Positions 1 to 64,000 of a stretch of DNA of 64,000 nucleotides are shown here, in pieces. The stretch is from Minisyncoccota bacterium (lineage in GTDB: Bacteria; Patescibacteriota; Minisyncoccia; UBA6257; JAGOQP01): positions 36,263 to 100,262 of the forward strand of contig JBAZTS010000002.1 of the NCBI GenBank assembly GCA_041661795.1, read 5' to 3'. The position numbers and the translations under genes are program-made. The notes below the pieces were generated by a model, which had not been told where the DNA came from, made no database searches, and saw only the letters and a list, made by a program, of their open reading frames with translations. Each line of letters begins with the position of its first letter. Within the stretch, counting starts at the first letter, position 1.

Positions 1-1468
1 AGAAGTTGAGGAAAAAAGGGCTCATTTGATTGAAAAAATAGTTGAAAAAGATGAGGTCTCAATGGAAAAATATTTAAACGGCCAAGAGGTTGATTTGGAT
101 ACTTTAAGAAAAATTATGCGCAAGGCCACCATTGAAAATGAAATTTTTCCGGTTTACTGCGGTTCAGCTCTAAAAAATAAAGGAACTCAATTGGTTCTGG
201 ACGGAGTAATTGATTATTTGCCTTCTCCTCTGGACATAGGTCATTTAAAACCGATAAAAGGAACAAATCCGAGTACGGGAGAAGAAATAATAAGAAAACC
301 AAGCGATGAAGAACCGTTAACGGCTTTGGCTTTTAAAATAGCCACTGATCCATTTGTCGGAAATCTTACTTATTTTAGAGTCTACAGCGGAATAATAAAA
401 AAAGGGACTTATATTCTTAACTCTTCAAAAGAAAATCAGGAAAGAATCGGTAGAATAGTCCGTATGCATGCCAATCACAGAGAAGATGTGGAGGAAATGT
501 ACGCTGGAGATATCGGCGCTATTGTAGGATTAAAAAATACATCCACGGGGGACACTCTTTGTGACCCTGAAAATCCAATAATTCTTGAAAAGATCATTTT
601 CCCAGAACCGGTTATTAATCTTAAAATTGAACCTAAAACCAAAATTGACCAAGAAAAAATGGGCATGGCTCTTAGGCGTTTGTCCGAAGAAGACCCAACC
701 TTTAGAGTTACGGGAGATTCGGATACTGGAGAAACTATTATTTGGGGAATGGGAGAATTACATTTGGAAATTTTGGTGGAAAGAATGAAAAGAGAATTTG
801 GAGTTGAAGCCGACGTAGGAAGGCCTCGGGTTTCTTATAAAGAAACTATCAAGGGGTCTGCCGAAGCGGAAGGTAAATATATCAGGCAATCGGGAGGACG
901 TGGTCAATATGGACACGTTAAGGTAAAAATTAAACCTCTTGAAAGAGGTAAGGGTTTTGTTTTTGCTAATCAGATCAGAGGAGGTGTTATTCCTCAAGAA
1001 TTTATTTCAGCCGTTGAAAAAGGTATAAAGGAATCTATGGAAAAAGGAGTTGTGGCAGGATATACTTTAACTGACTTTGAAATAACTCTTTTTGATGGTT
1101 CTTATCATGAGGTTGACTCTTCGGAGGCAGCTTTCAAAATTGCCGGGTCTATGGCTTTGCAAGAAGCGGCTAAACAAGCTCAGCCGGTTATATTGGAGCC
1201 AGTTATGAAAATTCAGGTTACTATGCCCGCTGATTTCTTGGGAGACGTTACAGGGGACTTGAACTCAAAAAGAGGTAGAATAGAATCGTTGTCTGACAGG
1301 GCTTTTGCTAAAGTTATTGATGCCAAGGTGCCCTTGTCGGAAATGTTTGGATATGCTACAAAGTTAAGATCAATTACTCAAGGAAGAGGGTCTTTTACCA
1401 TGGAATTTGACCATTATGAAGAGGTTCCTAAAAGCGTTGAACTATTAATTATAGAGGGAAAAAAATAA
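1..1468 (+). CDS. fusA: Elongation factor G, C-terminal portion (5' end lies outside the window)
   Basis: Translation matches EF-G domains II-V (…[12 protein letters not shown]…, …GRGQYGHV…, …[10 protein letters not shown]…); the reading frame is open from base 1; the rplM-rpsI context fits. Confidence 0.9.
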
Positions 1469-1472
1469 ATTT

Positions 1473-1814
1473 ATGGAATATACAATTGATTGCAAGGGGA
1501 GGAGTTTAGGAAGAGTGGCTTCGGAAGTTGCCTCTATTTTGCAAGGTAAAAGGGATCCTTCTTATGAACCGAGATTAGTCGGGGACGATACGGTTGTTAT
1601 CAAAAATGTTGACCAAATTAAACTTACCGGCAATAAGGGTCAGCAAAAAATTTATTATTCTCATACAACTCAGCTGGGACATCTTAAAGAAAGAAAAATA
1701 AAAGACGTTATCCAAAAACACGGAATGAAATTTATTTTGAAAAAATCGATTGTTAATATGCTTCCTAAAAATAAATTGAGAGTTGCGAGAATTAAAAAGA
1801 TGTCATTTGAATAA
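1473..1814 (+). CDS. rplM: 50S ribosomal protein L13
   Basis: 113 aa starting MEYTIDCKGRSLGRVASEVA…; typical L13 N-terminus and length; immediately followed by S9. Confidence 0.9.
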   Translation: MEYTIDCKGRSLGRVASEVASILQGKRDPSYEPRLVGDDTVVIKNVDQIKLTGNKGQQKIYYSHTTQLGHLKERKIKDVIQKHGMKFILKKSIVNMLPKNKLRVARIKKMSFE

Positions 1815-1819
1815 AAAAT

Positions 1820-2245
1820 ATGGAAAAGAAAAAAACAACCAAAAAGGCGGAGAAATATTTTGAGGCGGTCGGGAGAAGAAAAACTTCTACAGCCAGAATC
1901 AGAATATATCTTTCTAAAAAAGGAGACGACGGGTTTTTGATAAACGACAAGAATATATCTTCTTATTTTCCCATAAAAAATCATCAAGATACTGTTTTGA
2001 GCCCATTTAAAAGGTTGGATAATTTAGGCGATTTTTCCTTAACCGTTAAAGTTTCAGGTGGAGGAGTTTCTTCACAAGCCCAAGCTATAAGGCATGGTAT
2101 TGCCAGAGCTTTAATAATATTCAACCCCGATTTTAGAAAAAAGCTAAAATCTCTTGGATACCTTAAAAGGGATCCTCGTATGGTTGAAAGGAAGAAATAT
2201 GGATTGAAAAAAGCCAGACGAGCCCCTCAGTGGTCAAAGAGATAA
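1820..2245 (+). CDS. rpsI: 30S ribosomal protein S9
   Basis: C-terminal …GLKKARRAPQWSKR and GGG…QAIRHGIARAL are S9 hallmarks; conserved L13-S9 operon order. Confidence 0.9.
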   Translation: MEKKKTTKKAEKYFEAVGRRKTSTARIRIYLSKKGDDGFLINDKNISSYFPIKNHQDTVLSPFKRLDNLGDFSLTVKVSGGGVSSQAQAIRHGIARALIIFNPDFRKKLKSLGYLKRDPRMVERKKYGLKKARRAPQWSKR

Positions 2246-2321
2246 TTGGTATCTTGTAGCTTGTGATGTGTATTTTGGATGATAACCAGATACGAGCTAC
2301 TAAATACTAGCTACTAATAAC

Positions 2322-2756
2322 ATGACTGTTTCCCTAAAACCAATAGTTATCTTTTTTGTTGTTGTATTTATCATCTATATACCCACAATGATTTTTCAGT
2401 GGTATGTAGATTTACCTTGGATTGATATCCCTTTGCACCTAATGGGTGGAGCTTGGGTAGCTTTGCTTTTCTTTCGTCTTTTTGGAGACCTGTTTTTTGA
2501 GAAACTCTATGAACACAAATATGAGGCGGCTAGAGTTTTAATTTTGGCTGTGGCCTTTAGTGTATTAATAGGAGTTTTTTGGGAATTCTTTGAATATCTA
2601 CTCACTCAATATACCCCCATTGAATTTCAAGGGAGCTTGACTGATACCATGGGAGATCTTTTAATGGATATATTAGGTTCTCTGGCTATGGCTTATTTTA
2701 TCCTTTTTTATCTTTTCCCCAAGAAGAGGCAGGTCGTCTCTCAATTAGAAGGATAA
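2322..2756 (+). CDS. hypothetical integral membrane protein
   Basis: 144 aa with 3-4 predicted hydrophobic helices; no recognisable motif. Confidence 0.4.
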   Translation: MTVSLKPIVIFFVVVFIIYIPTMIFQWYVDLPWIDIPLHLMGGAWVALLFFRLFGDLFFEKLYEHKYEAARVLILAVAFSVLIGVFWEFFEYLLTQYTPIEFQGSLTDTMGDLLMDILGSLAMAYFILFYLFPKKRQVVSQLEG

Positions 2757-4019
2757 ATTAACTGAAGAAATCTTTCCTTCCTTAAGAAGATAAACAACTT
2801 CTTCTTCTTTGTCGTAAACCCAGGATCCCGGGTTATTTTTTATAGTAAACTTGTTGGCCGGCTTATATATACTTAGGTCTGAAATATCCAGAGTTTTTGA
2901 GGAATAATCTATAATGAAATGAAACGAATCATCAAGCCACTCAATCTGCTTGGTTTTTAGGGCGTCTATTATCTCAATTTTCATAATTTCTCCTTTTTTC
3001 TTTTCCAGTGTTACAATTTCGTCTTCAATAAAATAAATAAACGACTTTCCGTCTTTATCCTGATAAAACACTTTCTTTTCGTCAGGAGATATTTTAGCTG
3101 TTTTACCTGAGTGAGCCAATTGGAAAAAATTCTCATCTTTATTATTATAAAACCATATGCTTCCGTCTTTTAATATAAACAGTTGATAATTTTGACTGAC
3201 ATCAATGTTTTCTATTTGATTTCCGTTGAACGGGAGTTTTATTCTTCTGGTTTCTTCAATTAAATTCAAATCAGTGGTGGTGATAAAAGAGTCGGTTGAT
3301 GTGGAATTTTTTTGTTTTGTTGGTAATTCCACCAAATAAAGATTATTTCTTGCCACTGTCATTTTTTCTAAAATTCCCTCTTTTATTGTTTTAAAACTCT
3401 GTTTATTTATGTCTATCCAATAAATCCCCGTAGAAGTCCTGACTATAATTTTGTTTTCTTCTTGAGGATAAATACGAATGTCTTCTATTTTTTGTCTAAA
3501 AAAAGAGGATATTTTTGAATTAAGATTTATTATATTCGGACTATTTAGATTGTATAAGTAATAAATATTCTTTTGGTCGTCCAGAACAATGATTCTCTTA
3601 TCTTTTTTATCTAAAATAATATTTCCCTTAACGTTGTCGATTAATTGTTGTTCATCTATTTTTTGAGGAGCAAGTATGACATTGGAGATTCTGGCAACCT
3701 GAGAAGGGAAAACTTCTATATTTTTTTCATAATCAAGATATCCCTCCTTTTTTAATTCAAGGCGGTATTTTTTAGGCAAGACATTGGAGATTAAAGTCCC
3801 TTTTTGGATTAACCCTAAAGAACTGTCGTATTTTTTATCATTAAGGAATATATCCAAAGATCTTGGTTGCGCCTCAACATAAACAGCCCCAGTTTTAGTG
3901 GCGCTTAGAGTGGAGAAATCAAATCTATATCCTTGGGAATAATAAATAACCCCGGTTCCTATCAATAGGAAAATGACCAAAAAAGAGTAAAAAAGTTTTC
4001 TTCTGAATGGCAGAGTCAT
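2745..4019 (-). CDS. membrane-anchored PEGA-domain protein with a beta-rich C-terminal region
   Basis: N-terminal TM anchor; the segment …GAVYVEAQPRSLDIFLNDKKY…LPKKYRLELKKEGYLDYEKNIEV resembles the PEGA domain; the remainder is repetitive and beta-rich. Confidence 0.45.
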   Translation of the reverse strand: MTLPFRRKLFYSFLVIFLLIGTGVIYYSQGYRFDFSTLSATKTGAVYVEAQPRSLDIFLNDKKYDSSLGLIQKGTLISNVLPKKYRLELKKEGYLDYEKNIEVFPSQVARISNVILAPQKIDEQQLIDNVKGNIILDKKDKRIIVLDDQKNIYYLYNLNSPNIINLNSKISSFFRQKIEDIRIYPQEENKIIVRTSTGIYWIDINKQSFKTIKEGILEKMTVARNNLYLVELPTKQKNSTSTDSFITTTDLNLIEETRRIKLPFNGNQIENIDVSQNYQLFILKDGSIWFYNNKDENFFQLAHSGKTAKISPDEKKVFYQDKDGKSFIYFIEDEIVTLEKKKGEIMKIEIIDALKTKQIEWLDDSFHFIIDYSSKTLDISDLSIYKPANKFTIKNNPGSWVYDKEEEVVYLLKEGKISSVNLSF

Positions 4020-4117
4020 GTTGTAAAGTTGGCTATTTATGAATATTATTAACTAATACAGTTTTAAGCATACCTTTAAGTTGGGCTGTTTTCAATGACG
4101 ATTTATTTGACATTTTT

Positions 4118-5374
4118 ATGAAATTTATAGTAAACGGTAATAAAAAACTCAACGGGAACGTTGATATTAAGGGAGCTAAAAATGCCGCCTTAAAAATAAT
4201 TCCCGCGTCTATTCTGGCTTCTTCTCTTTGTGTTATAAAAAATATTCCACAAATAACCGATATAGAAAAACTTCTGGAAATATTAAAAGGAATAGGGTCA
4301 AAAGTTGAATTTAAAGACGGAGTACTCAAGATAGGTAATAAAGACATTAATTCTTTCCATCCGGATGAAAAATTGGTTAATAAATTCAGAGGATCTATAG
4401 TTCTAATCGGTCCTCTTTTGGCGAGATTTGGCGAGGCAGTTCTTAGTGAACCGGGGGGATGTTTAATTGGTTCAAGACCGATTGATGACCATTTAGATCT
4501 TTTTGAGCAAATGGGAGTTGGTATTGAATATAAGGATAATAAATTTTATTTTCACGGGAAACCAAAAAGCGGTCACATAGTTCTAAAAAAGATGAGTGTT
4601 ACGGCAACTGAAAATGCCATTATGGCGTCAGTTTTTTCCAAGGGTATTACTAAAATTCATATAGCGGCGGCTGAACCGGAAATAAAAGATCTGGCTGATT
4701 TTCTCAATAAAATGGGAGCTAAAATAAAGGGAGCCGGAACCAATGAGATAGAAATAGAAGGAGTGGATGAATTAAAAGGAGCGGAGTATGAAGTTTTGCC
4801 GGACAGAATTGAGATGGGAACATATTTAATAGCCGGTATTTTGACTAACTCGGAAATTACAGTTGGTCCGATTATTTCTTGCCATTCTGACCTGTTTTTT
4901 AAAAAATTAAAGGATGTTGGGGCAAAATTTGAAATAATAGAGAAAGACGGCAAAAAATATGTAAGAACTTTAAAAAGAGGGGATTTAATTCCTCAAAACA
5001 TAGACCCAAGACCATATCCGGGATTTGCCACCGATCTTCAGCCCCAATACGCGGTCTTAATGACTCAGGCCCAAGGCAAAACGGAAATTTTTGATACTAT
5101 GTTTGAAGGAAGATTTAGGTATATTGAGGAATTAAAATTAATGAAGGTTGAAGCCGAAATTTTAAATCCCAATAAAGCCATTATAAATGGTCCCGCTCAT
5201 CTAAAGGGAGCCGAGGTGTCGTGTTTGGATATTAGAGCTGGAGTAGCAGTGGTTCTGGCTTCTCTTATAGCGGAAGGAAAAACAACCATAAATAACATTG
5301 AATTTATAGACAGAGGGTACGAGGATATAGATGGAAAGCTAAGAGAGTTGGGGGCGGATATTAAGAGGGAATAA
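4118..5374 (+). CDS. murA: UDP-N-acetylglucosamine 1-carboxyvinyltransferase
   Basis: 418 aa; MKFIVNGNKKLNGNVDIKGAKNAALKIIPASILAS… matches the MurA N-terminus and full-length architecture. Confidence 0.9.
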   Translation: MKFIVNGNKKLNGNVDIKGAKNAALKIIPASILASSLCVIKNIPQITDIEKLLEILKGIGSKVEFKDGVLKIGNKDINSFHPDEKLVNKFRGSIVLIGPLLARFGEAVLSEPGGCLIGSRPIDDHLDLFEQMGVGIEYKDNKFYFHGKPKSGHIVLKKMSVTATENAIMASVFSKGITKIHIAAAEPEIKDLADFLNKMGAKIKGAGTNEIEIEGVDELKGAEYEVLPDRIEMGTYLIAGILTNSEITVGPIISCHSDLFFKKLKDVGAKFEIIEKDGKKYVRTLKRGDLIPQNIDPRPYPGFATDLQPQYAVLMTQAQGKTEIFDTMFEGRFRYIEELKLMKVEAEILNPNKAIINGPAHLKGAEVSCLDIRAGVAVVLASLIAEGKTTINNIEFIDRGYEDIDGKLRELGADIKRE

Positions 5375-5378
5375 TAAG

Positions 5379-5990
5379 ATGATTGAATTAGTATTATCTT
5401 GGATTGCCAATATTGTCATAGTAATTATTAACTCTACTGGTTATTTGGGGATTTTTTTGTTAATGGCTTTAGAAAGCGCTAATATTCCAGTGCCTTCGGA
5501 AATTATTATGCCCTTTTCAGGATTTTTGGTTTTTGGGGGAAATTTTAGTTTTTGGTTAGTGGTTTTAGCAGGAACATTTGGAAATCTTTTTGGTTCTCTG
5601 GTTTCTTTCCGGTTTGCCGAGTGGATAGTGGCTAGTCGTTCCAAATTTAAATTAATATCCCATATTTTTTCAGAAAAGTTTTTGTACAAATCTCATGTTT
5701 GGTTTGAGAAGTATGGCTATTGGTCAGTATTTTTTTCCCGTCTCTTACCGGTAGCAAGGACTTTTATTTCTCTCCCAGCCGGATTGGCAAAAATGAACAT
5801 ATGGAAATTTTCCATACTAACTCTTTTCGGGTCGTTTATCTGGTCTTGGATTTTAACTTACATTGGCTTATTTTTAGGGGTTAATTGGCACACTTTGGGT
5901 AAATATTTCAGACAACTTGATTTATTGATATTAGTGATTGTACTTATTCTATTTTTTTGGTGGCTTTATAATCACAATAAACGACACTAA
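5379..5990 (+). CDS. DedA/SNARE-associated family membrane protein
   Basis: LLMALESANIPVPSEIIMPFSGFLV… matches the DedA (VTT domain) signature; multiple TM helices. Confidence 0.75.
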   Translation: MIELVLSWIANIVIVIINSTGYLGIFLLMALESANIPVPSEIIMPFSGFLVFGGNFSFWLVVLAGTFGNLFGSLVSFRFAEWIVASRSKFKLISHIFSEKFLYKSHVWFEKYGYWSVFFSRLLPVARTFISLPAGLAKMNIWKFSILTLFGSFIWSWILTYIGLFLGVNWHTLGKYFRQLDLLILVIVLILFFWWLYNHNKRH

Positions 5991-6043
5991 TGCTCGTGTC
6001 TAAACACCTTTTTTAAAACGATTCTTTCTGGTAAAATTAATAC

Positions 6044-6769
6044 ATGTCTAAATTGGTGGTTTTAAATTGGAAGATGAATTTGCCCGATCTGCCGTCTTGG
6101 AGTGAAGCTTTGAAATTTAAAGGGAATAATAGAATTGTAGTTTGTCCTTCTTTCACTCATATAAATAAGCTAAGGAATTTATTAAAAGGAAAGGGGATAT
6201 ATATTGGGGCCCAAAACGTTTCTTATAAAGAAAATGGAGCTTTGACTGGAGAGGTGTCGGTTGAGATGTTAAAAGATGTCGGCGCTTCATATGCAATTAT
6301 AGGACATTCTGAAAGAAGATATGTTTTTGGAGAAACCGATGAAATTATAGCTAAGAAAGCAAAAGTTGTTCTTGAAGGCAGAATTACTCCTATTCTTTGT
6401 GTGGGAGAAACAAAGAAAATGACTAGAGAAAAATCCTGGAATTTTATCCGCTCTCAACTTCAAAAAGACTTATCTCTTACCCCTTACCCCTTACCCCTTA
6501 CCACTAGTTTAGTTGTGGCTTACGAGCCGGTCTGGTCTATTGGGGGAAATAAAAATATTGATGCGTCACATTCGGCTCATCTAATCGACAGAATAAGAGA
6601 GTTTCTATATACTAACTACAAGATGCGAGCCACCATCTTATACGGCGGAAGTGTTAATAGTAAAAATATTAAATCGCTTTTGTCTGTTGGTGAAATTGAC
6701 GGATTTTTGGTCGGGTCCGCCAGTTTAAAAAAAGAAGAAGTTAAAAAATTATTAAAATTAATAAATTAA
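6044..6769 (+). CDS. tpiA: triosephosphate isomerase, with an in-frame heptamer-repeat insertion
   Basis: …AYEPVWSIGGNK…, …YGGSVN… and IGHSERR motifs; the LTPYPLPLTTS segment is encoded by (TTACCCC)n at 6478-6505. Confidence 0.9.
   Translation: MSKLVVLNWKMNLPDLPSWSEALKFKGNNRIVVCPSFTHINKLRNLLKGKGIYIGAQNVSYKENGALTGEVSVEMLKDVGASYAIIGHSERRYVFGETDEIIAKKAKVVLEGRITPILCVGETKKMTREKSWNFIRSQLQKDLSLTPYPLPLTTSLVVAYEPVWSIGGNKNIDASHSAHLIDRIREFLYTNYKMRATILYGGSVNSKNIKSLLSVGEIDGFLVGSASLKKEEVKKLLKLIN
6478..6505 (+). repeat. (TTACCCC)x3 plus TTACCAC in-frame within tpiA
   Basis: Direct reading. Confidence 0.85.
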
Positions 6770-6773
6770 TAAA

Positions 6774-7553
6774 ATGAACGAACAATCAAAAAATTCTCTT
6801 TTCGGAGCGCTAACTTTATTTGTCTTGGTTCTCACTGTTATTTTTGTTTATTCAATTTTTTGGGGACCTCTTCACAGATATTCTCAATCTTTAATCTCCC
6901 CAAGAACAATGGCGGTTTCGGCCTCGGATAAAGTAACCGTAAAACCGGATATAGCCAATTTATCTTTTTCGGTGATTACCGAGGGGATGGATACAGCCAA
7001 AGTTGTTGATGAAAACAATAAAAAAATAAATTTAGCCATAGATATTATTAAACAAGAAGGAGTAAGCGAGGAGGATATAAGAACATCAGAATACAATCTT
7101 TCTCCCGTTTATACCTATCCTACCAGGAGCTCTTCTGGCGAGTTTGTCCCAAAAATTGCCAAGTATACTCTGACCCAGTCGGTTTCTTTAAAAATCAGGG
7201 ATTTTACAAAAATCTCTGTTGTTTTACAAAAACTTCCGGCGCTTGGTATAAACAAGATTGAAAATATCTATTTTAGCATTGATGATCCAGATATATTTCT
7301 TTCCAGTGCTAGAGAAGGAGCTTTTAAAAAGGCCTTTGAGAAAGCGGATAAAATGGCCAGACAAAACGGAGTTAGCTTGGGAAGAGTCGTAAGCATTTCG
7401 GATTATTCCAATAACTATTATCCTACCTATGAAAAATATGGAATGGGAGGGGATATGATGTCGTCTTCTGCGTCACCCATCAGCGCTCCTGATATTCAGC
7501 CGGGAAGCAAGGAGTTGACTGTTAATGTTAGTGTCGTTTATGAAATCAAATAG
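6774..7553 (+). CDS. SIMPL/DUF541-like secreted protein
   Basis: N-terminal TM or signal; …VTVKPDIANLSFSVITEG…EEDIRTSEYNLSPVY… resembles the SIMPL (BP26-like) domain. Confidence 0.5.
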   Translation: MNEQSKNSLFGALTLFVLVLTVIFVYSIFWGPLHRYSQSLISPRTMAVSASDKVTVKPDIANLSFSVITEGMDTAKVVDENNKKINLAIDIIKQEGVSEEDIRTSEYNLSPVYTYPTRSSSGEFVPKIAKYTLTQSVSLKIRDFTKISVVLQKLPALGINKIENIYFSIDDPDIFLSSAREGAFKKAFEKADKMARQNGVSLGRVVSISDYSNNYYPTYEKYGMGGDMMSSSASPISAPDIQPGSKELTVNVSVVYEIK

Positions 7554-8328
7554 GAAAAAATTTGGAGCTTCTGTTGTTGTTATTTTGGTTGGGTTAATGA
7601 CTATAATCGGACTTTCTGATATCATTTTTATTATTCCCAATCAAAATAACCAAACAGATAATCAAGCCAAAACAATGGAAGAATCCGGTTTCTTAAACGC
7701 CAGCGATGGCAAAAAGATTTCCTATCAATACTTTAAATCTCCAGACCCAAAAGGATGGGTTGTTTATCTACATATGATGCCTTCTACTAAGGAGTCATTT
7801 TTTGATTTAGCCGTAAAACTACAAACTCTTGGATATGAAGGGATAAGTATAGATTTTAGGGGGCATGGGCAATCGGAAGGAGGGCCTGACGGTTATTTGA
7901 ATTTTTCTGATAGTGAGCATCAAAATTATTATAATGATGTTTTGGGAACCGTTGATTTTCTTGTAAGCCAAGGAGCCAAAAAAGAAAAGATATATTTTGT
8001 GGGCGCTTCTATTGGAGCTAATGTTGCTCTAAAATATTTATCTTTAAATAAAGAAACTACAAAAGCAGTCCTGCTTTCTCCTGGGTTTAATTATCGTGGA
8101 ATTACCACAAAAGATTTAGTTGTTAATCTTAGCGAAACAAAAGACATTCTTTTTGTATCCAGCCAAGACGACGAATCTAATTCTGGCGAGGTTGAAGAGT
8201 TATTTTCCTTGGTTCCGCAATCTGCAAAAAAAGATAAAGTTATTTTTGAAAAGGCCGGTCATGGGACTGATATGTTCGCCGTCCAGTCGGATTTATATGA
8301 AAAAATAATTAGTTTTATTACCAATTAA
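7525..8328 (+). CDS. alpha/beta-fold hydrolase (dienelactone-hydrolase-like)
   Basis: GASIGANVAL nucleophile elbow (G-x-S-x-G); IDFRGHGQSEG; C-terminal GHGTD histidine. The annotated start overlaps the upstream gene; an alternative ATG lies at about 7540. Confidence 0.6.
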   Translation: MLVSFMKSNRKKFGASVVVILVGLMTIIGLSDIIFIIPNQNNQTDNQAKTMEESGFLNASDGKKISYQYFKSPDPKGWVVYLHMMPSTKESFFDLAVKLQTLGYEGISIDFRGHGQSEGGPDGYLNFSDSEHQNYYNDVLGTVDFLVSQGAKKEKIYFVGASIGANVALKYLSLNKETTKAVLLSPGFNYRGITTKDLVVNLSETKDILFVSSQDDESNSGEVEELFSLVPQSAKKDKVIFEKAGHGTDMFAVQSDLYEKIISFITN

Positions 8329-8341
8329 ATTAAAAAATAAG

Positions 8342-8956
8342 ATGGCCATAAAAAAGGATTACTTGTTGGTGTCTCTTATTGGACTGCTCTTTGGGTTGTT
8401 CTCGGCTCCTATTATAAAAAATCTAAATCTCTCATTTTTACCTTTTAGCTGGGTCGCTGTCATTGTTATTGTTGTATTGTTTACTTTGGGAGCTCCCGTT
8501 GCTCTTTTTATAGCGTCTTTTGTCGGCAAGAAAATTCCTGTCATTTTTCAATTTGCCAAATTTGCGGCTGTTGGAGCATTAAATACATTCGTTGATTGGG
8601 GAATATTGAACTTTTTAATATTACTAACTGGAACTGTTACCGGAGTAGGTTTTAGTATTTTTAAAGGAATTTCTTTCCTGTTTTCTGCGTCTAACAGTTA
8701 TGTTTGGAATAAATTTTGGACTTTTGGAGCAACTAATAAAGAAAATTCAGGAAAAGAATTTGGTAAGTTTATTATTATTAGTTTGATAGGATTTCTAATA
8801 AATGTAGGAGTGGCTTCTTTCATAGTAAATTATATATCTCCCTTCGGTGGCTTTTCTTTGACTCAGTGGGCTAACTTAGGAGCTTTGGTGGCTACTTTAG
8901 TGGCTCTTGTCTGGAATTTTGTGGGTTATAAGTTCTTTGTGTTTGACAGTAAATAA
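8342..8956 (+). CDS. GtrA-family membrane protein
   Basis: KFAAVGALNTFVDWGILNFLI…YVWNKFWTF is the GtrA-family signature; four TM helices. Confidence 0.65.
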   Translation: MAIKKDYLLVSLIGLLFGLFSAPIIKNLNLSFLPFSWVAVIVIVVLFTLGAPVALFIASFVGKKIPVIFQFAKFAAVGALNTFVDWGILNFLILLTGTVTGVGFSIFKGISFLFSASNSYVWNKFWTFGATNKENSGKEFGKFIIISLIGFLINVGVASFIVNYISPFGGFSLTQWANLGALVATLVALVWNFVGYKFFVFDSK

Positions 8957-9036
8957 AAAAGAGAGTATAATGCCTCTTGAGTGAAGTGCCGAGCAGCCCT
9001 CTGCGATGATATCGATAGAGGATTGCCCTTTCGTTT

Positions 9037-9067
9037 CCCTCCGCCCTCGGGCGGAGGGTTTTGTTTT
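9037..9067 (+). terminator. rho-independent terminator (CCCTCCGCCC-loop-GGGCGGAGGG followed by a T-run)
   Basis: Perfect 10-bp GC stem followed by TTTTGTTTT, downstream of the GtrA-like gene. Confidence 0.7.
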
Positions 9068-9175
9068 CATATATGTTTTTTGTTATTATATTAGTGGTGG
9101 TGGGAGAGCACTCACTCATAATAAAAAAACGGAGGTCACCCCCGCCACCATGAAATATAAGGTTCTCATTTAGTT

Positions 9176-10078
9176 ATGTTTATTAGGAAAAATGTTTTGT
9201 TGAAAAATTACAGCGGTTATAAGATCGGAGGACCAGCCGATTTTTTTTGTGAACCCAAATCAAAAAAAGAGCTTTTAACGGCTCTTAATTTTTCACTTAA
9301 AAAAAATATTCCGGTTTATATGTTAGGCGGAGGATTTAATATTTTAATTTCGGATAGTGGTTTTAGAGGTTTGATAATAAAGCCGAAAATAAATTATCTG
9401 GCTGTTAAAAAGAATGGTATGATCGCCGGAGCTGGTGTTGATTTAGGCAGGGCAATTAAATTTTCTTTGAAAAACGGATTGCTTGGACTTGAAGAATTCT
9501 CTGGAATTCCTGGAACTATTGGTGGGGCTCTTTACATAAATATTCATTATTATCAGGCGCTTTTAAATAATTTTGTAGAATGGATTGAATGTGTCGATAA
9601 TAAATTGAATTCGTACTTAATTAAAGCCAAGAACGAAAATTGGAAATATGAATTCTCTCAAATTCAAAAAAGCGGACTTATTGTTGTCAGGGCTTGTTTT
9701 AAACTAAAGAAAGTTAACCAGGAACAAAAATGGAAAGCAATTGGTAAGGCCGAAGAAATTATCCGGACTCGCTTTTACAAATACCCGCAAGAACCGTCGG
9801 CTGGCAGTGTTTTCCAAAACATTGATTCTAAAAATTTTTATGGGGCTCCTTCAATATCAGCGGCTCATTATATTGATCGCTTGGGTATGAAAGGAACGAG
9901 GGTGGGTGGAGCAGAAATTTCCGGGAGGCACGCAAATATGATTATAAATAAAGGCGGAGCTACCGCTAAAGATGTTATTAAGTTAGCTTCTTTAATCAAA
10001 AAACGAGTGAAGAATAAATTTGGAATTGAGTTTAAGCCAGAAGTTCAGTTTATTGGATTTAAAAGTGATCCTTTTTAA
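9176..10078 (+). CDS. murB: UDP-N-acetylenolpyruvoylglucosamine reductase
   Basis: YSGYKIGGPADFFCEPKSKKELLTAL…VYMLGGGFNILISD (FAD-binding) and the C-terminal MurB domain motifs. Confidence 0.8.
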   Translation: MFIRKNVLLKNYSGYKIGGPADFFCEPKSKKELLTALNFSLKKNIPVYMLGGGFNILISDSGFRGLIIKPKINYLAVKKNGMIAGAGVDLGRAIKFSLKNGLLGLEEFSGIPGTIGGALYINIHYYQALLNNFVEWIECVDNKLNSYLIKAKNENWKYEFSQIQKSGLIVVRACFKLKKVNQEQKWKAIGKAEEIIRTRFYKYPQEPSAGSVFQNIDSKNFYGAPSISAAHYIDRLGMKGTRVGGAEISGRHANMIINKGGATAKDVIKLASLIKKRVKNKFGIEFKPEVQFIGFKSDPF

Positions 10079-10276
10079 GAAAAAAGTTTAAAAAAGAAAA
10101 AATTTTTAACTGTCGTGAAAGTTATCCACAGTTTTGGTTTCCATTTTGTTGTAAAATGTTCTAAAATTAGATTAGTAAAAGGTTAAAAACTTTTTCAACA
10201 TCATAGTTGAATAGTCGGCGGCTCTGGTGTTGGTAAAATTTATTTTTCTTCCATTAATCTTGGGAGAAATCATAAA

Positions 10277-10363
10277 ATGGCTAAGAAAAAAGCGGCCAAG
10301 AAAGGCAAGAAAGTTGCCAAAAAGGCCAAAAAATCAAAAAAATCAAAGAAATCAAAAAGATAA
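10277..10363 (+). CDS. putative 28-aa lysine-rich peptide (MAKKKAAKKGKKVAKKAKKSKKSKKSKR)
   Basis: GGGAGA RBS 6 nt upstream of the ATG; an extended -10 candidate (TGgTAAAAT) upstream; a strong terminator (AAAAACCCC-TTTT-GGGGTTTTTGTTTTTTT) immediately downstream. Confidence 0.3.
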   Translation: MAKKKAAKKGKKVAKKAKKSKKSKKSKR

Positions 10364-10390
10364 ATTTTTGAACTAATTTTTAAGATTTAC

Positions 10391-10420
10391 AAAAACCCCT
10401 TTTGGGGTTTTTGTTTTTTT
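10391..10420 (+). terminator. rho-independent terminator
   Basis: aaaaaCCCCttttGGGGtttttgttttttt. Confidence 0.7.
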
Positions 10421-10421
10421 A

Positions 10422-10450
10422 CCCCCACACTAATGGAATTAGTGTGGGGG
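10422..10450. repeat. hairpin repeat CCCCCACACTAAT-n5-ATTAGTGTGGGGG (family copy a)
   Basis: Perfect 12-bp inverted repeat. Confidence 0.8.
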
Positions 10451-10469
10451 TTTATGGTAATATACTGGG

Positions 10470-10787
10470 ATGAAGATAATAGTAAAATCAACAGGTTTAG
10501 AGCTTTCTGAGGCGCTAAACGAATTTATAAGTATTAAGCTATCTTCTCTGTCTAAATTTATTGTAAAATTTGAGAAGAAATCAGAAGCTATTTTAAAAGT
10601 TGAAGTGGCTAGATCCACTAAGCATCGCCATAAAGGGGATGTCTATTACGTGGAGTTGTCATTAGCGCTTCCAAAAAATGATTTAAGAATAGAACAATAC
10701 GATGAAGATATAAGATCGGGAATTGATAAAGCCAAAAGAAAAATGGCTCTTGAAATAAAAAAGATTGATGACAAGCATTTTAGATAA
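10470..10787 (+). CDS. hpf: ribosome hibernation promoting factor (short RaiA/YfiA type)
   Basis: 105 aa; MKIIVKSTGLELSEALNEFISIKL… is typical of the S30AE family. Confidence 0.7.
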   Translation: MKIIVKSTGLELSEALNEFISIKLSSLSKFIVKFEKKSEAILKVEVARSTKHRHKGDVYYVELSLALPKNDLRIEQYDEDIRSGIDKAKRKMALEIKKIDDKHFR

Positions 10788-13350
10788 AATTTTTTCTCCT
10801 CTTGGTTCTTACCGTAAGAGAGTGGTTAAGATAAATGATTTTGAAAAAGAATTGTCTTTGCTCTCTGATGAGGAAATTAAGAATAAATCTCTTAAATTAA
10901 AAGAGGGTTTTTCCGGTGATCAAGAATATCTGGAAAACAACCTTGAATTGGCTTTTGCTTTAGTTAGAGAATCCTCCAAAAGAAATTTAAAGCAAAGACA
11001 TTTTGATGTCCAGCTTATTGGAGGTTTGGCAATGTCAGATGGAAAAATAGTTGAAATGGCAACGGGAGAAGGAAAAACTTTATCAGCCACACTGCCGGCT
11101 TATCTTTATGGAATCAGTGGAAAAGGAGTTCATGTTATTACTGTCAATGATTATCTTGCCAAAAGAGACGCTGTCTGGATGGGACAGATATATGATTTTT
11201 TAGGATTAACAGTTAGTTGTTTAGTTCATGACGGGGCGTATGTGTATGATTCTAAATATACAAATGAAATTCAAAGTGAAGAAGTGGCAGATGAAAAAAG
11301 AGATGTTGTTGGGGGTTTTAAAGTAATTCAAGAGTTTTTGAAACCAATATCAAGAAGAGAGGCCTATTTGTCAGATATAGTTTATGGAACTAACCACGAG
11401 TTTGGTTTTGATTATCTTAGAGATAATTTGGCTTACAATTCTAAAAATCAGGTCCAACGAGAGCATTATTTTGCTATTATTGACGAGGTAGACAGTATTT
11501 TAATAGATGAAGCCAGAACTCCTTTGATTATTTCAGCTCCAGACGTTGAAGCGGCTCAATACTACAAGGTTTTTGCCAAAGTAGTTAGTTCTTTGGAGAT
11601 TGAAAAGGATTATACAGTTGAAGAGAAAGATAGATCGGCCGTTATGACAGATGATGGTATTGCCAAGGTGGAAAAAATGCTGAATATAGAAAATATTTAT
11701 GATGCTCAATCTGCTTCCCTAGTTCACTATCTTGAAGAATCTTTAAAAGCCAAAGCTCTTTTTAGAAGAGACAGGCATTATGTTGTTAAATCCACTCCTT
11801 CTGGCGAGGGAGAAATTATTATAGTTGATGAATTTACCGGTCGCTTAATGCATGGAAGAAGGTATTCTGGGGGACTTCACCAGGCCATTGAAGCCAAAGA
11901 GGGGGTGAGAATTCAAGAGGAATCAAAAACGTTTGCTCAAATAACTATACAAAATTATTTTCGTCTTTATGAAAAAATAAGCGGAATGACGGGAACCGCC
12001 AAAACCAGCGCTGAAGAATTTAGGAAGGTTTACGGATTGGAAGTTGCTGTTATTCCATCCAATAAGCCCAGAGTAAGAAACGATAAATCGGATTTGATTT
12101 TCAAAACAAAAGAATCCAAATATCAGGCCATCGTGGGTGCTATAAAAGAAATGGTTGAAAAAGGCCAACCGGTTTTAGTTGGCACAACATCAATAGATGA
12201 GAACGAACTTTTATCCTCATATTTTTCCAATGCGGGAATAAAACATGAAGTGCTTAATGCCAAAAACCACGAAAGAGAGGGAGAAATAATTGCTCAGGCC
12301 GGAAGGTCGGAAGGCGTAACTTTAGCCACCAACATGGCTGGAAGAGGAGTGGATATAGTTTTAGGAGGAAATCCTCAAGATGTTTTGGATGCGCAAAAAG
12401 TTAAAGATGCCGGAGGACTTTTTGTTTTAGGAACTCAAAGAAATGAAGCCAGAAGAGTTGATAATCAGTTAAGAGGGCGCTCGGGAAGACAGGGGGATCC
12501 CGGAGAAACACAATTTTTTCTTTCTTTGGAGGATGATATGTTAAGAATTTTTGGAGGAGACAGAATCAAGTCAATGATGAATAGAATGAATATGCCCGAT
12601 GACGTTCCCATAGAATCATCTTTAATCGGAAAAGTAGTGGACGAAGCCCAAAAGAAAGTTGAAGGAATGAATTTTGATATCAGAAAACACCTGTTGGAAT
12701 ATGACGATGTTTTAAACAAACAAAGAAAAGCTGTTTATAGGAAAAGACAAAATATCTTAGAAAGGTTAGAAAAAGGGGAGTTGGAAGATGTTTTAAAAGA
12801 ATTGATTTTAGACGTCCTTAAATTTATTTTTTCAAATCCAACCAAGGATTTGGATTCTATAAAACAATGGTTTGAAGAAGTCGGGTTGGTTAGTAAAGAA
12901 GAAAAAGACAGTTTTAACGTTGAACAAGTGGAAAGCTCAATAAATCAGGGAGTGTTGGATGAATTTATTCTATCTAAAATAAATAACGTCTGTCAGGACC
13001 CGCAAGTTGGATTAAAAATACTTGGGTCCTTGGACGGGTTTTGGACTAATCACTTGGAAAATCTGGAGGCCTTATTGGAATCGGTAAGGATGAGAGCTTA
13101 TGGTCAAAAGGACCCACTGGTTGAATATAAAAGAGAAGGCCATCAGCTTTTTAAGGATTTAATAATTAACGCTCAAGTTTGGGTTGTCTCTAATGTTTTT
13201 AAGGAAATTCAAATCAATCCCAACAAAAATGTTTCTCAGAAATCTTTAGATACGATATACGATATACGAAATACGGATTCCAAATTAGGCCGTAATGACC
13301 CTTGTTATTGCGGAAGCGGTAAAAAATATAAAAAGTGCCATGGAAAATAA
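10765..13350 (+). CDS. secA: preprotein translocase ATPase SecA
   Basis: 861 aa; DEAD-like motor motifs (MATGEGKTL, …DEVDSILIDEARTPLIIS…); C-terminal zinc finger CYCGSGKKYKKCHG. Confidence 0.95.
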   Translation: MMTSILDKIFSPLGSYRKRVVKINDFEKELSLLSDEEIKNKSLKLKEGFSGDQEYLENNLELAFALVRESSKRNLKQRHFDVQLIGGLAMSDGKIVEMATGEGKTLSATLPAYLYGISGKGVHVITVNDYLAKRDAVWMGQIYDFLGLTVSCLVHDGAYVYDSKYTNEIQSEEVADEKRDVVGGFKVIQEFLKPISRREAYLSDIVYGTNHEFGFDYLRDNLAYNSKNQVQREHYFAIIDEVDSILIDEARTPLIISAPDVEAAQYYKVFAKVVSSLEIEKDYTVEEKDRSAVMTDDGIAKVEKMLNIENIYDAQSASLVHYLEESLKAKALFRRDRHYVVKSTPSGEGEIIIVDEFTGRLMHGRRYSGGLHQAIEAKEGVRIQEESKTFAQITIQNYFRLYEKISGMTGTAKTSAEEFRKVYGLEVAVIPSNKPRVRNDKSDLIFKTKESKYQAIVGAIKEMVEKGQPVLVGTTSIDENELLSSYFSNAGIKHEVLNAKNHEREGEIIAQAGRSEGVTLATNMAGRGVDIVLGGNPQDVLDAQKVKDAGGLFVLGTQRNEARRVDNQLRGRSGRQGDPGETQFFLSLEDDMLRIFGGDRIKSMMNRMNMPDDVPIESSLIGKVVDEAQKKVEGMNFDIRKHLLEYDDVLNKQRKAVYRKRQNILERLEKGELEDVLKELILDVLKFIFSNPTKDLDSIKQWFEEVGLVSKEEKDSFNVEQVESSINQGVLDEFILSKINNVCQDPQVGLKILGSLDGFWTNHLENLEALLESVRMRAYGQKDPLVEYKREGHQLFKDLIINAQVWVVSNVFKEIQINPNKNVSQKSLDTIYDIRNTDSKLGRNDPCYCGSGKKYKKCHGK

Positions 13351-13387
13351 AAACCCCGACACTGTCGGGATTTTTATTGATAGAATA

Positions 13388-15280
13388 TTATTGTTCTATA
13401 CAGTAAAGTCTATTAGTCAAGTTGCATGCCTCAATACCAGTGTAAGCCCAGCCACCGATAGCAGTGTTGGTGTATCCATAAGCTCCGTATCCACCCGCAG
13501 AGTTAGTTGTCCAGTTTGAACAGTCACTTGCCCCCTTGTAAAGTCCGGTAAAATCAAAATCTGTCCATACATAATCATTAACAAGAGTTCCATTTTCATC
13601 ATACTCTACTTTATTCATTAGATAATTTGTGCCATCAAATCTTACCCACGGCATTACGTATGGAGAAGTTGTTGTTGCCAAGCTAGAATCGGCGACAACA
13701 TAACCACCCATATTAATTAAACGTATCCAGTTATATCCTATTGTTGTTATTGGTTCTACGGTTGTACTGTATTGTCCAATAATTGCCTCCCACGTTCCGC
13801 CTAAGCTAGCAGCGTTTGCTCGTGCCTGACACTTAGCATGAGCTCCAGAAACTCCACCAAGATTTCCGTCATATAGAGCGGATGTTACAAATACTCTTTT
13901 TGTGAGAGTTGTTGTTGCCGATCCAGAAGCAACAGCCGCGTCAACATAGGCCTTTGTAGTGGCATCGGAATCAGCTGTGGGAGCAGCTAAGTTGGTTAGT
14001 TTGTATGTCGGCGTTGCACCAGTAAGTTTTATATTACCTTTAACTTCAAGCGCTTCTGTTGGAAGAGTTGAAGAAGATAATCCTATCCCAACTTTTGAAT
14101 TAGTTAAGTCCAAAGTCAGTGTTGATGTATCGGATAAAACTTGATAACCGGCAATACAAGGATTTCCAAGACAGATGTCATCTGTAAGAAGAAATTGAAC
14201 ATTTTTTCTACCATAAAATATCATATCATTAAGGGAACTTACTGCCGAAGATGCTCTGCCAAACCACCCTACCGCATAACCTTCATCATCTTCATTGCCA
14301 AAAGAACTTTTTGCTCTACTGGATGAGAATCCATATTGTGGTTCCGATGATACTCCTTCTGCCCACCAATATCCAAAATTATAAGGAGCTCTTGCAGACA
14401 AAACTGATCCGGCCACATCCAGTTTCGCTTTATATGCTGCTGACGTTGATGTTCCTATAACAACTTTATCTCCACTATTACCAACGGTAAAAACAGAAGT
14501 GCTTGAAGCTTTTATTCCCCCTGCGGTTTCTAAACTATAAGACGGAGCTGTTGTGCCTATTCCCACATTTCCTTGCACAATAAGTCCGTTTGAAGGAGCT
14601 GTGCTAGCTCCGGCATATGAAGACCCGATAGCCGCGCCTCCTGCTACGTCCAATTTATTTATTAAAGTTGAAACCCCTATCCCAACGTTTCCGGAAAATG
14701 CAGCGTTCTTCCATCTGGTTGGATTTATTCCAACAGAATATGAGTTGTCCGTTCCGGGAAGCAAATCGGAATCAAATGTCGCTGCCGAAGCTCTGGAAAC
14801 AGCTGATCTCAAACTTCTTGTTACGTTATTTCCTCCAACGTCTTGAGCAGATGATAAAGCCAAATCAATTTGAACCACGTCTTTTCCGGGATATTGAGTT
14901 AACTTCTTAAATTCTAAAGAATCAACCACCACTTTTTCATTAGTAAGCGCTTGAGCTGAATTATTTCCTTCTCTTATGTAAATTTGTCCTCCAGAAAGAT
15001 AAATTGTGGATGTGGTCGTATCTTTCATTCTTAGAACTAAGGAATCAGTGCTGGCTCCCGCTCCTATTTCTATTACGCTGGACTCTTTAACTAATCTTTG
15101 AATGGTATTCATCACAAAATTCAATTGACCCGATAACTCATTTTCAGCAGATTGCTCGACTTGGGTTTTTGTTACCGTTGTCATTATGCCAGTAATAATT
15201 CCTGTAGATATTGCCAAAATACCCACATAAATAAGCACCTCGGTTAAAGTAAAACCTTTGTTTTGTTTGTAGATTCTCAT
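13388..15280 (-). CDS. type IV pilin-like protein (prepilin N-terminal methylation motif) with a large lectin-like C-terminal domain
   Basis: N-terminus MRIYKQNKG|FTLTEVLIYVGILAIS (class III signal: G-FTLxE plus hydrophobic helix); 630 aa; C-terminal Cys-containing region with a WIxL motif; the gene is GC-richer than its flanks. Confidence 0.65.
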   Translation of the reverse strand: MRIYKQNKGFTLTEVLIYVGILAISTGIITGIMTTVTKTQVEQSAENELSGQLNFVMNTIQRLVKESSVIEIGAGASTDSLVLRMKDTTTSTIYLSGGQIYIREGNNSAQALTNEKVVVDSLEFKKLTQYPGKDVVQIDLALSSAQDVGGNNVTRSLRSAVSRASAATFDSDLLPGTDNSYSVGINPTRWKNAAFSGNVGIGVSTLINKLDVAGGAAIGSSYAGASTAPSNGLIVQGNVGIGTTAPSYSLETAGGIKASSTSVFTVGNSGDKVVIGTSTSAAYKAKLDVAGSVLSARAPYNFGYWWAEGVSSEPQYGFSSSRAKSSFGNEDDEGYAVGWFGRASSAVSSLNDMIFYGRKNVQFLLTDDICLGNPCIAGYQVLSDTSTLTLDLTNSKVGIGLSSSTLPTEALEVKGNIKLTGATPTYKLTNLAAPTADSDATTKAYVDAAVASGSATTTLTKRVFVTSALYDGNLGGVSGAHAKCQARANAASLGGTWEAIIGQYSTTVEPITTIGYNWIRLINMGGYVVADSSLATTTSPYVMPWVRFDGTNYLMNKVEYDENGTLVNDYVWTDFDFTGLYKGASDCSNWTTNSAGGYGAYGYTNTAIGGWAYTGIEACNLTNRLYCIEQ

Positions 15281-15334
15281 ATGAGATTATTATATCACAA
15301 TGGTGATTTTTATTCACTAAGATTGTGGATAAAT

Positions 15335-15361
15335 CCCCACACTAATTCTATTAGTGTGGGG
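15335..15361. repeat. hairpin repeat CCCCACACTAAT-tct-ATTAGTGTGGGG (family copy b)
   Basis: Same stem sequence as copy a; between the lepB-like gene and the pilin-like gene. Confidence 0.8.
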
Positions 15362-15367
15362 ATAAAC

Positions 15368-15973
15368 TTACCAGACAACCTTGCCTATGATGTTTTCTTT
15401 GGGTATTAAACCAAATCTGGTGCTATCCAAACTTCCTTCCGGAATGTTTCCTAAAATCAAAAAAGTGTCTTTTGGAATAATGGGATAATCTTTGGTATAC
15501 AACTTGAGCATGGCAGATTTTTGAGTAGATAAAACATAAGGAATAGATTGCTGGTTTCTCAATACTTTTTCGTTAACTATTATTTGATATCCGCTGTTTA
15601 TTTTTTTTAAGTTCCAAGAATCTCCATCTATGGCTTTTACTGTTTTTATGAGCGGTTCAGGATTGCCTGCATATTTGTATATGACAATATCATCTCTTTT
15701 GACTGGATTACACTTATAATATCCTTCCAAAACTTTTATTTTAGTTCCCGACTCTATTAATCCGCTCATGGAAGAACCAACTACGATGTCTTCTTTTTCG
15801 TCGTACGCGCAAGAAGAATTATTGGCAGAAACTATTTGTTTATCAGGGTGTTGGTTAATCTGAATCAGCTGGTCCGTGTTGCTTGATATGTTGAAAATAA
15901 TAATCAACAAAAAAATAACCGAGACGAGAACAAATATTTTGAATGTTTTTTTAAAAATCTTTGAATTTATCAT
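15368..15973 (-). CDS. lepB: signal peptidase I (S26 family)
   Basis: VVGSSMSGLIESGTKI (SM box), RDDIVIYKY, …LGNIPEGSLDSTRFGLIPKENIIGKV (GDN…S.DSR.FG box E). Confidence 0.6.
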   Translation of the reverse strand: MINSKIFKKTFKIFVLVSVIFLLIIIFNISSNTDQLIQINQHPDKQIVSANNSSCAYDEKEDIVVGSSMSGLIESGTKIKVLEGYYKCNPVKRDDIVIYKYAGNPEPLIKTVKAIDGDSWNLKKINSGYQIIVNEKVLRNQQSIPYVLSTQKSAMLKLYTKDYPIIPKDTFLILGNIPEGSLDSTRFGLIPKENIIGKVVW

Positions 15974-16012
15974 AAATTGAACTTGATGCCTATTTAAATT
16001 ATACTTCTTTGT

Positions 16013-18334
16013 ATGTTAAGCGACAATATACGCAATTTTTGTATTATAGCCCACATAGATCACGGCAAATCTACATTGGCTGATAGGTTGCTTGAAATTA
16101 CAGGAACTATAGATAAGAGGAAGATGAAGAACCAATATCTTGATCAATTGGAATTGGAAAGAGAAAGAGGGATAACTATCAAAATGGCTCCTGTCCGCAT
16201 GCTCTATGCGCTGACTAACGCCGACTCTACGCCGACTGACGCAGACAATAAGAAATTAGATAATGCGAGTAGTCAATTATTGTATGAAGATTTAACCTAT
16301 AAAATAAGAGGAGTGTTGTTTGGCGTAAAGAAAAAAATAGGACTTGGTCATAAAGAAGTTATTTACCAAAAGGCCATAGAAGAAGAATTGACAAAAGAGA
16401 ACATACCTTTTGAAAAAGAAAAAATAATTAATATAGAACTTGATAATAAAAGTCTTGGCGTATACAGACCAGATTTTGTTATTGATAATAAAATTATATT
16501 AGAGATAAAATCTTTGCCTTTTATTGGAGATGTTGAGAAAAGGCAAGTTTGGACATATCTTAAGGGATCAGAATATAAATTGGCTTTATTAGTCAATTTC
16601 AATTCTAGAGATATTGATATTAAAAGAGTTGTGTATGATACAGCCAGAGAAATTCAGCGTGAGTCAGCGTTTAGTCAGCGTAAGTCGGCGCAGGTTGAGC
16701 AGTATGTGCTCAACCTGATAGACACTCCCGGGCATCCGGATTTTGGTTATGAAGTTTCCAGAGCTTTGGAAGCGGTTGAGGGGGCAATTTTGTTGGTTGA
16801 TGGAATGCAAGGAATACAAGCACAAACGTTATCTAATTTTTATGCTGCCAAAAAAGCCGGACTTACAATTATTGGCGCGGTTAACAAAGTGGATTTAAAT
16901 ATTCCTGACATAGATAAAGTTGTAATGGAAACAGCGGAGCTAATTGGTTGTGGGCCAGAACAAATTCATAAAATATCAGGAAGAACAGGAGAGGGAGTTC
17001 AACAGCTTTTGGGAGCAGTTATTCTTAGAATCCTACCTCCAAAAGCTGTAATTCCCAATTTCCAATTCCCAATTTCCAATTTTGGAAGGGCATTAATATT
17101 TGATTCTTTTTATGACGACCACAAAGGAATTATAGCCAGTGTCAGGGTATTTAATGGAGAATTTAATCAGTTTGATGATGTGGTTTTGGTGGCTGCTAAA
17201 GAAAAATTTAAAACAAAAGAAGTCGGATATTTTTCTCCGACCCTAAATCCTTCAAAAAGAATTTTAGAGGGAGAGATAGGTTATTTGGTTACCGGGATAA
17301 GAGACCCGTATAAAATAAAAATCGGTGACACGGTAATAGGTCACAAATCACAAGTCGCGCATCACGAATCGTATGCTTTGCCCGGATACAAAGAACCAAA
17401 GCCGGTGGTGTTTGTTTCTTTCTATCCAGACAATCCGGATGAATATGATGATTTAAAAAAATCTTTGGAAAGATTAAAGCTTAACGACTCTTCTTTTGCT
17501 TTTGAGCCGGATTTAAATGAAGTGTTGGGCAGGGGATTTAAAGGAGGATTTTTGGGAAAGCTTCATTTTGAAATAATTTCTCAGCGTCTTGAAAGAGAGT
17601 TTGGAATAAAAACAATCACATCTTTTCCTTCGGTCAGTTATAAAATAAAAACTTCTTCCAAACACTTAGCTCATCTAAAATTGGACGAAGATGGATTTTT
17701 CATAGCGTATAATCCCAAAGATATTCCTGAAGAATTTGAAAAGATATTAGAACCGATGATAAAAGTTGAAATTGTTTCATCACAAAAAATATTGGGAACA
17801 GTTTTGGGACTTAAAGATGCTTTTCGTTGGGAATACATAGAGACCCAACAATTGGGAGAAAAAGTTATTATTAAAACCAGAATGCCCTTGGCTGAGCTTA
17901 TCTCGGATTTTGACGACCAGTTAAAATCGGTTTCAGGTGGATTTGCTTCTTTTAGTTATGAAGAAGACGGCTATCAACAGGGCGATTTAATTAGGATGGA
18001 TATTTTAGTGGCAGACGAAATAGTTCCTGGGCTTTCTAGAATTCTTCCCAAAAAAGACATAGAATATCCGGCCAGGAAAATGGTTGTTCGCTTAAAGGAA
18101 GTATTGCCTCATCAGCAATTTACCCAAGCTATTCAAGCCAAAGTCGGAGGGAGAATTATAGCCAGAGAAACTATTGCGGCTTTAAGAAAAGATGTGACCG
18201 GATATCTTTATGGAGGAGACAGAACAAGAAAAATGAAACTTTGGAAAAAACAGCAAAGAGGCAAAAAGAAACTTCTTTCTATGGCCAAAGTGACCATATC
18301 TCCAGAAAACTTCAAGAAACTTCTTTCAAAATAA
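16013..18334 (+). CDS. lepA: elongation factor 4 (LepA) carrying a ~165-aa in-frame insertion (GxxExxY/PDDEXK_3 domain) in the G domain
   Basis: N-terminal NFCIIAHIDHGKSTLADRLL, …LIDTPGHPDFGYEVSRAL…, NKVDL, and the LepA C-terminal domain; the insertion lies between the ITIK (G2) and DTPGH (G3) motifs. Confidence 0.9.
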   Translation: MLSDNIRNFCIIAHIDHGKSTLADRLLEITGTIDKRKMKNQYLDQLELERERGITIKMAPVRMLYALTNADSTPTDADNKKLDNASSQLLYEDLTYKIRGVLFGVKKKIGLGHKEVIYQKAIEEELTKENIPFEKEKIINIELDNKSLGVYRPDFVIDNKIILEIKSLPFIGDVEKRQVWTYLKGSEYKLALLVNFNSRDIDIKRVVYDTAREIQRESAFSQRKSAQVEQYVLNLIDTPGHPDFGYEVSRALEAVEGAILLVDGMQGIQAQTLSNFYAAKKAGLTIIGAVNKVDLNIPDIDKVVMETAELIGCGPEQIHKISGRTGEGVQQLLGAVILRILPPKAVIPNFQFPISNFGRALIFDSFYDDHKGIIASVRVFNGEFNQFDDVVLVAAKEKFKTKEVGYFSPTLNPSKRILEGEIGYLVTGIRDPYKIKIGDTVIGHKSQVAHHESYALPGYKEPKPVVFVSFYPDNPDEYDDLKKSLERLKLNDSSFAFEPDLNEVLGRGFKGGFLGKLHFEIISQRLEREFGIKTITSFPSVSYKIKTSSKHLAHLKLDEDGFFIAYNPKDIPEEFEKILEPMIKVEIVSSQKILGTVLGLKDAFRWEYIETQQLGEKVIIKTRMPLAELISDFDDQLKSVSGGFASFSYEEDGYQQGDLIRMDILVADEIVPGLSRILPKKDIEYPARKMVVRLKEVLPHQQFTQAIQAKVGGRIIARETIAALRKDVTGYLYGGDRTRKMKLWKKQQRGKKKLLSMAKVTISPENFKKLLSK
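16209..16693 (+). mobile_element. in-frame inserted element: GC-rich terminal inverted repeats (tandem decamers CGCYGACTNA / inverted AGTCRGCG) flanking an AT-rich GxxExxY (PDDEXK_3) nuclease-domain cargo
   Basis: Left TIR 16209-16244 (cgctgactaa cgccgactcta cgccgactgac); right TIR 16661-16693 (gagtcagcgt ttagtcagcgt aagtcggcg); cargo YKIRGVLFGV…GLGHKEVIYQKAIEEEL…YRPDFVIDNKIILEIKS…LALLVNFNS…IKRVV matches the GxxExxY family. Confidence 0.7.
17050..17084 (+). repeat. heptamer array AATTCCC-AATTTCC-AATTCCC-AATTTCC-AATTTTG in-frame within lepA
   Basis: Direct reading; encodes IPNFQFPISNF. Confidence 0.85.
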
Positions 18335-18365
18335 TTTTTATTTGTGTCTTTTTTTAAATAAGCTT

Positions 18366-18462
18366 TAGGAAAGATTTTGAGGCCATGCGGAAGACGGCGG
18401 TCTGAGCTAGAGGGATTTTTCAGCAGAAAAATACCCGTGCCTAAAAATTTTTTCTAAAGCGG
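18366..18462 (+). repeat. ~100-nt MITE-like element, copy 1 (imperfect TIRs GAAAGATTTTGAGG / CCTAAAAATTTTTTC flanking a conserved 60-nt core)
   Basis: Core GGCCATGCGGAAGACGGCGGTCTGAGCTAGAGGGATTTTTCAGCAGAAAAATACCCGTGCC; its reverse complement recurs at 46836-46932. Confidence 0.7.
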
Positions 18463-18472
18463 ATTAGTATTA

Positions 18473-18787
18473 TTGGTTGTAAGTTATTGGCTGTCTTGTT
18501 ATTATTTACTTATGAGTGTTAAGAGGGCTGTTTGGCTGACGGTTTTTGGTTTGTTTTTGCTACTTTTGTGGGTTAATTTATTTGTCATATTTAAAGAATT
18601 AAGAAAGTTGTCTTTGGAATACAAGCAAGTGAGTGAAGATTTTGTGAAACTGGAAGATGAAAACAAGATGATAGAAAGAGATATAGCTTTTTATTCTTTT
18701 CCGGCTAATTTAGAAAAGAATTTAAGAGAGAAATTTAATTATAAAAAAACGGGGGAGAAAATGATTATTGTTGTTCCGGGAAATTAA
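18473..18787 (+). CDS. FtsB/DivIC-like septum formation initiator (small bitopic membrane protein)
   Basis: A TM helix, then a coiled-coil (LRKLSLEYKQVSEDFVKLEDENKMIERDI), then a C-terminal …NLREKFNYKKTGEKMIIV resembling the FtsB C-terminal motif; the true start is probably the internal Met at about 18512. Confidence 0.45.
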   Translation: MVVSYWLSCYYLLMSVKRAVWLTVFGLFLLLLWVNLFVIFKELRKLSLEYKQVSEDFVKLEDENKMIERDIAFYSFPANLEKNLREKFNYKKTGEKMIIVVPGN

Positions 18788-18789
18788 AT

Positions 18790-19374
18790 ATGATTTTGTT
18801 TTTAAACAAGTACAAAAAATTGACCATTATTTTGTTAATAATGGCTCTTGTTGCGTTCGTTTTTATTTTAATTATCGGATTTGGAATTTATCCTTTGGCT
18901 ATAGCTGATGGAAAAATAATCACATCTCGCCAATACTACAAAAGCTATAATTTGGCTTACAATTATTTTAGCTATTTTAATAATTTTTACGGAGTCAAAG
19001 ATTCTCCCGAATTTGAAAAAGAAATGAAATTAACAGTAATGCAAGGATTAATTGACGAAATTATTGTTGATAAAAAACTTGCGCAGGAATTTAAAAAATC
19101 TGAATTACAGCAAAAAGTGAATGAGAAAGTAAATCAGATGTATGAGGGTGAAAACTTCAAAAAGATATTATCTGAAATCACCAAAGTTTCCGAAGATGAT
19201 ATAAAGAATTATTTTATTGAAAATCAGGCAAAAAATGATATATTGGCCGGTAGGCTGGATTTAGAAGGAAAAAACGTTGTCTCTTGGTTAGTTGAAAAAA
19301 GAAAAGAGATTAAAATTTATCTGTTGGCTCCACATATGAAATGGGAGAAAGGAGAAATAGAATGGAAAGATTGA
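18790..19374 (+). CDS. hypothetical membrane-anchored protein
   Basis: N-terminal TM helix and a charged C-terminal domain; no clear family. Confidence 0.35.
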   Translation: MILFLNKYKKLTIILLIMALVAFVFILIIGFGIYPLAIADGKIITSRQYYKSYNLAYNYFSYFNNFYGVKDSPEFEKEMKLTVMQGLIDEIIVDKKLAQEFKKSELQQKVNEKVNQMYEGENFKKILSEITKVSEDDIKNYFIENQAKNDILAGRLDLEGKNVVSWLVEKRKEIKIYLLAPHMKWEKGEIEWKD

Positions 19375-19385
19375 TATATAATTTG

Positions 19386-19456
19386 AGCGGGATACGGGAA
19401 TCGAACCCGCGCTTCAACCTTGGGAAGGTCGTGTATTACCACTGTACTAATCCCGC
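19386..19456 (-). tRNA. tRNA-Gly (anticodon CCC)
   Basis: Reverse complement reads GCGGGAU…CGACC-UUCCCAA-GGUUG…GGGUUCGAUUCCC…AUCCCGC-U: 7-bp acceptor stem, T-loop UUCGAUU, anticodon loop UUCCCAA. Confidence 0.85.
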
Positions 19457-19477
19457 ACTAAGCATCTAGATAAGTTT

Positions 19478-20668
19478 ATGAAATATCTTAGAAATGTCAA
19501 AATAGAAAAGATAAGAAACAAAACCTGCGTTTTAAGGTTGGGTTTGGATATAAAGGATGGTGAGTTAAAAAATTCGTTGAGAGTTATAAAATCTATCCCG
19601 ACACTCAAATTTCTATTAAAAAACGACTGCAAAGTAGTGATAATTTCACATCGAGGTAGACCTCAAGAGGGGAAAGAGGAAAGTGAAAAGAGGAAAGTGA
19701 AAAGAGAAGAAACTTTAAGATCATTTGTGGAGATTTTTGAAAAACTACTAAAAACAAAGATTAGTTTTGATGACTCTTTTGATTTTAAAAAGATGAGTGA
19801 AAAGATTAAAAAACTTCACTCAAAATCTATAGTTATTGTTGAAAATATAAGATTAGTAAAAGGAGAAAAGGATGATAACGATAAGCTAGGGAGAGAATTG
19901 GCTTCTTTGGGAAATTTTTATGTGAATGATGATTTTTCTACCAGTCACAGAAAAAACGCTTCTTTATGTGCGATAACAAAATTCACACCTTCTTATGTTG
20001 GCCTGCAGTTTGAAGAAGAAATAAAGAATTTAGACAAAGTTCTTAAAAATCAAAGGAAGCCAGTTGTTCTGATTGTAGGGGGAGTTAAATTGTCGGACAA
20101 AGTTGGCGTAATAAAAAATTTCTTAAACAAGGCAGATTATGTTTTGACCGGTGGGGGAGTTTCCAATACTTTCTTTGCTGCTAAAGAAATTCCAGTTGGT
20201 GATTCGTTAATTGATAAAGAAATGATGAAAATGGCAAAAACCTTACTTAAATCAAAAAAAATCATTTTACCCCAAGACGTTAGGATAAAAGGAAAATCTA
20301 TATTGGATATAGGGGATAAAACCATTGAAGAATATAAAAAAATAATAGAAAAAGCAGGGACTATTATTTGGGGTGGACCGTTAGGATATTTTGAGGACAA
20401 AAAATTTGCCAAAGGAACATTTGAAATAGCCAGAGCGATTTTAAAATCAAAAGCTTTTTGTGTTATTGGCGGCGGAGAAACTACAGTCGCCTTTCTTAAG
20501 GCAACTCGCGGACTTACACGGACTTCACGCAGAACTACGCGGAAAACAGTCAGCGTCAGTCAGCGTTCAGTCGGCGTTGGTCAGCGCTTGTTTCTGTCTA
20601 CTGGTGGAGGGGCAATGTTGGAATATCTAGCAGGTAAAAAATTACCGGCTTTGGAAGCGCTTAAATAA
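19478..20668 (+). CDS. pgk: phosphoglycerate kinase with two in-frame repeat insertions
   Basis: …KVVIISHRGRPQ…, …YVNDDFSTSHR…, …GGGETTVA…STGGGAMLEYLAGK. Extra segments KEESEKRKVKREE (14-mer tandem repeat) and TRGLTRTSRRTTRKTVSVSQRSVGVGQRL (GC-rich TIR element). Confidence 0.9.
   Translation: MKYLRNVKIEKIRNKTCVLRLGLDIKDGELKNSLRVIKSIPTLKFLLKNDCKVVIISHRGRPQEGKEESEKRKVKREETLRSFVEIFEKLLKTKISFDDSFDFKKMSEKIKKLHSKSIVIVENIRLVKGEKDDNDKLGRELASLGNFYVNDDFSTSHRKNASLCAITKFTPSYVGLQFEEEIKNLDKVLKNQRKPVVLIVGGVKLSDKVGVIKNFLNKADYVLTGGGVSNTFFAAKEIPVGDSLIDKEMMKMAKTLLKSKKIILPQDVRIKGKSILDIGDKTIEEYKKIIEKAGTIIWGGPLGYFEDKKFAKGTFEIARAILKSKAFCVIGGGETTVAFLKATRGLTRTSRRTTRKTVSVSQRSVGVGQRLFLSTGGGAMLEYLAGKKLPALEALK
19668..19713 (+). 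repeat. purine-rich 14-mer (GAGGAAAGTGAAAA)x2 with degenerate flanks, 7-nt periodic, in-frame within pgk
   Basis: Direct reading; encodes KEESEKRKVKREE. Confidence 0.85.
20507..20588 (+). mobile_element. cargo-less copy of the GC-rich decamer-TIR element, in-frame within pgk
   Basis: cgcggactta cacggacttca cgcagaacta cgcggaaaa | cagtcagcgt cagtcagcgt tcagtcggcgt tggtcagcg: the same direct-then-inverted subrepeat architecture as the lepA element; 50-60% GC against a ~35% background. Confidence 0.6.
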
Positions 20669-20673
20669 TTATT

Positions 20674-21522
20674 ATGAAAGATATTGTTGTTTTATATCAT
20701 AAAGATTGCTGGGACGGATTTGGAGCTGCTTGGGCGGCTTGGAAAAAATTTGGCGATAAAGCTCAATATATCCCAGTTGGCTACGAAGAAAATCTACCCA
20801 AGGGTTTAATTAATAAGGAAATATATCTAGTTGATTTTTGCTATGAAGATAATTTAATGAAGAAGATTATTGGTAATAATAAAAAAGTTATAGTTATTGA
20901 CCATCATTTTAGTAGGGAGAAATTTATAAAAAGTGTTAAGGGTTGTATTTATGGAAGAAATAATTCTGGGTCAATTCTCTCTTGGAAATATTTTCATCCA
21001 AACAAAAAAGTTCCCATATTTTTGAAACACATAGAAGACATTGATCTATGGAGTTTTAAATTAAAAGATTCTTACGAAATTATGCTGGCGGTTGATTTAA
21101 AAACTCGCGATTTTAATAGTTGGAGTAAAATTGCCAAAGATTTAGAAGATAAAAAAACAAAAGGTAAATATATAAATGAGGGTAAGATAATTTTAAATTA
21201 TACCAATAGAATCGTAACTGATATTGCAAAAAAAGCTGTTCCTGTTTTGATTGACGGTAAAAAAGCCATGGCGGTTAATGGACCTCATTTTATACATTCA
21301 GAAATAGGAAATGTTTTACACAATAATGAATATCCAATCGGTCTGATTTGGCGAGCGGAAGGAAACAACATTTTTGTTTCTTTGAGGTCAAAAAAAGGAG
21401 GGAAAACAGATGTTTCTAAAATTGCCAAAAAATATGGTGGCGGGGGACATAAATCGGCATCGGGATTCGGGATAAAAAATGGGTTAGGTAAAAAACTTCC
21501 CTGGCGTATTATTAAGCAGTAG
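20674..21522 (+). CDS. DHH/DHHA1 family phosphoesterase (NrnA-like)
   Basis: N-terminal HKDCWDGFGAAW (DHH-type metal site), VIDHH, and C-terminal GGGHKSASGF (DHHA1 GGGH motif). Confidence 0.65.
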   Translation: MKDIVVLYHKDCWDGFGAAWAAWKKFGDKAQYIPVGYEENLPKGLINKEIYLVDFCYEDNLMKKIIGNNKKVIVIDHHFSREKFIKSVKGCIYGRNNSGSILSWKYFHPNKKVPIFLKHIEDIDLWSFKLKDSYEIMLAVDLKTRDFNSWSKIAKDLEDKKTKGKYINEGKIILNYTNRIVTDIAKKAVPVLIDGKKAMAVNGPHFIHSEIGNVLHNNEYPIGLIWRAEGNNIFVSLRSKKGGKTDVSKIAKKYGGGGHKSASGFGIKNGLGKKLPWRIIKQ

Positions 21523-21604
21523 CTTGTATATAGTAGCTCGTATCTTGTATAAGAGAAGATTGTATGCCAACTACTAGCTACAAGATACTAGATACAATTT
21601 TATT

Positions 21605-22030
21605 ATGAATAAAATTATCATTTATACTGATGGAGGTTCTCGGGGGAACCCCGGGCCTTCGGCTCTGGGGGTTTATTTTAAGGATTTAAACAAAAAATAC
21701 TCCCAACATCTTGGCAAAGTCACTAATAATGAAGCTGAGTATCAGGCCATTGTTTTTGCTTTAAAAAAATCCAAACAATTAATTGGGAAGAAAAAAAGCG
21801 ATAAATCTCATATTGAAATTAGGTCCGATAGCCAGCTCATAGTCAACCAGTTGAGCGGAGAGTTTAAGTTGAAAGAAAAAGGCCTATGGAAATATTTTAT
21901 AGAAATTTGGAATTTAAAGCAGGAATTTGAGAAGGTGGATTTTGTTTATATTCCACGGGAGGAAAATAAAGTGGCCGATAGATTAGTTAACGAAGAATTG
22001 GATAAAGCGGGTGCCTCTAAATTATTTTAA
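21605..22030 (+). CDS. rnhA: ribonuclease HI
   Basis: IYTDGGSRGNPGPSALG…NNEAEYQAIVFAL…IRSDSQLIVNQ…ADRLVNE: the RNase H catalytic D/E/D/D arrangement. Confidence 0.8.
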   Translation: MNKIIIYTDGGSRGNPGPSALGVYFKDLNKKYSQHLGKVTNNEAEYQAIVFALKKSKQLIGKKKSDKSHIEIRSDSQLIVNQLSGEFKLKEKGLWKYFIEIWNLKQEFEKVDFVYIPREENKVADRLVNEELDKAGASKLF

Positions 22031-22038
22031 TTTTAGCT

Positions 22039-22067
22039 TTGACTTTTTCGATGTTGAGTTGTATTAT
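22039..22067 (+). promoter_or_regulatory. sigma70-like promoter for the RNase P RNA (TTGACT-N17-TATTAT)
   Basis: TTGACT at 22039-22044, a 17-nt spacer, TATTAT at 22062-22067, placing the TSS at about 22074, the 5' end of the P1 helix. Confidence 0.6.
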
Positions 22068-22071
22068 CTTA

Positions 22072-22418
22072 AAAGATAAGTGAGTGATTGCCCTGACATT
22101 TGTTGGGGAGGAAAGTCCGGACTCCCATCTCCGACGTAACGTCGGAGTAAACGTATTCGCTAACAGCGAACTATCGCAAGATAAGAGGTGCGAACAGAGA
22201 CGAGTCCTAATGGAAACATTAGGGGTGAAACGGTCCCGACGCCTATTTCGGGTTAGGGACTCCGACATCCGCAAGGATCGTCGGAGCTAAATCCTTGCGG
22301 GGTGCAAGACCGTATCCGCCCAGGGCGGGTGAGTCGCTTGAACCTGAGAGTAATTGAAGGTCCAGACAAATAATCACTATCCCGACGTAACGTCGGGACA
22401 CAGAATCCGGCTTATAGC
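22072..22418 (+). ncRNA. rnpB: RNase P RNA (bacterial type A)
   Basis: P4 consensus GGAGGAAAGUCCGGACUCC at 22109-22127; ACAGAAUCCGGCUUAUAG (ACAGARxxGGCUUA) near the 3' end; P1 pairing AGAUAAG/CUUAUCU; GC-rich relative to its surroundings. Confidence 0.8.
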
Positions 22419-22500
22419 TTATCTAAACATATCAAGAATCTCTCCTTAACGGGGGGATTTTTGATTGATTTATTAAGGGTTTTTTGATACTTTTAACAAG

Positions 22501-23556
22501 TTGCTTATGTTTAAAAAATTTCAAGAAACTCTAAGTTTTGATGATGTTCTGCTGGTTCCGATTTATTCTGAAATTGTTTCCAGAAAAGAGGTTTTGTTAC
22601 AAACCAATCTTTCTTTAAAAAGAAAATTTATTTTAGATATTCCTATTTTTTCGGCTGCGATGGATACTGTTACCGAAAGTAAGATGGCAATTGCTTTAGG
22701 GAAAATGGGCGGGATAGGAATAATTCATCGTTTTATCACAACCGAAAAACAAGTAGTTGAAGTCAAAAAATCTAAATCCGCTGGTGTTAGAGTCGGAGCG
22801 GCGGTAGGAGTTAAAAATGGAGAAATGGAAAGAGCTAAGGCATTGGTCAACGCTGGAGTTGACCTTTTGGTTTTAGATATAGCTCATGGGCATTCCAAAT
22901 ATGGACTTGAAAAAACGAAATTGTTGAGAAAAATGTTTCCTAAAACTTTTATTATTGCCGGAACCGTGGCAACAGGAAAAGGATTTTTGGATTTAGCTAG
23001 AGCTGGAGCTGACGCTGTTAGAGTTGGAATTGGAGCCGGTTCCATATGTACTACTCGCATAGTTACCGGATTTGGAGTTCCTCAAATTTCGGCTATTTTG
23101 GATTGTCTTAGCGCTTCTAAAAAAACGGGAGTGGGTCTAATTTCTGATGGAGGAATAAAAAATTCCGGTGATATTGTTAAGGCCTTGGCAGCTGGGGCTT
23201 GTGCGATAATGACCGGAAATATTTTAGCTGGGACCGACGAAGCGCCCGGCAAGTTAATTACCTATCAGGGAAAGAAATTTAAAGTTTATAGAGGAATGGC
23301 TTCTTTACAAGCCAACCTTTCCAGGTTCGATAAAAAGAATAATAAAAATGAAATTATTGCCGAAGGAGTTTCGGGAGCAGTTCCTTATAAAGGAAGTGTT
23401 GTTGATGTTATTAAAAAAACGATCGGAGGCATCAGGTCGGGCCTAAGCTATGCTGGCGCCAAAGACATAAAAACTTTTCAGAAAAAAGCGTCCTTTATTA
23501 GAATTACTCCTTCTGGGTTTAGGGAAAGTAATTTTCATGATATATTTGTTAAATAG
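22501..23556 (+). CDS. IMP dehydrogenase / GMP reductase family protein (no CBS insert)
   Basis: …FDDVLLVP…, [13 protein letters not shown], active-site loop [11 protein letters not shown]; 351 aa, so a CBS-less form (GuaC-like or short GuaB). Confidence 0.8.
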
Positions 23557-23564
23557 TAAAAATT

Positions 23565-23975
23565 ATGAACAATAACAGTGATAAAAACAGTCCATTTTTT
23601 TCAGACATTTTTTGGAGGTATCTTACTCATATTTGGACAGTTGTTTTCATAATTTTAGTTGTCTGTGATTTTTTATACACCGGTAAATTTGAATATCTTC
23701 TTACTCCATTTTCCATTATCTATGGAGCGATTTTAAGCATTTTTGTTGGTACCAAGGAATTTGATAGATGGTATAACGTTTATAAATCAAAACAGCATCC
23801 TGGGGAATTATTTGTCATAGCTTGGAGCATTGTCGTTTTTGGCCTAGTTATCGCTTCTTGGGCTTTAGGGAAGAATTATCAAATTTCTTCCGATGTAATT
23901 TCCGTCTACATAATGGTACTGACAGTTTTTGCTATTACCCAAGGTTCAAAGAGGTTGCATCACAAAAGGAGGTAA
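23565..23975 (+). CDS. hypothetical membrane protein
   Basis: 136 aa with four hydrophobic segments. Confidence 0.35.
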   Translation: MNNNSDKNSPFFSDIFWRYLTHIWTVVFIILVVCDFLYTGKFEYLLTPFSIIYGAILSIFVGTKEFDRWYNVYKSKQHPGELFVIAWSIVVFGLVIASWALGKNYQISSDVISVYIMVLTVFAITQGSKRLHHKRR

Positions 23976-23979
23976 ATTT

Positions 23980-25950
23980 ATGAGTATTTTAAAAAGAACA
24001 TTAATTTTTCTTTTTGGGGCGTTTATTCTTTTTTCTGTCGGAAATTTTGCCTATGCTCAAGGGGCTGATTCTTTAAAATATTACTATTACAAATTAATAG
24101 ACGTTTCTTTGTTTGTTAATTCCGACTCAAGCGTTAATGTAACGGAAAAACAAACGTTCAGTTATCAAGGGAATTTTCATAAAGGATGGAGAAGTATCAA
24201 CTTAGACGGGATTGGCGAAGTGAGTGACGTTTCTATTGTAGATGGAACTACTGGAAAGGCGCTAGAATATTCATATTCAAAACTCAGCCCCGAGGATTCA
24301 TCCAGCTGGGGGAAATTTACTCATTATAAATCTAGTGGAGACGAAGGAGTTTATCAAAATATTGAGTGGTACTATAATCTCTCCGATACTGACCACGATT
24401 GGATTATAAGATATAAAATTGCGGATTCAGTTTCTTTTTATGATAATTATGATCGTCTTTATTTGGATATTTTTTCTGACAGTGCTTATAACGTTCCGAT
24501 AGATCAGGTGGATGTCTCTGTTTATTTCCCCGGGCATACTTTGGACCAAAATTATCAGGCATTATATTACAGGTCTTTTGGCAAAAACGGAGATTTTACA
24601 CTAAATCAAAATAGTAATACTCTCGTGTCAAAGGCCTCCAATTTTTCTTCAAAGGAATTCTTAACTGTTGATGTTAAATTTCCAAAGGGGATTGTTGTTG
24701 AAATTTTTAGACCCAAGGCGTCTTTAGGAGATCTTTGGGGAATATTTGCGTCCATAGCTATCTCAATTATTTGTCTTATCATCGGATTTTTCTATTGGCT
24801 TTTTCAGGAGAAATTTAAAAAGGGCAAAGGAGTTATAATTCCGCAATATGAACCGCCAAAAGGCATTAAGCCGGCCATGGCCGAGTTTGTGATAAAAGAA
24901 TCGGTTGGACCCAAAGGAATATCTGCTACTATTGTGGATTTGATTGTCAGGAAATATATAGAGATTGAAGAAATGCCCGTAAAAAAATCAAAGATGCTTC
25001 TTCTCAAGATATTTGTGGGGATTATTCCTCTTGCTGTTTTAGCATCCTTTCTCGTATCTGTTTTGCTTTCTGACGCCGGAAGTGTTTTTTTTGGACTGTG
25101 GCCCTTCTTTGCCATTATAATTGTTATTTCTTTGGCTAAAATATTTTTCTCTTTTGGAAAGAATTTTTCTAAGACGCGTAAGTCATTTAAAATGATTTTA
25201 ATTAAGGACTATCAAAATGATCTACATTTAAACCATTATGAAAAGAAACTTCTTGATACGATTTTCTCTGAAAATAACAGTTTAATGTTTGGATGGGGTA
25301 TTCCTTTTTCAGAATCCGCAAAGTTTAGAAAAATGTATAGCGGAATTTTGGAATTTAAAAAAGAAGTTGGAGAAGAGTTGGAAAAAATAAGCGGAATATA
25401 CACGGCTTCTCCATCCAAGGAATACAGGTGGAAAGTCAGAGTTTTTCTTTCTTATATATTAGCTACCGGAATATTCATATTTGGTTCGTTCTTTTCTGTC
25501 TTTGTGGGCGGAGTGGAATATTCTCATCAGATGGTAATGTTTTGGGCTTATGGTTTTGCCGCCATTTATTCATTGCGTTCTTTTATAAAATACGAAACCC
25601 GGCTTTCTCACGAGGGGAATATTTTAAAAGAACATCTCTTGGGTTTTAAATATTTTTTGGAAACGGTTGAGGGAAGAAGAATACAGGATCTAACTCCGGA
25701 AATGTTCCAGACATTTTTTCCTTACGCGGTTGTTTTTGGAATAGAAAGCAAGTGGACTAATCATTTTTCATCTTTATTTATTCAAGACCAGCAACTTTCA
25801 GGCGGGTATATTAATCCGTCCATAGCGGTTGGACTTTCTTCGTCTTTGTCGTCTGCTTTTAATGTTGGCGCAACTGGAGGAGGAAGTGGTGGATTTGGAG
25901 GCGGAGGCGCAGGTGGTGGTGGAGGAGGCGGTGGCGGTGGAGCCAGTTAG
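23980..25950 (+). CDS. DUF2207-like large membrane protein with a C-terminal poly-Gly tail
   Basis: AAAGGAGG RBS 7 nt before the ATG at 23980; signal peptide, extracellular domain, a TM cluster, and the C-terminal …GATGGGSGGFGGGGAGGGGGGGGGGAS that is typical of DUF2207 proteins. Confidence 0.45.
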   Translation: MSILKRTLIFLFGAFILFSVGNFAYAQGADSLKYYYYKLIDVSLFVNSDSSVNVTEKQTFSYQGNFHKGWRSINLDGIGEVSDVSIVDGTTGKALEYSYSKLSPEDSSSWGKFTHYKSSGDEGVYQNIEWYYNLSDTDHDWIIRYKIADSVSFYDNYDRLYLDIFSDSAYNVPIDQVDVSVYFPGHTLDQNYQALYYRSFGKNGDFTLNQNSNTLVSKASNFSSKEFLTVDVKFPKGIVVEIFRPKASLGDLWGIFASIAISIICLIIGFFYWLFQEKFKKGKGVIIPQYEPPKGIKPAMAEFVIKESVGPKGISATIVDLIVRKYIEIEEMPVKKSKMLLLKIFVGIIPLAVLASFLVSVLLSDAGSVFFGLWPFFAIIIVISLAKIFFSFGKNFSKTRKSFKMILIKDYQNDLHLNHYEKKLLDTIFSENNSLMFGWGIPFSESAKFRKMYSGILEFKKEVGEELEKISGIYTASPSKEYRWKVRVFLSYILATGIFIFGSFFSVFVGGVEYSHQMVMFWAYGFAAIYSLRSFIKYETRLSHEGNILKEHLLGFKYFLETVEGRRIQDLTPEMFQTFFPYAVVFGIESKWTNHFSSLFIQDQQLSGGYINPSIAVGLSSSLSSAFNVGATGGGSGGFGGGGAGGGGGGGGGGAS

Positions 25951-25960
25951 TTTATTATAA

Positions 25961-26000
25961 AAAAATCCCGTCCCGACAATTCTATCGGGACGGATTTTTT
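25961..26000. terminator. bidirectional intrinsic terminator
   Basis: aaaaaTCCCGTCCCGAcaattctaTCGGGACGGAtttttt: an 11-bp stem flanked by A-runs and T-runs on both sides, between convergent genes. Confidence 0.7.
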
Positions 26001-26002
26001 GA

Positions 26003-26257
26003 TTACATCTTTTCCTCTTCTTTTTTGTCTACTTTACACTCTGGGCAATCTTTGCAATCTTTCCAACTCTTACAGCTTTTACATCCGCACCATGAGCAAC
26101 CCCAACCACTTTTACACTTATGTTTGAAGCACAAACTAATTCCAACAACTATCAAAGCTATGGGCCAAATAAACCCCCAAACGCTTCCGGCCACTATTCC
26201 CAATGTTTCCAAAAGGAATACAGCTCCGATGATAACTAATATCAATCCTAAAACCAT
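26003..26257 (-). CDS. small membrane protein with a Cys-rich C-terminal tail
   Basis: Two TM helices followed by CFKHKCKSGWGCSWCGCKSCKSWKDCKDCPECK (11 Cys in 33 aa). Confidence 0.4.
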   Translation of the reverse strand: MVLGLILVIIGAVFLLETLGIVAGSVWGFIWPIALIVVGISLCFKHKCKSGWGCSWCGCKSCKSWKDCKDCPECKVDKKEEEKM

Positions 26258-26371
26258 ATTTTTATTTGCTATTACAAACCGCGACCTTTTCTGTTACAAT
26301 ACGTCTAATCTAATGTAGTGATTATACAGAGTCGTCTGTATAAATCAATTATCAATAATAAATAAACAAGT

Positions 26372-27334
26372 ATGAGAAAATTATCAGTATTATCATTAGT
26401 TTTAGCGGGTCTTTTGATGGGAACTTTGGCTTTTGCCCAAAATTCTACCGGTACCAATCCGGCTATTTGGGGCATAAAGCAGGATATAAAAGAAGAAAGG
26501 GAAGATTTTAATGACGATACAAATAAGTTGCGGGAGCAAAACAGGGAGGAAATTAAAAATACTCTCAAAAACTCTATTGAACAAAACAAGGAGTTAAAAG
26601 AACAGTTTAGAGAGAAATTTCTTAAAACTGCTACCGCTACAATTGAAGAGATAAAAGATCAAAGAGAGCAGATGACGAAAGTATTAAAGGATAATAGAGA
26701 AGACGCTAAACAGTTTATTGAAGAAAAGAGAGAAGCTCTTAAGGAAAGTTTTGAAAACAGAAGAGAGGCCTTTAAACAAATGGTTGAACAGAAGAGGGAA
26801 GAAATAAAAGATTTAATAGAGCAACGCCGAGAAGAGTTTAAAAATAAGCTTGAAGGATTTAAAGATGAAAAGAAAAAAGAAGTAGCCCAAAGAGTTGATG
26901 ATAATTTGGACAAAATAAACAAAAATCGTTCCGATCATTTTGCCTCAGTTGTTGATAGGTTGGAAAAGATTTTGGCTAACATTGAATCAAGAACTGACAG
27001 GGCTCAAAGTGCTGGTCTTGATGTGACTTTAGTTAGAACCGCAATTACTGAAGCAGAAAATGTTATAGCTTCTGCCCGAACAGCCATAGAAAAACAAGCG
27101 GGAAATACTTACGTAGTTACTTTAACTACCGAAAACAGCTTGGGTCAGGATTTGAAAACTGCCAGAGAGAAACTTTACAACGACTTAAAAGTTGTTAAAG
27201 AGGCGGTGGAAAAAGCTCGTGACGCTGTCCATAAATCAGCCACCACTCTTGGACAAGTTCAGGGAATAAATGATTTGGATGATGACGATGATGATGACGC
27301 AACTGCAACTTCAACAGCTACATCAACAAATTAA
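26372..27334 (+). CDS. secreted coiled-coil protein with a poly-Asp/Thr-Ala C-terminus
   Basis: Signal peptide MRKLSVLSLVLAGLLMGTLAFA; a highly charged heptad-like E/K/R-rich middle; ends DDDDDDDATATSTATSTN. Confidence 0.45.
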   Translation: MRKLSVLSLVLAGLLMGTLAFAQNSTGTNPAIWGIKQDIKEEREDFNDDTNKLREQNREEIKNTLKNSIEQNKELKEQFREKFLKTATATIEEIKDQREQMTKVLKDNREDAKQFIEEKREALKESFENRREAFKQMVEQKREEIKDLIEQRREEFKNKLEGFKDEKKKEVAQRVDDNLDKINKNRSDHFASVVDRLEKILANIESRTDRAQSAGLDVTLVRTAITEAENVIASARTAIEKQAGNTYVVTLTTENSLGQDLKTAREKLYNDLKVVKEAVEKARDAVHKSATTLGQVQGINDLDDDDDDDATATSTATSTN

Positions 27335-27357
27335 AATTAATCAACTCAAATAAAAAT

Positions 27358-27654
27358 ATGGAACAGATGCAAAATCAAACTCCTAATATGGAAAATATGT
27401 CATCGGGAGAAAAATCAAAGTCATGGGTTTATGTAGTTGTTGCTGTAATTGCGATTCTTGTTTTTTGCTGGTTTTTCTTTGGAGAAAGGATAAAGACCTA
27501 TGACTTTAACAACCAATCACTTCTTCCTTCGGAACAGAGTCAGAACACCTCTCCTGATTCTTTAACTTCTATAAATGGTGATTTACAGAGTATTGATTTG
27601 GGAGATTTGAACGTAGAATTTCAGGCGGTGGATAAGGATATAAATTCGTTGTAA
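27358..27654 (+). CDS. small membrane-anchored protein
   Basis: One TM helix (VYVVVAVIAILVFCWFFF); translationally coupled to the upstream gene. Confidence 0.3.
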   Translation: MEQMQNQTPNMENMSSGEKSKSWVYVVVAVIAILVFCWFFFGERIKTYDFNNQSLLPSEQSQNTSPDSLTSINGDLQSIDLGDLNVEFQAVDKDINSL

Positions 27655-27781
27655 TTGGTAGAGGAAAGAGATAAGAGAAAAGGGAAAAGTAATAAGTAAT
27701 AAGCAACAAAACAAGACGCTCTAAACGGGTGTTTTGTTGATATTTATCGGGTTTTGATGTAAATTTTGAAAGGTAACTAAT

Positions 27782-27852
27782 TGGGAGATCGTCTAATGGT
27801 AGGACAGCGGCCTTTGAAGCCGTGAATCGGGGTTCGAATCCCTGTCTCCCAG
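27782..27852 (+). tRNA. tRNA-Gln (anticodon UUG)
   Basis: UGGGAGA…GCGGC-CUUUGAA-GCCGU…CGGGGUUCGAAUCCCUG…UCUCCCA-G: cloverleaf with the T-loop UUCGAAU. Confidence 0.85.
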
Positions 27853-27856
27853 CAAT

Positions 27857-28315
27857 ATGAACATTGTAGATAAGGCCGAATTGTTTGCTAAAGAAAGATA
27901 TTTAGCAAACGACCCAATTCATCAGTGGAGACATATTCAGAATGTAATGGAAAGGGCTCTTTTGATTGCTCAGAATTTTGATGACATTGATTATGAAACT
28001 CTTAAGTTAGCAGTAATTTTTCATGATATAGATTATCGGTCATATGATACACATGTTGATGCAAGCGCAAAAGTTGCAGAGAAATTTCTAAGTGAGAATA
28101 ATTATCCTAGGGAAAGAATTAATAGGGTGAAGGAAGTTATATTTGATCATTCAACGCCACATCGCGAAAAACAAGGAGAAGCGGAGTCTTTAGAAGGAAA
28201 GATAATTTATGATGCGGATAAATCTATATTTATCACTGACAAAAAAACGTACGATAAATATTATCCAAAATTATATTTAAAAGAAACCAAAAATTTGGTT
28301 GTTATCTATAAATAA
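27857..28315 (+). CDS. HD-domain phosphohydrolase
   Basis: H…HD motif (…FHDIDY…) plus a downstream D (YDADKS). Confidence 0.65.
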   Translation: MNIVDKAELFAKERYLANDPIHQWRHIQNVMERALLIAQNFDDIDYETLKLAVIFHDIDYRSYDTHVDASAKVAEKFLSENNYPRERINRVKEVIFDHSTPHREKQGEAESLEGKIIYDADKSIFITDKKTYDKYYPKLYLKETKNLVVIYK

Positions 28316-28414
28316 ATTATTAACCAAGACGCGTCGGGGTTTTTGTTGGAATGTATTTAAAAAAGCTTTATAATACTTACGTATTCTAGTCCTAAACTGG
28401 AATACACCGTAATT

Positions 28415-28918
28415 ATGACAAATAAAATATCACATGATAGTGAAACTTTAGCTGATGGACAGCAGGTTATAACTGCTTGTGCTTTTATCCATCAAAAATT
28501 TAATGGAATTGAAAAAGTTTTTTTACCAAAAAGAGCAACGACAAAAAAGTTTTTGCCGGATGTATATGAACTGCCTGGTGGTCACATTAACTACAGAGAA
28601 GATATTGTTGACGGTCTTAAGCGTGAAATAATGGAGGAATTTAATATGAAAGTAAGAGTTGGTGATCCATTTGCTGTCTTTACATATAATAACGACATCA
28701 AAAAATCTCATTCTATTGAAGTTATTTATTTTGCTGAGTTTTCCGATCCAATAGAAAATATCAAGATTCATCCGGAGGACCATTCTTGTTTTGATTGGGT
28801 TGGAGAGAACGAATTGGATAAAGTTTATACAGAGAATAAGAAATCCGATGACCCGGAAATGCAATCTATACAAAAAGGATTTAAAATTCTAAACGGAGAA
28901 TCGCCAGCGTTTAATTAA
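28415..28918 (+). CDS. NUDIX hydrolase
   Basis: Nudix box LPGGHINYREDIVDGLKREIMEEFNMKV (GX5EX7REUXEEXGU). Confidence 0.75.
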   Translation: MTNKISHDSETLADGQQVITACAFIHQKFNGIEKVFLPKRATTKKFLPDVYELPGGHINYREDIVDGLKREIMEEFNMKVRVGDPFAVFTYNNDIKKSHSIEVIYFAEFSDPIENIKIHPEDHSCFDWVGENELDKVYTENKKSDDPEMQSIQKGFKILNGESPAFN

Positions 28919-28920
28919 AT

Positions 28921-29634
28921 ATGAAAAACATCAAAACAAAAAAGCAGAGTTTAAAAAAAATTGGTCCTGACCGCATGACCACAGAGGGGAGAAAAAAATT
29001 CTTTGGTTTTTATAAAACTAATAGATCAAGAGCTCTAATAGGTTTTTTAAAGGATATTGCAAAAAGCAAGACCAACAGAAAAAGAATTTCTGCTTATTTA
29101 GGAAATAGAGAAAAAATAAACTGTTTGATTATGGGTTGTTCACATTGGGCTAATCCTAGAGACACGGCGAATTTTTTGAAAAGTTTTAATAAAAATTTAA
29201 ATATTAATCTTGCGGTTCTGGACGTATTACCCGATGCTCTTTTGGAAAGTGTTAGACATAATATTGATTGTTTGCCCATCATAACTCCCGCGCAAAAAAC
29301 TCCGTTTTTGGATAATTATTTTGATATTATAATCTGTGACTGTCTTTTGACTTGTTGTAGTTTTGACCAGCACGAACCAGTAATCAAAGAAATGAGTAGG
29401 GTCATAAAAAGAAAGGGTCTACTTATACTGGGAATTGTGCATTCTAAACGTAATATCACTTTTAAAATGACGGAACGACCTATTGTGAACTATTGCAGAC
29501 CGTTTAAGGATTATCAGAAACTTTTTGGTAAATATAACTTCATATTTCCGCCAAACTCTTCGGTTGAAACGCAACTTCCGGGAAAATGGAGCCAGATGAA
29601 AATCGCAAATGGTATTGTGATCAAGAGAAAATAA
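28921..29634 (+). CDS. putative class I SAM-dependent methyltransferase-like protein
   Basis: Weak motif I-like LIMGCSHW, post-I VLDV, FDIIICD and IKRKGLLILG; not a DNA methyltransferase (no D/NPPY). Confidence 0.4.
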   Translation: MKNIKTKKQSLKKIGPDRMTTEGRKKFFGFYKTNRSRALIGFLKDIAKSKTNRKRISAYLGNREKINCLIMGCSHWANPRDTANFLKSFNKNLNINLAVLDVLPDALLESVRHNIDCLPIITPAQKTPFLDNYFDIIICDCLLTCCSFDQHEPVIKEMSRVIKRKGLLILGIVHSKRNITFKMTERPIVNYCRPFKDYQKLFGKYNFIFPPNSSVETQLPGKWSQMKIANGIVIKRK

Positions 29635-29648
29635 TTAAAAGATTCGTT

Positions 29649-29900
29649 ATGTTCTTTGTTTATATTCTCAAATGCTCCGATAAATCTCTTTACGTAGGAT
29701 GTACCAATGACCTTGAGAAGAGATTAAAACAACACAACGAGTCAAAGCAGGGAGCGCATTATACTAAAATCAGAAGGCCGGTCACGTTAAAATATTCTCA
29801 AAAATTCAGGACTCTGGCTCAGGCAAGAAAAAGGGAAGCCGAAATAAAAACATGGCGCAGAAGCGAAAAAATTAAATTAATAAATTCTATAAAAAAATGA
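29649..29900 (+). CDS. GIY-YIG nuclease-domain protein (UPF0213-like, 83 aa)
   Basis: MFFVYILKCSDKSLYVGCTNDLEKRLKQHN…: the canonical GIY-YIG N-terminal motif. The start is the internal ATG of the listed ORF. Confidence 0.7.
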   Translation: MFFVYILKCSDKSLYVGCTNDLEKRLKQHNESKQGAHYTKIRRPVTLKYSQKFRTLAQARKREAEIKTWRRSEKIKLINSIKK

Positions 29901-30015
29901 TTATCCTTGGCCGTATCCCGCGTTAGCGGGTAGACTACAACAACGAAATGTTCACCCCCTGACATTTTTATAAAAATTTATGAGGGTTAACAAAGTGATA
30001 TAATAAGAATTAAAT

Positions 30016-30579
30016 ATGAAAAAGGTTTTATTATTACCAGGGTGGATGAGAACTCTTAGATTATACAAAGCTCACAATGATTTTGATGTGCGCATAGGAA
30101 AACTAGATGATGAATCTGTACTAGCTGATTATGTTATTGGTTTGAGTTTGGGAAGTTTAGCTGTATTGCAACAAGTTGAAAGTATCAAAGGAAAAATAAT
30201 TTTAATAAATCCTCCTCTTCCAAAAAAAAGCATTCTAATTTGGTTTGTTAACTGGCTGAAGTTTATTGTAACCGAGGGTCTATTTTTTGAAAGACAAAAA
30301 TTTACCAGAAATCCGATCAAGTTTATTTCCGCGTTAATTGTCTGTGTAAAATTACTTAATGTAGATTTTTCAAAAACGTTGGACAGCATAAAAGGGCGGT
30401 TATTGATAATTAGAGGAAGAAACGATAGATTTTTCTGTAATGATAAGACTATAAAATTTCTGAGTGCCAGGGAAATTAGAATTATAGAAATTAATGGAGG
30501 ACATAATTGGTGTGAAGAAATAGAAAAAACAATAAACGATCTGACTAAAGACACCGGTTCAGAATTATTGCCAAAGTGA
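30016..30579 (+). CDS. small alpha/beta-hydrolase-like protein
   Basis: GLSLGS (G-x-S-x-G) and a C-terminal GGHNW histidine. Confidence 0.4.
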   Translation: MKKVLLLPGWMRTLRLYKAHNDFDVRIGKLDDESVLADYVIGLSLGSLAVLQQVESIKGKIILINPPLPKKSILIWFVNWLKFIVTEGLFFERQKFTRNPIKFISALIVCVKLLNVDFSKTLDSIKGRLLIIRGRNDRFFCNDKTIKFLSAREIRIIEINGGHNWCEEIEKTINDLTKDTGSELLPK

Positions 30580-30591
30580 TATAATAAACTT

Positions 30592-30903
30592 ATGAGTTTC
30601 ATAAAAAACTACATTAATTATCTGAAAGATAATCCTAATAAATATTGGTTTAAGAGAAAACTGTATGGATGGGGATGGGTGCCGGTTAGATGGCAGGGAT
30701 GGGTTGTTATATTGGCTTTTATTCTTTTTATTGTATTGAGCGGAATGGATATGGAGTCCAATATAACTCCCACAGACGGCCAGTTAATATTGTTTTTTGT
30801 AAAAATTGTTTTATCTGTAGCGGTAGTGATGTGGATTTGCTACAAAACCGGAGAAAAACCCAAATGGCAATGGGGACCGCCTCAAAATTCAAATCAAAAA
30901 TAA
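30592..30903 (+). CDS. small membrane protein
   Basis: Two TM helices. Confidence 0.3.
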   Translation: MSFIKNYINYLKDNPNKYWFKRKLYGWGWVPVRWQGWVVILAFILFIVLSGMDMESNITPTDGQLILFFVKIVLSVAVVMWICYKTGEKPKWQWGPPQNSNQK

Positions 30904-30906
30904 ATT

Positions 30907-31602
30907 ATGCAAATAAAAATTCTTTCTTGGAATATATGGTGGGATTGTCAATTTGAGCAAGTTGCCGAGTTTTTGAATTCTTCCAATGCCGATATTATCG
31001 GTCTGCAGGAAGTATCTCCAGAGGATAAAAATAGGGATGTTATCGGCTATCTAACAAAACTTGGTTATCAATATGTATTTTCTCCAATTGTAGATATACA
31101 AAACAAAGGTTATAAAAAAGAACCTGTAGGGAACGCTATTTTTAGCAAGTTTGATATCTTAAAAAGCGAAACCCATATTTTGTCTGAAGTGGATAGTAGG
31201 ATTGCCATAGAGGCAGATTTCAAAATAGGAGATAAAGAACTCAATGTTTTCAACGTTCACTTGCTCCATACTCATCAAAATCCATCAGAGATACAAGCTC
31301 TTCAAGCCGAAAATCTTATCAAAATTCTTCCTGATAAAAATACTGTTGTTATGGGCGACTTTAACGCCACACCAGAAAGCGATGCAATAAAAAGTATGAA
31401 CAGTGTTTTAAAAAATGTTGCTGATGATTCAAATCCGACCTGGAGTTTGGATGAGAAGGGTTGCCCTGTGTGTAAGGTGGGGGACTTAAAATATTGTTTG
31501 GATTATATCTTTGTTAGCAAAGATATCCAATCACACTCATTCAAAATCGAAAATCCTAAAGGATCTGATCATTTGCCGATTTCGGTTATGATTGAAATAT
31601 AA
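30907..31602 (+). CDS. endonuclease/exonuclease/phosphatase (EEP) family protein
   Basis: ILSWNIWWD…GLQEV…GDFNATPES…GSDHLPI: the canonical EEP motifs. Confidence 0.75.
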   Translation: MQIKILSWNIWWDCQFEQVAEFLNSSNADIIGLQEVSPEDKNRDVIGYLTKLGYQYVFSPIVDIQNKGYKKEPVGNAIFSKFDILKSETHILSEVDSRIAIEADFKIGDKELNVFNVHLLHTHQNPSEIQALQAENLIKILPDKNTVVMGDFNATPESDAIKSMNSVLKNVADDSNPTWSLDEKGCPVCKVGDLKYCLDYIFVSKDIQSHSFKIENPKGSDHLPISVMIEI

Positions 31603-31607
31603 GAATT

Positions 31608-32186
31608 TTGTCATATCTTAAAACAGAGTCAAAAATAAAAATGGAAAAAATAACTCACCAGGGGAAAATAATAGAAGTTGTTCAAAAAGAAGTTGAGCAA
31701 AACGGGAAAGTTAAAACTTTTGAATTTGCGCGCCGTTCTCCCGGGACACGTCTGATTATCCCAAAGGAGGACAAAATTCTCTTGTCAAAAGAATTTAGAC
31801 ATGAAGTAGAAGGATATGACTACCGTCTCCCGGGAGGGAAAGTGTACGACTCTTTGGAAGAATACAATTTGGCTCTTCAATCGGGTGTGGATATTGGCGA
31901 AATGGCAAAAAAGGCGGCCATAAAGGAAGCGCGAGAAGAAACCGGAATTGAAATAAAAGATATTTCATTTATACATAAGTCGGTTTGCGGAGCAACTGTG
32001 GTTTGGGATTTGTTTTATTTTGTTGTAAACGACTTTAGTGAAACATCCAGACAGTTGGAGGATGGCGAAGATATAGAGGTTGAATACGTTTCTCGCGACA
32101 AAGTGAAAGAGATGTGTCTAAACGGAACAATCGGAGAGGAGCGATCCGCCCTTGTTTTGATTAGATATTTGGGTGGTGGATTCTAA
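31608..32186 (+). CDS. NUDIX hydrolase (ADP-ribose pyrophosphatase-like)
   Basis: RLPGGKVYDSLEEYNLAL…AIKEAREETGIE Nudix box. Confidence 0.7.
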   Translation: MSYLKTESKIKMEKITHQGKIIEVVQKEVEQNGKVKTFEFARRSPGTRLIIPKEDKILLSKEFRHEVEGYDYRLPGGKVYDSLEEYNLALQSGVDIGEMAKKAAIKEAREETGIEIKDISFIHKSVCGATVVWDLFYFVVNDFSETSRQLEDGEDIEVEYVSRDKVKEMCLNGTIGEERSALVLIRYLGGGF

Positions 32187-32236
32187 AATGACTATTATAG
32201 AGCTTGTGGAGGTCCAATGTTAGTAGATAAAGATTT

Positions 32237-32863
32237 ATGAGTAAAGAACTATCACATAAAGAAATAACAGACTATTTCCGATCTAATATTTATGAGGCTA
32301 TTTCTTCATATAATGCTTGGAAAATGTTGTCGTATTCTAAATCTAATAAAGTGGTTTCTGATGATATGGCAAAAAGATATCTTGAAATACAAAATTACCA
32401 TCCGGGATTTTTTGCGACAGCAGAGCGTGCCTTTTTAGTTGATTTTGTGATTATGTCACTACATCCATTTGACCACAGAGATGATTCTTATTCACTTTAT
32501 AAAATAAACAAGGAAGATACAGAAGATTTTATTAATAACAATGAGAGTGTGGTAGCCGCTTTACGGAATTTAAGGAATAAACTTTTTGCACATAGAGATG
32601 CTGATATAAATAATACAAAAAACTTAATAATTCCTTCGGTTGTTAATCAAAATAAATATTTTGAAAATTTAATTGATTTTTATAATAAGCTTACTTCTGT
32701 GGTTGACGAGTCATCAACAAATTTCGTTAATGCGAAGGAGATTAAATTAGATATAGAGAATTTATTTATGAATTTATATCGAGGCGAGGCTATTAGGAAA
32801 AAACAAATTGATATTGAATGGTTGTGGGAGAAAGACAATAAAAAAGCTTCAGATATTTTATAA
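32237..32863 (+). CDS. hypothetical protein with an R-x5-H (HEPN-like) motif
   Basis: …LRNLRNKLFAHRD… fits the HEPN Rx4-6H signature in an alpha-helical context; translationally coupled (3-nt gap) to the next ORF. Confidence 0.35.
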   Translation: MSKELSHKEITDYFRSNIYEAISSYNAWKMLSYSKSNKVVSDDMAKRYLEIQNYHPGFFATAERAFLVDFVIMSLHPFDHRDDSYSLYKINKEDTEDFINNNESVVAALRNLRNKLFAHRDADINNTKNLIIPSVVNQNKYFENLIDFYNKLTSVVDESSTNFVNAKEIKLDIENLFMNLYRGEAIRKKQIDIEWLWEKDNKKASDIL

Positions 32864-32865
32864 AT

Positions 32866-33309
32866 TTGATGAATTTAAATAAAATCCAAGAATTCGCTAA
32901 AAAGATATTAAGAAATTCAACTAAGACAAAGAATTCTTTGTCTAGCTTGGCAAAAGATAATTGTAGTGAACTGACTAGATTAGTGGGGTGTTTTATTCTA
33001 AAATCACAAAGTGGAGTTACTGTATATGTGTTAAAAGGGGACAGAGTTTTTGGTAAGAAACAATCTCATGATATATTGGCTTTACATGATAAAAACGGGG
33101 TTTTTGTTATAGACCCATCCGTTTGGCAGTTTTTTCCAAACAAGAAGAGTATTCTTATATCCAACAGTAAGAATATAAAGGACGCTATTAAATCAGCAGA
33201 AAAGATATATGGCGGAAAGTGGAAAGTATCCGAAAAACTGTCGCTGAAGAAATGTTTGAAAAATCAAAAAAAGTGGATTTCTGTCATCCGTAAAAATAAT
33301 CAAAAATAA
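32866..33309 (+). CDS. hypothetical protein (partner of the HEPN-like ORF)
   Basis: 147 aa, basic, no clear family; its start lies 3 nt after the upstream stop. Confidence 0.3.
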   Translation: MMNLNKIQEFAKKILRNSTKTKNSLSSLAKDNCSELTRLVGCFILKSQSGVTVYVLKGDRVFGKKQSHDILALHDKNGVFVIDPSVWQFFPNKKSILISNSKNIKDAIKSAEKIYGGKWKVSEKLSLKKCLKNQKKWISVIRKNNQK

Positions 33310-33311
33310 TC

Positions 33312-33878
33312 ATGAAAACAGCCGTAATCATTCACGGGAGTCCGACTAAAAAAGAATATTTTACACGCAAGAAACCAAGTCAGTCCAATAAACACTGGTT
33401 GTCCTGGATACAAAAAGAACTCAATTTGAAAGGTATTCTTGCTCAAACTCCTGAATTTCCGGAACCCTACAAACCTGTTTACGAAAAATGGTGTTCTGTT
33501 TTTGAGCAATTCAAAATTGATGAAAACACCATGCTTATAGGTCACAGCTGTGGCGGGGGATTTTTGGTAAGATGGCTAAGTGAAAACAAAGTAAAAGTTG
33601 GAAATGTAGTTTTAGTAGCTCCTTGGATAGACCCAAATCATTATTTAAAAACCAATTTTTTTGATTTTAAAATAGACCCAAATTTAGCGAAAAGAACCAA
33701 AAAGCTGATCATTTTTGAATCCAATAATGATTTTAAAGAGATACAGAAAAGCATTGATATATTAAGAACCAAGCTAAAAGGCGCCAATTTTAAAAAATTC
33801 AAAAATATGGGGCACTTTATATCAAGTAGTATGAAAACCGACAAATTTCCTGAATTATTGAAAGAGCTTATAAAATGA
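33312..33878 (+). CDS. serine hydrolase, RBBP9/YdeN-like (alpha/beta fold)
   Basis: MKTAVIIHGSPT…, GHSCGGGFLVRWL nucleophile elbow, C-terminal GHF. Confidence 0.5.
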   Translation: MKTAVIIHGSPTKKEYFTRKKPSQSNKHWLSWIQKELNLKGILAQTPEFPEPYKPVYEKWCSVFEQFKIDENTMLIGHSCGGGFLVRWLSENKVKVGNVVLVAPWIDPNHYLKTNFFDFKIDPNLAKRTKKLIIFESNNDFKEIQKSIDILRTKLKGANFKKFKNMGHFISSSMKTDKFPELLKELIK

Positions 33879-33891
33879 AGTATATAAAAAT

Positions 33892-34470
33892 ATGAACAAA
33901 TTATTTGATAAAAACAAAACTGCGTTAGTTATTATTGATCTTCAAAAAGGAATAATAAACCGACAAACTTATCCACGTAAATCTTCCGTTGTTGTCTCAA
34001 ATGCCACTAAATTAGCCGACGTATTCAGAGAAAATTCTATGCCTGTATTTTTGATTCGGGTTACTGCATCTCCAGATATGAAGGATGGCTTAAAGCCAAT
34101 TACTGACAGTCCGACTGGAACGGAAAATAAAAAAGATCCTGATTGGGCGGACATTGTTTCGGAGCTCGTTCCAAAAGAAGACGATTTTGTAATAACTAAA
34201 AGGCAATGGGGTGCTTTTTATAACACAGAGCTGGATCTTCAGCTAAGAAGACGTAAAATTGAAACCATTGTGCTTTGTGGCATTTCAACTAATATCGGAG
34301 TAGAAAGCACGGCTAGATTTGCCTATGAGTATGGCTATCAGCAAATTTTTGTAGAAGACGCTATGGCATCAGGAAAATCAAAAGAAGAACACGAAGCAAC
34401 AATAAAGTATATTTTTCCAAGAATAGGGCGTGTACGAAAAACCGACGAGATTATCAATGAGTTTAAGTAA
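33892..34470 (+). CDS. isochorismatase-family cysteine hydrolase
   Basis: TALVIIDLQKGII…, …IVLCGISTNIGVESTAR (catalytic Cys), D/K/C triad spacing. Confidence 0.75.
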   Translation: MNKLFDKNKTALVIIDLQKGIINRQTYPRKSSVVVSNATKLADVFRENSMPVFLIRVTASPDMKDGLKPITDSPTGTENKKDPDWADIVSELVPKEDDFVITKRQWGAFYNTELDLQLRRRKIETIVLCGISTNIGVESTARFAYEYGYQQIFVEDAMASGKSKEEHEATIKYIFPRIGRVRKTDEIINEFK

Positions 34471-34515
34471 ATTACATATAAAAATTTATGAAACGGGTTA
34501 TTATAGTCCATTGTT

Positions 34516-35196
34516 ATGCTGAATAAGATATTTAATAGAATCCCCAAACTTCCATTATCCGCTTTAATATTTTATTTGGTTGTTCTTTTGTTTTGGAAAC
34601 TTGGTATTATTCCCAGCCCAGCCAATGCCCTTACCTTTCTTGAGGGGTTGTATGAATCTTACGGATTGGTAGGTCTTTTTATTGCTTCGTTTCTTGAGGG
34701 AGTAGTTTATCTTGGGCTTTATTTCCCTGGTTCTTTTATAGTTGCTTTGACGGTTATTTTGTCCAACGGTTCGTTTCTGTCCTTGCTTTCCATAAGTTTG
34801 GTCGTAGCTTGCGCGCTAACCATAACTTCTCTGATTAATTATCTTATTGGAAAAAGCTTAACCAAAAATAAACCAAATAGTAGTTCGTTGACAGTCAACA
34901 AACAAATTGTATCTAAAGGTTTAGTCGCTTCTATGCTACACCCCAATTCTCTGGCTTTTTATTTTTTAAACTTGGGAATAAAAAAGGAAAATTTACTAAA
35001 AATAGTATTTGTTCCTATTTTTATGACTCTTTACGGTCTTGCTCTGGGGTACCTGCTTTATTCAGTAAAAGAACCTCTAAAAAGAGCGGCCGATAGTCCC
35101 TACGCTCTTATAACCTTAATTTTTATCTGGATAATAATCGCTTTTATCGTGGAGAGTCGCAGAAATAAAGATCTTGAGAAAGATAAACAATTATAA
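34516..35196 (+). CDS. DedA/VTT-like membrane protein
   Basis: LEGLYESYGLVGLFIASFLEGVVYLGLYFPGS resembles the DedA core; multiple TM helices. Confidence 0.45.
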   Translation: MLNKIFNRIPKLPLSALIFYLVVLLFWKLGIIPSPANALTFLEGLYESYGLVGLFIASFLEGVVYLGLYFPGSFIVALTVILSNGSFLSLLSISLVVACALTITSLINYLIGKSLTKNKPNSSSLTVNKQIVSKGLVASMLHPNSLAFYFLNLGIKKENLLKIVFVPIFMTLYGLALGYLLYSVKEPLKRAADSPYALITLIFIWIIIAFIVESRRNKDLEKDKQL

Positions 35197-35201
35197 AACA
35201 T

Positions 35202-35921
35202 ATGAGAAGCATACTAATCAAATCTATTAACGGCAGAAAAATGCCTCTTGTTATGGCGCATATGGGGGGATTGTCTCATGGGAGACCAAATTCCATTCAA
35301 GCTATTAGAAATAGTACAAAATACAATCCTGACATATTTGAAATTGATGTTAGAAAAAGCAGAGACAATATTCTTTTTTGTCACCATGGTTCTTTGCCAT
35401 TCGGTATAATATTTTCTCAAATCCTCTTTCTCTTTCGGTTCAATTTTATAGTTAAATTGCTTGGACAGATAAATACTCTTGATGAGATATTGGAAGCTAT
35501 TCCCCAAAACATTATTGTGTATTTGGATATAAAAAGCGGTTATATTACAAGTGATGACTTATTGAAAGTTATTAACAAATATCCAGCTCATCAAATATGG
35601 ATGGCTGCATATAACTTGAATTATTTAAAAAGATTGCGCGCAAAACTCGGAGAGAATTATGTATATGTTTTTAATCGTCCCATAGTTTTCTTAAATCACT
35701 TTTTAAACAACTCAAAAGGCATTGCTGATATTGTTCAATTGTTTATATGGCAGTGGAAAGAGCGTGTTGTCCAAAAAGTAAACAGTAACGGTATTGAAGT
35801 TCATTTGGCTCACTGGTTCGTTCCTCTGTCCAGAAAATATATAATTGGTAAGAAATATAATAATATATGGCTCACTTATGATGATCTTCGTTTGACACAA
35901 ACATCAAAGCAACTTTCTTAA
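35202..35921 (+). CDS. glycerophosphodiester phosphodiesterase-like protein
   Basis: VMAHMGG…RPNSIQAIRNS…IFEIDVRKSRDNILFCHH parallels the GP-PDE HR…ENT…E.D…HD motifs. Confidence 0.5.
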   Translation: MRSILIKSINGRKMPLVMAHMGGLSHGRPNSIQAIRNSTKYNPDIFEIDVRKSRDNILFCHHGSLPFGIIFSQILFLFRFNFIVKLLGQINTLDEILEAIPQNIIVYLDIKSGYITSDDLLKVINKYPAHQIWMAAYNLNYLKRLRAKLGENYVYVFNRPIVFLNHFLNNSKGIADIVQLFIWQWKERVVQKVNSNGIEVHLAHWFVPLSRKYIIGKKYNNIWLTYDDLRLTQTSKQLS

Positions 35922-35979
35922 TTTATTGAATAAAAAATCAACTATTCTTACAATGTCTTCTTTGCCTCTTTTATAGATT

Positions 35980-36627
35980 TTAGTATCTTAATACCTTATT
36001 AATTCTCTCTACCGCCAAATTCATATTCCTCATTCCCTGACCGACAGGATAGTAGGTTGGATAAACTAAAAACTTTTTGTTTCTGACATTTAAAGTTTCA
36101 CCTTCTTTATTTTTATAATTGCTTACTTTTATTTTTTTATCCAAAAGAATCGAACTTACTTGATTCCCAAAGGTTATAATTTTTTTGGGATTGACCGACA
36201 AAATTTCTCGGAACATCAAATCCAGATATTCTCTAAAAATTCTATCATTAAGGGAATGAGCGTCTATTTGGGTGCACTTTGCTAAATTGGTTATATAAAC
36301 TTTGTTTTCGTTAATTTCTTGATAGATATTTTTTGAAAAGTCATAAGTCCAGTCACCAAACTTGATCTTTTGCGTTTTGTCAAAACTGCTTTTGGAAATA
36401 AACTCTAATTTATATAAAAGCTTCCATATATTTTTTGTTCCCAGCCACGGAGCTCTCAACCCTTTCCAATTTTTATCGGCGGATATGTTCCTTGCCGTGG
36501 GATTCATAAAAATAAGCATAATCTGGGGACTTCTAATACACCCGGCTCCGTATACGGAATTGAGATTAGAATGGCCGTGTAGAACCTGTAGTCGGTCAAA
36601 TCTTTTATGTAGGTGCTTTAACTGCAT
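35980..36627 (-). CDS. uracil-DNA glycosylase superfamily-like protein
   Basis: …MLIFMNPTARN… resembles the MUG/family-6 GxNPG-type motif. Confidence 0.4.
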   Translation of the reverse strand: MQLKHLHKRFDRLQVLHGHSNLNSVYGAGCIRSPQIMLIFMNPTARNISADKNWKGLRAPWLGTKNIWKLLYKLEFISKSSFDKTQKIKFGDWTYDFSKNIYQEINENKVYITNLAKCTQIDAHSLNDRIFREYLDLMFREILSVNPKKIITFGNQVSSILLDKKIKVSNYKNKEGETLNVRNKKFLVYPTYYPVGQGMRNMNLAVERINKVLRY

Positions 36628-36861
36628 TTGTTTTATTATATACTATCAGTGTACAATATCCCTATGGACCAATTGGACCCAAAAATAACAGAAACACTTG
36701 AACAGAAAATAGATAAACTTCAGCGTTCAATAAGCAGATTAAATAAAATATTTCTTTGGACACTGATAATAGGTGTTGTCTTGTTTGTCTTGCCTTTGAT
36801 TGGACTTTTGTTTGTGATACCTCAGCTGTTTTCAAGTTATAGTAATGTATTGAATTTTTAA
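36628..36861 (+). CDS. small membrane protein
   Basis: One or two TM helices at the C-terminus. Confidence 0.25.
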   Translation: MFYYILSVYNIPMDQLDPKITETLEQKIDKLQRSISRLNKIFLWTLIIGVVLFVLPLIGLLFVIPQLFSSYSNVLNF

Positions 36862-36864
36862 TAT

Positions 36865-37176
36865 ATGAAAATAATAAAAAATGCTTTAGTGAGCGCGGTG
36901 CTGGCGGTTTTGTATATAGGATTAGTCGCCACAGTAATGACCAACATAGAAAAATTATTTGGTGAGGGAGATCCAAAAACTGTTTTGGTTCCGATGTCAT
37001 TTTTGATTTTATTCGTATTCTCAGCGGCCTTGATGGGAATAATTATTCTTGGAAAACCGATTTTGTGGTATCTGGACGGATTTAAGAAAGAGGCGGTTAA
37101 ACTTGTTTTTTATACATTAGGATTTCTGTTCATGTTTCTTGTTGTGGCTTTTCTTGTTCTTGTTTTGTTTTTTTAG
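36865..37176 (+). CDS. small membrane protein
   Basis: Three TM helices. Confidence 0.3.
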   Translation: MKIIKNALVSAVLAVLYIGLVATVMTNIEKLFGEGDPKTVLVPMSFLILFVFSAALMGIIILGKPILWYLDGFKKEAVKLVFYTLGFLFMFLVVAFLVLVLFF

Positions 37177-37310
37177 CCATACTATTCTTTTTACACCATC
37201 CTCTCTGCGCTTTTTATCAGCTCTTCCTTTTTTCTTTTGTTTATTGTATACCCTAATCAGTACTAAAAGAGAGCGATAAGGGCTCTTTTTACAGCTCTTT
37301 GACAGATACA

Positions 37311-37369
37311 CCCCCACACCAATTTTGCTTATTATCGTCAAGTGCGTGTTGGCAGAATTGGTGTGGGGG
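37311..37369. repeat. hairpin repeat variant CCCCCACACCAATT-n30-AATTGGTGTGGGGG (family copy c)
   Basis: 14-bp inverted repeat related to copies a and b, with a larger loop. Confidence 0.7.
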
Positions 37370-37418
37370 TAAATAGCGACTCTGCAAATCAGATTTAATA
37401 GAGTTTTAATGCAAAAAT

Positions 37419-38006
37419 ATGAAAAAAATAGCTTTTCTTACGGCTTTTTTGGTCTTGGGAGTAATCTTAGTATCCGGCGTAGCTAAAGCCGAATCTACTG
37501 ACGGAGTAGTAACAGTTGTAAGTCAGGAAGAGGTTTTAACTCCAGAGCTTTCTCAAATTCTTAAAGATGGATTGGATGCTTTGGAAATTACCTTAAATCA
37601 GGTAAAAGCTCGTCTTGACTCTCAGTTGATCTCAGAAGAGAAAAAACCGATTGTTGACCAAAGTTTGGTGATTATAAAAAATAGCTTGGTAACTATTGAT
37701 TATACTCTTGAAACTTTAAGCTTAGCTCCGTCTGCCGATTCGTCCGTTGCTTCCGATGTAAATCTTTCTCCGATTGTTATTAATCCGGCGGAAAATCAAG
37801 AAACATCCAATGTCGCATCTAAAGATAACTTGCTGACAGGAACAGTGTCTAATAAAACAACTTTGACTGTTGTGGGAGCGATTGTGGGATTAGCGCTGAT
37901 AGGACTAATAATGTGGTTTATTATGCGGAAACCAAAATCTAAAACCCTTCAAACAGTTCAGACGCATCAAACTCAAGAATCTTCAGATATTCCAAAACAG
38001 GCCTAA
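37419..38006 (+). CDS. secreted protein with a C-terminal TM anchor
   Basis: Signal peptide, Ser/Thr-rich linker, C-terminal TM; a terminator hairpin follows at 38008-38040. Confidence 0.35.
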   Translation: MKKIAFLTAFLVLGVILVSGVAKAESTDGVVTVVSQEEVLTPELSQILKDGLDALEITLNQVKARLDSQLISEEKKPIVDQSLVIIKNSLVTIDYTLETLSLAPSADSSVASDVNLSPIVINPAENQETSNVASKDNLLTGTVSNKTTLTVVGAIVGLALIGLIMWFIMRKPKSKTLQTVQTHQTQESSDIPKQA

Positions 38007-38007
38007 A

Positions 38008-38040
38008 AATAAATCCTCTCATTTCGAGAGGATTTATTTT
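38008..38040 (+). terminator. rho-independent terminator
   Basis: aaataAATCCTCTCatttcGAGAGGATTtatttt. Confidence 0.65.
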
Positions 38041-38168
38041 TATAATATTTTGTGTAATTTTTATATCTATCATTTCTTGCTACAGCAACCAGATTTATAT
38101 ATAACCGGTACTTAATATGTAATTTTTTGTATATAGTATTTGGTATACGGTATACGATATTCGGTATT

Positions 38169-39272
38169 CTATTTTAGATTCTCTATTATAGCTATCTCAA
38201 AGGGCACCAAGGGGAAAGGATTGTATTTCATTTGGGAGTAGGCGGTGATGAGCGCTTTTATAAGTTTTATCTGCTCGTCCGTATCTATTTTAGCCGAATG
38301 TTTTTTTATTTCTTTTATTTGGCTTTCGGCCAATTCCTTTTCAAATATCTTTTCCAGTTCCGGATTAAGATGTAAAGAAAGAACCCTTCTTAAATATTCT
38401 GTCAGATCTTTGTTAAATTGAAAAAGATTGTATCCCTGACTGTTTATTTCGTATAAAAATTCCAGCGACTTTTGTAAGTCCTTTTTTATGACCAAATCGG
38501 CCATTTTTATTGTTTTTAGAAAATCAACTTTTCCCAAGATGCTTTCCACGTATTCAACGGTAATATTCTTGCCCTTCATGGAAACAATCTGGTCAAAAAG
38601 AGATTCGGCATCTCTTAAACTTCCTTCAGCTAAAAAGGCAATCATTTCCAAAGCTTCTTTTTCGTATTCTACTTTTTCTTCTTTGGCGATAAATGAAAGT
38701 TTTTTTATAATCTCCTGTAGTGTCAGCTTTCTAAAATGAAATCTCTGGGTTCGGGAAACAATAGTGGGAGGGAGCTTGTCGTATTCGGTGGTGGCTAATA
38801 TAAAAACGGCATGGGCTGGCGGTTCTTCTAAAGTTTTTAAAAGAGCGTTAAATGCCTGTGGAGTGAGCATGTGAACTTCATCTATGATAAAGATTTTGTA
38901 TTTAAGATAAGAGGGGAGTGTTTTTATGTTTTCTTTGAGATTTCTTATTTCATCTATTCCTCGGTTGGAAGCGGCGTCAATTTCAACGACATCCAAAGCT
39001 CTGCCTTCTTCAACTTGTAAACAGGCGTGACATTCTCCACAGGGCTCTCCTTGCTTGGCAAAGTTTTCGTCCTCTTGTCTTTTCTGGCAGTTAATTATTT
39101 TGGAAAAGATTCTGGCGATAGTTGTTTTGCCGGTTCCTCTTGAACCGTAGAAAAGATAGGCATGAGAAATTTTACCTTCCTTAACTGAATTTTGAAGTAT
39201 GGTAACCGTATTTTCCTGACCGTAAATATCAGCAAGTTTTTTTGGTCGGTATTTTCTATAAATAGCTAACAT
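38169..39272 (-). CDS. dnaX: DNA polymerase III subunit gamma/tau (short form, 367 aa)
   Basis: KYRPKKLADIYGQENTVTIL…GSRGTGKTT (Walker A), Zn module CGECHAC, DEVHML, SRTQRF sensor. Confidence 0.85.
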   Translation of the reverse strand: MLAIYRKYRPKKLADIYGQENTVTILQNSVKEGKISHAYLFYGSRGTGKTTIARIFSKIINCQKRQEDENFAKQGEPCGECHACLQVEEGRALDVVEIDAASNRGIDEIRNLKENIKTLPSYLKYKIFIIDEVHMLTPQAFNALLKTLEEPPAHAVFILATTEYDKLPPTIVSRTQRFHFRKLTLQEIIKKLSFIAKEEKVEYEKEALEMIAFLAEGSLRDAESLFDQIVSMKGKNITVEYVESILGKVDFLKTIKMADLVIKKDLQKSLEFLYEINSQGYNLFQFNKDLTEYLRRVLSLHLNPELEKIFEKELAESQIKEIKKHSAKIDTDEQIKLIKALITAYSQMKYNPFPLVPFEIAIIENLK

Positions 39273-39278
39273 ATCAAT

Positions 39279-39315
<37 letters not shown>

Positions 39316-39324
39316 GCTATGAAA

Positions 39325-39366
39325 TAAAAAAAGCCCGCCGGTGTCTTCCGAGGAAGTCCTGGCGGG
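39325..39366 (-). terminator. intrinsic terminator of the minus-strand GC-rich transcript
   Basis: Minus-strand RNA …CCCGCCAGGACUUCC-UCGG-GGAAGACACCGGCGGG followed by UUUUUUU. Confidence 0.65.
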
Positions 39367-39922
39367 GTGGAACAGGTGGTGCGACCTTAGCTCACTCGGT
39401 GCTGTCGAGTTCGCTCGCCCGATATACTCTCCGGGTGATACGAGAGCTCGAATCTGCCGAGACGTGACGCGTGGTCACTTTTTGCTAAGGTTTTTTGGGG
39501 TGCTGCTCCTCTTCCTGTTCGGTACTTTCTAAGAACGGTTCCCACACCGTTCTCGCCGGCGAGCTTAGCTCGCGCAGGGTAGAGGCGCCTCCTAAAGGAG
39601 GCAAAACATGAGTACAAATTCGGAATTGGATTTTTGTGAGTTTCCGGACTCACTATCTCGTTTGGTGCACCTCCCGAGAAGTCCTTTTCCTTCCACTTAT
39701 TATTGGGCCAGTTTGAGATCAGCGGTGGACACTCAAACTGTTTGCGTGCTTTCACCGAGCTTGCCGGATTTACTCGGATCTTTGGTGAGATGGCGCAACC
39801 CCACAGTTTTGACCTCCCTCAGCTGCGCGCGCAACTGAGTTGTCAGCTCACCTAGTGACAGAGGCCCCCTTTTTGACCGTTTTTTCTTCTTGGTCCGGAA
39901 GGGTTTCCGTGCTACATTTTTA
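39335..39922 (-). ncRNA. unclassified GC-rich structured transcript (~590 nt) upstream of and co-directional with dnaX; candidate SRP RNA, tmRNA or other ncRNA
   Basis: Consensus promoter (TTGACA-N16-TATAAT at 39930-39957, minus strand) and intrinsic terminator; 55-60% GC; many hairpins (CCUCCuuuaGGAGG, GCGAGCuaaGCUCGC, GAGAACGGUgugggaACCGUUCUU); no convincing long ORF. Confidence 0.4.
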
Positions 39923-39929
39923 TGCCTGT

Positions 39930-39957
39930 ATTATACTCCTTTTGTTTTATTTGTCAA
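39930..39957 (-). promoter_or_regulatory. consensus sigma70 promoter (TTGACA-N16-TATAAT) on the minus strand
   Basis: Reverse complement of 39930-39957 reads TTGACAaataaaacaaaaggagTATAAT. Confidence 0.6.
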
Positions 39958-40020
39958 GTACCCATAATAAAGTTCTAAAAACCTTGGAATTTAGTGTTTT
40001 TGGCTATATAATTAATTAGT

Positions 40021-40737
40021 ATGTTTGAAATGAAGTCGGTTGAGTTCTCTGGGCCCCTGGACAAGCTTTTGGAACTTATTGAGGGGAAAAAAATGGATAT
40101 AACCAGAATCAGTTTAGCCGAAGTGACGGCTGATTTTTTGACATATCTTAAAGACCTAACGCAGGCAAATCAAGAAAATAAAAATGACTCTCTTTCAAGA
40201 ATAATAGCTGATTTTTTAGTGGTGGCTTCTCAATTGATTTTGATAAAATCTAAAGCTATACTGCCCGAGATAGAACTTTCTGAAGAGGAAGAGGAGAGCA
40301 TTCAAGATTTGGAGAAACGCTTGGAGCTTTACAATCAAATCAAACCGATGTTGGCTGTCTTAAAAAAATCGTGGAAAGAAAACAGTCCCTCTTTTTCAAG
40401 AGAAATGTTTTCTTCAATACAACCGGTTTTCTATCCTCCCTTAAAAATTTCAATAAATGACTTAAAACTTTCACTGCAGTCGCTGGTTGATTCGCTGGGA
40501 TCATTTATTCTGGAAACGGAAAAGATAGAAAGACAAATATTTACGCTGGAGGAAAAAGTGGCAGAACTTTCCCAAAGAATTACAGATGGGATTTCAAAGT
40601 TTTCCCAGGTTATTTCAAAGAAATCAAGACAGGAGGCGATTGTTATGTTTTTAGCCCTGCTTCACTTGTTAAGAGATCAGGTTCTAAGAGTCAAACAATC
40701 GGAAATTTTTAAAGAAATAGAATTAGAAAGAGTATAA
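40021..40737 (+). CDS. scpA: segregation and condensation protein A
   Basis: MFEMKSVEFSGPLDKLLELIEGKKMDITRISLAEVTADFLTYL…: ScpA N-terminal consensus. Confidence 0.75.
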   Translation: MFEMKSVEFSGPLDKLLELIEGKKMDITRISLAEVTADFLTYLKDLTQANQENKNDSLSRIIADFLVVASQLILIKSKAILPEIELSEEEEESIQDLEKRLELYNQIKPMLAVLKKSWKENSPSFSREMFSSIQPVFYPPLKISINDLKLSLQSLVDSLGSFILETEKIERQIFTLEEKVAELSQRITDGISKFSQVISKKSRQEAIVMFLALLHLLRDQVLRVKQSEIFKEIELERV

Positions 40738-40746
40738 AATAATTTC

Positions 40747-41325
40747 ATGGAAGAAAATAAACAAAATCAAAATAATGTGGCGGCTTTGGAGGCGGTAATG
40801 TTTTTATACGGGGAACCGATGGATTTGGAAAAATTGTCCAAGGTTATGAAAATTTCTACAGAGGAAGCCAAGACGGCTCTGGAGGAATTGAAAAATAATC
40901 TCTTGTCGGAAAATAGGGGACTTATCCTTATTGAAAAAGGAGGGTCTTTTGTCTTGGCCACTAAGCCGGAGTTTTCATCTTTTTTGGATAACTTTGTCAG
41001 AGAAAATTTAAAAGAGGATTTAACTCCCGCGTCCTTGGAAACTCTCTCTTTAATCGCTTATTTTTCTCCAATTTCCAGAGCTCAAATTGATTATATCAGA
41101 GGAGTCAATTCCAGCTTTATATTAAGAAACCTACTAATAAGAGGTCTTGTGGATAGAAAAATGAAAGGTAATATGTATCTTTACGAACCAAGTTTTGATT
41201 TCTTAAAACATCTTGGACTGGAGAACATTTCCCAGCTTCCAGAATTTGTTCGCTTCCAACAGATAAAAGATAATTATTTTTCTGCAGAATCAAGTAAATC
41301 CGAAAATCAACCAGCATTCATATGA
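40747..41325 (+). CDS. scpB: segregation and condensation protein B
   Basis: ALEAVMFLYGEPMDLEKLSKVM…: tandem winged-helix ScpB pattern; follows scpA. Confidence 0.75.
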   Translation: MEENKQNQNNVAALEAVMFLYGEPMDLEKLSKVMKISTEEAKTALEELKNNLLSENRGLILIEKGGSFVLATKPEFSSFLDNFVRENLKEDLTPASLETLSLIAYFSPISRAQIDYIRGVNSSFILRNLLIRGLVDRKMKGNMYLYEPSFDFLKHLGLENISQLPEFVRFQQIKDNYFSAESSKSENQPAFI

Positions 41326-42269
41326 AATTACAAGCTCTTATTTTAATATTTGTCATTGTGATTTCTTTTTATGTATTAAAGGAAGGATCGTCCATATCCC
41401 AAGGCAAATCCGAAATTGACCAGTCGGTCGGCATGGCTTCTTTGGGGGAAATTAATAATGGTGAACCAATAGTGGTAAAAGAAGAAATTACTGTTATCCC
41501 TGCCAACGCTGTTGTTGAGTCGCCTAAAATAGAAAAAGATGAAGAGCTTCCGATAAATTGCCGGTCGGTTAGTTCTAAAATTTTTGCCATAAAAGATTTG
41601 GATGATAATAAAGTTATTTTAGAAAAAAATCCTGATAACCATTGGCCGGTCGCTTCTATTACCAAGTTGATGACGGCCATAGTTGCTTTAGAAAATCTTA
41701 ATCTTTCCAGTGTCGTGGAAATAACTCAGGAAGCTATTTTGTCGGCTGACGGTTTTAGTACGCTGGCGATAAAAGAAAAGTATTCAGTTGAAGATTTATT
41801 GGAGGCCTCTTTGGTTTTTTCCAGTAACGACGCTTCTTATGCTTTAGCGCAGGGGTTAGGGCAAGATATATTTGTTCAAAAGATGAACGACAAAGCCAAA
41901 GAAATAGGTATGAGTCAAACATCTTTTGTTGAGCCGTCGGGACTCTCTTATCTTAATCAATCAACCGCCAATGATCTGGCTACACTACTATCATATATAT
42001 ACAGAAACCATCCTCTTATTTTAAATATGACCAGGCAGAAAACCGCTTCAATAAAAGAAAGAGTTTCTGGGAAAACAAAAAAGTTTTCCAATATAGATTT
42101 GTTTGCCGGACAATCCAACTTCTTTGGAGGAAAAACTGGGTTTATAGACCAGTCGGGAGGAAATTTGGTTACTTTATTTCAGAAAGGTGGTAAGATGTTT
42201 TTTGTAGGAGTTTTGGGAAGTCAGGACAGATTTGGAGAAGTGAGTAAATTATTAGAGTGTATTGAATAA
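41322..42269 (+). CDS. D-alanyl-D-alanine carboxypeptidase (S11, PBP5-like)
   Basis: SxxK = WPVASITKLMT, SxN = SSND, KTG = GKTGF; signal peptide. Confidence 0.75.
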   Translation: MKLQALILIFVIVISFYVLKEGSSISQGKSEIDQSVGMASLGEINNGEPIVVKEEITVIPANAVVESPKIEKDEELPINCRSVSSKIFAIKDLDDNKVILEKNPDNHWPVASITKLMTAIVALENLNLSSVVEITQEAILSADGFSTLAIKEKYSVEDLLEASLVFSSNDASYALAQGLGQDIFVQKMNDKAKEIGMSQTSFVEPSGLSYLNQSTANDLATLLSYIYRNHPLILNMTRQKTASIKERVSGKTKKFSNIDLFAGQSNFFGGKTGFIDQSGGNLVTLFQKGGKMFFVGVLGSQDRFGEVSKLLECIE

Positions 42270-42271
42270 TT

Positions 42272-43321
42272 ATGTTAAGTTCCCAGGTCATAAGAGTTTT
42301 AATGTTGATGGGCGTGTCGTTCGTAACGGCTTTGCTTTTAACACCCTTGGTAACCAAGTTTCTTTATCGTTACAAAATGGGAAAGCAAATCAGGCAAAGT
42401 GCCGAAACCCCCATATTTTCCGCTTTACATAAAAACAAAGAAGGAACGCCAACTATGGGCGGAATAATAATTTGGGCAACCGTTCTTGGTTTGTCTCTTA
42501 TCTTTTTTATTCTTAATCTTATTTTTGACGGATTTTGGGATTATTTTAATTTTGTTGACAGAGCGCAAACTTATCTTCCGATTGCAGCTATGTTGATTGC
42601 CGCTATCTTAGGACTAGTAGATGATTTGTTTGGAGTTTTTAAAAGAGGGCCTAATGGCGGGGGAATGTCTGCTAAAAGAAAGTTAATAATTTATCTTGTT
42701 ATATCTTTGATTGGTGCTTATTGGTTTTATTTCAAACTTAACTGGACGATTCTTCATATTCCTTTTTTAGGGAGCTTTGAAATTGACGGATGGTATATTC
42801 CCTTGTTTATATTTATTATTTTTGCCTCGGCTTTTTCGGCTAACGAAACTGATGGCTTAGACGGGCTTTTGGGCGGAGTTTCTCTTTTTTCATTTGGCTC
42901 GTTGGCGGTTGTCTCTTTTGCTTTGGGAAGATACGAGCTGGCGGCTTTTTCTACTGTAGTGGCTGGAGCCCTGTTGGCTTTCTTGTGGTTTAATATTTAT
43001 CCGGCCAAGTTTTTTATGGGGGACACTGGTTCTATGGCTCTTGGTATTACCATGGGAGTTATAGCTTTGCTCACCAATACCATTATATTCTTACCTTTAT
43101 TTGCTCCGATATTGGTTATTGAATCGCTGTCCGTAATAATTCAGATGATTTCTAAAAAACTTTTTAAAAAGAAAATATTTCTTTCCACTCCCATTCACCA
43201 TCACTTTGAGGCCTTGGGGTGGCATGAATCCAAAGTAACAATGAGATTTTGGATTATAACGGCCGTCTCCAACGGCCTGGGACTAGTCCTGTTTTTCCTT
43301 TCAAGAATCGTGTTGAGATAA
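42272..43321 (+). CDS. mraY: phospho-N-acetylmuramoyl-pentapeptide transferase
   Basis: …NETDGLDGL…, …FMGDTGSMALG…; 10 TM helices. Confidence 0.85.
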   Translation: MLSSQVIRVLMLMGVSFVTALLLTPLVTKFLYRYKMGKQIRQSAETPIFSALHKNKEGTPTMGGIIIWATVLGLSLIFFILNLIFDGFWDYFNFVDRAQTYLPIAAMLIAAILGLVDDLFGVFKRGPNGGGMSAKRKLIIYLVISLIGAYWFYFKLNWTILHIPFLGSFEIDGWYIPLFIFIIFASAFSANETDGLDGLLGGVSLFSFGSLAVVSFALGRYELAAFSTVVAGALLAFLWFNIYPAKFFMGDTGSMALGITMGVIALLTNTIIFLPLFAPILVIESLSVIIQMISKKLFKKKIFLSTPIHHHFEALGWHESKVTMRFWIITAVSNGLGLVLFFLSRIVLR

Positions 43322-43324
43322 ATA

Positions 43325-43930
43325 TTAAAGAAATTCTTTTAGAACTTTAAAATCCTCTTTTAAAGTGTCTTTTGTTTTATTGTTGTAGATAGCAACTGCC
43401 GGGTGGTAGAGAGGAATAATAGTTATTAATCTTCCCGAAAGTGAATTTGTTTTAAAAACTTTCCCATGAAGTTGGCTTATCGGTCCAAGCTCGTTGTGGA
43501 GTCCCATCTTTTCCATTATATAAGCCATAGAAAATCTTCCCAAAGAAGCAATAACTTCTGGTTGAATAATTTCAATTTGTCTGTCTAAAAAAGGTCCATA
43601 TATTTTTATTTCTTCTGGTAACGGGTCTCTGTTTTGTGGGGGTCTGTCTTTAACGATGTTGGTTATGTAAACATTTTCTCTTTTAAGACCTATTGAATCG
43701 CAAAGCTCATCTAAAATCTTTCCTGCCGCTCCGCAAAATGGATGACCTGTTTTTGCTTCGTTTCTTCCTGGACCTTCTCCTACAAACATTATTTTGGCAT
43801 AGTGGCTCCCTTGCCCGATAACGGGAAAGTAATTATTGTCTACCCGATATTGGTAGAGAGGAGAGTCCTTTAAGTCAATTACCTCATCTCTTATCTTTTT
43901 TAATTCTTCATCTCTATTTGTGTCTTTCAT
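43325..43930 (-). CDS. uracil-DNA glycosylase, family 4
   Basis: FVGEGPGRNEAKTGHPFCGAAGKILDEL (GEGPG…PF.G.AG motif A) and a C-terminal HPA motif. Confidence 0.8.
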   Translation of the reverse strand: MKDTNRDEELKKIRDEVIDLKDSPLYQYRVDNNYFPVIGQGSHYAKIMFVGEGPGRNEAKTGHPFCGAAGKILDELCDSIGLKRENVYITNIVKDRPPQNRDPLPEEIKIYGPFLDRQIEIIQPEVIASLGRFSMAYIMEKMGLHNELGPISQLHGKVFKTNSLSGRLITIIPLYHPAVAIYNNKTKDTLKEDFKVLKEFL

Positions 43931-43992
43931 ATTTTGGACAAATGCTATTTTTTATGTAATTATACCAGAAAGAGTTCTTTTTCAAAATTTTT

Positions 43993-44721
43993 ATGTATAA
44001 AAGAAGTGATCCTTTCAAACAAGGAGAAGATTTCAAATTAAGCCGAAGCAAACTTGAAGCATTTACACAATGCCCAAGATGTTTTTATTTGGACAGACGT
44101 TTAAAAATTCCTCAGCCCTCAGGGCCGGCCTTTACTCTTAATTCGGCAGTTGATGCTCTTTTAAAGAAAGAATTTGATATTCACAGGGCTAAGGGTTCTA
44201 CCCACCCTCTTATGAAGGAGTATGGAATAAAAGCAATTCCTTTTTCCCATGAAAATATAAATATTTGGAGAGAGAATTTTAAAGGTGTGACTTTTTATCA
44301 CGAGCCCACTAAGTTAACAATTTCAGGGGCTATTGATGATATTTGGCAAGACGATTCTGGAAAACTTTTTATAGTTGATTATAAAGCCACCAGCACTACC
44401 GCTGAACTTTCTTTGGATACCGAATACCGTCAGGCCTATAAGAGACAAATGGAAATATATCAGTGGCTTTTTAGGAGAAACGGATTTGATATTTCTGATA
44501 TCGGATACTTTGTTTATGCCAACGGAAGAAAGGATAAGGAGGCCTTTGACGGCAAACTGGAATTTGACGTTCAAATCATTACTTATCATGGAAATGATTC
44601 ATGGGTGGAAAAAACGATAATTGATGCCAGAAAATGCCTTGATTCAGATGATCTTCCTCAAAGTTCTCCAACTTGCCAGTTTTGTGAATATAGGAAAAAG
44701 GCCGTCAAAGTAGAAGAATAA
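43993..44721 (+). CDS. Cas4-like PD-(D/E)XK nuclease (stand-alone, Cys-cluster containing)
   Basis: N-terminal FTQCPRCFY; core …IDDIWQDDSGKLFIVDYKAT… (D…D/ExK); C-terminal CQFCEY Cys pair, so an iron-sulfur-cluster RecB-type nuclease topology; no CRISPR nearby. Confidence 0.55.
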   Translation: MYKRSDPFKQGEDFKLSRSKLEAFTQCPRCFYLDRRLKIPQPSGPAFTLNSAVDALLKKEFDIHRAKGSTHPLMKEYGIKAIPFSHENINIWRENFKGVTFYHEPTKLTISGAIDDIWQDDSGKLFIVDYKATSTTAELSLDTEYRQAYKRQMEIYQWLFRRNGFDISDIGYFVYANGRKDKEAFDGKLEFDVQIITYHGNDSWVEKTIIDARKCLDSDDLPQSSPTCQFCEYRKKAVKVEE

Positions 44722-44730
44722 ATACATGAC

Positions 44731-45426
44731 ATGAAAGTGCATCGATTTTTTATTGACAAAGATCTGTCGGAATACAATCTAAATCTTTCCGATTCAAAAA
44801 TTATTAATCAAATAAAAAATGTTTTGAGATTGAAAATTGGAGAGGAAGTGTCTTTTTTTAATGGCCGAGATGAAGTTTTGGCAAAGATAAATTCATTGGA
44901 AAAAGATAAAATTCTTTTTTCGTGCAAGAAGATATCCATCAAAAAAGACAGAGGAATTATAGTTTCTTTGTACTGTTCCGTTGTCAAAAAGGACAAATTT
45001 GAATGGATTGTGGAAAAAGCATCCGAAGTGGGGATTTTTAAAATTATTCCTGTCATATCTTCCAGAACAATAAAAACATCTCTTAATCTAAAAAGATTGA
45101 ACGATATATCCAAAGAAGCGTCCGAGCAGTCAGGAAGGATAACCTTGCCTCTTATTAGCGATATAATGACTTTTAGCCAATCCATAGAAGATGCCAAATT
45201 CAATAAAATGAATGTTTTTTTAAACACCGATATTGATGATCGAAAAATTCCCAAAATCGGAGATGGAGAAAGTATTGGAATATTTGTAGGTCCAGAAGGC
45301 GGATGGACTCAAGAAGAATCTGATCTTGCCAAAAAGAATGGGTTTTTGGAAAAGTCCTTAGGGAATAATATTTTTAGAACCGAAACTGCTGCTATTGTTG
45401 CTTCCTATTTATTTGCCAATAGCTGA
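44731..45426 (+). CDS. rsmE: 16S rRNA (uracil1498-N3)-methyltransferase
   Basis: MKVHRFFID…; C-terminal GPEGGWTQEE…LGNNIFRTETAAI (SPOUT knot region). Confidence 0.75.
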   Translation: MKVHRFFIDKDLSEYNLNLSDSKIINQIKNVLRLKIGEEVSFFNGRDEVLAKINSLEKDKILFSCKKISIKKDRGIIVSLYCSVVKKDKFEWIVEKASEVGIFKIIPVISSRTIKTSLNLKRLNDISKEASEQSGRITLPLISDIMTFSQSIEDAKFNKMNVFLNTDIDDRKIPKIGDGESIGIFVGPEGGWTQEESDLAKKNGFLEKSLGNNIFRTETAAIVASYLFANS

Positions 45427-45448
45427 AGTTTTGTATTAGAATACAGAC

Positions 45449-45901
45449 ATGACAAGAAAAAAATACTTTATGTTGGCGGGCGTGGTGGTGGTTATTTTAG
45501 TAGGTGTTTTTCTGTTTTTAAATAAAGACGGAGGATTTACGGTTTTGGCTTCTTATAATAATCCGATTTATAAATATAGTTTAGGTATACCCAAAGAGTG
45601 GCAGGGAAAATATGAAATTCAAGAATCGTCAGATTTTAGGACGGCCTCTTTTATTTATTCCAACGACCAAAAAAAGAGTCCTATTATGACTTTGGTTATT
45701 TTTAATAAAAATGAATGGGATTTAATTCCGGATAAATCTGGGGCCGGGACAGAGCTTGGAACAAAAGATAATAATGTCTTTCTATATTTGGCTTATCCTA
45801 TTTCTCAAGGCAATCCTTATGAAGGCCAGGCAGGAAAAGAATTTTCTTCTTTTGTAAAACAAGCTAATTTGGTAGCTAAAACATTTAAATTTGCTGAGTA
45901 A
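45449..45901 (+). CDS. secreted hypothetical protein
   Basis: Signal-anchor and soluble domain; no family recognised. Confidence 0.35.
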   Translation: MTRKKYFMLAGVVVVILVGVFLFLNKDGGFTVLASYNNPIYKYSLGIPKEWQGKYEIQESSDFRTASFIYSNDQKKSPIMTLVIFNKNEWDLIPDKSGAGTELGTKDNNVFLYLAYPISQGNPYEGQAGKEFSSFVKQANLVAKTFKFAE

Positions 45902-46328
45902 TTTTATGTGGCTTTTATACGCTTTTTTGGCATCTGTTTTCGCTGCTTTGGTGGCTGTTTTGGGAAAATTAGGCCTGAAAAATATAGACCCGATTTTGGC
46001 AACTACAGTCAGAGGGATAATTATGGCGATCTTTCTTTTTGTTGTAACTTTAGGTTTGAACAAAATAAATCTGACTAATATTAAATCAATTTCTACAAAA
46101 GATTGGGGGTTTATAGCTGCATCGGGAATAGCCGGAGCTTTGTCTTGGCTTTTCTATTTTGTGGCTCTTAAAAACGGCAGCGCTTCAAAAGTTTCGGCTA
46201 TTGACAGGACCAGTATAATTTTTGTCATTTTTTTGTCCGCCTTATTTTTAGGAGAAAGTTTTGGATGGAAAAGCGCTTTCGGGGCTTTGTTTATAGCTTT
46301 GGGAGCGATTCTTATTACTCTTAGATAA
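45891..46328 (+). CDS. EamA-like (DMT) small transporter
   Basis: Four TM helices; …VLGKLGLKNIDPILATTVRG… EamA-type motif; the real start is probably at about 45906. Confidence 0.5.
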   Translation: MLSNFMWLLYAFLASVFAALVAVLGKLGLKNIDPILATTVRGIIMAIFLFVVTLGLNKINLTNIKSISTKDWGFIAASGIAGALSWLFYFVALKNGSASKVSAIDRTSIIFVIFLSALFLGESFGWKSAFGALFIALGAILITLR

Positions 46329-46331
46329 TTA

Positions 46332-46817
46332 TTATTTTATCTTCTGTATTGAAACATCATCTTCTTTTTGAATGGACAATTTGTCTATAGTTCCGGCATT
46401 TATTTCTAAGACCATATCAATTAATTGCTGAGGTAAAATTGTTATCGGATCTTCTCCGTTTTTTGGGTAATCAACATTTTTATCTACTCTCACCACTTTA
46501 TTGTTATTAATCCAGACAAAGTCCAGCGGGAATTTCATTTCTCTCATTGAAAATCCAACCGCCTGGCTTGTTCCAAAAATGAATAACATTCCTTTATCTT
46601 CTTCCATGAAAACTACTCCAGAAAGGCCTTGCGCTTTTTTATATGAAGAAGCCGAAACTTGAGCTTCTATTTCTTTTCCGTTGATTGATATTATGGCCGT
46701 GTTTTCGTCGTTCCATTCTATTTCTCCCTTTTGATAATAATTACTTACGATAAACCAAATCAAAAACAGCAAAGCAACGGAGATTATTATGATGAATAAA
46801 ATAGTAATCATTTTCAT
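46332..46817 (-). CDS. DUF192-family protein
   Basis: …GMLFIF…FSMREMKFPLDFVWINNNKVVRV… resembles the DUF192/COG1430 core. Confidence 0.5.
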   Translation of the reverse strand: MKMITILFIIIISVALLFLIWFIVSNYYQKGEIEWNDENTAIISINGKEIEAQVSASSYKKAQGLSGVVFMEEDKGMLFIFGTSQAVGFSMREMKFPLDFVWINNNKVVRVDKNVDYPKNGEDPITILPQQLIDMVLEINAGTIDKLSIQKEDDVSIQKIK

Positions 46818-46835
46818 GGGTTTTATTATTTCGTT

Positions 46836-46932
46836 TCAGAAAAGGTTTTGGGGCACGGGTATTTTTCTGCTGAAAAATCCCTCAAGCTCAGCCCGTCGGC
46901 TTCCGCACGGTCCCAAAACCTTTTCTAAAACT
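46836..46932 (-). repeat. ~100-nt MITE-like element, copy 2 (TIRs AGAAAAGGTTTTGGG / CCCAAAACCTTTTCT)
   Basis: Core is about 90% identical to the reverse complement of 18381-18441; 15-bp perfect flanking inverted repeats. Confidence 0.7.
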
Positions 46933-46955
46933 ACAAATATGTTAAAATCATTATT

Positions 46956-47384
46956 ATGAAAAATTATCTATATATAGCAATTGTGTTGGTTTTAGTTATC
47001 GGGGGAATCGTATATAATTCTTATAATAAAAATAACATAAATAATATGAGTAATACACAAGAGGGACTTATTATTGAGGACTTGATAGTTGGCGGTGGAA
47101 AAGAGGCGCAGGTTAAAGATAGTGTGGTGGTGAATTATGTAGGCACTCTTACCGATGGAACTAAGTTTGATAGCTCTTATGATAGAGGTCAGCCATTTCC
47201 TTTTATACTGGGAGCGGGCGACGTCATAAAGGGTTGGGACAAGGGAGTTTTAGGGATGAAAGTCGGTGGTAAAAGAAAATTAACAATTTCTCCCGAACTG
47301 GCTTATGGCGACAGTGGAGCCGGGTCAATTATCCCTCCCAACGCCACCTTGATATTTGAAGTTGAGTTATTAAAAGTTGAATAG
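46956..47384 (+). CDS. FKBP-type peptidyl-prolyl cis-trans isomerase
   Basis: [61 protein letters not shown]…LIFEVELL. Confidence 0.85.
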
Positions 47385-47386
47385 AA

Positions 47387-48235
47387 ATGAAAATGAGGAT
47401 TGGGGCTCATGTTTCTGCTTCCGGAGGTTTAGGAGAAACGATAAAGAGAGCTAAAGAAATAGGTGCTAACACCATTCAAATTTTTGGCGCTTCTCCTGTC
47501 AGATGGCAAGCGTCTTTACCGGATAAAAAAGAGGCGGAAAAATTTTATTTAGAAGCAAAAGAAAACGACATCTTACCTATTTTTCTTCATGCCCCCTATC
47601 TTATTAATTTACCCAGTCAAAAAGAAAATTTACCCTCTCTTTCAAAAAATCTTTTAAAAAAACATTTGGAAATATCAAATGCCATTAAAGCCAATGGTGT
47701 TATTTTTCATATAGGTTCTAGGGGAGACAGGGAAGAAAAAGAAGGTCTAAAAATTGTAATTGATTCAATTAAACAAATATTAGAAGACGTTAAAGAAGGA
47801 AATCTTCTGATAGAAAACAGCGCTGGAGCTGGAAATTTGGTTGGTGACACCTTAGAAGAGATATCGGAAATCATAAAGAGTGTGAAAAGTAATCGCTTAG
47901 GAATGTGTTTGGATACGGCTCACGCTTTTGAATCGGGAATACTTCCCGACTATTCCAAAAAATCCATTGATGAATTTTCAAAAAAAATTGATAAGTTAAT
48001 CGGATTTGATAAGATTTTGGCTGTCCATCTTAACGACAGCAAAACGCCCTCTTTCTCAAACAAAGACAGACATGAAAATATAGGGGAGGGAATGATAGGA
48101 AAAGAGGGTATAAAGAATTTTATTAACCATAAGGACTTTAAAAAACTCCCATTTCTTCTTGAAGTTCCCGGGTTTGACGATAATGGACCGGATAAAAAGA
48201 ATATTGATATAGTCAAATCTCTCGTGGTAGAATAA
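47387..48235 (+). CDS. nfo: deoxyribonuclease IV (AP endonuclease family 2)
   Basis: MRIGAHVSASGGL…IQIF…, …HAPYLINL…, …HLNDSK…: Nfo TIM-barrel metal-site motifs. Confidence 0.85.
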   Translation: MKMRIGAHVSASGGLGETIKRAKEIGANTIQIFGASPVRWQASLPDKKEAEKFYLEAKENDILPIFLHAPYLINLPSQKENLPSLSKNLLKKHLEISNAIKANGVIFHIGSRGDREEKEGLKIVIDSIKQILEDVKEGNLLIENSAGAGNLVGDTLEEISEIIKSVKSNRLGMCLDTAHAFESGILPDYSKKSIDEFSKKIDKLIGFDKILAVHLNDSKTPSFSNKDRHENIGEGMIGKEGIKNFINHKDFKKLPFLLEVPGFDDNGPDKKNIDIVKSLVVE

Positions 48236-48240
48236 GCAAG

Positions 48241-48321
48241 ATGAATAAGAAAAGAAAAATTGCCGGCAGGAAACACGCTAAAAAAGCTGGCAAGAAGATA
48301 AAGTCAATTCGTAACCGTTAA
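48241..48321 (+). CDS. putative 26-aa basic peptide (MNKKRKIAGRKHAKKAGKKIKSIRNR)
   Basis: Short Lys/Arg-rich ORF between nfo and the HAD gene; compositionally like the 10277-10363 peptide; weak RBS. Confidence 0.25.
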   Translation: MNKKRKIAGRKHAKKAGKKIKSIRNR

Positions 48322-48326
48322 GGTTT

Positions 48327-48998
48327 ATGAAACCCCTGGCTATATTTGATATAGACGGAACTATATTTAGAAGCTCTTTAGTTATAGAACTTAACAGGGC
48401 TTTAGTTAAATATGGTGTTTTTCCTCCGATAGTGGAAAAGGAGATAGAACATCATTATATAAAGTGGGTGAATAGAAAAGGTGACTATGATGATTATATC
48501 AATCAAGTTATTAAGGCATTTGATAAAAGGATAGAGGGATGTTCGGTGGAGGATATAAAAAGAGTCAGTGAGGTTGTTATCAAGGAACAGAAAGATAAAG
48601 TATATCGTTTCACTAGAGATCTTATAAAAGAAATAAAAAAGAAGTATGTTTTGGTGGCTATTTCCGGGTCTCCTATTGAAATTGTAAAGATATTTGCAAG
48701 AAAATGGGGATTTGAAGTTTTTTATGGAACTTTCCATTATTCTAAAAATGGAAGATATACCGGTGAAATTAACGTGCCGGCAAGAAACAAAGAGAAAGTA
48801 GTTCTTGATTTGAAAAATAAAACTGGTTGGAGTTTAAAAAACTCTATTGGTGTAGGGGATACTGAAACTGATATCGGATTTTTGAAATTAGTTTCTAAAC
48901 CAATTTGTTTTAATCCCAACAAAAAACTTTACAATATCGCTAAAAAGAACGATTGGAAGATTGTTGTTGAAAGAAAAGACATGGTCTACAAAATATAA
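48327..48998 (+). CDS. HAD-superfamily hydrolase (HAD-IB / phosphoserine-phosphatase-like)
   Basis: Motif I IFDIDGTI; motif III/IV …GVGDTETD. Confidence 0.75.
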   Translation: MKPLAIFDIDGTIFRSSLVIELNRALVKYGVFPPIVEKEIEHHYIKWVNRKGDYDDYINQVIKAFDKRIEGCSVEDIKRVSEVVIKEQKDKVYRFTRDLIKEIKKKYVLVAISGSPIEIVKIFARKWGFEVFYGTFHYSKNGRYTGEINVPARNKEKVVLDLKNKTGWSLKNSIGVGDTETDIGFLKLVSKPICFNPNKKLYNIAKKNDWKIVVERKDMVYKI

Positions 48999-49663
48999 TG
49001 TTATACGTTGTTTCTACTCCAGTCGGTAATTTAAAAGATATTTCGGAACGTGCTTTAGAAACATTGAAAAATGTTGATTTTATAATTGCTGAAAGTCCGA
49101 CCGACTCAATAAAACTTCTTAACGCTTATTCTATAAAAAAAGAAATAGTTAAGTATAACGACAAAAATAACAAGTTGGTTGTTAATAAAATTGTTGAACG
49201 GCTGGAGAATGAAAATGCCGCTTATATAACGTCTGCTGGAACTCCTGGCATAAGTGATCCTGGTGCTGATTTGGTTAAAAAAACAAGAGAAACTGGAGTG
49301 ATAATAAATATAATTCCTGGAGCATCGGCTTTAGTTAGTGCCGTTGCCGTTTCTGGAATAAGAGCCAAGCTGTTTACATTTATTAGTTTTCCGCCAAAAA
49401 AATCGGGGCAGATGAAAAATTTTTTTGATGAATATAAAGAAAGAAAAGAAGTTTTGGTATTTTTTGAATCAACCCATCGTATATTAAAAACTTTAAATAT
49501 TTTAAAAGAAACAGTGCCTGATTGTTATGTTTGTGTAGCCAAAGAAATGACCAAGATATTTGAAAATTATTTTACCGGAAGTCCACAGGAGGTTATTGAT
49601 AAAATTAGTGAATTGCCTAAAAACGTAAGAGGGGAGTTTACGATTGTGATTGACTTTAAATAA
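48998..49663 (+). CDS. rsmI: 16S rRNA (cytidine1402-2'-O)-methyltransferase
   Basis: MLYVVSTPVGNLKDISERALETLKNVDFIIAE… (tetrapyrrole-methylase fold, RsmI N-terminus). Confidence 0.8.
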   Translation: MLYVVSTPVGNLKDISERALETLKNVDFIIAESPTDSIKLLNAYSIKKEIVKYNDKNNKLVVNKIVERLENENAAYITSAGTPGISDPGADLVKKTRETGVIINIIPGASALVSAVAVSGIRAKLFTFISFPPKKSGQMKNFFDEYKERKEVLVFFESTHRILKTLNILKETVPDCYVCVAKEMTKIFENYFTGSPQEVIDKISELPKNVRGEFTIVIDFK

Positions 49664-49698
49664 ATAAAAAGATATTTTTCTGTTAAGGGGGATGGATA

Positions 49699-49926
49699 AT
49701 GGCTAGAAGAAAACCGGCAAGATCGATAACCATAGATAGGATGACAAGGATGATTTGCGGAGTGCTGATTCCGTCAATTATCCTTCCTCGACTACAAGAG
49801 GCGGAAGACATCGCCCTTCGGACTCTGGGGGCTTTAGGAAAGTCCCAGAGTGAAGCTCGTCATCTTTTCTGGGTGGCTATTGAGACACTCGCCAAGAGTG
49901 AGCAGATTTCCAACGGCACGCAATAG
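49699..49926 (+). CDS. GC-rich small hypothetical protein (75 aa)
   Basis: AGGGGGA RBS about 5 nt upstream of the ATG; candidate promoter TTGACT-N17-TATTTT at 49649-49677; hairpin GGCGCGGAACttgtTCCGCGCC downstream; about 50% GC against a ~35% background. Confidence 0.35.
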   Translation: MARRKPARSITIDRMTRMICGVLIPSIILPRLQEAEDIALRTLGALGKSQSEARHLFWVAIETLAKSEQISNGTQ

Positions 49927-49975
49927 ACAGCTCTTTCCAACTATAGGCGCGGAACTTGTTCCGCGCCTTCTGCAT

Positions 49976-51133
<1,158 letters not shown>

Positions 51134-51178
51134 TTATAATAATCATATACCGAATACAGTATACCGTATACCGCAAAA

Positions 51179-52666
51179 ATGACTAAGTATATTAAATCTA
51201 AATTAAATAGTTGCTTTTCTTATCCCGATATACGGTCTACGGTTTACAGTTCCCGTTCCTTCACCCTTGTAGAACTCCTCGTCGTCATAGGTATCCTAGC
51301 AGTCCTTACTACAGCAGTCGTTATCATCCTCAATCCTGCTGATTATCTTGCTCAATCTCGTGACTCTAGAAGAATGAATGACCTCTCTCTCCTCAATAAC
51401 TCTCTCCAGAACTTAGAAGCCATAGACCCTACCATATCTTTTGGAACATCTCTTACCGTCTATATCTCCATCCCAGACGATGCTTCTTCTACCTGTGGAA
51501 CCTTAGGATTACCCAATCTTTCTTCAGGATATACATATAACTGTGTCTCTACAGCTAATCTCACCAAAACAGATGGTACAGGTTGGGTTCCTGTCAACTT
51601 TACTACTCAATCTATTGTTCAATTATCTGCTCTTCCTATAGATCCTACTAATACCCCTACAGATGGACTTTATTATACATATACTCCTGGAGGGAGTTGG
51701 CATCTAAGATCTATTCTTGAATCATCTAAATATCAATCCAAAGCTCTAAACGATGGAGGCACATCAGACAACGCCTTTGAAACAGGAACGAACATGGCTC
51801 TTGCTCCAGCAGTATTCCCCAACAACTGGATAAAGGTTCCCGGAAGCTCCACATACAATACCTCTGATTTTTGGGTTATGAAGTATGAGGCCAAGTATGA
51901 CAAGGATAATGATGGAAAAGGAGATGCAACATCATATTGTAGATACGGTGGTTATAATTCAATTTCTATTGGTTGTGTTACTGGTGGCAGTTTTATATCC
52001 TCAGCTTATGGTTTTCCTGTTGCTACCGCTTATTCTGCTTCTGACGCTAACAATGCCTGTTCTTCTACCGGTGCTCATCTTGTTACAAATAACGAATGGA
52101 TGACGATCGCCAGAAATGTAGAACAAGTTGATTCCAACTGGACAGGCGGTTCTGTTGGTTCCGGAAAATTATTTATTGGCAACTATGGTTATTGTTATGG
52201 AGTTAGTAATTGCTATACCTTTAGTGGCACGTTTCAAGATTATGGAACTAATAGAAACTCAAGAGCAAAGTTGACTCTTTCCAATAAGGAAGAAATATAT
52301 GACTTTTCTGGTAATATGGCCGAAAATGTAAAACTCGGATCTTCTTTTGCTATTACCGAAGCAAATCATCCGGATGCGATCAGTATAGGAGATTGGGCCA
52401 ATAATGATTTTTTATCTCTTACTAGTTATGGAGATTTTTCTTCTTATGATAATCTAGGACCATCTGATGACTCATGGACTAATGCCAGTCAAGGAGTTGG
52501 ATATATGTATCATTGCGATGGATGTTCTTCTGGTGGCGCCTCAACAATAATTAGAGGAGGATCAGTTGATTCTCAAGCCGCTGGAGCTCCTGGAATATAT
52601 ACGATTCGTCTGCGTTATATAGGTGGCGATTATAATGCTTATAGTGGTTTTCGCTGCGCTAAATAA
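51179..52666 (+). CDS. type IV pilin-like protein with a C-terminal FGE-sulfatase/C-type-lectin-like domain
   Basis: …RS|FTLVELLVVIGILAVLTTAVVII (prepilin-type N-terminal helix); C-terminal …NNEWMTIARN…DFSGNMAENV… resembles FGE-sulfatase-domain motifs; C-ending codon bias unlike its neighbours. Confidence 0.55.
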   Translation: MTKYIKSKLNSCFSYPDIRSTVYSSRSFTLVELLVVIGILAVLTTAVVIILNPADYLAQSRDSRRMNDLSLLNNSLQNLEAIDPTISFGTSLTVYISIPDDASSTCGTLGLPNLSSGYTYNCVSTANLTKTDGTGWVPVNFTTQSIVQLSALPIDPTNTPTDGLYYTYTPGGSWHLRSILESSKYQSKALNDGGTSDNAFETGTNMALAPAVFPNNWIKVPGSSTYNTSDFWVMKYEAKYDKDNDGKGDATSYCRYGGYNSISIGCVTGGSFISSAYGFPVATAYSASDANNACSSTGAHLVTNNEWMTIARNVEQVDSNWTGGSVGSGKLFIGNYGYCYGVSNCYTFSGTFQDYGTNRNSRAKLTLSNKEEIYDFSGNMAENVKLGSSFAITEANHPDAISIGDWANNDFLSLTSYGDFSSYDNLGPSDDSWTNASQGVGYMYHCDGCSSGGASTIIRGGSVDSQAAGAPGIYTIRLRYIGGDYNAYSGFRCAK

Positions 52667-52668
52667 TT

Positions 52669-54618
52669 TTATGAAGATGCTTTTTTAATTGCCTCCATTT
52701 CTTTTTTTATTTGAGTAGCTTTTTCAAACTGTAAATTTCTCTGTGCCATTTCCAGTTTTTGCCTTAATTCTTTCAAATAATCCCTCTTAAATTCACTGCT
52801 GATATTTTTGAACTCTTCGCTTTTCTCTTCTTTATTATCTAATAATGTATTTTTTATTTCTTTTATTATGGCCTGTGGCTTTTTATTGTGTTTGCGATTA
52901 TATTCCTGCTGAATTTTTCTTCTTCTGTCCATTTCGGATATTGCTCCTTTCATTGATTTAGTAGTTTTGTCGGCATACATAATCACATGGCTGTTTAAGT
53001 TTCTGGCAGATCTTCCGGCAATTTGAATGAAAGAAGTTTTATCTCTTAAAAATCCTTCTTTGTCGGCGTCTAAAATAGCTATTAATGAAACTTCAGGTAA
53101 ATCCAATCCCTCTCTTAATAAGTTTATCCCAACCAGAACATCAAACTTTCCGGTTCTCAAATCAAAAAGAATTTTTGGTCTTTCCAATGTATCAATTTCG
53201 GAATGTAAAAACTCAGCTTTTATTTTTTTATCCTTAAAATGTTGAACTAGGGCTTCTGACAAGCGCTTGGTAAGAACAGTTACTAAAACTCTTTCTTTCC
53301 TTTTTATTCTTTCTTCTATTTCTTTTATTAAGTCAGGGATTTGATTTTCCGTGGGGCGAATCTCAGTTTCCGGGTCCAAAAGATAAGTTGGTCTGACAAT
53401 CTGTTGGGCAACCAAAGATGATTTTTCCAATTCATATTCAGCTGGGGTAGCCGAAGCAAACAAACATTTATTTATTTTTGAATGAAACTCGTTAAATTTA
53501 AGAGGTCGATTATCTAAGGCCGATGGTATGCGAAATCCGTGTTCTATAAGAGTTTCTTTTCTGGCTTTGTCGCCGTGATACATCCCTCTTACCTGAGGAA
53601 GAGTCATGTGGGACTCGTCTATAATCATCAAAAAATCTTTAGGAAAATAATCAATCAAAGTGAATGGGGGACTGTCTGGTTTTCTTCCCTCAAAATAACG
53701 GGAATAATTTTCAATTCCTTTACACCAGCCAACTTCAGATATCAAAGCCATATCATAATTAGTCCTTCTCTTGAGACGCTCGGCTTCTATCATTTTTCCT
53801 CTTTCCTGAAGTTTTTTAACTTGTTCTTCCAAATCCAAACGTATATTGGATATGGCTACTTGTCTTACACTCTCTTCCGATGACCAGAATTTTGCCGGAA
53901 ATAAATTAATTTCTTTTATATCTTTACTTTTTCCAAACGGCGCTTCCATTTCCACTATTTTCTCAATTGATTCGTGGTTTATCTTAAATCTGTATAAAAT
54001 ATCTCCTCCCGGGGGCCAAACATCTATAAACTCGGCCCTCTGTCTAAAATTTCCTCTCCAAAAACCAAATTCGTTTCTCTCAAACTGTAAAGTTAGTAAT
54101 TTTTTTAGAAGTTCTCTTTTAGTTGTTTTTTGACCCACTTTTATTTTTAAAGAAAGATTTTTGTATGCCTCTGGAGAACCCAAATTATAAATACAGGAAA
54201 CAGAAGCCACGATTATGGTGTTTGGATTTTTTAAAACTGATTGGACGGCCGCGTGTCTTAGTTTGTCTATCTCTTCATTAATTTGAACTTCCTTTTCTAT
54301 ATAAGTATCGGATGTGGGTAAGTAGGCCTCTGGTTGGTAGTAGTCGTAGTAGGAAACAAAATAATGGACATTGTCTTTAGGAAATATCATTTTAAATTCT
54401 TCATAAAGCTGGGCGGCTAAAGTTTTGTTATGGGAAATAACTAAGGTGGGCTTGTTAAGTGCCTGAATGGTGTGGGCCATAGTAAACGTTTTACCGCTTC
54501 CGGTAACTCCCAAAAGTGTCTGGAATTTATTGTTTTTACGGAACCCAGAAACTATCTGTTTTATAGCTTTGGGTTGATCGCCAGCTGGCTTTAGTTTTTT
54601 TGATATATTAAATGGCAT
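52669..54618 (-). CDS. uvrB: excinuclease ABC subunit B
   Basis: …LLGVTGSGKTFTMA…, DESH, helicase motifs, and a C-terminal UVR coiled-coil (…LQFEKATQIKKEMEAIK). Confidence 0.95.
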   Translation of the reverse strand: MPFNISKKLKPAGDQPKAIKQIVSGFRKNNKFQTLLGVTGSGKTFTMAHTIQALNKPTLVISHNKTLAAQLYEEFKMIFPKDNVHYFVSYYDYYQPEAYLPTSDTYIEKEVQINEEIDKLRHAAVQSVLKNPNTIIVASVSCIYNLGSPEAYKNLSLKIKVGQKTTKRELLKKLLTLQFERNEFGFWRGNFRQRAEFIDVWPPGGDILYRFKINHESIEKIVEMEAPFGKSKDIKEINLFPAKFWSSEESVRQVAISNIRLDLEEQVKKLQERGKMIEAERLKRRTNYDMALISEVGWCKGIENYSRYFEGRKPDSPPFTLIDYFPKDFLMIIDESHMTLPQVRGMYHGDKARKETLIEHGFRIPSALDNRPLKFNEFHSKINKCLFASATPAEYELEKSSLVAQQIVRPTYLLDPETEIRPTENQIPDLIKEIEERIKRKERVLVTVLTKRLSEALVQHFKDKKIKAEFLHSEIDTLERPKILFDLRTGKFDVLVGINLLREGLDLPEVSLIAILDADKEGFLRDKTSFIQIAGRSARNLNSHVIMYADKTTKSMKGAISEMDRRRKIQQEYNRKHNKKPQAIIKEIKNTLLDNKEEKSEEFKNISSEFKRDYLKELRQKLEMAQRNLQFEKATQIKKEMEAIKKASS

Positions 54619-54842
54619 AATTTTCTGCCACCTTTTTGGTCAGAAAAAGGTGGCGCCAAAACTGACAACCCTGTATATCCTCTCAAACAAATGAAACAAA
54701 TATCTCGCTTTGTCTTGAACTCGTATCTGCTATACTCACACACTCAAGACACTAAAAGCTCATATTTGCTTTATTTGTTAGTGTTCGGACATACGGGTTG
54801 ATATTTAGCTAATAATAGCCCTAAATCTAGTGTTTGTTAATA

Positions 54843-54871
54843 TTGACTTATTAGTAATAATATGATATACT
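54843..54871 (+). promoter_or_regulatory. consensus sigma70 promoter TTGACT-N17-TATACT preceding the GC-rich membrane-protein gene
   Basis: ttgact tattagtaataatatga tatact; a ~90-nt structured GC-rich leader follows. Confidence 0.55.
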
Positions 54872-54962
54872 CAAAACAAGTTTCGAAACCGCTTCACTGC
54901 CGTGAACAACACTACAGAAAGAGCGGTCGGAGCACTGCTCTTTCACAGAAAGGGGAACTTCG

Positions 54963-55361
54963 ATGAGTGGGATCGCTTGGTTTTTCGAGGTGTTCGCTCT
55001 GCTGTTTTTCGTGGGGACTCTGGGCGTTGCTTTCATCGGACGCCGCATCCTCAAGGCGGAGCAGGAGTCGTCGGTTCTGATGTCTTTCCTCCAGATCTGC
55101 AGTGGAGCGCTCTTCATCTTCTACGTTTTCGGACTGGGTCAACTCATGGCTCTGTCTGGACTGGAAGGTGCAAGGGCGCCCCGGTGGCTGATTCCGGGCA
55201 CCTACATCACTCTCACCATCTTCAGCGCGTTGACTCGGCTGGCTCTTCCAAGGTGGGGCAGTGACAACAAAGCGATGCAACTCTGGAGTGTCGTCAGCGT
55301 CCTGACGTTCCTACTCGGCACGTTCTGCCTCGGGGCGTACTCGTCCAACTACTTCGAGTAG
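54963..55361 (+). CDS. GC-rich (~58% GC) 4-TM membrane protein of unknown function
   Basis: AAAGGGGAAC RBS before the ATG at 54963; four hydrophobic helices; terminator hairpin at 55386-55420; overlapping alternative-frame ORFs were rejected. Confidence 0.4.
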   Translation: MSGIAWFFEVFALLFFVGTLGVAFIGRRILKAEQESSVLMSFLQICSGALFIFYVFGLGQLMALSGLEGARAPRWLIPGTYITLTIFSALTRLALPRWGSDNKAMQLWSVVSVLTFLLGTFCLGAYSSNYFE

Positions 55362-55385
55362 GTCTCCTTCTTCAGCTCTTCAACT

Positions 55386-55420
55386 GGCGGCGTCTCTCAC
55401 GAGGCGCCGCACTGCTTTTT
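55386..55420 (+). terminator. intrinsic terminator (GGCGGCGucucucacgagGCGCCGC followed by a T-run)
   Basis: GC stem followed by ACTGCTTTTT. Confidence 0.55.
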
Positions 55421-55467
55421 ATATGGTTATAAAATTTATATAAATTTCCCCGTCAATATAAATCCGC

Positions 55468-56607
55468 TTAATCGGTATATGTCCGTGACCGACGTAGTCG
55501 GTGGTATCGTATAGCAAATCTGTGGGCTTCGTTTCTTAACGAAAGTAATGTATTTTTAACATCTTCGGGGATTTGGCTCAAGCTGATAGGGGATTTTGAA
55601 TAGGGACTGTAAATCAATCCTTTTGTTTGTGATCTTTTATATTTCTTGCCAACATCGTTAATTAACTTACCATTACAATTAGAACGATCGTTGTAATTGT
55701 AATGGTGTGGATTATTACCCACAGATTGCAATTTGCCCACGTTTAGTTTTGCTAGAGCTATCATCGGAATCTTAATTGTTTTGAGTTGTGAGATTTGTGA
55801 TTTTCCTCCGTCAATGATAATTAAATCCGGATATTTCCATTCTTTGTGGTTAAGGCGTCTTTCTATAATTTCTTTTATTGAAGCCGGGTCATTGGCTCCT
55901 TTTATCGTTTTTATTTTAAATTTTCTGTAAAGATTTTTATTAGGTTTATTTCCGATAAACGTTACCATTGAGCCAACTGACAAACTACCTTGGGTATTGG
56001 AAATGTCGTAGCACTCAATATGTGTTTTTTCTCCATTATATAAACGAAGAAAAGTTTTTAATCCATTAACCACCTGGATGTATTTTTTTACTTCGATATT
56101 ATGAGCGGAACATAACCCTAAGTGATAATACAAGCACGGCTTTTCCGGTTTATTTTTACATGTGCGATAGGGGAATATTCTTCTGATTATCAATAAGAGA
56201 TGCTTAATCTCTTTTGCGTCTACAAACGGGCCAACAAAATCGGCTTTAAATTTTTTTGTTTGGTGTGTTAAAAGCACTCTGGGGTACTTTTCGTCGGTAA
56301 AAGCTATATACAAAAAATCCTTGTCATCTTTAAGTTCAATGTTATATTTTGGCTGATACTGTCTAACTAATTTTCTTTCTAAAATCAAGGCGTCTTTTTC
56401 AGATGGGGTTTCTATAAAATCTAAGTCAGCTACTTGTTTGTAAAAATTAATAGAAGCATTCTCTTGTCTAGAAAAATGCGATTCTATTCTCTTTTTTATA
56501 TTAATAGCTTTTCCGATATACAAAATCTTCTCATTCTTATCTTTGAAAATATATACTCCCGGTTTCTTAGGAAGTGCTTTTATCTTATTCTTCAGGATTG
56601 TTTTCAC
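55468..56607 (-). CDS. uvrC: minimal UvrC-like endonuclease (GIY-YIG, Cys motif and C-terminal endonuclease domain; no UvrB-binding or HhH domains), with a 36-bp palindrome in-frame
   Basis: GVYIFKDKNEKILYIGKAINIKKRIESHF (GIY-YIG); YRTCKNKPEKPCLYYHLGLC; IECYDISNTQG…DLIIIDGGKSQ…NEAHRFAIRYHR matches the UvrC catalytic D/D/H triad region; 379 aa. Confidence 0.7.
   Translation of the reverse strand: MKTILKNKIKALPKKPGVYIFKDKNEKILYIGKAINIKKRIESHFSRQENASINFYKQVADLDFIETPSEKDALILERKLVRQYQPKYNIELKDDKDFLYIAFTDEKYPRVLLTHQTKKFKADFVGPFVDAKEIKHLLLIIRRIFPYRTCKNKPEKPCLYYHLGLCSAHNIEVKKYIQVVNGLKTFLRLYNGEKTHIECYDISNTQGSLSVGSMVTFIGNKPNKNLYRKFKIKTIKGANDPASIKEIIERRLNHKEWKYPDLIIIDGGKSQISQLKTIKIPMIALAKLNVGKLQSVGNNPHHYNYNDRSNCNGKLINDVGKKYKRSQTKGLIYSPYSKSPISLSQIPEDVKNTLLSLRNEAHRFAIRYHRLRRSRTYTD
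55670..55705. repeat. 36-bp palindrome CCATTACAATTAGAACGATCGTTgTAATTGTAATGG (copy 1, in-frame inside the uvrC-like CDS)
   Basis: Near-perfect palindrome; translated as …HHYNYNDRSNCN… within the 379-aa ORF. Confidence 0.85.
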
Positions 56608-56645
56608 TGTTTTTTTATTTTTATCCTTATCTTAATCTTAATCTA

Positions 56646-56681
56646 CCATTACATTTAGAACGATCGTTCTAAATGTAATGG
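56646..56681. repeat. 36-bp perfect palindrome CCATTACATTTAGAACGATCGTTCTAAATGTAATGG (copy 2, intergenic)
   Basis: Between the uvrC-like start and the PaaX-like stop. Confidence 0.85.
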
Positions 56682-56684
56682 TGG

Positions 56685-57245
56685 CTAGATTTTCTTTATA
56701 GTCCCCATTTTTCCTATTTCCAATATCTCCACGTATTCGTTTATTCTCATTTTTTCTAAATCTTCCACAAACTTTTTAGGAATTTTTATTTTTCCTATCC
56801 AGACACTTTTTTGCAACATTTCAAATCCAATATTCTTTACAGCTGATCTTAACCAAGCCCTCTTCCTTTTAAATTTTTCCGGAACATCAAAAGCTATCAA
56901 AATAACATTGTTTCCGGCTTCTTTCTTATAATCTAAAGCTGGAGATTGATTATTGGATACCCGGTTAATAAGTTTTTTGGCTTTTTTAGTAATCTTGATA
57001 ATCAACCCCTCTTTTTGTTCTATGAGTCCGTCTTTCTTAAGACGATAAATCATTACCCTATATCTGTTTCTTATTTTTTCTTTCTCTGTTTTGATAGTCT
57101 CATTTTTAGTGCCGATTCTATTTAAATTGTCTCTTAATATAGACGTTGAGCCCCAAGAGAATAAAAACGCTTCAAAAGCATTAGAGTATGTTTGTCTATC
57201 TACATTATTTAGAAAACTTATTGTTTCTCTATTTCTTGCCCTCAT
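56685..57245 (-). CDS. PaaX-like regulator: N-terminal winged helix plus a C-terminal Cas2/VapD-like domain
   Basis: …RNRYRVMIYRLKKDGLIEQKEGLIIKITKKAKKLI (wHTH) followed by VILIAFDVPEKFKRKRAWLRSAVKNIGFEMLQKSVWIG (PaaX C-terminal-type fold). Confidence 0.45.
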   Translation of the reverse strand: MRARNRETISFLNNVDRQTYSNAFEAFLFSWGSTSILRDNLNRIGTKNETIKTEKEKIRNRYRVMIYRLKKDGLIEQKEGLIIKITKKAKKLINRVSNNQSPALDYKKEAGNNVILIAFDVPEKFKRKRAWLRSAVKNIGFEMLQKSVWIGKIKIPKKFVEDLEKMRINEYVEILEIGKMGTIKKI

Positions 57246-57270
57246 AACAATATTATATCATCATTTATTA

Positions 57271-57306
57271 CCATTACAATTAGAACGATCGTTCTAATTG
57301 TAATGG
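57271..57306. repeat. 36-bp perfect palindrome CCATTACAATTAGAACGATCGTTCTAATTGTAATGG (copy 3, upstream of the PaaX-like gene)
   Basis: Lies 26 nt upstream of the PaaX-like start codon. Confidence 0.85.
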
Positions 57307-57417
57307 AGGGAGTATATATGATTAAGAATATTAAATAATTATCATAGAGTTATTATGATTATAGATTGATTTTATCGTTTTAATTAAAGAGTGCCTTATA
57401 AATTAGCACGGACCGCT

Positions 57418-57570
57418 TTATGGGCGGTCCGGGATGGGTGGAGCGGGTGCGGGCTTGACCACTTTGGCCACGAGGCCGATTAATATGGTCAGCATTGAAA
57501 CGGGTACTACGGTGGCGATGATGACGGACGATTCCACCACCACCAGAGACCACTTGACTAGGTAGTGCAT
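57418..57570 (-). CDS. GC-rich 50-aa hydrophobic peptide (MHYLVKWSLVVVESSVIIATVVPVSMLTILIGLVAKVVKPAPAPPIPDRP)
   Basis: AGGAGG 4 nt upstream of the ATG; single TM; terminator hairpin GGACCGC/GCGGUCC overlaps the stop codon. Confidence 0.3.
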   Translation of the reverse strand: MHYLVKWSLVVVESSVIIATVVPVSMLTILIGLVAKVVKPAPAPPIPDRP

Positions 57571-57689
57571 TCAACCTCCTTTCTTCTGAGAATCTTGGTG
57601 ATCCACAGATAGAGGTTGTATCCTGTTTGAATAACGTGGGCCATCTTTTGGCCCAGTATTGTCGTCCGATGAAACGTTGTTGTAGACAT
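57558..57689 (-). CDS. GC-rich 43-aa peptide (MSTTTFHRTTILGQKMAHVIQTGYNLYLWITKILRRKEVECTT)
   Basis: AAAGGAGAC RBS 5 nt before the ATG; the downstream part of the listed 57558..57860 ORF, whose upstream part is the wrong frame of the neighbouring gene. Confidence 0.25.
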   Translation of the reverse strand: MSTTTFHRTTILGQKMAHVIQTGYNLYLWITKILRRKEVECTT

Positions 57690-57703
57690 CACGTCTCCTT
57701 TGG

Positions 57704-57949
57704 TTAGGCGATGGCGCCGGGGTATTCTTCGGAGATCTTCTCGATCTCTTTTTCCTCTTTCTTCACTTGGTCTGTGAGCACAAGGAAGAAAAAGATGATG
57801 GCCATGATTCCCACAAGAGTGGCAAAGGCCCATGAAAAGCTCTTGGGGAGTTGGAACCATCGTGATAAGTGATATCCTCCAAAAGTGAGAATTACCACGG
57901 CCACGGTCGCTCCAACTTTACGGAGCAAGTTGAGTAGTCCCGGGAACAT
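57704..57949 (-). CDS. GC-rich 81-aa 2-TM protein
   Basis: AAGGAGG RBS 6 nt before the ATG; two hydrophobic helices. Confidence 0.3.
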   Translation of the reverse strand: MFPGLLNLLRKVGATVAVVILTFGGYHLSRWFQLPKSFSWAFATLVGIMAIIFFFLVLTDQVKKEEKEIEKISEEYPGAIA

Positions 57950-58193
57950 TACTCTCCTCCTTTTTGGTGTACATCTTTCGAAGTTTCTCCTGTAGAGCGT
58001 TGAGCCCCGTGAAGACCAGGGCTCCGGTCAGAAACCCGATACAAGCCAACGATCCTCGGATCTCCAATCCTGGAGGCAGTGGAACTCGGTCTGCCCATAG
58101 GACCGTGAAGAAACAGGAAGCAGCAGTTGAAAGGCCAACGAAAGTGAACCAAACCACTCTTGCGATCAACTCCAGAACTTTTCCGATTTTCAT
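57918..58193 (-). CDS. GC-rich 91-aa 2-TM protein
   Basis: GAGGAGG RBS 7 nt before the ATG; first gene of a 4-ORF GC-rich micro-operon. Confidence 0.3.
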   Translation of the reverse strand: MKIGKVLELIARVVWFTFVGLSTAASCFFTVLWADRVPLPPGLEIRGSLACIGFLTGALVFTGLNALQEKLRKMYTKKEESNVPGTTQLAP

Positions 58194-58280
58194 GCTCTGA
58201 TCCTCCTCTGTTTTTCACATTATAATAATCATTGAATTTTGTCCATGTTTGATTTAGAATAACCCTTTGGTTGGCATTTT

Positions 58281-61193
58281 ATGAAAAAAGAGAATCAATC
58301 AATAGAAATAATCGGGGCGCGTGTCCACAACTTAAAAAATGTGGATGTTTCTATACCTAAAAATAAATTGGTAGTTGTTTGCGGAGTTTCTGGTTCCGGA
58401 AAATCATCTTTAGCTTTTGATACTTTATACGAAGAGGGACAGAGAAGATATTTAGAAAGTTTGTCCTCTTATGTCAGACAGTTTTTAGGAGGATTTAAAA
58501 AACCAGATGTTGAAAAAATAATCGGCTTGTCTCCGACTATCGCCATCAACCAAAAAAGCGTTTCTTCCAATCCGCGTTCAACTGTGGGCACAATAACTGA
58601 AATTTACGATCATCTCCGTCTTCTCTTTGCTCGAGTTGGAATTCCTCATTGTCCAAATGACAACATTGTCATAACCGCTCAGACACCACAAGAAATCGCC
58701 AATAGAATTATTGACTTGGCTCATAACAACGAAATTGTTTTGCTGGCTCCAATAATCTCGGGGAAAAAGGGTCAGCACCAGGCGATTTTTGACGAGATTG
58801 AGAGGGGCGGATATTCACAGGTCAGGGTTGATGGGTATTTTTATCCCATTGCCGAAGCCAAAAATATTTCTCTGGATAAAAATAAAAAACACGATATCGA
58901 AGTTACCGTAGGTAAGTTTTTTACTGGAGTAAAAATAGATATCCAAAGAAATATATCCAAAATGGAAAGAGAGGCATTGAAAAACAAAAATAAAAAGATA
59001 GATAAGTTGATAAAAGAAGAAAAGTTAGAACTTTTAGAAAACATCAGAAAAGGACTGGCCATGGGGCAGGGAAATATTGTTGCTCATACCAAGGGGAAGG
59101 ATTTTTCCTTTTCCGAGAATTATTCCTGTTCTAAATGCGGATTTTCTTTACCCAAAATTGAACCCAGAACTTTTTCATTCAACAGTCCTTTTGGAGCTTG
59201 TAAAAATTGTCAGGGATTGGGAACTAAACTTGAAATAGATTTGGATTTGATAATCAACCCGGAAATCTCTTTGGAAGCGGGAGCTATAAAGCCCTGGTTT
59301 TCTTTAAGCCGTATGGGAAGAAGAGCTCTTGGCGCCAATTGGCAGAGATTTGTTACTGAGACCATTATTAGGGATTCTGGGCTGTCCCCAAGAACTCCTT
59401 TTGGAAAACTTCCCAAAGAAGTCCAGGATAAAATTTTATATGGTGATAAAGAAAATTATACTCATCTTAAAGACGGCGATTGGGAAGGAAAAACTTTATT
59501 TGAGGGAATTATTCCTCGCTTGGAGCGACTTTATTACGAAACTGAATCTGATTTTATCAGACAGGAACTTTCTAAATACATGCTTGAAAAAACCTGTCCC
59601 GTTTGTAATGGGTCGCGTTTAAGAGAAGAAGCATTGGCGGTAAGAGTGGGAGGAAAGAACATTTCTGAATTGACTTCAATGGCGGTTTTGGATTTTGTTA
59701 GTTTTTGCCAAAAACATATTTATGAAAAAATGTCGGAAAATCAAAAAACGGTTGCTGTTTCAATAATCAAAGAAATTTCCACTAAATCAAATTTTTTAAT
59801 TAACGTTGGTTTGGAATATATGAACTTGGGAAGGTCAGCGACTACTTTGTCAGTAGGAGAAAATCAAAGAATCCGCCTGGCTACCCAGTTGGGTTCTGGA
59901 TTGTCTGGAGTGATTTATGTTTTAGACGAACCGACTATTGGGCTTCATCCTCGCGACACTGACCGTCTCATAAAAACATTAAAAGAACTTAGAGATTTAA
60001 ATAATACCGTGATTGTGGTGGAACATGATGAGAGGGTTATAGAAAGCGCCGATTGGGTTATTGAAATTGGACCATTAGCCGGAGAAGAAGGTGGCAAGGT
60101 TGTTTTTGAAGGAACGCCATCAGATTTGAAAAAATCAAAAACGTTAACTGGATTATATTTTGCCGGCAAGAAAAAAGCGCAATCGGGACTTTCTAAAAAT
60201 AATTCTGAAAATAAAGAATTTATAAAACTGTATGGCGCTTCACAGTTTAATTTAAAAAACATAAATCTTTCCATTCCTTTAAAAAAATTTGTCTGTGTGG
60301 CAGGAGTTTCGGGCTCGGGTAAAAGCACGTTAATGTTAGATGTTTTTGCCAAGGCCCTTCAGAAAGAAGTTCTTAGGATGAGCGTGGCTGTAGGTGAATA
60401 TAAAAAACTTGAGGGGGAAAGAAATATAGACAAAGTGGTTATTATTGACCAAAGTCCTATCGGCAGAACCCCTCGTTCCAATCCGGCTACTTATACGGGA
60501 ATTTTTACTCCCATTAGACAATTTTTCACTCGCTTGGAAGAGTCGCAGATAAGGGGATATGGGCCATCATATTTTAGTTTCAACGTTAAGCCGGGAAGAT
60601 GTGAGGCCTGCAGAGGGGAAGGATTTAAAAAGGTGGAGATGTATTTTTTGCCGGATATGTACGTAGAGTGTGAAGTTTGTAAAGGCACCAGATTTTCTCC
60701 CGAGGTTTTGGATGTTAAATATAAAAACAAAAACATTGCTGATGTTCTTTCTATGAGCGTTAAGGAAGCGCTGGCGTTTTTTCACCAGTTTCCTTTTATT
60801 GGCGATAAGTTAAAAATTCTTGATGAAATCGGTCTTGGATATATGAAACTGGGACAGCCGGCGACAACTTTGTCGGGAGGAGAAGCTCAAAGGATAAAAC
60901 TTTCCGATGAACTTGCCAAAAGAGCTACAGGAAGGACTATTTATATTTTAGACGAACCGACTGTGGGACTTCACTTTGAAGACACAAAAAAACTTTTATA
61001 TATTTTGCGCTCGTTGGTTCTAAAAGGTAATACGGTTTTAGTTATAGAACACAATCCTGATGTTTTAAAAGAATCGGACTGGATTATTGAACTTGGTCCC
61101 GAAGGTGGAGACAAGGGAGGAAAAATAATTTTTGAGGGAACACTGGAAGAGATAAAAAAGAAAAAAACAATGACGGGGAAGTATTTAATATGA
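58281..61193 (+). CDS. uvrA: excinuclease ABC subunit A
   Basis: 970 aa; two ABC modules ([12 protein letters not shown]…, LSGGE), zinc-finger Cys pairs, C-terminal …[16 protein letters not shown]. Confidence 0.95.
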
Positions 61194-61411
61194 AGATAAT
61201 AATCATCGTAAAACCAAATAAAAAAGAAAATAAGGTTGTGAAAATAGGAGAGAACATTTTTGAAATTTATACGAATCAACCGGCTAAAGAAAATAAAGCC
61301 AATTTGGATATTATTCAACAAATGTCCAAGTATTTTAAAGTATCAAAATCAAAGGTTTCTATATCTTCCGGATTAAAGTCAAAGAAGAAAATTTTGGAAA
61401 TAAATATATAA
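61190..61411 (+). CDS. DUF167 (YggU-like) family protein
   Basis: 73 aa; …KANLDIIQQMSKYFKVSKSKVSISSGLKSKKKILEI matches the DUF167 C-terminal consensus (AN…L…VxKsxVxIxxGxxSRxK). Confidence 0.65.
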   Translation: MKIIIIVKPNKKENKVVKIGENIFEIYTNQPAKENKANLDIIQQMSKYFKVSKSKVSISSGLKSKKKILEINI

Positions 61412-61443
61412 AAAAAGGGGGCTCCCGGTGTTGCTGGGAGCCC
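61410..61443 (-). terminator. intrinsic terminator of the minus-strand GC-rich transcript (GGGCUCCCagcaacaccGGGAGCCC followed by UUUUUUU)
   Basis: Seen on the reverse complement; it also caps the convergent DUF167 gene. Confidence 0.6.
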
Positions 61444-61940
61444 AAAGTGCGGTAAGGAGGTCAATGTACGATGCGGTGCCTGCCGTGCGTCGCTTCGCTC
61501 GTTCGGGTCTTGGTGGTTCAGATCAGGGCCAGTCGTGCCCGAAAACTTAACTTTCTGGCCCATTGCTTCTCGGCACGCATGGTTTCTCCTTGCATGGATT
61601 TTTGGTCCACGCAGCTCTGCCCTCAGCGCTTGACGGTGGCCTCGTCGTTGGTGCGGTGGTTGTTCTGACGCTGTTGCATGGGATTTCTCCTCGCGTGAAC
61701 GTCGTCGGTTGTTGGTGCTAGCTATGGCTCAAGTCAAGCTTTCTTTTCGGTGAGCTTGACGAGCAGTGCTAGCGCCTGTTCTGGGTTTCGTTTTTTATCG
61801 GTATAACCTTCACAAGGTTATACCAGGGTTTCCTTCCTGATTGGCGGTCAAGAAGGTTGTTTAATCATCCAGCATTGTCCTAACTAACGGAACGGCGGTT
61901 CGACGTCCACGTGCATCGCTTTCCTCCTTATGTAGTTTAC
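61443..61940 (-). ncRNA. GC-rich (~57% GC) transcript with only mini-ORFs (10, 18 and 20 codons, each with a strong SD); function unknown
   Basis: Promoter TTGACT-N17-TATCCT (minus strand, 61948-61976); first mini-ORF UAAGGAGGAAAGCG-AUG (MHVDVEPPFR); ends at the terminator at 61410-61443. Confidence 0.35.
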
Positions 61941-61947
61941 TTATTTC

Positions 61948-61976
61948 AGGATAAAACAAAAACGGCTATTAGTCAA
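61948..61976 (-). promoter_or_regulatory. sigma70-like promoter (TTGACT-N17-TATCCT) on the minus strand
   Basis: Reverse complement reads TTGACTaatagccgtttttgtttTATCCT. Confidence 0.5.
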
Positions 61977-61991
61977 ATATTTTTGTGAAAC

Positions 61992-62693
61992 TTACTTTTG
62001 ATGCTGAAACACATCTATTATCAAATTTTGGTCGGGGATAATTTCTTTTTTTAATGCTTTGACAATGACCTGAGCAACTTGATTTGGAGTATGTTTTGGT
62101 TCATGGTCGGGAAAACATGTTTTAAACATTCCAGTATCGGTTGAGCCGGGAGTAATTGTAAAAACGTCTATATTGTATTTGGAAAGTTCGTCTTTTAACG
62201 ACTGAGAAAGATTTATAATCGCCGCTTTAGTTAGAGAATAAATAGAGAGTCCTTCAATCCCGTAAAATCCGGCTCCAGAAGAAATATTGACGATTAATCC
62301 GGATTTCTTTTCTTTCATAATTTCAAGAACCCTTTTTATAACATTTAAAGTTCCTTTGATGTTAACGTCTATAATAAAATTCCAGTCAGGATAATCGGTT
62401 TCTTCAAAATTTTTATTCTGGGCAACAGCCGCATTGTTTACTAAAATATCTATACTTCCGAATTTATCAATCGTTTCTTCAATAACTTTTTCAACATCTT
62501 CTTTTGTTCTTATATCGCCTTGAGTAACTAAAAAATTGGGATTTTTTAAAATCACTTCCGTATCCAAATTATCGGGGATATTAATGGAAACCGTAGAAAC
62601 TTTACATCCTTGGTCAAGCAAGAGTTTGGCTGTTTCAAGACCTATTCCCGACGTTGCTCCAGTTATAAATACAACTTTATTTTTTATGTCCAT
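61992..62693 (-). CDS. short-chain dehydrogenase/reductase (SDR)
   Basis: VVFITGATSGIGLETAK (TGxxxGxG), NNAA, and a S…YxxxK catalytic tetrad arrangement. Confidence 0.8.
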   Translation of the reverse strand: MDIKNKVVFITGATSGIGLETAKLLLDQGCKVSTVSINIPDNLDTEVILKNPNFLVTQGDIRTKEDVEKVIEETIDKFGSIDILVNNAAVAQNKNFEETDYPDWNFIIDVNIKGTLNVIKRVLEIMKEKKSGLIVNISSGAGFYGIEGLSIYSLTKAAIINLSQSLKDELSKYNIDVFTITPGSTDTGMFKTCFPDHEPKHTPNQVAQVIVKALKKEIIPDQNLIIDVFQHQK

Positions 62694-62699
62694 AAGATT

Positions 62700-62734
62700 A
62701 GTATATAGTATTTAGTAGTTAGTATATAGTATAA
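62700..62734. repeat. heptamer tandem array AGTATAT-AGTATTT-AGTAGTT-AGTATAT-AGTATAA
   Basis: Direct reading; in the divergent SDR/rmuC promoter region. Confidence 0.75.
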
Positions 62735-62743
62735 TAGAAACAA

Positions 62744-63790
62744 ATGGATACCCAAAGCTTTGTAATTCTCATAATTATCCAAGCCGCTTTTCTTGCGGGT
62801 ATTTATTTTGTATTTAAAAAATTATCTACAAAAAAGCCGGAGGATTCTTCTTTCTTGATGATCCAAAATCAGCTTAATGAGCTGACTAAAAATATGGACT
62901 CTAAACTGGGGGAATCACATAAGGCCGCTCAGCACCAATTCTCCGAGAGCGCCAAAATTATTCGCGATGTTACCGAACGCTTAACCCGTCTTGATGAAAC
63001 CAATAAGCAGGTTATTGATATCACCGACCAGCTTAAGAATCTTCAAGATATTTTAAAAAATCCAAAACAAAGGGGAGTTCTTGGGGAATATTATCTAGAA
63101 ACAGTTTTAAAAAATGTTTTGCCTCCCGGAGTTTTTCAAATGCAATACGAATTTGCCGACGGCAATATCGTTGATGCGGTAGTTTTTGTGAAAGACAAAA
63201 TAATTCCCATTGATTCCAAGTTCAGTTTGGAAAATTACAACAGAATTCTGGAAGCTAAAACGGATGAGGACAGAAAAAGATTTGAAAACGCTTTTTCCCA
63301 AGATTTAAAAAACAGAATTGATGAAACATCCAAATATGTTCGTCCGGAAGAAAAAACGACCGAGTTTGCTTTTATGTTTATTCCATCCGAAGCGGTGTTT
63401 TACGACTTATTAATAAACAAGGTTGGAGTAATGCAATCCAACACCAGGAGCTTGATTGATTATGCTTCGGGAGAAAAGAAAGTGGTAATTGTTTCTCCAA
63501 CAACATTCTTGGCTTATTTACAAACTGTGCTTCAGGGCCTTAAAGCCATGCAGATAGAAGAATCGGCTAAAGAAATCAAAAAAAGAGTTATTGATTTGGG
63601 AAAACATCTGGCCGGTTACGACAGTTATTTTAGTAAGCTTGGAAATCATCTTTCTACGACCGTTAATGCTTATAACTCGGCTTATAAGGAACTGGGAAAA
63701 ATTGACAAGGATGTTTTGAAAATCTCTGGCGTAGCTCCGGGGATAGAAGTCAGCCAGATAGAAAAACCAAGAGAAGAAGAGGAGGAATAA
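62744..63790 (+). CDS. rmuC: DNA recombination protein RmuC
   Basis: N-terminal TM, a long coiled-coil, and C-terminal …YEFADGNIVDAVVFVKDKIIPIDSKFSLENY… (RmuC nuclease-like domain). Confidence 0.7.
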   Translation: MDTQSFVILIIIQAAFLAGIYFVFKKLSTKKPEDSSFLMIQNQLNELTKNMDSKLGESHKAAQHQFSESAKIIRDVTERLTRLDETNKQVIDITDQLKNLQDILKNPKQRGVLGEYYLETVLKNVLPPGVFQMQYEFADGNIVDAVVFVKDKIIPIDSKFSLENYNRILEAKTDEDRKRFENAFSQDLKNRIDETSKYVRPEEKTTEFAFMFIPSEAVFYDLLINKVGVMQSNTRSLIDYASGEKKVVIVSPTTFLAYLQTVLQGLKAMQIEESAKEIKKRVIDLGKHLAGYDSYFSKLGNHLSTTVNAYNSAYKELGKIDKDVLKISGVAPGIEVSQIEKPREEEEE

Positions 63791-63899
63791 ATTTTTGTTG
63801 ACTTTGTTAAGAATTTGAATAGAATTTTGACTGTAAAGAGCAGGGTCGAAAGCTTAACTTTACAAACCTTTAACTTTATAAACTTTAATAACTAATAAT

Positions 63900-64000
63900 A
63901 TGAATTTAAAACCACTTTCTAATCGTATAGTTCTTGAGCCGGTAGGCGAGGAAAAAGTAACTCAATCGGGGATAGTTCTTCCCGAAAGCTCGGAGGCAAA
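63900..64000 (+). CDS. groES: co-chaperonin GroES, N-terminal part (the gene continues beyond the window)
   Basis: MNLKPLSNRIVLEPVGEEKVTQSGIVLPESSEA: canonical GroES start. Confidence 0.85.
   Translation, partial: MNLKPLSNRIVLEPVGEEKVTQSGIVLPESSEA

What the first reader, a model, noticed from the sequence alone, without database searches (positions are those of the whole stretch)
61410..61976. Second GC-rich promoter-terminator bounded transcript carrying only SD-led mini-ORFs (10, 18 and 20 codons)
On the minus strand TTGACT-N17-TATCCT is followed by UAAGGAGGAAAGCG-AUG (MHVDVEPPFR-stop), with a Pro-Pro stalling-prone end. About 450 nt of ~57% GC structured RNA follow, containing two more SD-led mini-ORFs (MQQRQNNHRTNDEATVKR, MRAEKQWARKLSFRARLALI) and a strong terminator. 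There is no downstream co-directional gene to regulate, because the transcript converges on the DUF167-family gene and uvrA. This resembles a leader-peptide or riboregulator unit, or a small-protein/ncRNA hybrid, that has been dropped in here. Its composition and SD usage match the other GC islands.
Basis: seen in the sequence. Interest (0 to 1): 0.5.

Follow-up and report, generated by a model that had tools for sequence, protein, structure and literature searches.

The report
Orphan GC-rich micro-ORF RNA cassette
A self-contained, GC-rich transcription unit of about 530 nt, carrying only three tiny reading frames led by ribosome-binding sites, sits in an insertion hot-spot of a Paceibacterota (CPR) genome; no relative was found in any searchable collection, so it is a lineage-specific accessory cassette of unknown role, not a known regulatory RNA.

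Summary
On the minus strand, TTGACT-N17-TATCCT (61976-61948) is followed by UAAGGAGG-N6-AUG. Three SD+AUG modules follow, with ORFs of 10, 18 and 20 codons, and then a strong terminator (61443-61410). No Rfam family matches. I found no DNA or protein relative in phage, plasmid, viral or metagenome collections, or in loci from related genomes.

Synteny explains the location. The SDR|DUF167-uvrA junction is an insertion hot-spot in Paceibacterota. It is empty in three relatives. In four others it holds unrelated orphan small-protein cassettes with the same layout: promoter just after the SDR stop, strong SD, terminator. This unit has that layout but no real ORF, and stop counts are at random expectation in all frames.

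The SD+AUG modules are far beyond chance (0 of 5000 shuffles). Native genes almost never use SD. The predicted RNA has a very stable 250-nt 5' domain (z -5.7) and an unstructured 3' half that carries ORF2 and ORF3. A 5'-3' helix buries SD1 and AUG1 against an anti-SD.

Best reading (about 0.4): a translationally gated micro-ORF mRNA with a structured leader containing a uORF. Rivals are a dead cassette and a pure ncRNA. All available copies are identical, so covariation cannot be tested. Interest is modest.

The parts
61948..61976 (-). Sigma-70-type promoter: -35 TTGACT (61976-61971), 17-nt spacer, -10 TATCCT (61953-61948). Predicted transcription start near 61941.
   Evidence: A TTGACx -35 sits 9-15 nt after the SDR stop in the cassettes of L089, L095 and L096; L088 has one after a terminator.
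61913..61930 (-). SD1 UAAGGAGG (61930-61923) and AUG1 (61916-61914). This is the 5' strand of the closing helices P1 and P1b.
   Evidence: Pairing probabilities 0.97 and 0.99; P(unpaired) is 0.01 for SD1 and 0.00 for AUG1.
61884..61916 (-). Mini-ORF1, MHVDVEPPFR plus stop (10 codons). Codons 2-5 form the 5' strand of helix P2 (61910-61901).
61695..61910 (-). Structured 5' domain. It is closed by P2 (61910-61901 with 61704-61695) and contains hairpins 61856-61832 (9 bp), 61825-61799 (12 bp, perfect palindrome) and 61773-61717 (18 bp in 3 segments).
   Evidence: probabilities 0.94-1.00. z = -5.7 for 61690-61940. Inverted repeat I2.
61623..61692 (-). SD2 GAGGAG (61692-61687), 2 nt downstream of the P2 3' strand, and mini-ORF2 MQQRQNNHRTNDEATVKR plus UGA (61679-61623).
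   Evidence: GC1/2/3 = 0.58/0.32/0.84. P(unpaired) for SD2 is 0.47.
61518..61612 (-). Hairpin 61612-61592, SD3 AAGGAG (61591-61586) and mini-ORF3 MRAEKQWARKLSFRARLALI plus stop (61580-61518). ORF3 is in frame with ORF2 and separated from it by a single UGA. The SD2 and SD3 start modules are short direct repeats of each other.
   Evidence: repeats D2 and D3.
61453..61474 (-). 3' strand of the closing helices: GCAUCGU (61474-61468) and anti-SD CCUCCUUA (61460-61453). Read on the plus strand, the same bases are a UAAGGAGG SD 10 nt upstream of ATG 61471, the start of a 65-codon ORF (61471-61668, +).
   Evidence: 5'-3' duplex -29.2 kcal/mol against -20.3 +/- 2.9 in shuffles, P = 0.0065, and it is the best partner of the 5' end in the transcript. 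Plus-strand ORF.
61410..61443 (-). Intrinsic terminator: stem GGGCUCCC/GGGAGCCC, 9-nt loop, CC, U7. The U-run overlaps the stop codon of the convergent DUF167 gene.
   Evidence: probability 1.00.

Best explanation
What is shown. The element is a self-contained accessory transcription unit with its own promoter, a GC-rich body of about 530 nt and its own terminator. It lies in an insertion hot-spot between the SDR gene and the DUF167-uvrA operon of a Candidatus Paceibacterota genome. In related genomes this spot is either empty or holds unrelated, SD-led orphan small-protein cassettes with the same layout. This cassette has genuine-looking ribosome-binding modules but no long ORF, and no detectable relatives.

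What is inferred. The transcript is an mRNA-like RNA with two parts. The first is a very stable 250-nt 5' leader that contains a 10-codon uORF (ORF1). The second is an unstructured 3' half that carries two micro-ORFs of 18 and 20 codons, in one frame and separated by a single UGA. In the finished transcript the 5' SD1/AUG1 is buried by pairing with an anti-SD (CCUCCUUA) placed just before the terminator. ORF1 could therefore be translated only while the RNA is still being made, or after 3' trimming. Ribosomes on ORF1 would melt helix P2, whose 3' strand ends 2 nt before SD2, and this would couple uORF translation to initiation at ORF2 and ORF3. The most likely products are micro-peptides, the RNA itself, or both, as in a dual-function RNA. 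The physiological role is unknown.
For: Layout and coordinates. SD+AUG modules: 3 loci, 0 of 5000 shuffles reach the count. Native genes lack SD, with 64 of 69 having none, whereas ORFs in the other GC islands carry it. Hot-spot: empty in L093/L094, L097 and L098; unrelated SD-led orphan cassettes with a TTGACx promoter 9-15 nt after the SDR stop in L089, L095 and L096, and one in L088 after a terminator. Structure: z = -6.0 for the whole unit. Without the terminator, z = -5.1 on the minus strand against -3.0 on the plus strand; the 5' domain gives -5.7 and the 3' half +0.1. P1, P1b and P2 have probabilities 0.95-0.99 and SD1/AUG1 are fully paired. The 5'-3' duplex has P = 0.0065. In the 3' half, weak codon-position GC periodicity falls in the mini-ORF frame, with p = 0.025-0.07 per window, and ORF1 and ORF2 show GC2-low/GC3-high patterns like island genes B and C50.
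Against: No transcription or translation data exist. All four available copies (the window and three assemblies) are 100% identical, flanks included, so neither covariation nor peptide conservation can be assessed. The ORF lengths of 10, 18 and 20 codons are what random sequence of this composition gives: the mean open run is 26 codons, and stop counts of 8, 6 and 4 compare with 6.1 expected. The peptides themselves therefore show no sign of selection. Protein-coding island mRNAs are also strongly structured (B mRNA z = -5.3), so structure alone does not mark a riboregulator. The closing helix can also be read as two inverted copies of the same RBS module, because the plus strand has UAAGGAGG-N10-ATG. 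P2 on its own is not beyond chance; that is my estimate.
Confidence: 0.4

Rival explanations
1. It is a non-functional remnant. A small-protein cassette of the kind seen in this slot in relatives, and in islands B and C here, has lost its coding body. Only the promoter, RBS modules and terminator survive.
For: The size and layout match the single- or two-gene cassettes in L088, L089, L095 and L096. There are three RBS modules, but their ORFs are no longer than random expectation. ORF2 and ORF3 are in one frame, split by a single UGA. Weak coding periodicity extends beyond the mini-ORFs.
Against: No frame is depleted of stops anywhere in the first 240 nt, and the longest open stretch there is about 31 codons, so one or two frameshifts cannot restore an ORF. 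GC stays at 53% in a 36% GC genome. The 5' domain is the most stably folded segment measured in the window (z = -5.7). No homologue of any frame was found.
Confidence: 0.3
2. It is a structured non-coding RNA acting at the RNA level. It could be a trans-acting or decoy RNA whose SD-like motifs serve as pairing elements, 30S-binding elements or stabilisers (STAB-SD-like) rather than as start sites.
For: It is a long GC-rich intergenic region in an AT-rich genome, the class enriched for structured ncRNAs (PMC11109978, PMC6429828). z = -5 to -6, with a strand asymmetry favouring the minus strand. The 5' and 3' ends pair, as in many stable RNAs. The neighbouring island A is a similar ORF-less unit bounded by a promoter and a terminator.
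Against: No Rfam match even at E <= 10. No structural relative was found with a covariance model of the 5' domain in 175 kb of the window and related loci. Every SD motif has an AUG at start-site spacing, which a pure ncRNA does not explain. The 3' half is unstructured (z = +0.1). GGA motifs are not enriched, 11 against 9.9 expected, so it is not a CsrB-type sponge.
Confidence: 0.2
3. The real gene is on the plus strand: a 65-codon ORF (61471-61668) led by UAAGGAGG-N10-ATG and read as a third gene of the uvrA-DUF167 operon. The minus-strand features would then be antisense or incidental.
For: SD+ATG on the plus strand. GC3 is 0.73. The hairpin after DUF167 has no U-tract on the plus strand, so read-through is possible.
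Against: The composition is rich in Leu, Arg, Ser, Cys and Val, which I judge typical of a chance open frame in GC-rich DNA. An open run of 65 codons is not unusual here; my estimate from composition is about 0.1 per start. The high GC3 is shared with the antisense frame. There is no plus-strand promoter or terminator bounding it. No family matches. The gene callers behind L001-L003 did not call it.
Confidence: 0.05
4. It is a type I toxin-antitoxin-like (hok-like) mRNA, kept inactive by 5'-3' fold-back.
For: A 5'-3' closure buries the first RBS. The RNA is highly structured. Nearby islands encode small membrane peptides.
Against: None of the SD-led peptides is hydrophobic: GRAVY values are -0.5, -2.3 and -0.3, and there is no TM-like window. 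No plus-strand promoter-like site exists for an antisense RNA. No Rfam toxin or antitoxin RNA family matches.
Confidence: 0.03

Closest known systems
Phage 'morons' (Juhala/Hendrix, HK97/HK022; cited from my own knowledge), meaning autonomous accessory transcription units
   Same: It has its own sigma-70 promoter and intrinsic terminator. It is inserted between two genes that are adjacent in related genomes, and its base composition differs from the flanks (53% against 36% GC).
   Different: It lies among housekeeping genes (uvrA, groESL, rmuC) of a CPR chromosome, not in a prophage. It carries no protein-sized ORF. No donor is known.
hok-type type I toxin mRNAs (fold-back inhibition by 5'-3' pairing; cited from my own knowledge)
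   Same: A long-range helix between the extreme 5' end, including the RBS, and a segment near the 3' end predicts a translationally closed full-length RNA.
   Different: There is no hydrophobic toxin ORF, no antisense promoter and no sequence or structure match to the family.
Dual-function RNAs such as S. aureus RNAIII/hld, SgrS/SgrT and SR1/SR1P (cited from my own knowledge)
   Same: It is a terminator-ended, highly structured RNA of about 0.5 kb that also carries SD-led micro-ORF(s).
   Different: There is no homology (Rfam negative), no identified base-pairing target and no evidence that the peptides are made or conserved.
Leader-peptide (uORF) translational attenuators, for example erm or cat leaders (cited from my own knowledge)
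   Same: A short SD-led ORF at the 5' end overlaps a helix (P2) whose other strand abuts the next SD.
   Different: No resistance or biosynthetic gene follows, only 18- and 20-codon ORFs before the terminator. There is no known arrest motif and no conservation to test.
'Unnamed' or low-ranking candidates of the GC-IGR ncRNA discovery pipeline (PMC11109978)
   Same: It is a long, GC-rich intergenic region in an AT-rich genome with too few representatives to judge structure.
   Different: This one additionally carries statistically non-random RBS modules and sits in a demonstrated insertion hot-spot.

Membership tests
Any curated Rfam family | The covariance-model score reaches the family's gathering threshold. 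| tested here: not met
   Whole window at gathering thresholds: only RNase P and two tRNAs. Region 61300-62050 at E <= 10: the best hit is 15 bits against a threshold of 47.
Type I toxin-antitoxin (hok/sok-like) | A small hydrophobic or transmembrane toxin ORF. | tested here: not met
   GRAVY values are -0.48, -2.34 and -0.34, and no window approaches TM values. For comparison, island peptide C50 reaches 2.63.
Type I toxin-antitoxin (hok/sok-like) | A cis-encoded antisense RNA with its own promoter. | tested here: not met
   There is no plus-strand promoter-like site in 61000-62400. This is a consensus scan only.
Type I toxin-antitoxin (hok/sok-like) | A 5'-3' fold-back that closes the RBS of the full-length mRNA. 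| tested here: met
   P1 and P1b have probabilities 0.97 and 0.99. The duplex is -29.2 kcal/mol, P = 0.0065 against shuffles. This is a prediction only.
Leader-peptide attenuator or uORF-controlled gene | A short SD-led ORF at the 5' end of the leader. | tested here: met
   ORF1, 10 codons, with UAAGGAGG-N6-AUG.
Leader-peptide attenuator or uORF-controlled gene | A co-transcribed downstream structural gene that is regulated. | tested here: not met
   Only 18- and 20-codon ORFs lie before the terminator, and the next genes are convergent.
Leader-peptide attenuator or uORF-controlled gene | Alternative structures that link uORF translation to the downstream SD or terminator, supported by conservation. 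| tested here: inconclusive
   P2 pairs ORF1 codons 2-5 with the sequence ending 2 nt before SD2. There is no variation among copies to test it.
Dual-function sRNA (RNAIII type) | The peptide is translated, and the RNA base-pairs with target mRNAs. | not testable with these tools
   There are no expression data, and the target search is unconstrained. Rfam models for this type, RNAIII included, do not match.
Moron-like accessory cassette | Own promoter and terminator, inserted between genes that are adjacent in relatives, with deviant composition. | tested here: met
   Promoter and terminator. Empty site in L093/L094, L097 and L098. GC 53% against 36%.
Moron-like accessory cassette | It carries a protein-coding gene and lies in a prophage. 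| tested here: not met
   There is no ORF longer than 20 codons behind an SD on the transcribed strand. The neighbours are uvrA, DUF167, SDR, rmuC and groESL. There are no PHROG hits.
IS481-like (rve) transposase remnant | Similarity that extends beyond a short motif, or an rve-domain hit. | tested here: not met
   There is only a 33-nt match (30/33, E = 0.04) to the 'NRTIKEATVKR' codons. It does not extend in tblastn. Pfam and NCBIfam are negative at E <= 10.
CsrB/RsmZ-type protein sponge | Many-fold enrichment of GGA motifs. | tested here: not met
   11 GGA against 9.9 +/- 2.6 in shuffles.

The most novel reading that the evidence does not exclude
Together with island A, the unit would be an RNA-only version of a previously undescribed class of Paceibacterota accessory cassettes. 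It would be a structured RNA of about 530 nt, closed by an SD:anti-SD helix, that displays several perfect ribosome-binding modules in a genome whose own genes hardly use SD. It would act as a translation-gated dual-function RNA or as a decoy for 30S subunits (anti-SD). It would not be a carrier of a conventional gene.
Probability: 0.1. Interest if true: 0.6.

Novelty: new member of a known kind. Interest (0 to 1): 0.3.

Why it matters
On its own this is a single-lineage orphan, so its direct importance is limited. It does document three points. First, the SDR|DUF167-uvrA junction is a recurrent insertion site in Paceibacterota for self-contained cassettes made of a promoter, an SD, small ORF(s) and a terminator. 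Second, in this genome such cassettes are GC-rich and SD-led, while housekeeping genes are AT-rich and essentially SD-less. That sharp contrast could be used to pick out accessory or recently acquired units in CPR genomes. Third, at least one such cassette carries no protein-sized ORF. This raises the question of whether CPR bacteria exchange or generate RNA-level or micro-peptide cargo. If transcription and translation were confirmed, it would give a compact natural example of SD:anti-SD 5'-3' gating.

Tried and rejected
(1) Known RNA families. Rfam at gathering thresholds on the whole window and at E <= 10 on the region gave nothing. ARAGORN found no tmRNA.

(2) One element family with the other GC islands. 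Pairwise BLAST of islands A-D and of D against the whole window gave only chance-level short matches. A covariance model of the 5' domain hit only itself in 175 kb.

(3) Transposase relic. A 33-nt match to alphaproteobacterial IS481-like transposase codons looked promising. It does not extend at the DNA or protein level, and the rve domain is not detected. I judge it a chance match between two stretches of GC3-rich codon-like sequence.

(4) Homologue hunts.
- blastn against phages and plasmids.
- A six-frame concatenated query against the 5.8-billion protein set. The candidate list saturated, so this negative is weak.
- Back-translated spaced-seed scans of IMG/VR and JGI metagenome contigs with two different frames.
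All were negative. SDR homologues jump from 100% to 61% identity, so there are no near relatives from which to measure covariation.

(5) Decayed long ORF. Stops are at random expectation in every frame. There was no similarity to the slot proteins of L088 and L089.

(6) Type I toxin. The peptides are hydrophilic and there is no antisense promoter.

(7) CsrB-like sponge. GGA motifs are not enriched.

(8) Defence or phage origin of the island proteins. PADLOC and PHROGs gave nothing. Island proteins B132 and C91 are ORFans.

(9) Position-specific nucleotide scoring to choose between the minus-strand mini-ORF frame and the plus-strand 65-codon ORF was uninformative.

Full report
**Context.** The window is 36% GC. 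It comes from a Candidatus Paceibacterota MAG. The flanking SDR protein is named as such by NCBI, and the same 5.8-12.7 kb stretch occurs with 100% identity in three independent assemblies. The finding lies in the 580-nt intergenic region 61412-61991. On one side is an SDR gene (61992-62693, minus strand). On the other is a DUF167/PF02594 gene (61190-61411, plus strand), the last gene after uvrA (58281-61193).

**Checking the observation.**
- TTGACT-N17-TATCCT at 61976-61948.
- UAAGGAGG at 61930-61923, six bases before AUG 61916 (MHVDVEPPFR, stop).
- GAGGAG-N7-AUG 61679 (18 codons).
- AAGGAG-N5-AUG 61580 (20 codons).
- A GC-rich 8-bp hairpin followed by U7 at 61443-61410.

There are small corrections. 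GC is 53%, not 57%. The three mini-ORFs share one frame. The terminator's 9-nt loop explains why the consensus scan missed it.

Several features go beyond chance.
- Every cluster of AGGAG-type motifs on the minus strand is followed by ATG at start-site spacing. None of 5000 dinucleotide shuffles reaches that count.
- The density of such modules is roughly 20 times the window background (my estimate from the listing).
- The promoter hexamers alone are unremarkable. However, a TTGACx box occupies the same position just after the SDR stop in several relatives.

**What the surroundings show.** I took SDR homologues of 53-61% identity, the closest that exist, and fetched their contigs to survey the same junction.
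- It is empty in L093/L094 (a 55-nt gap), L097 and L098.
- It holds unrelated orphan cargo in L088 (130 aa), L089 (145 aa), L095 (a 114-aa multi-TM protein plus a second cassette), L096 (two small membrane proteins) and one further contig.
- Each cargo has a TTGACx promoter, a strong SD and a terminator. In L089, L095 and L096 the promoter lies 9-15 nt after the SDR stop; in L088 it follows the SDR gene's own terminator.

The junction is therefore an insertion hot-spot for self-contained cassettes, and the unit studied here has exactly that layout and size.

Within the window, other GC-rich islands are of the same kind. Island B is a 132-aa membrane ORFan. Island C has three small membrane ORFs. 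An island at 49664-49975 holds a 75-aa ORF. All are SD-led and have terminators. B and C91 have no relatives among 5.8 and 1.8 billion proteins. By contrast, 64 of 69 native genes have no SD motif at all. The islands share no sequence with one another.

**What the unit itself contains.** No reading frame is protected. Stop counts from AUG1 to the terminator are 8, 6 and 4 against 6.1 expected, and the mini-ORF lengths equal the random mean of about 26 codons. No frame matches Pfam, NCBIfam, PADLOC or PHROGs. A simple broken gene is therefore unlikely.

Weak codon-position GC periodicity exists only over about 61760-61550, in the mini-ORF frame. ORF1 and ORF2 have the GC2-low/GC3-high pattern of the island genes.

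The predicted RNA is bipartite. The 5' 250 nt form a very stable domain (z = -5.7), closed by P2 (61910-61901 with 61704-61695) and holding three strong hairpins. The 3' half, with ORF2 and ORF3, is unstructured (z = +0.1). The minus strand folds better relative to shuffles than the plus strand does: -5.1 against -3.0 without the terminator.

SD1 and AUG1 pair with GCAUCGU...CCUCCUUA (61474-61453) just before the terminator, with probability 0.97-0.99. The duplex energy is beaten by only 0.65% of shuffles, and it is the best partner of the 5' end anywhere in the transcript. One caveat applies. Read on the plus strand, the same bases are another UAAGGAGG-N10-ATG module heading a 65-codon open frame. 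The 'helix' can therefore also be seen as two inverted RBS modules.

**Search for relatives.** The following were all negative:
- Rfam.
- blastn against phages and plasmids.
- Spaced-seed scans of IMG/VR and JGI metagenome contigs in two frames.
- A six-frame protein query (a weak negative).
- BLAST against all fetched loci.
- A covariance model of the 5' domain.

The only hit was 33 nt (30/33) to the 'NRTIKEATVKR' codons of alphaproteobacterial IS481-like transposases. It does not extend and has no protein-level support. I treat it as chance.

**Interpretation.** What is shown is that this is a lineage-specific, autonomous accessory cassette in a demonstrated hot-spot. It has non-random ribosome-binding modules, no protein-sized ORF and no known relatives.

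What is inferred (confidence about 0.4) is that it is a micro-ORF mRNA with a long structured leader containing a uORF. Its first RBS would be closed by a 3' anti-SD in the finished transcript, and uORF translation would open P2 next to SD2.

The main rivals are these:
- A dead cassette (0.3). This is favoured by the random ORF lengths. It is disfavoured by the absence of any stop-poor frame, the retained GC content and the exceptional 5' structure.
- A pure structured ncRNA (0.2). This is favoured by the GC-rich intergenic logic (PMC11109978) and by ORF-less island A. It is disfavoured by the AUG found at every SD and by the unstructured 3' half.

A plus-strand 65-codon gene, a hok-like toxin mRNA and a transposase relic are each unlikely.

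All available copies are identical and the nearest genomes lack the element. Covariation and peptide conservation, the tests that would decide among these readings, therefore cannot be run with the data reachable here.

**Verdict.** The feature is real and its position is explained, but its function is unresolved. It does not belong to any curated family. It works most like a moron-type accessory unit carrying a dual-function or micro-ORF RNA. Interest is modest (0.3). The more interesting point is the class-level contrast between SD-led GC-rich cassettes and an SD-less AT-rich core genome.

Noticed in passing
whole window; e.g. starts at 58281, 61190, 62693, 62744: Native genes almost never have a Shine-Dalgarno motif: 64 of 69 have none within 20 nt. 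Many have a TATAAT-like box just upstream of the ATG, which suggests leaderless or short-leader mRNAs. Every ORF in the GC-rich islands has a strong SD.
   Followed up: partly
window 39273-40020 (island A): A perfect TTGACA-N17-TATAAT on the minus strand (~39956-39928) and a terminator (~39366-39330) bound a GC-rich RNA of about 600 nt. It has no convincing ORF and no Rfam hit at E <= 5; z = -4.9. It is a second cassette without a protein-sized ORF and shares no sequence with the finding.
   Followed up: partly
window 54619-55467 (island B) and 57246-58280 (island C): These are GC-rich cassettes bounded by promoter and terminator. They encode SD-led small membrane proteins: 132 aa in B, and 91, 81 and 50 aa in C. 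B132 has GC3 of 0.74 against about 0.3 for native genes. B132 and C91 have no relatives in the 5.8- and 1.8-billion protein sets.
   Followed up: partly
window 49664-49975: Another GC-enriched intergenic region holds an SD-led (AAGGGGGA) 75-aa orphan ORF (49699-49926, +) followed by a terminator hairpin. It has no Pfam or Rfam match.
   Followed up: partly
window 57271-57306: A 36-nt perfect palindrome (TTACCATTACAATTAGAACG|CGTTCTAATTGTAATGG...) lies between the PaaX_M-domain gene (56685-57245, -) and island C. It may be an operator for that regulator.
   Followed up: no
L088, L089, L095, L096 (slot between the SDR and DUF167 genes) versus L093/L094, L097, L098: In related Paceibacterota the same junction is either empty or filled with mutually unrelated orphan cassettes, several of which encode small membrane proteins. 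In L089, L095 and L096 the -35 box lies 9-15 nt after the SDR stop; in L088 it follows a terminator. This is a recurrent insertion hot-spot with no recognisable att-like sequence.
   Followed up: partly
window 61657-61625: A 33-nt stretch inside mini-ORF2 is 88-91% identical to the 'NRTIKEATVKR' codons of IS481-like transposases on Sinorhizobium, Shinella and Sphingomonas plasmids. There is no extension and no protein-level support, so it is probably chance.
   Followed up: yes
window 61583-61602 and 61674-61697: The start regions of mini-ORF2 and mini-ORF3 are short direct repeats of each other (AGGAGAAA(U)CC(C)AUGC and AAAUCC(C)AUGCAA). This suggests local duplication of an RBS module.
   Followed up: no
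window 22072-22430: Bacterial RNase P RNA class A (138.8 bits). It served as a positive control showing that functional RNAs stand out as GC-rich islands in this genome (z = -5.1).
   Followed up: yes
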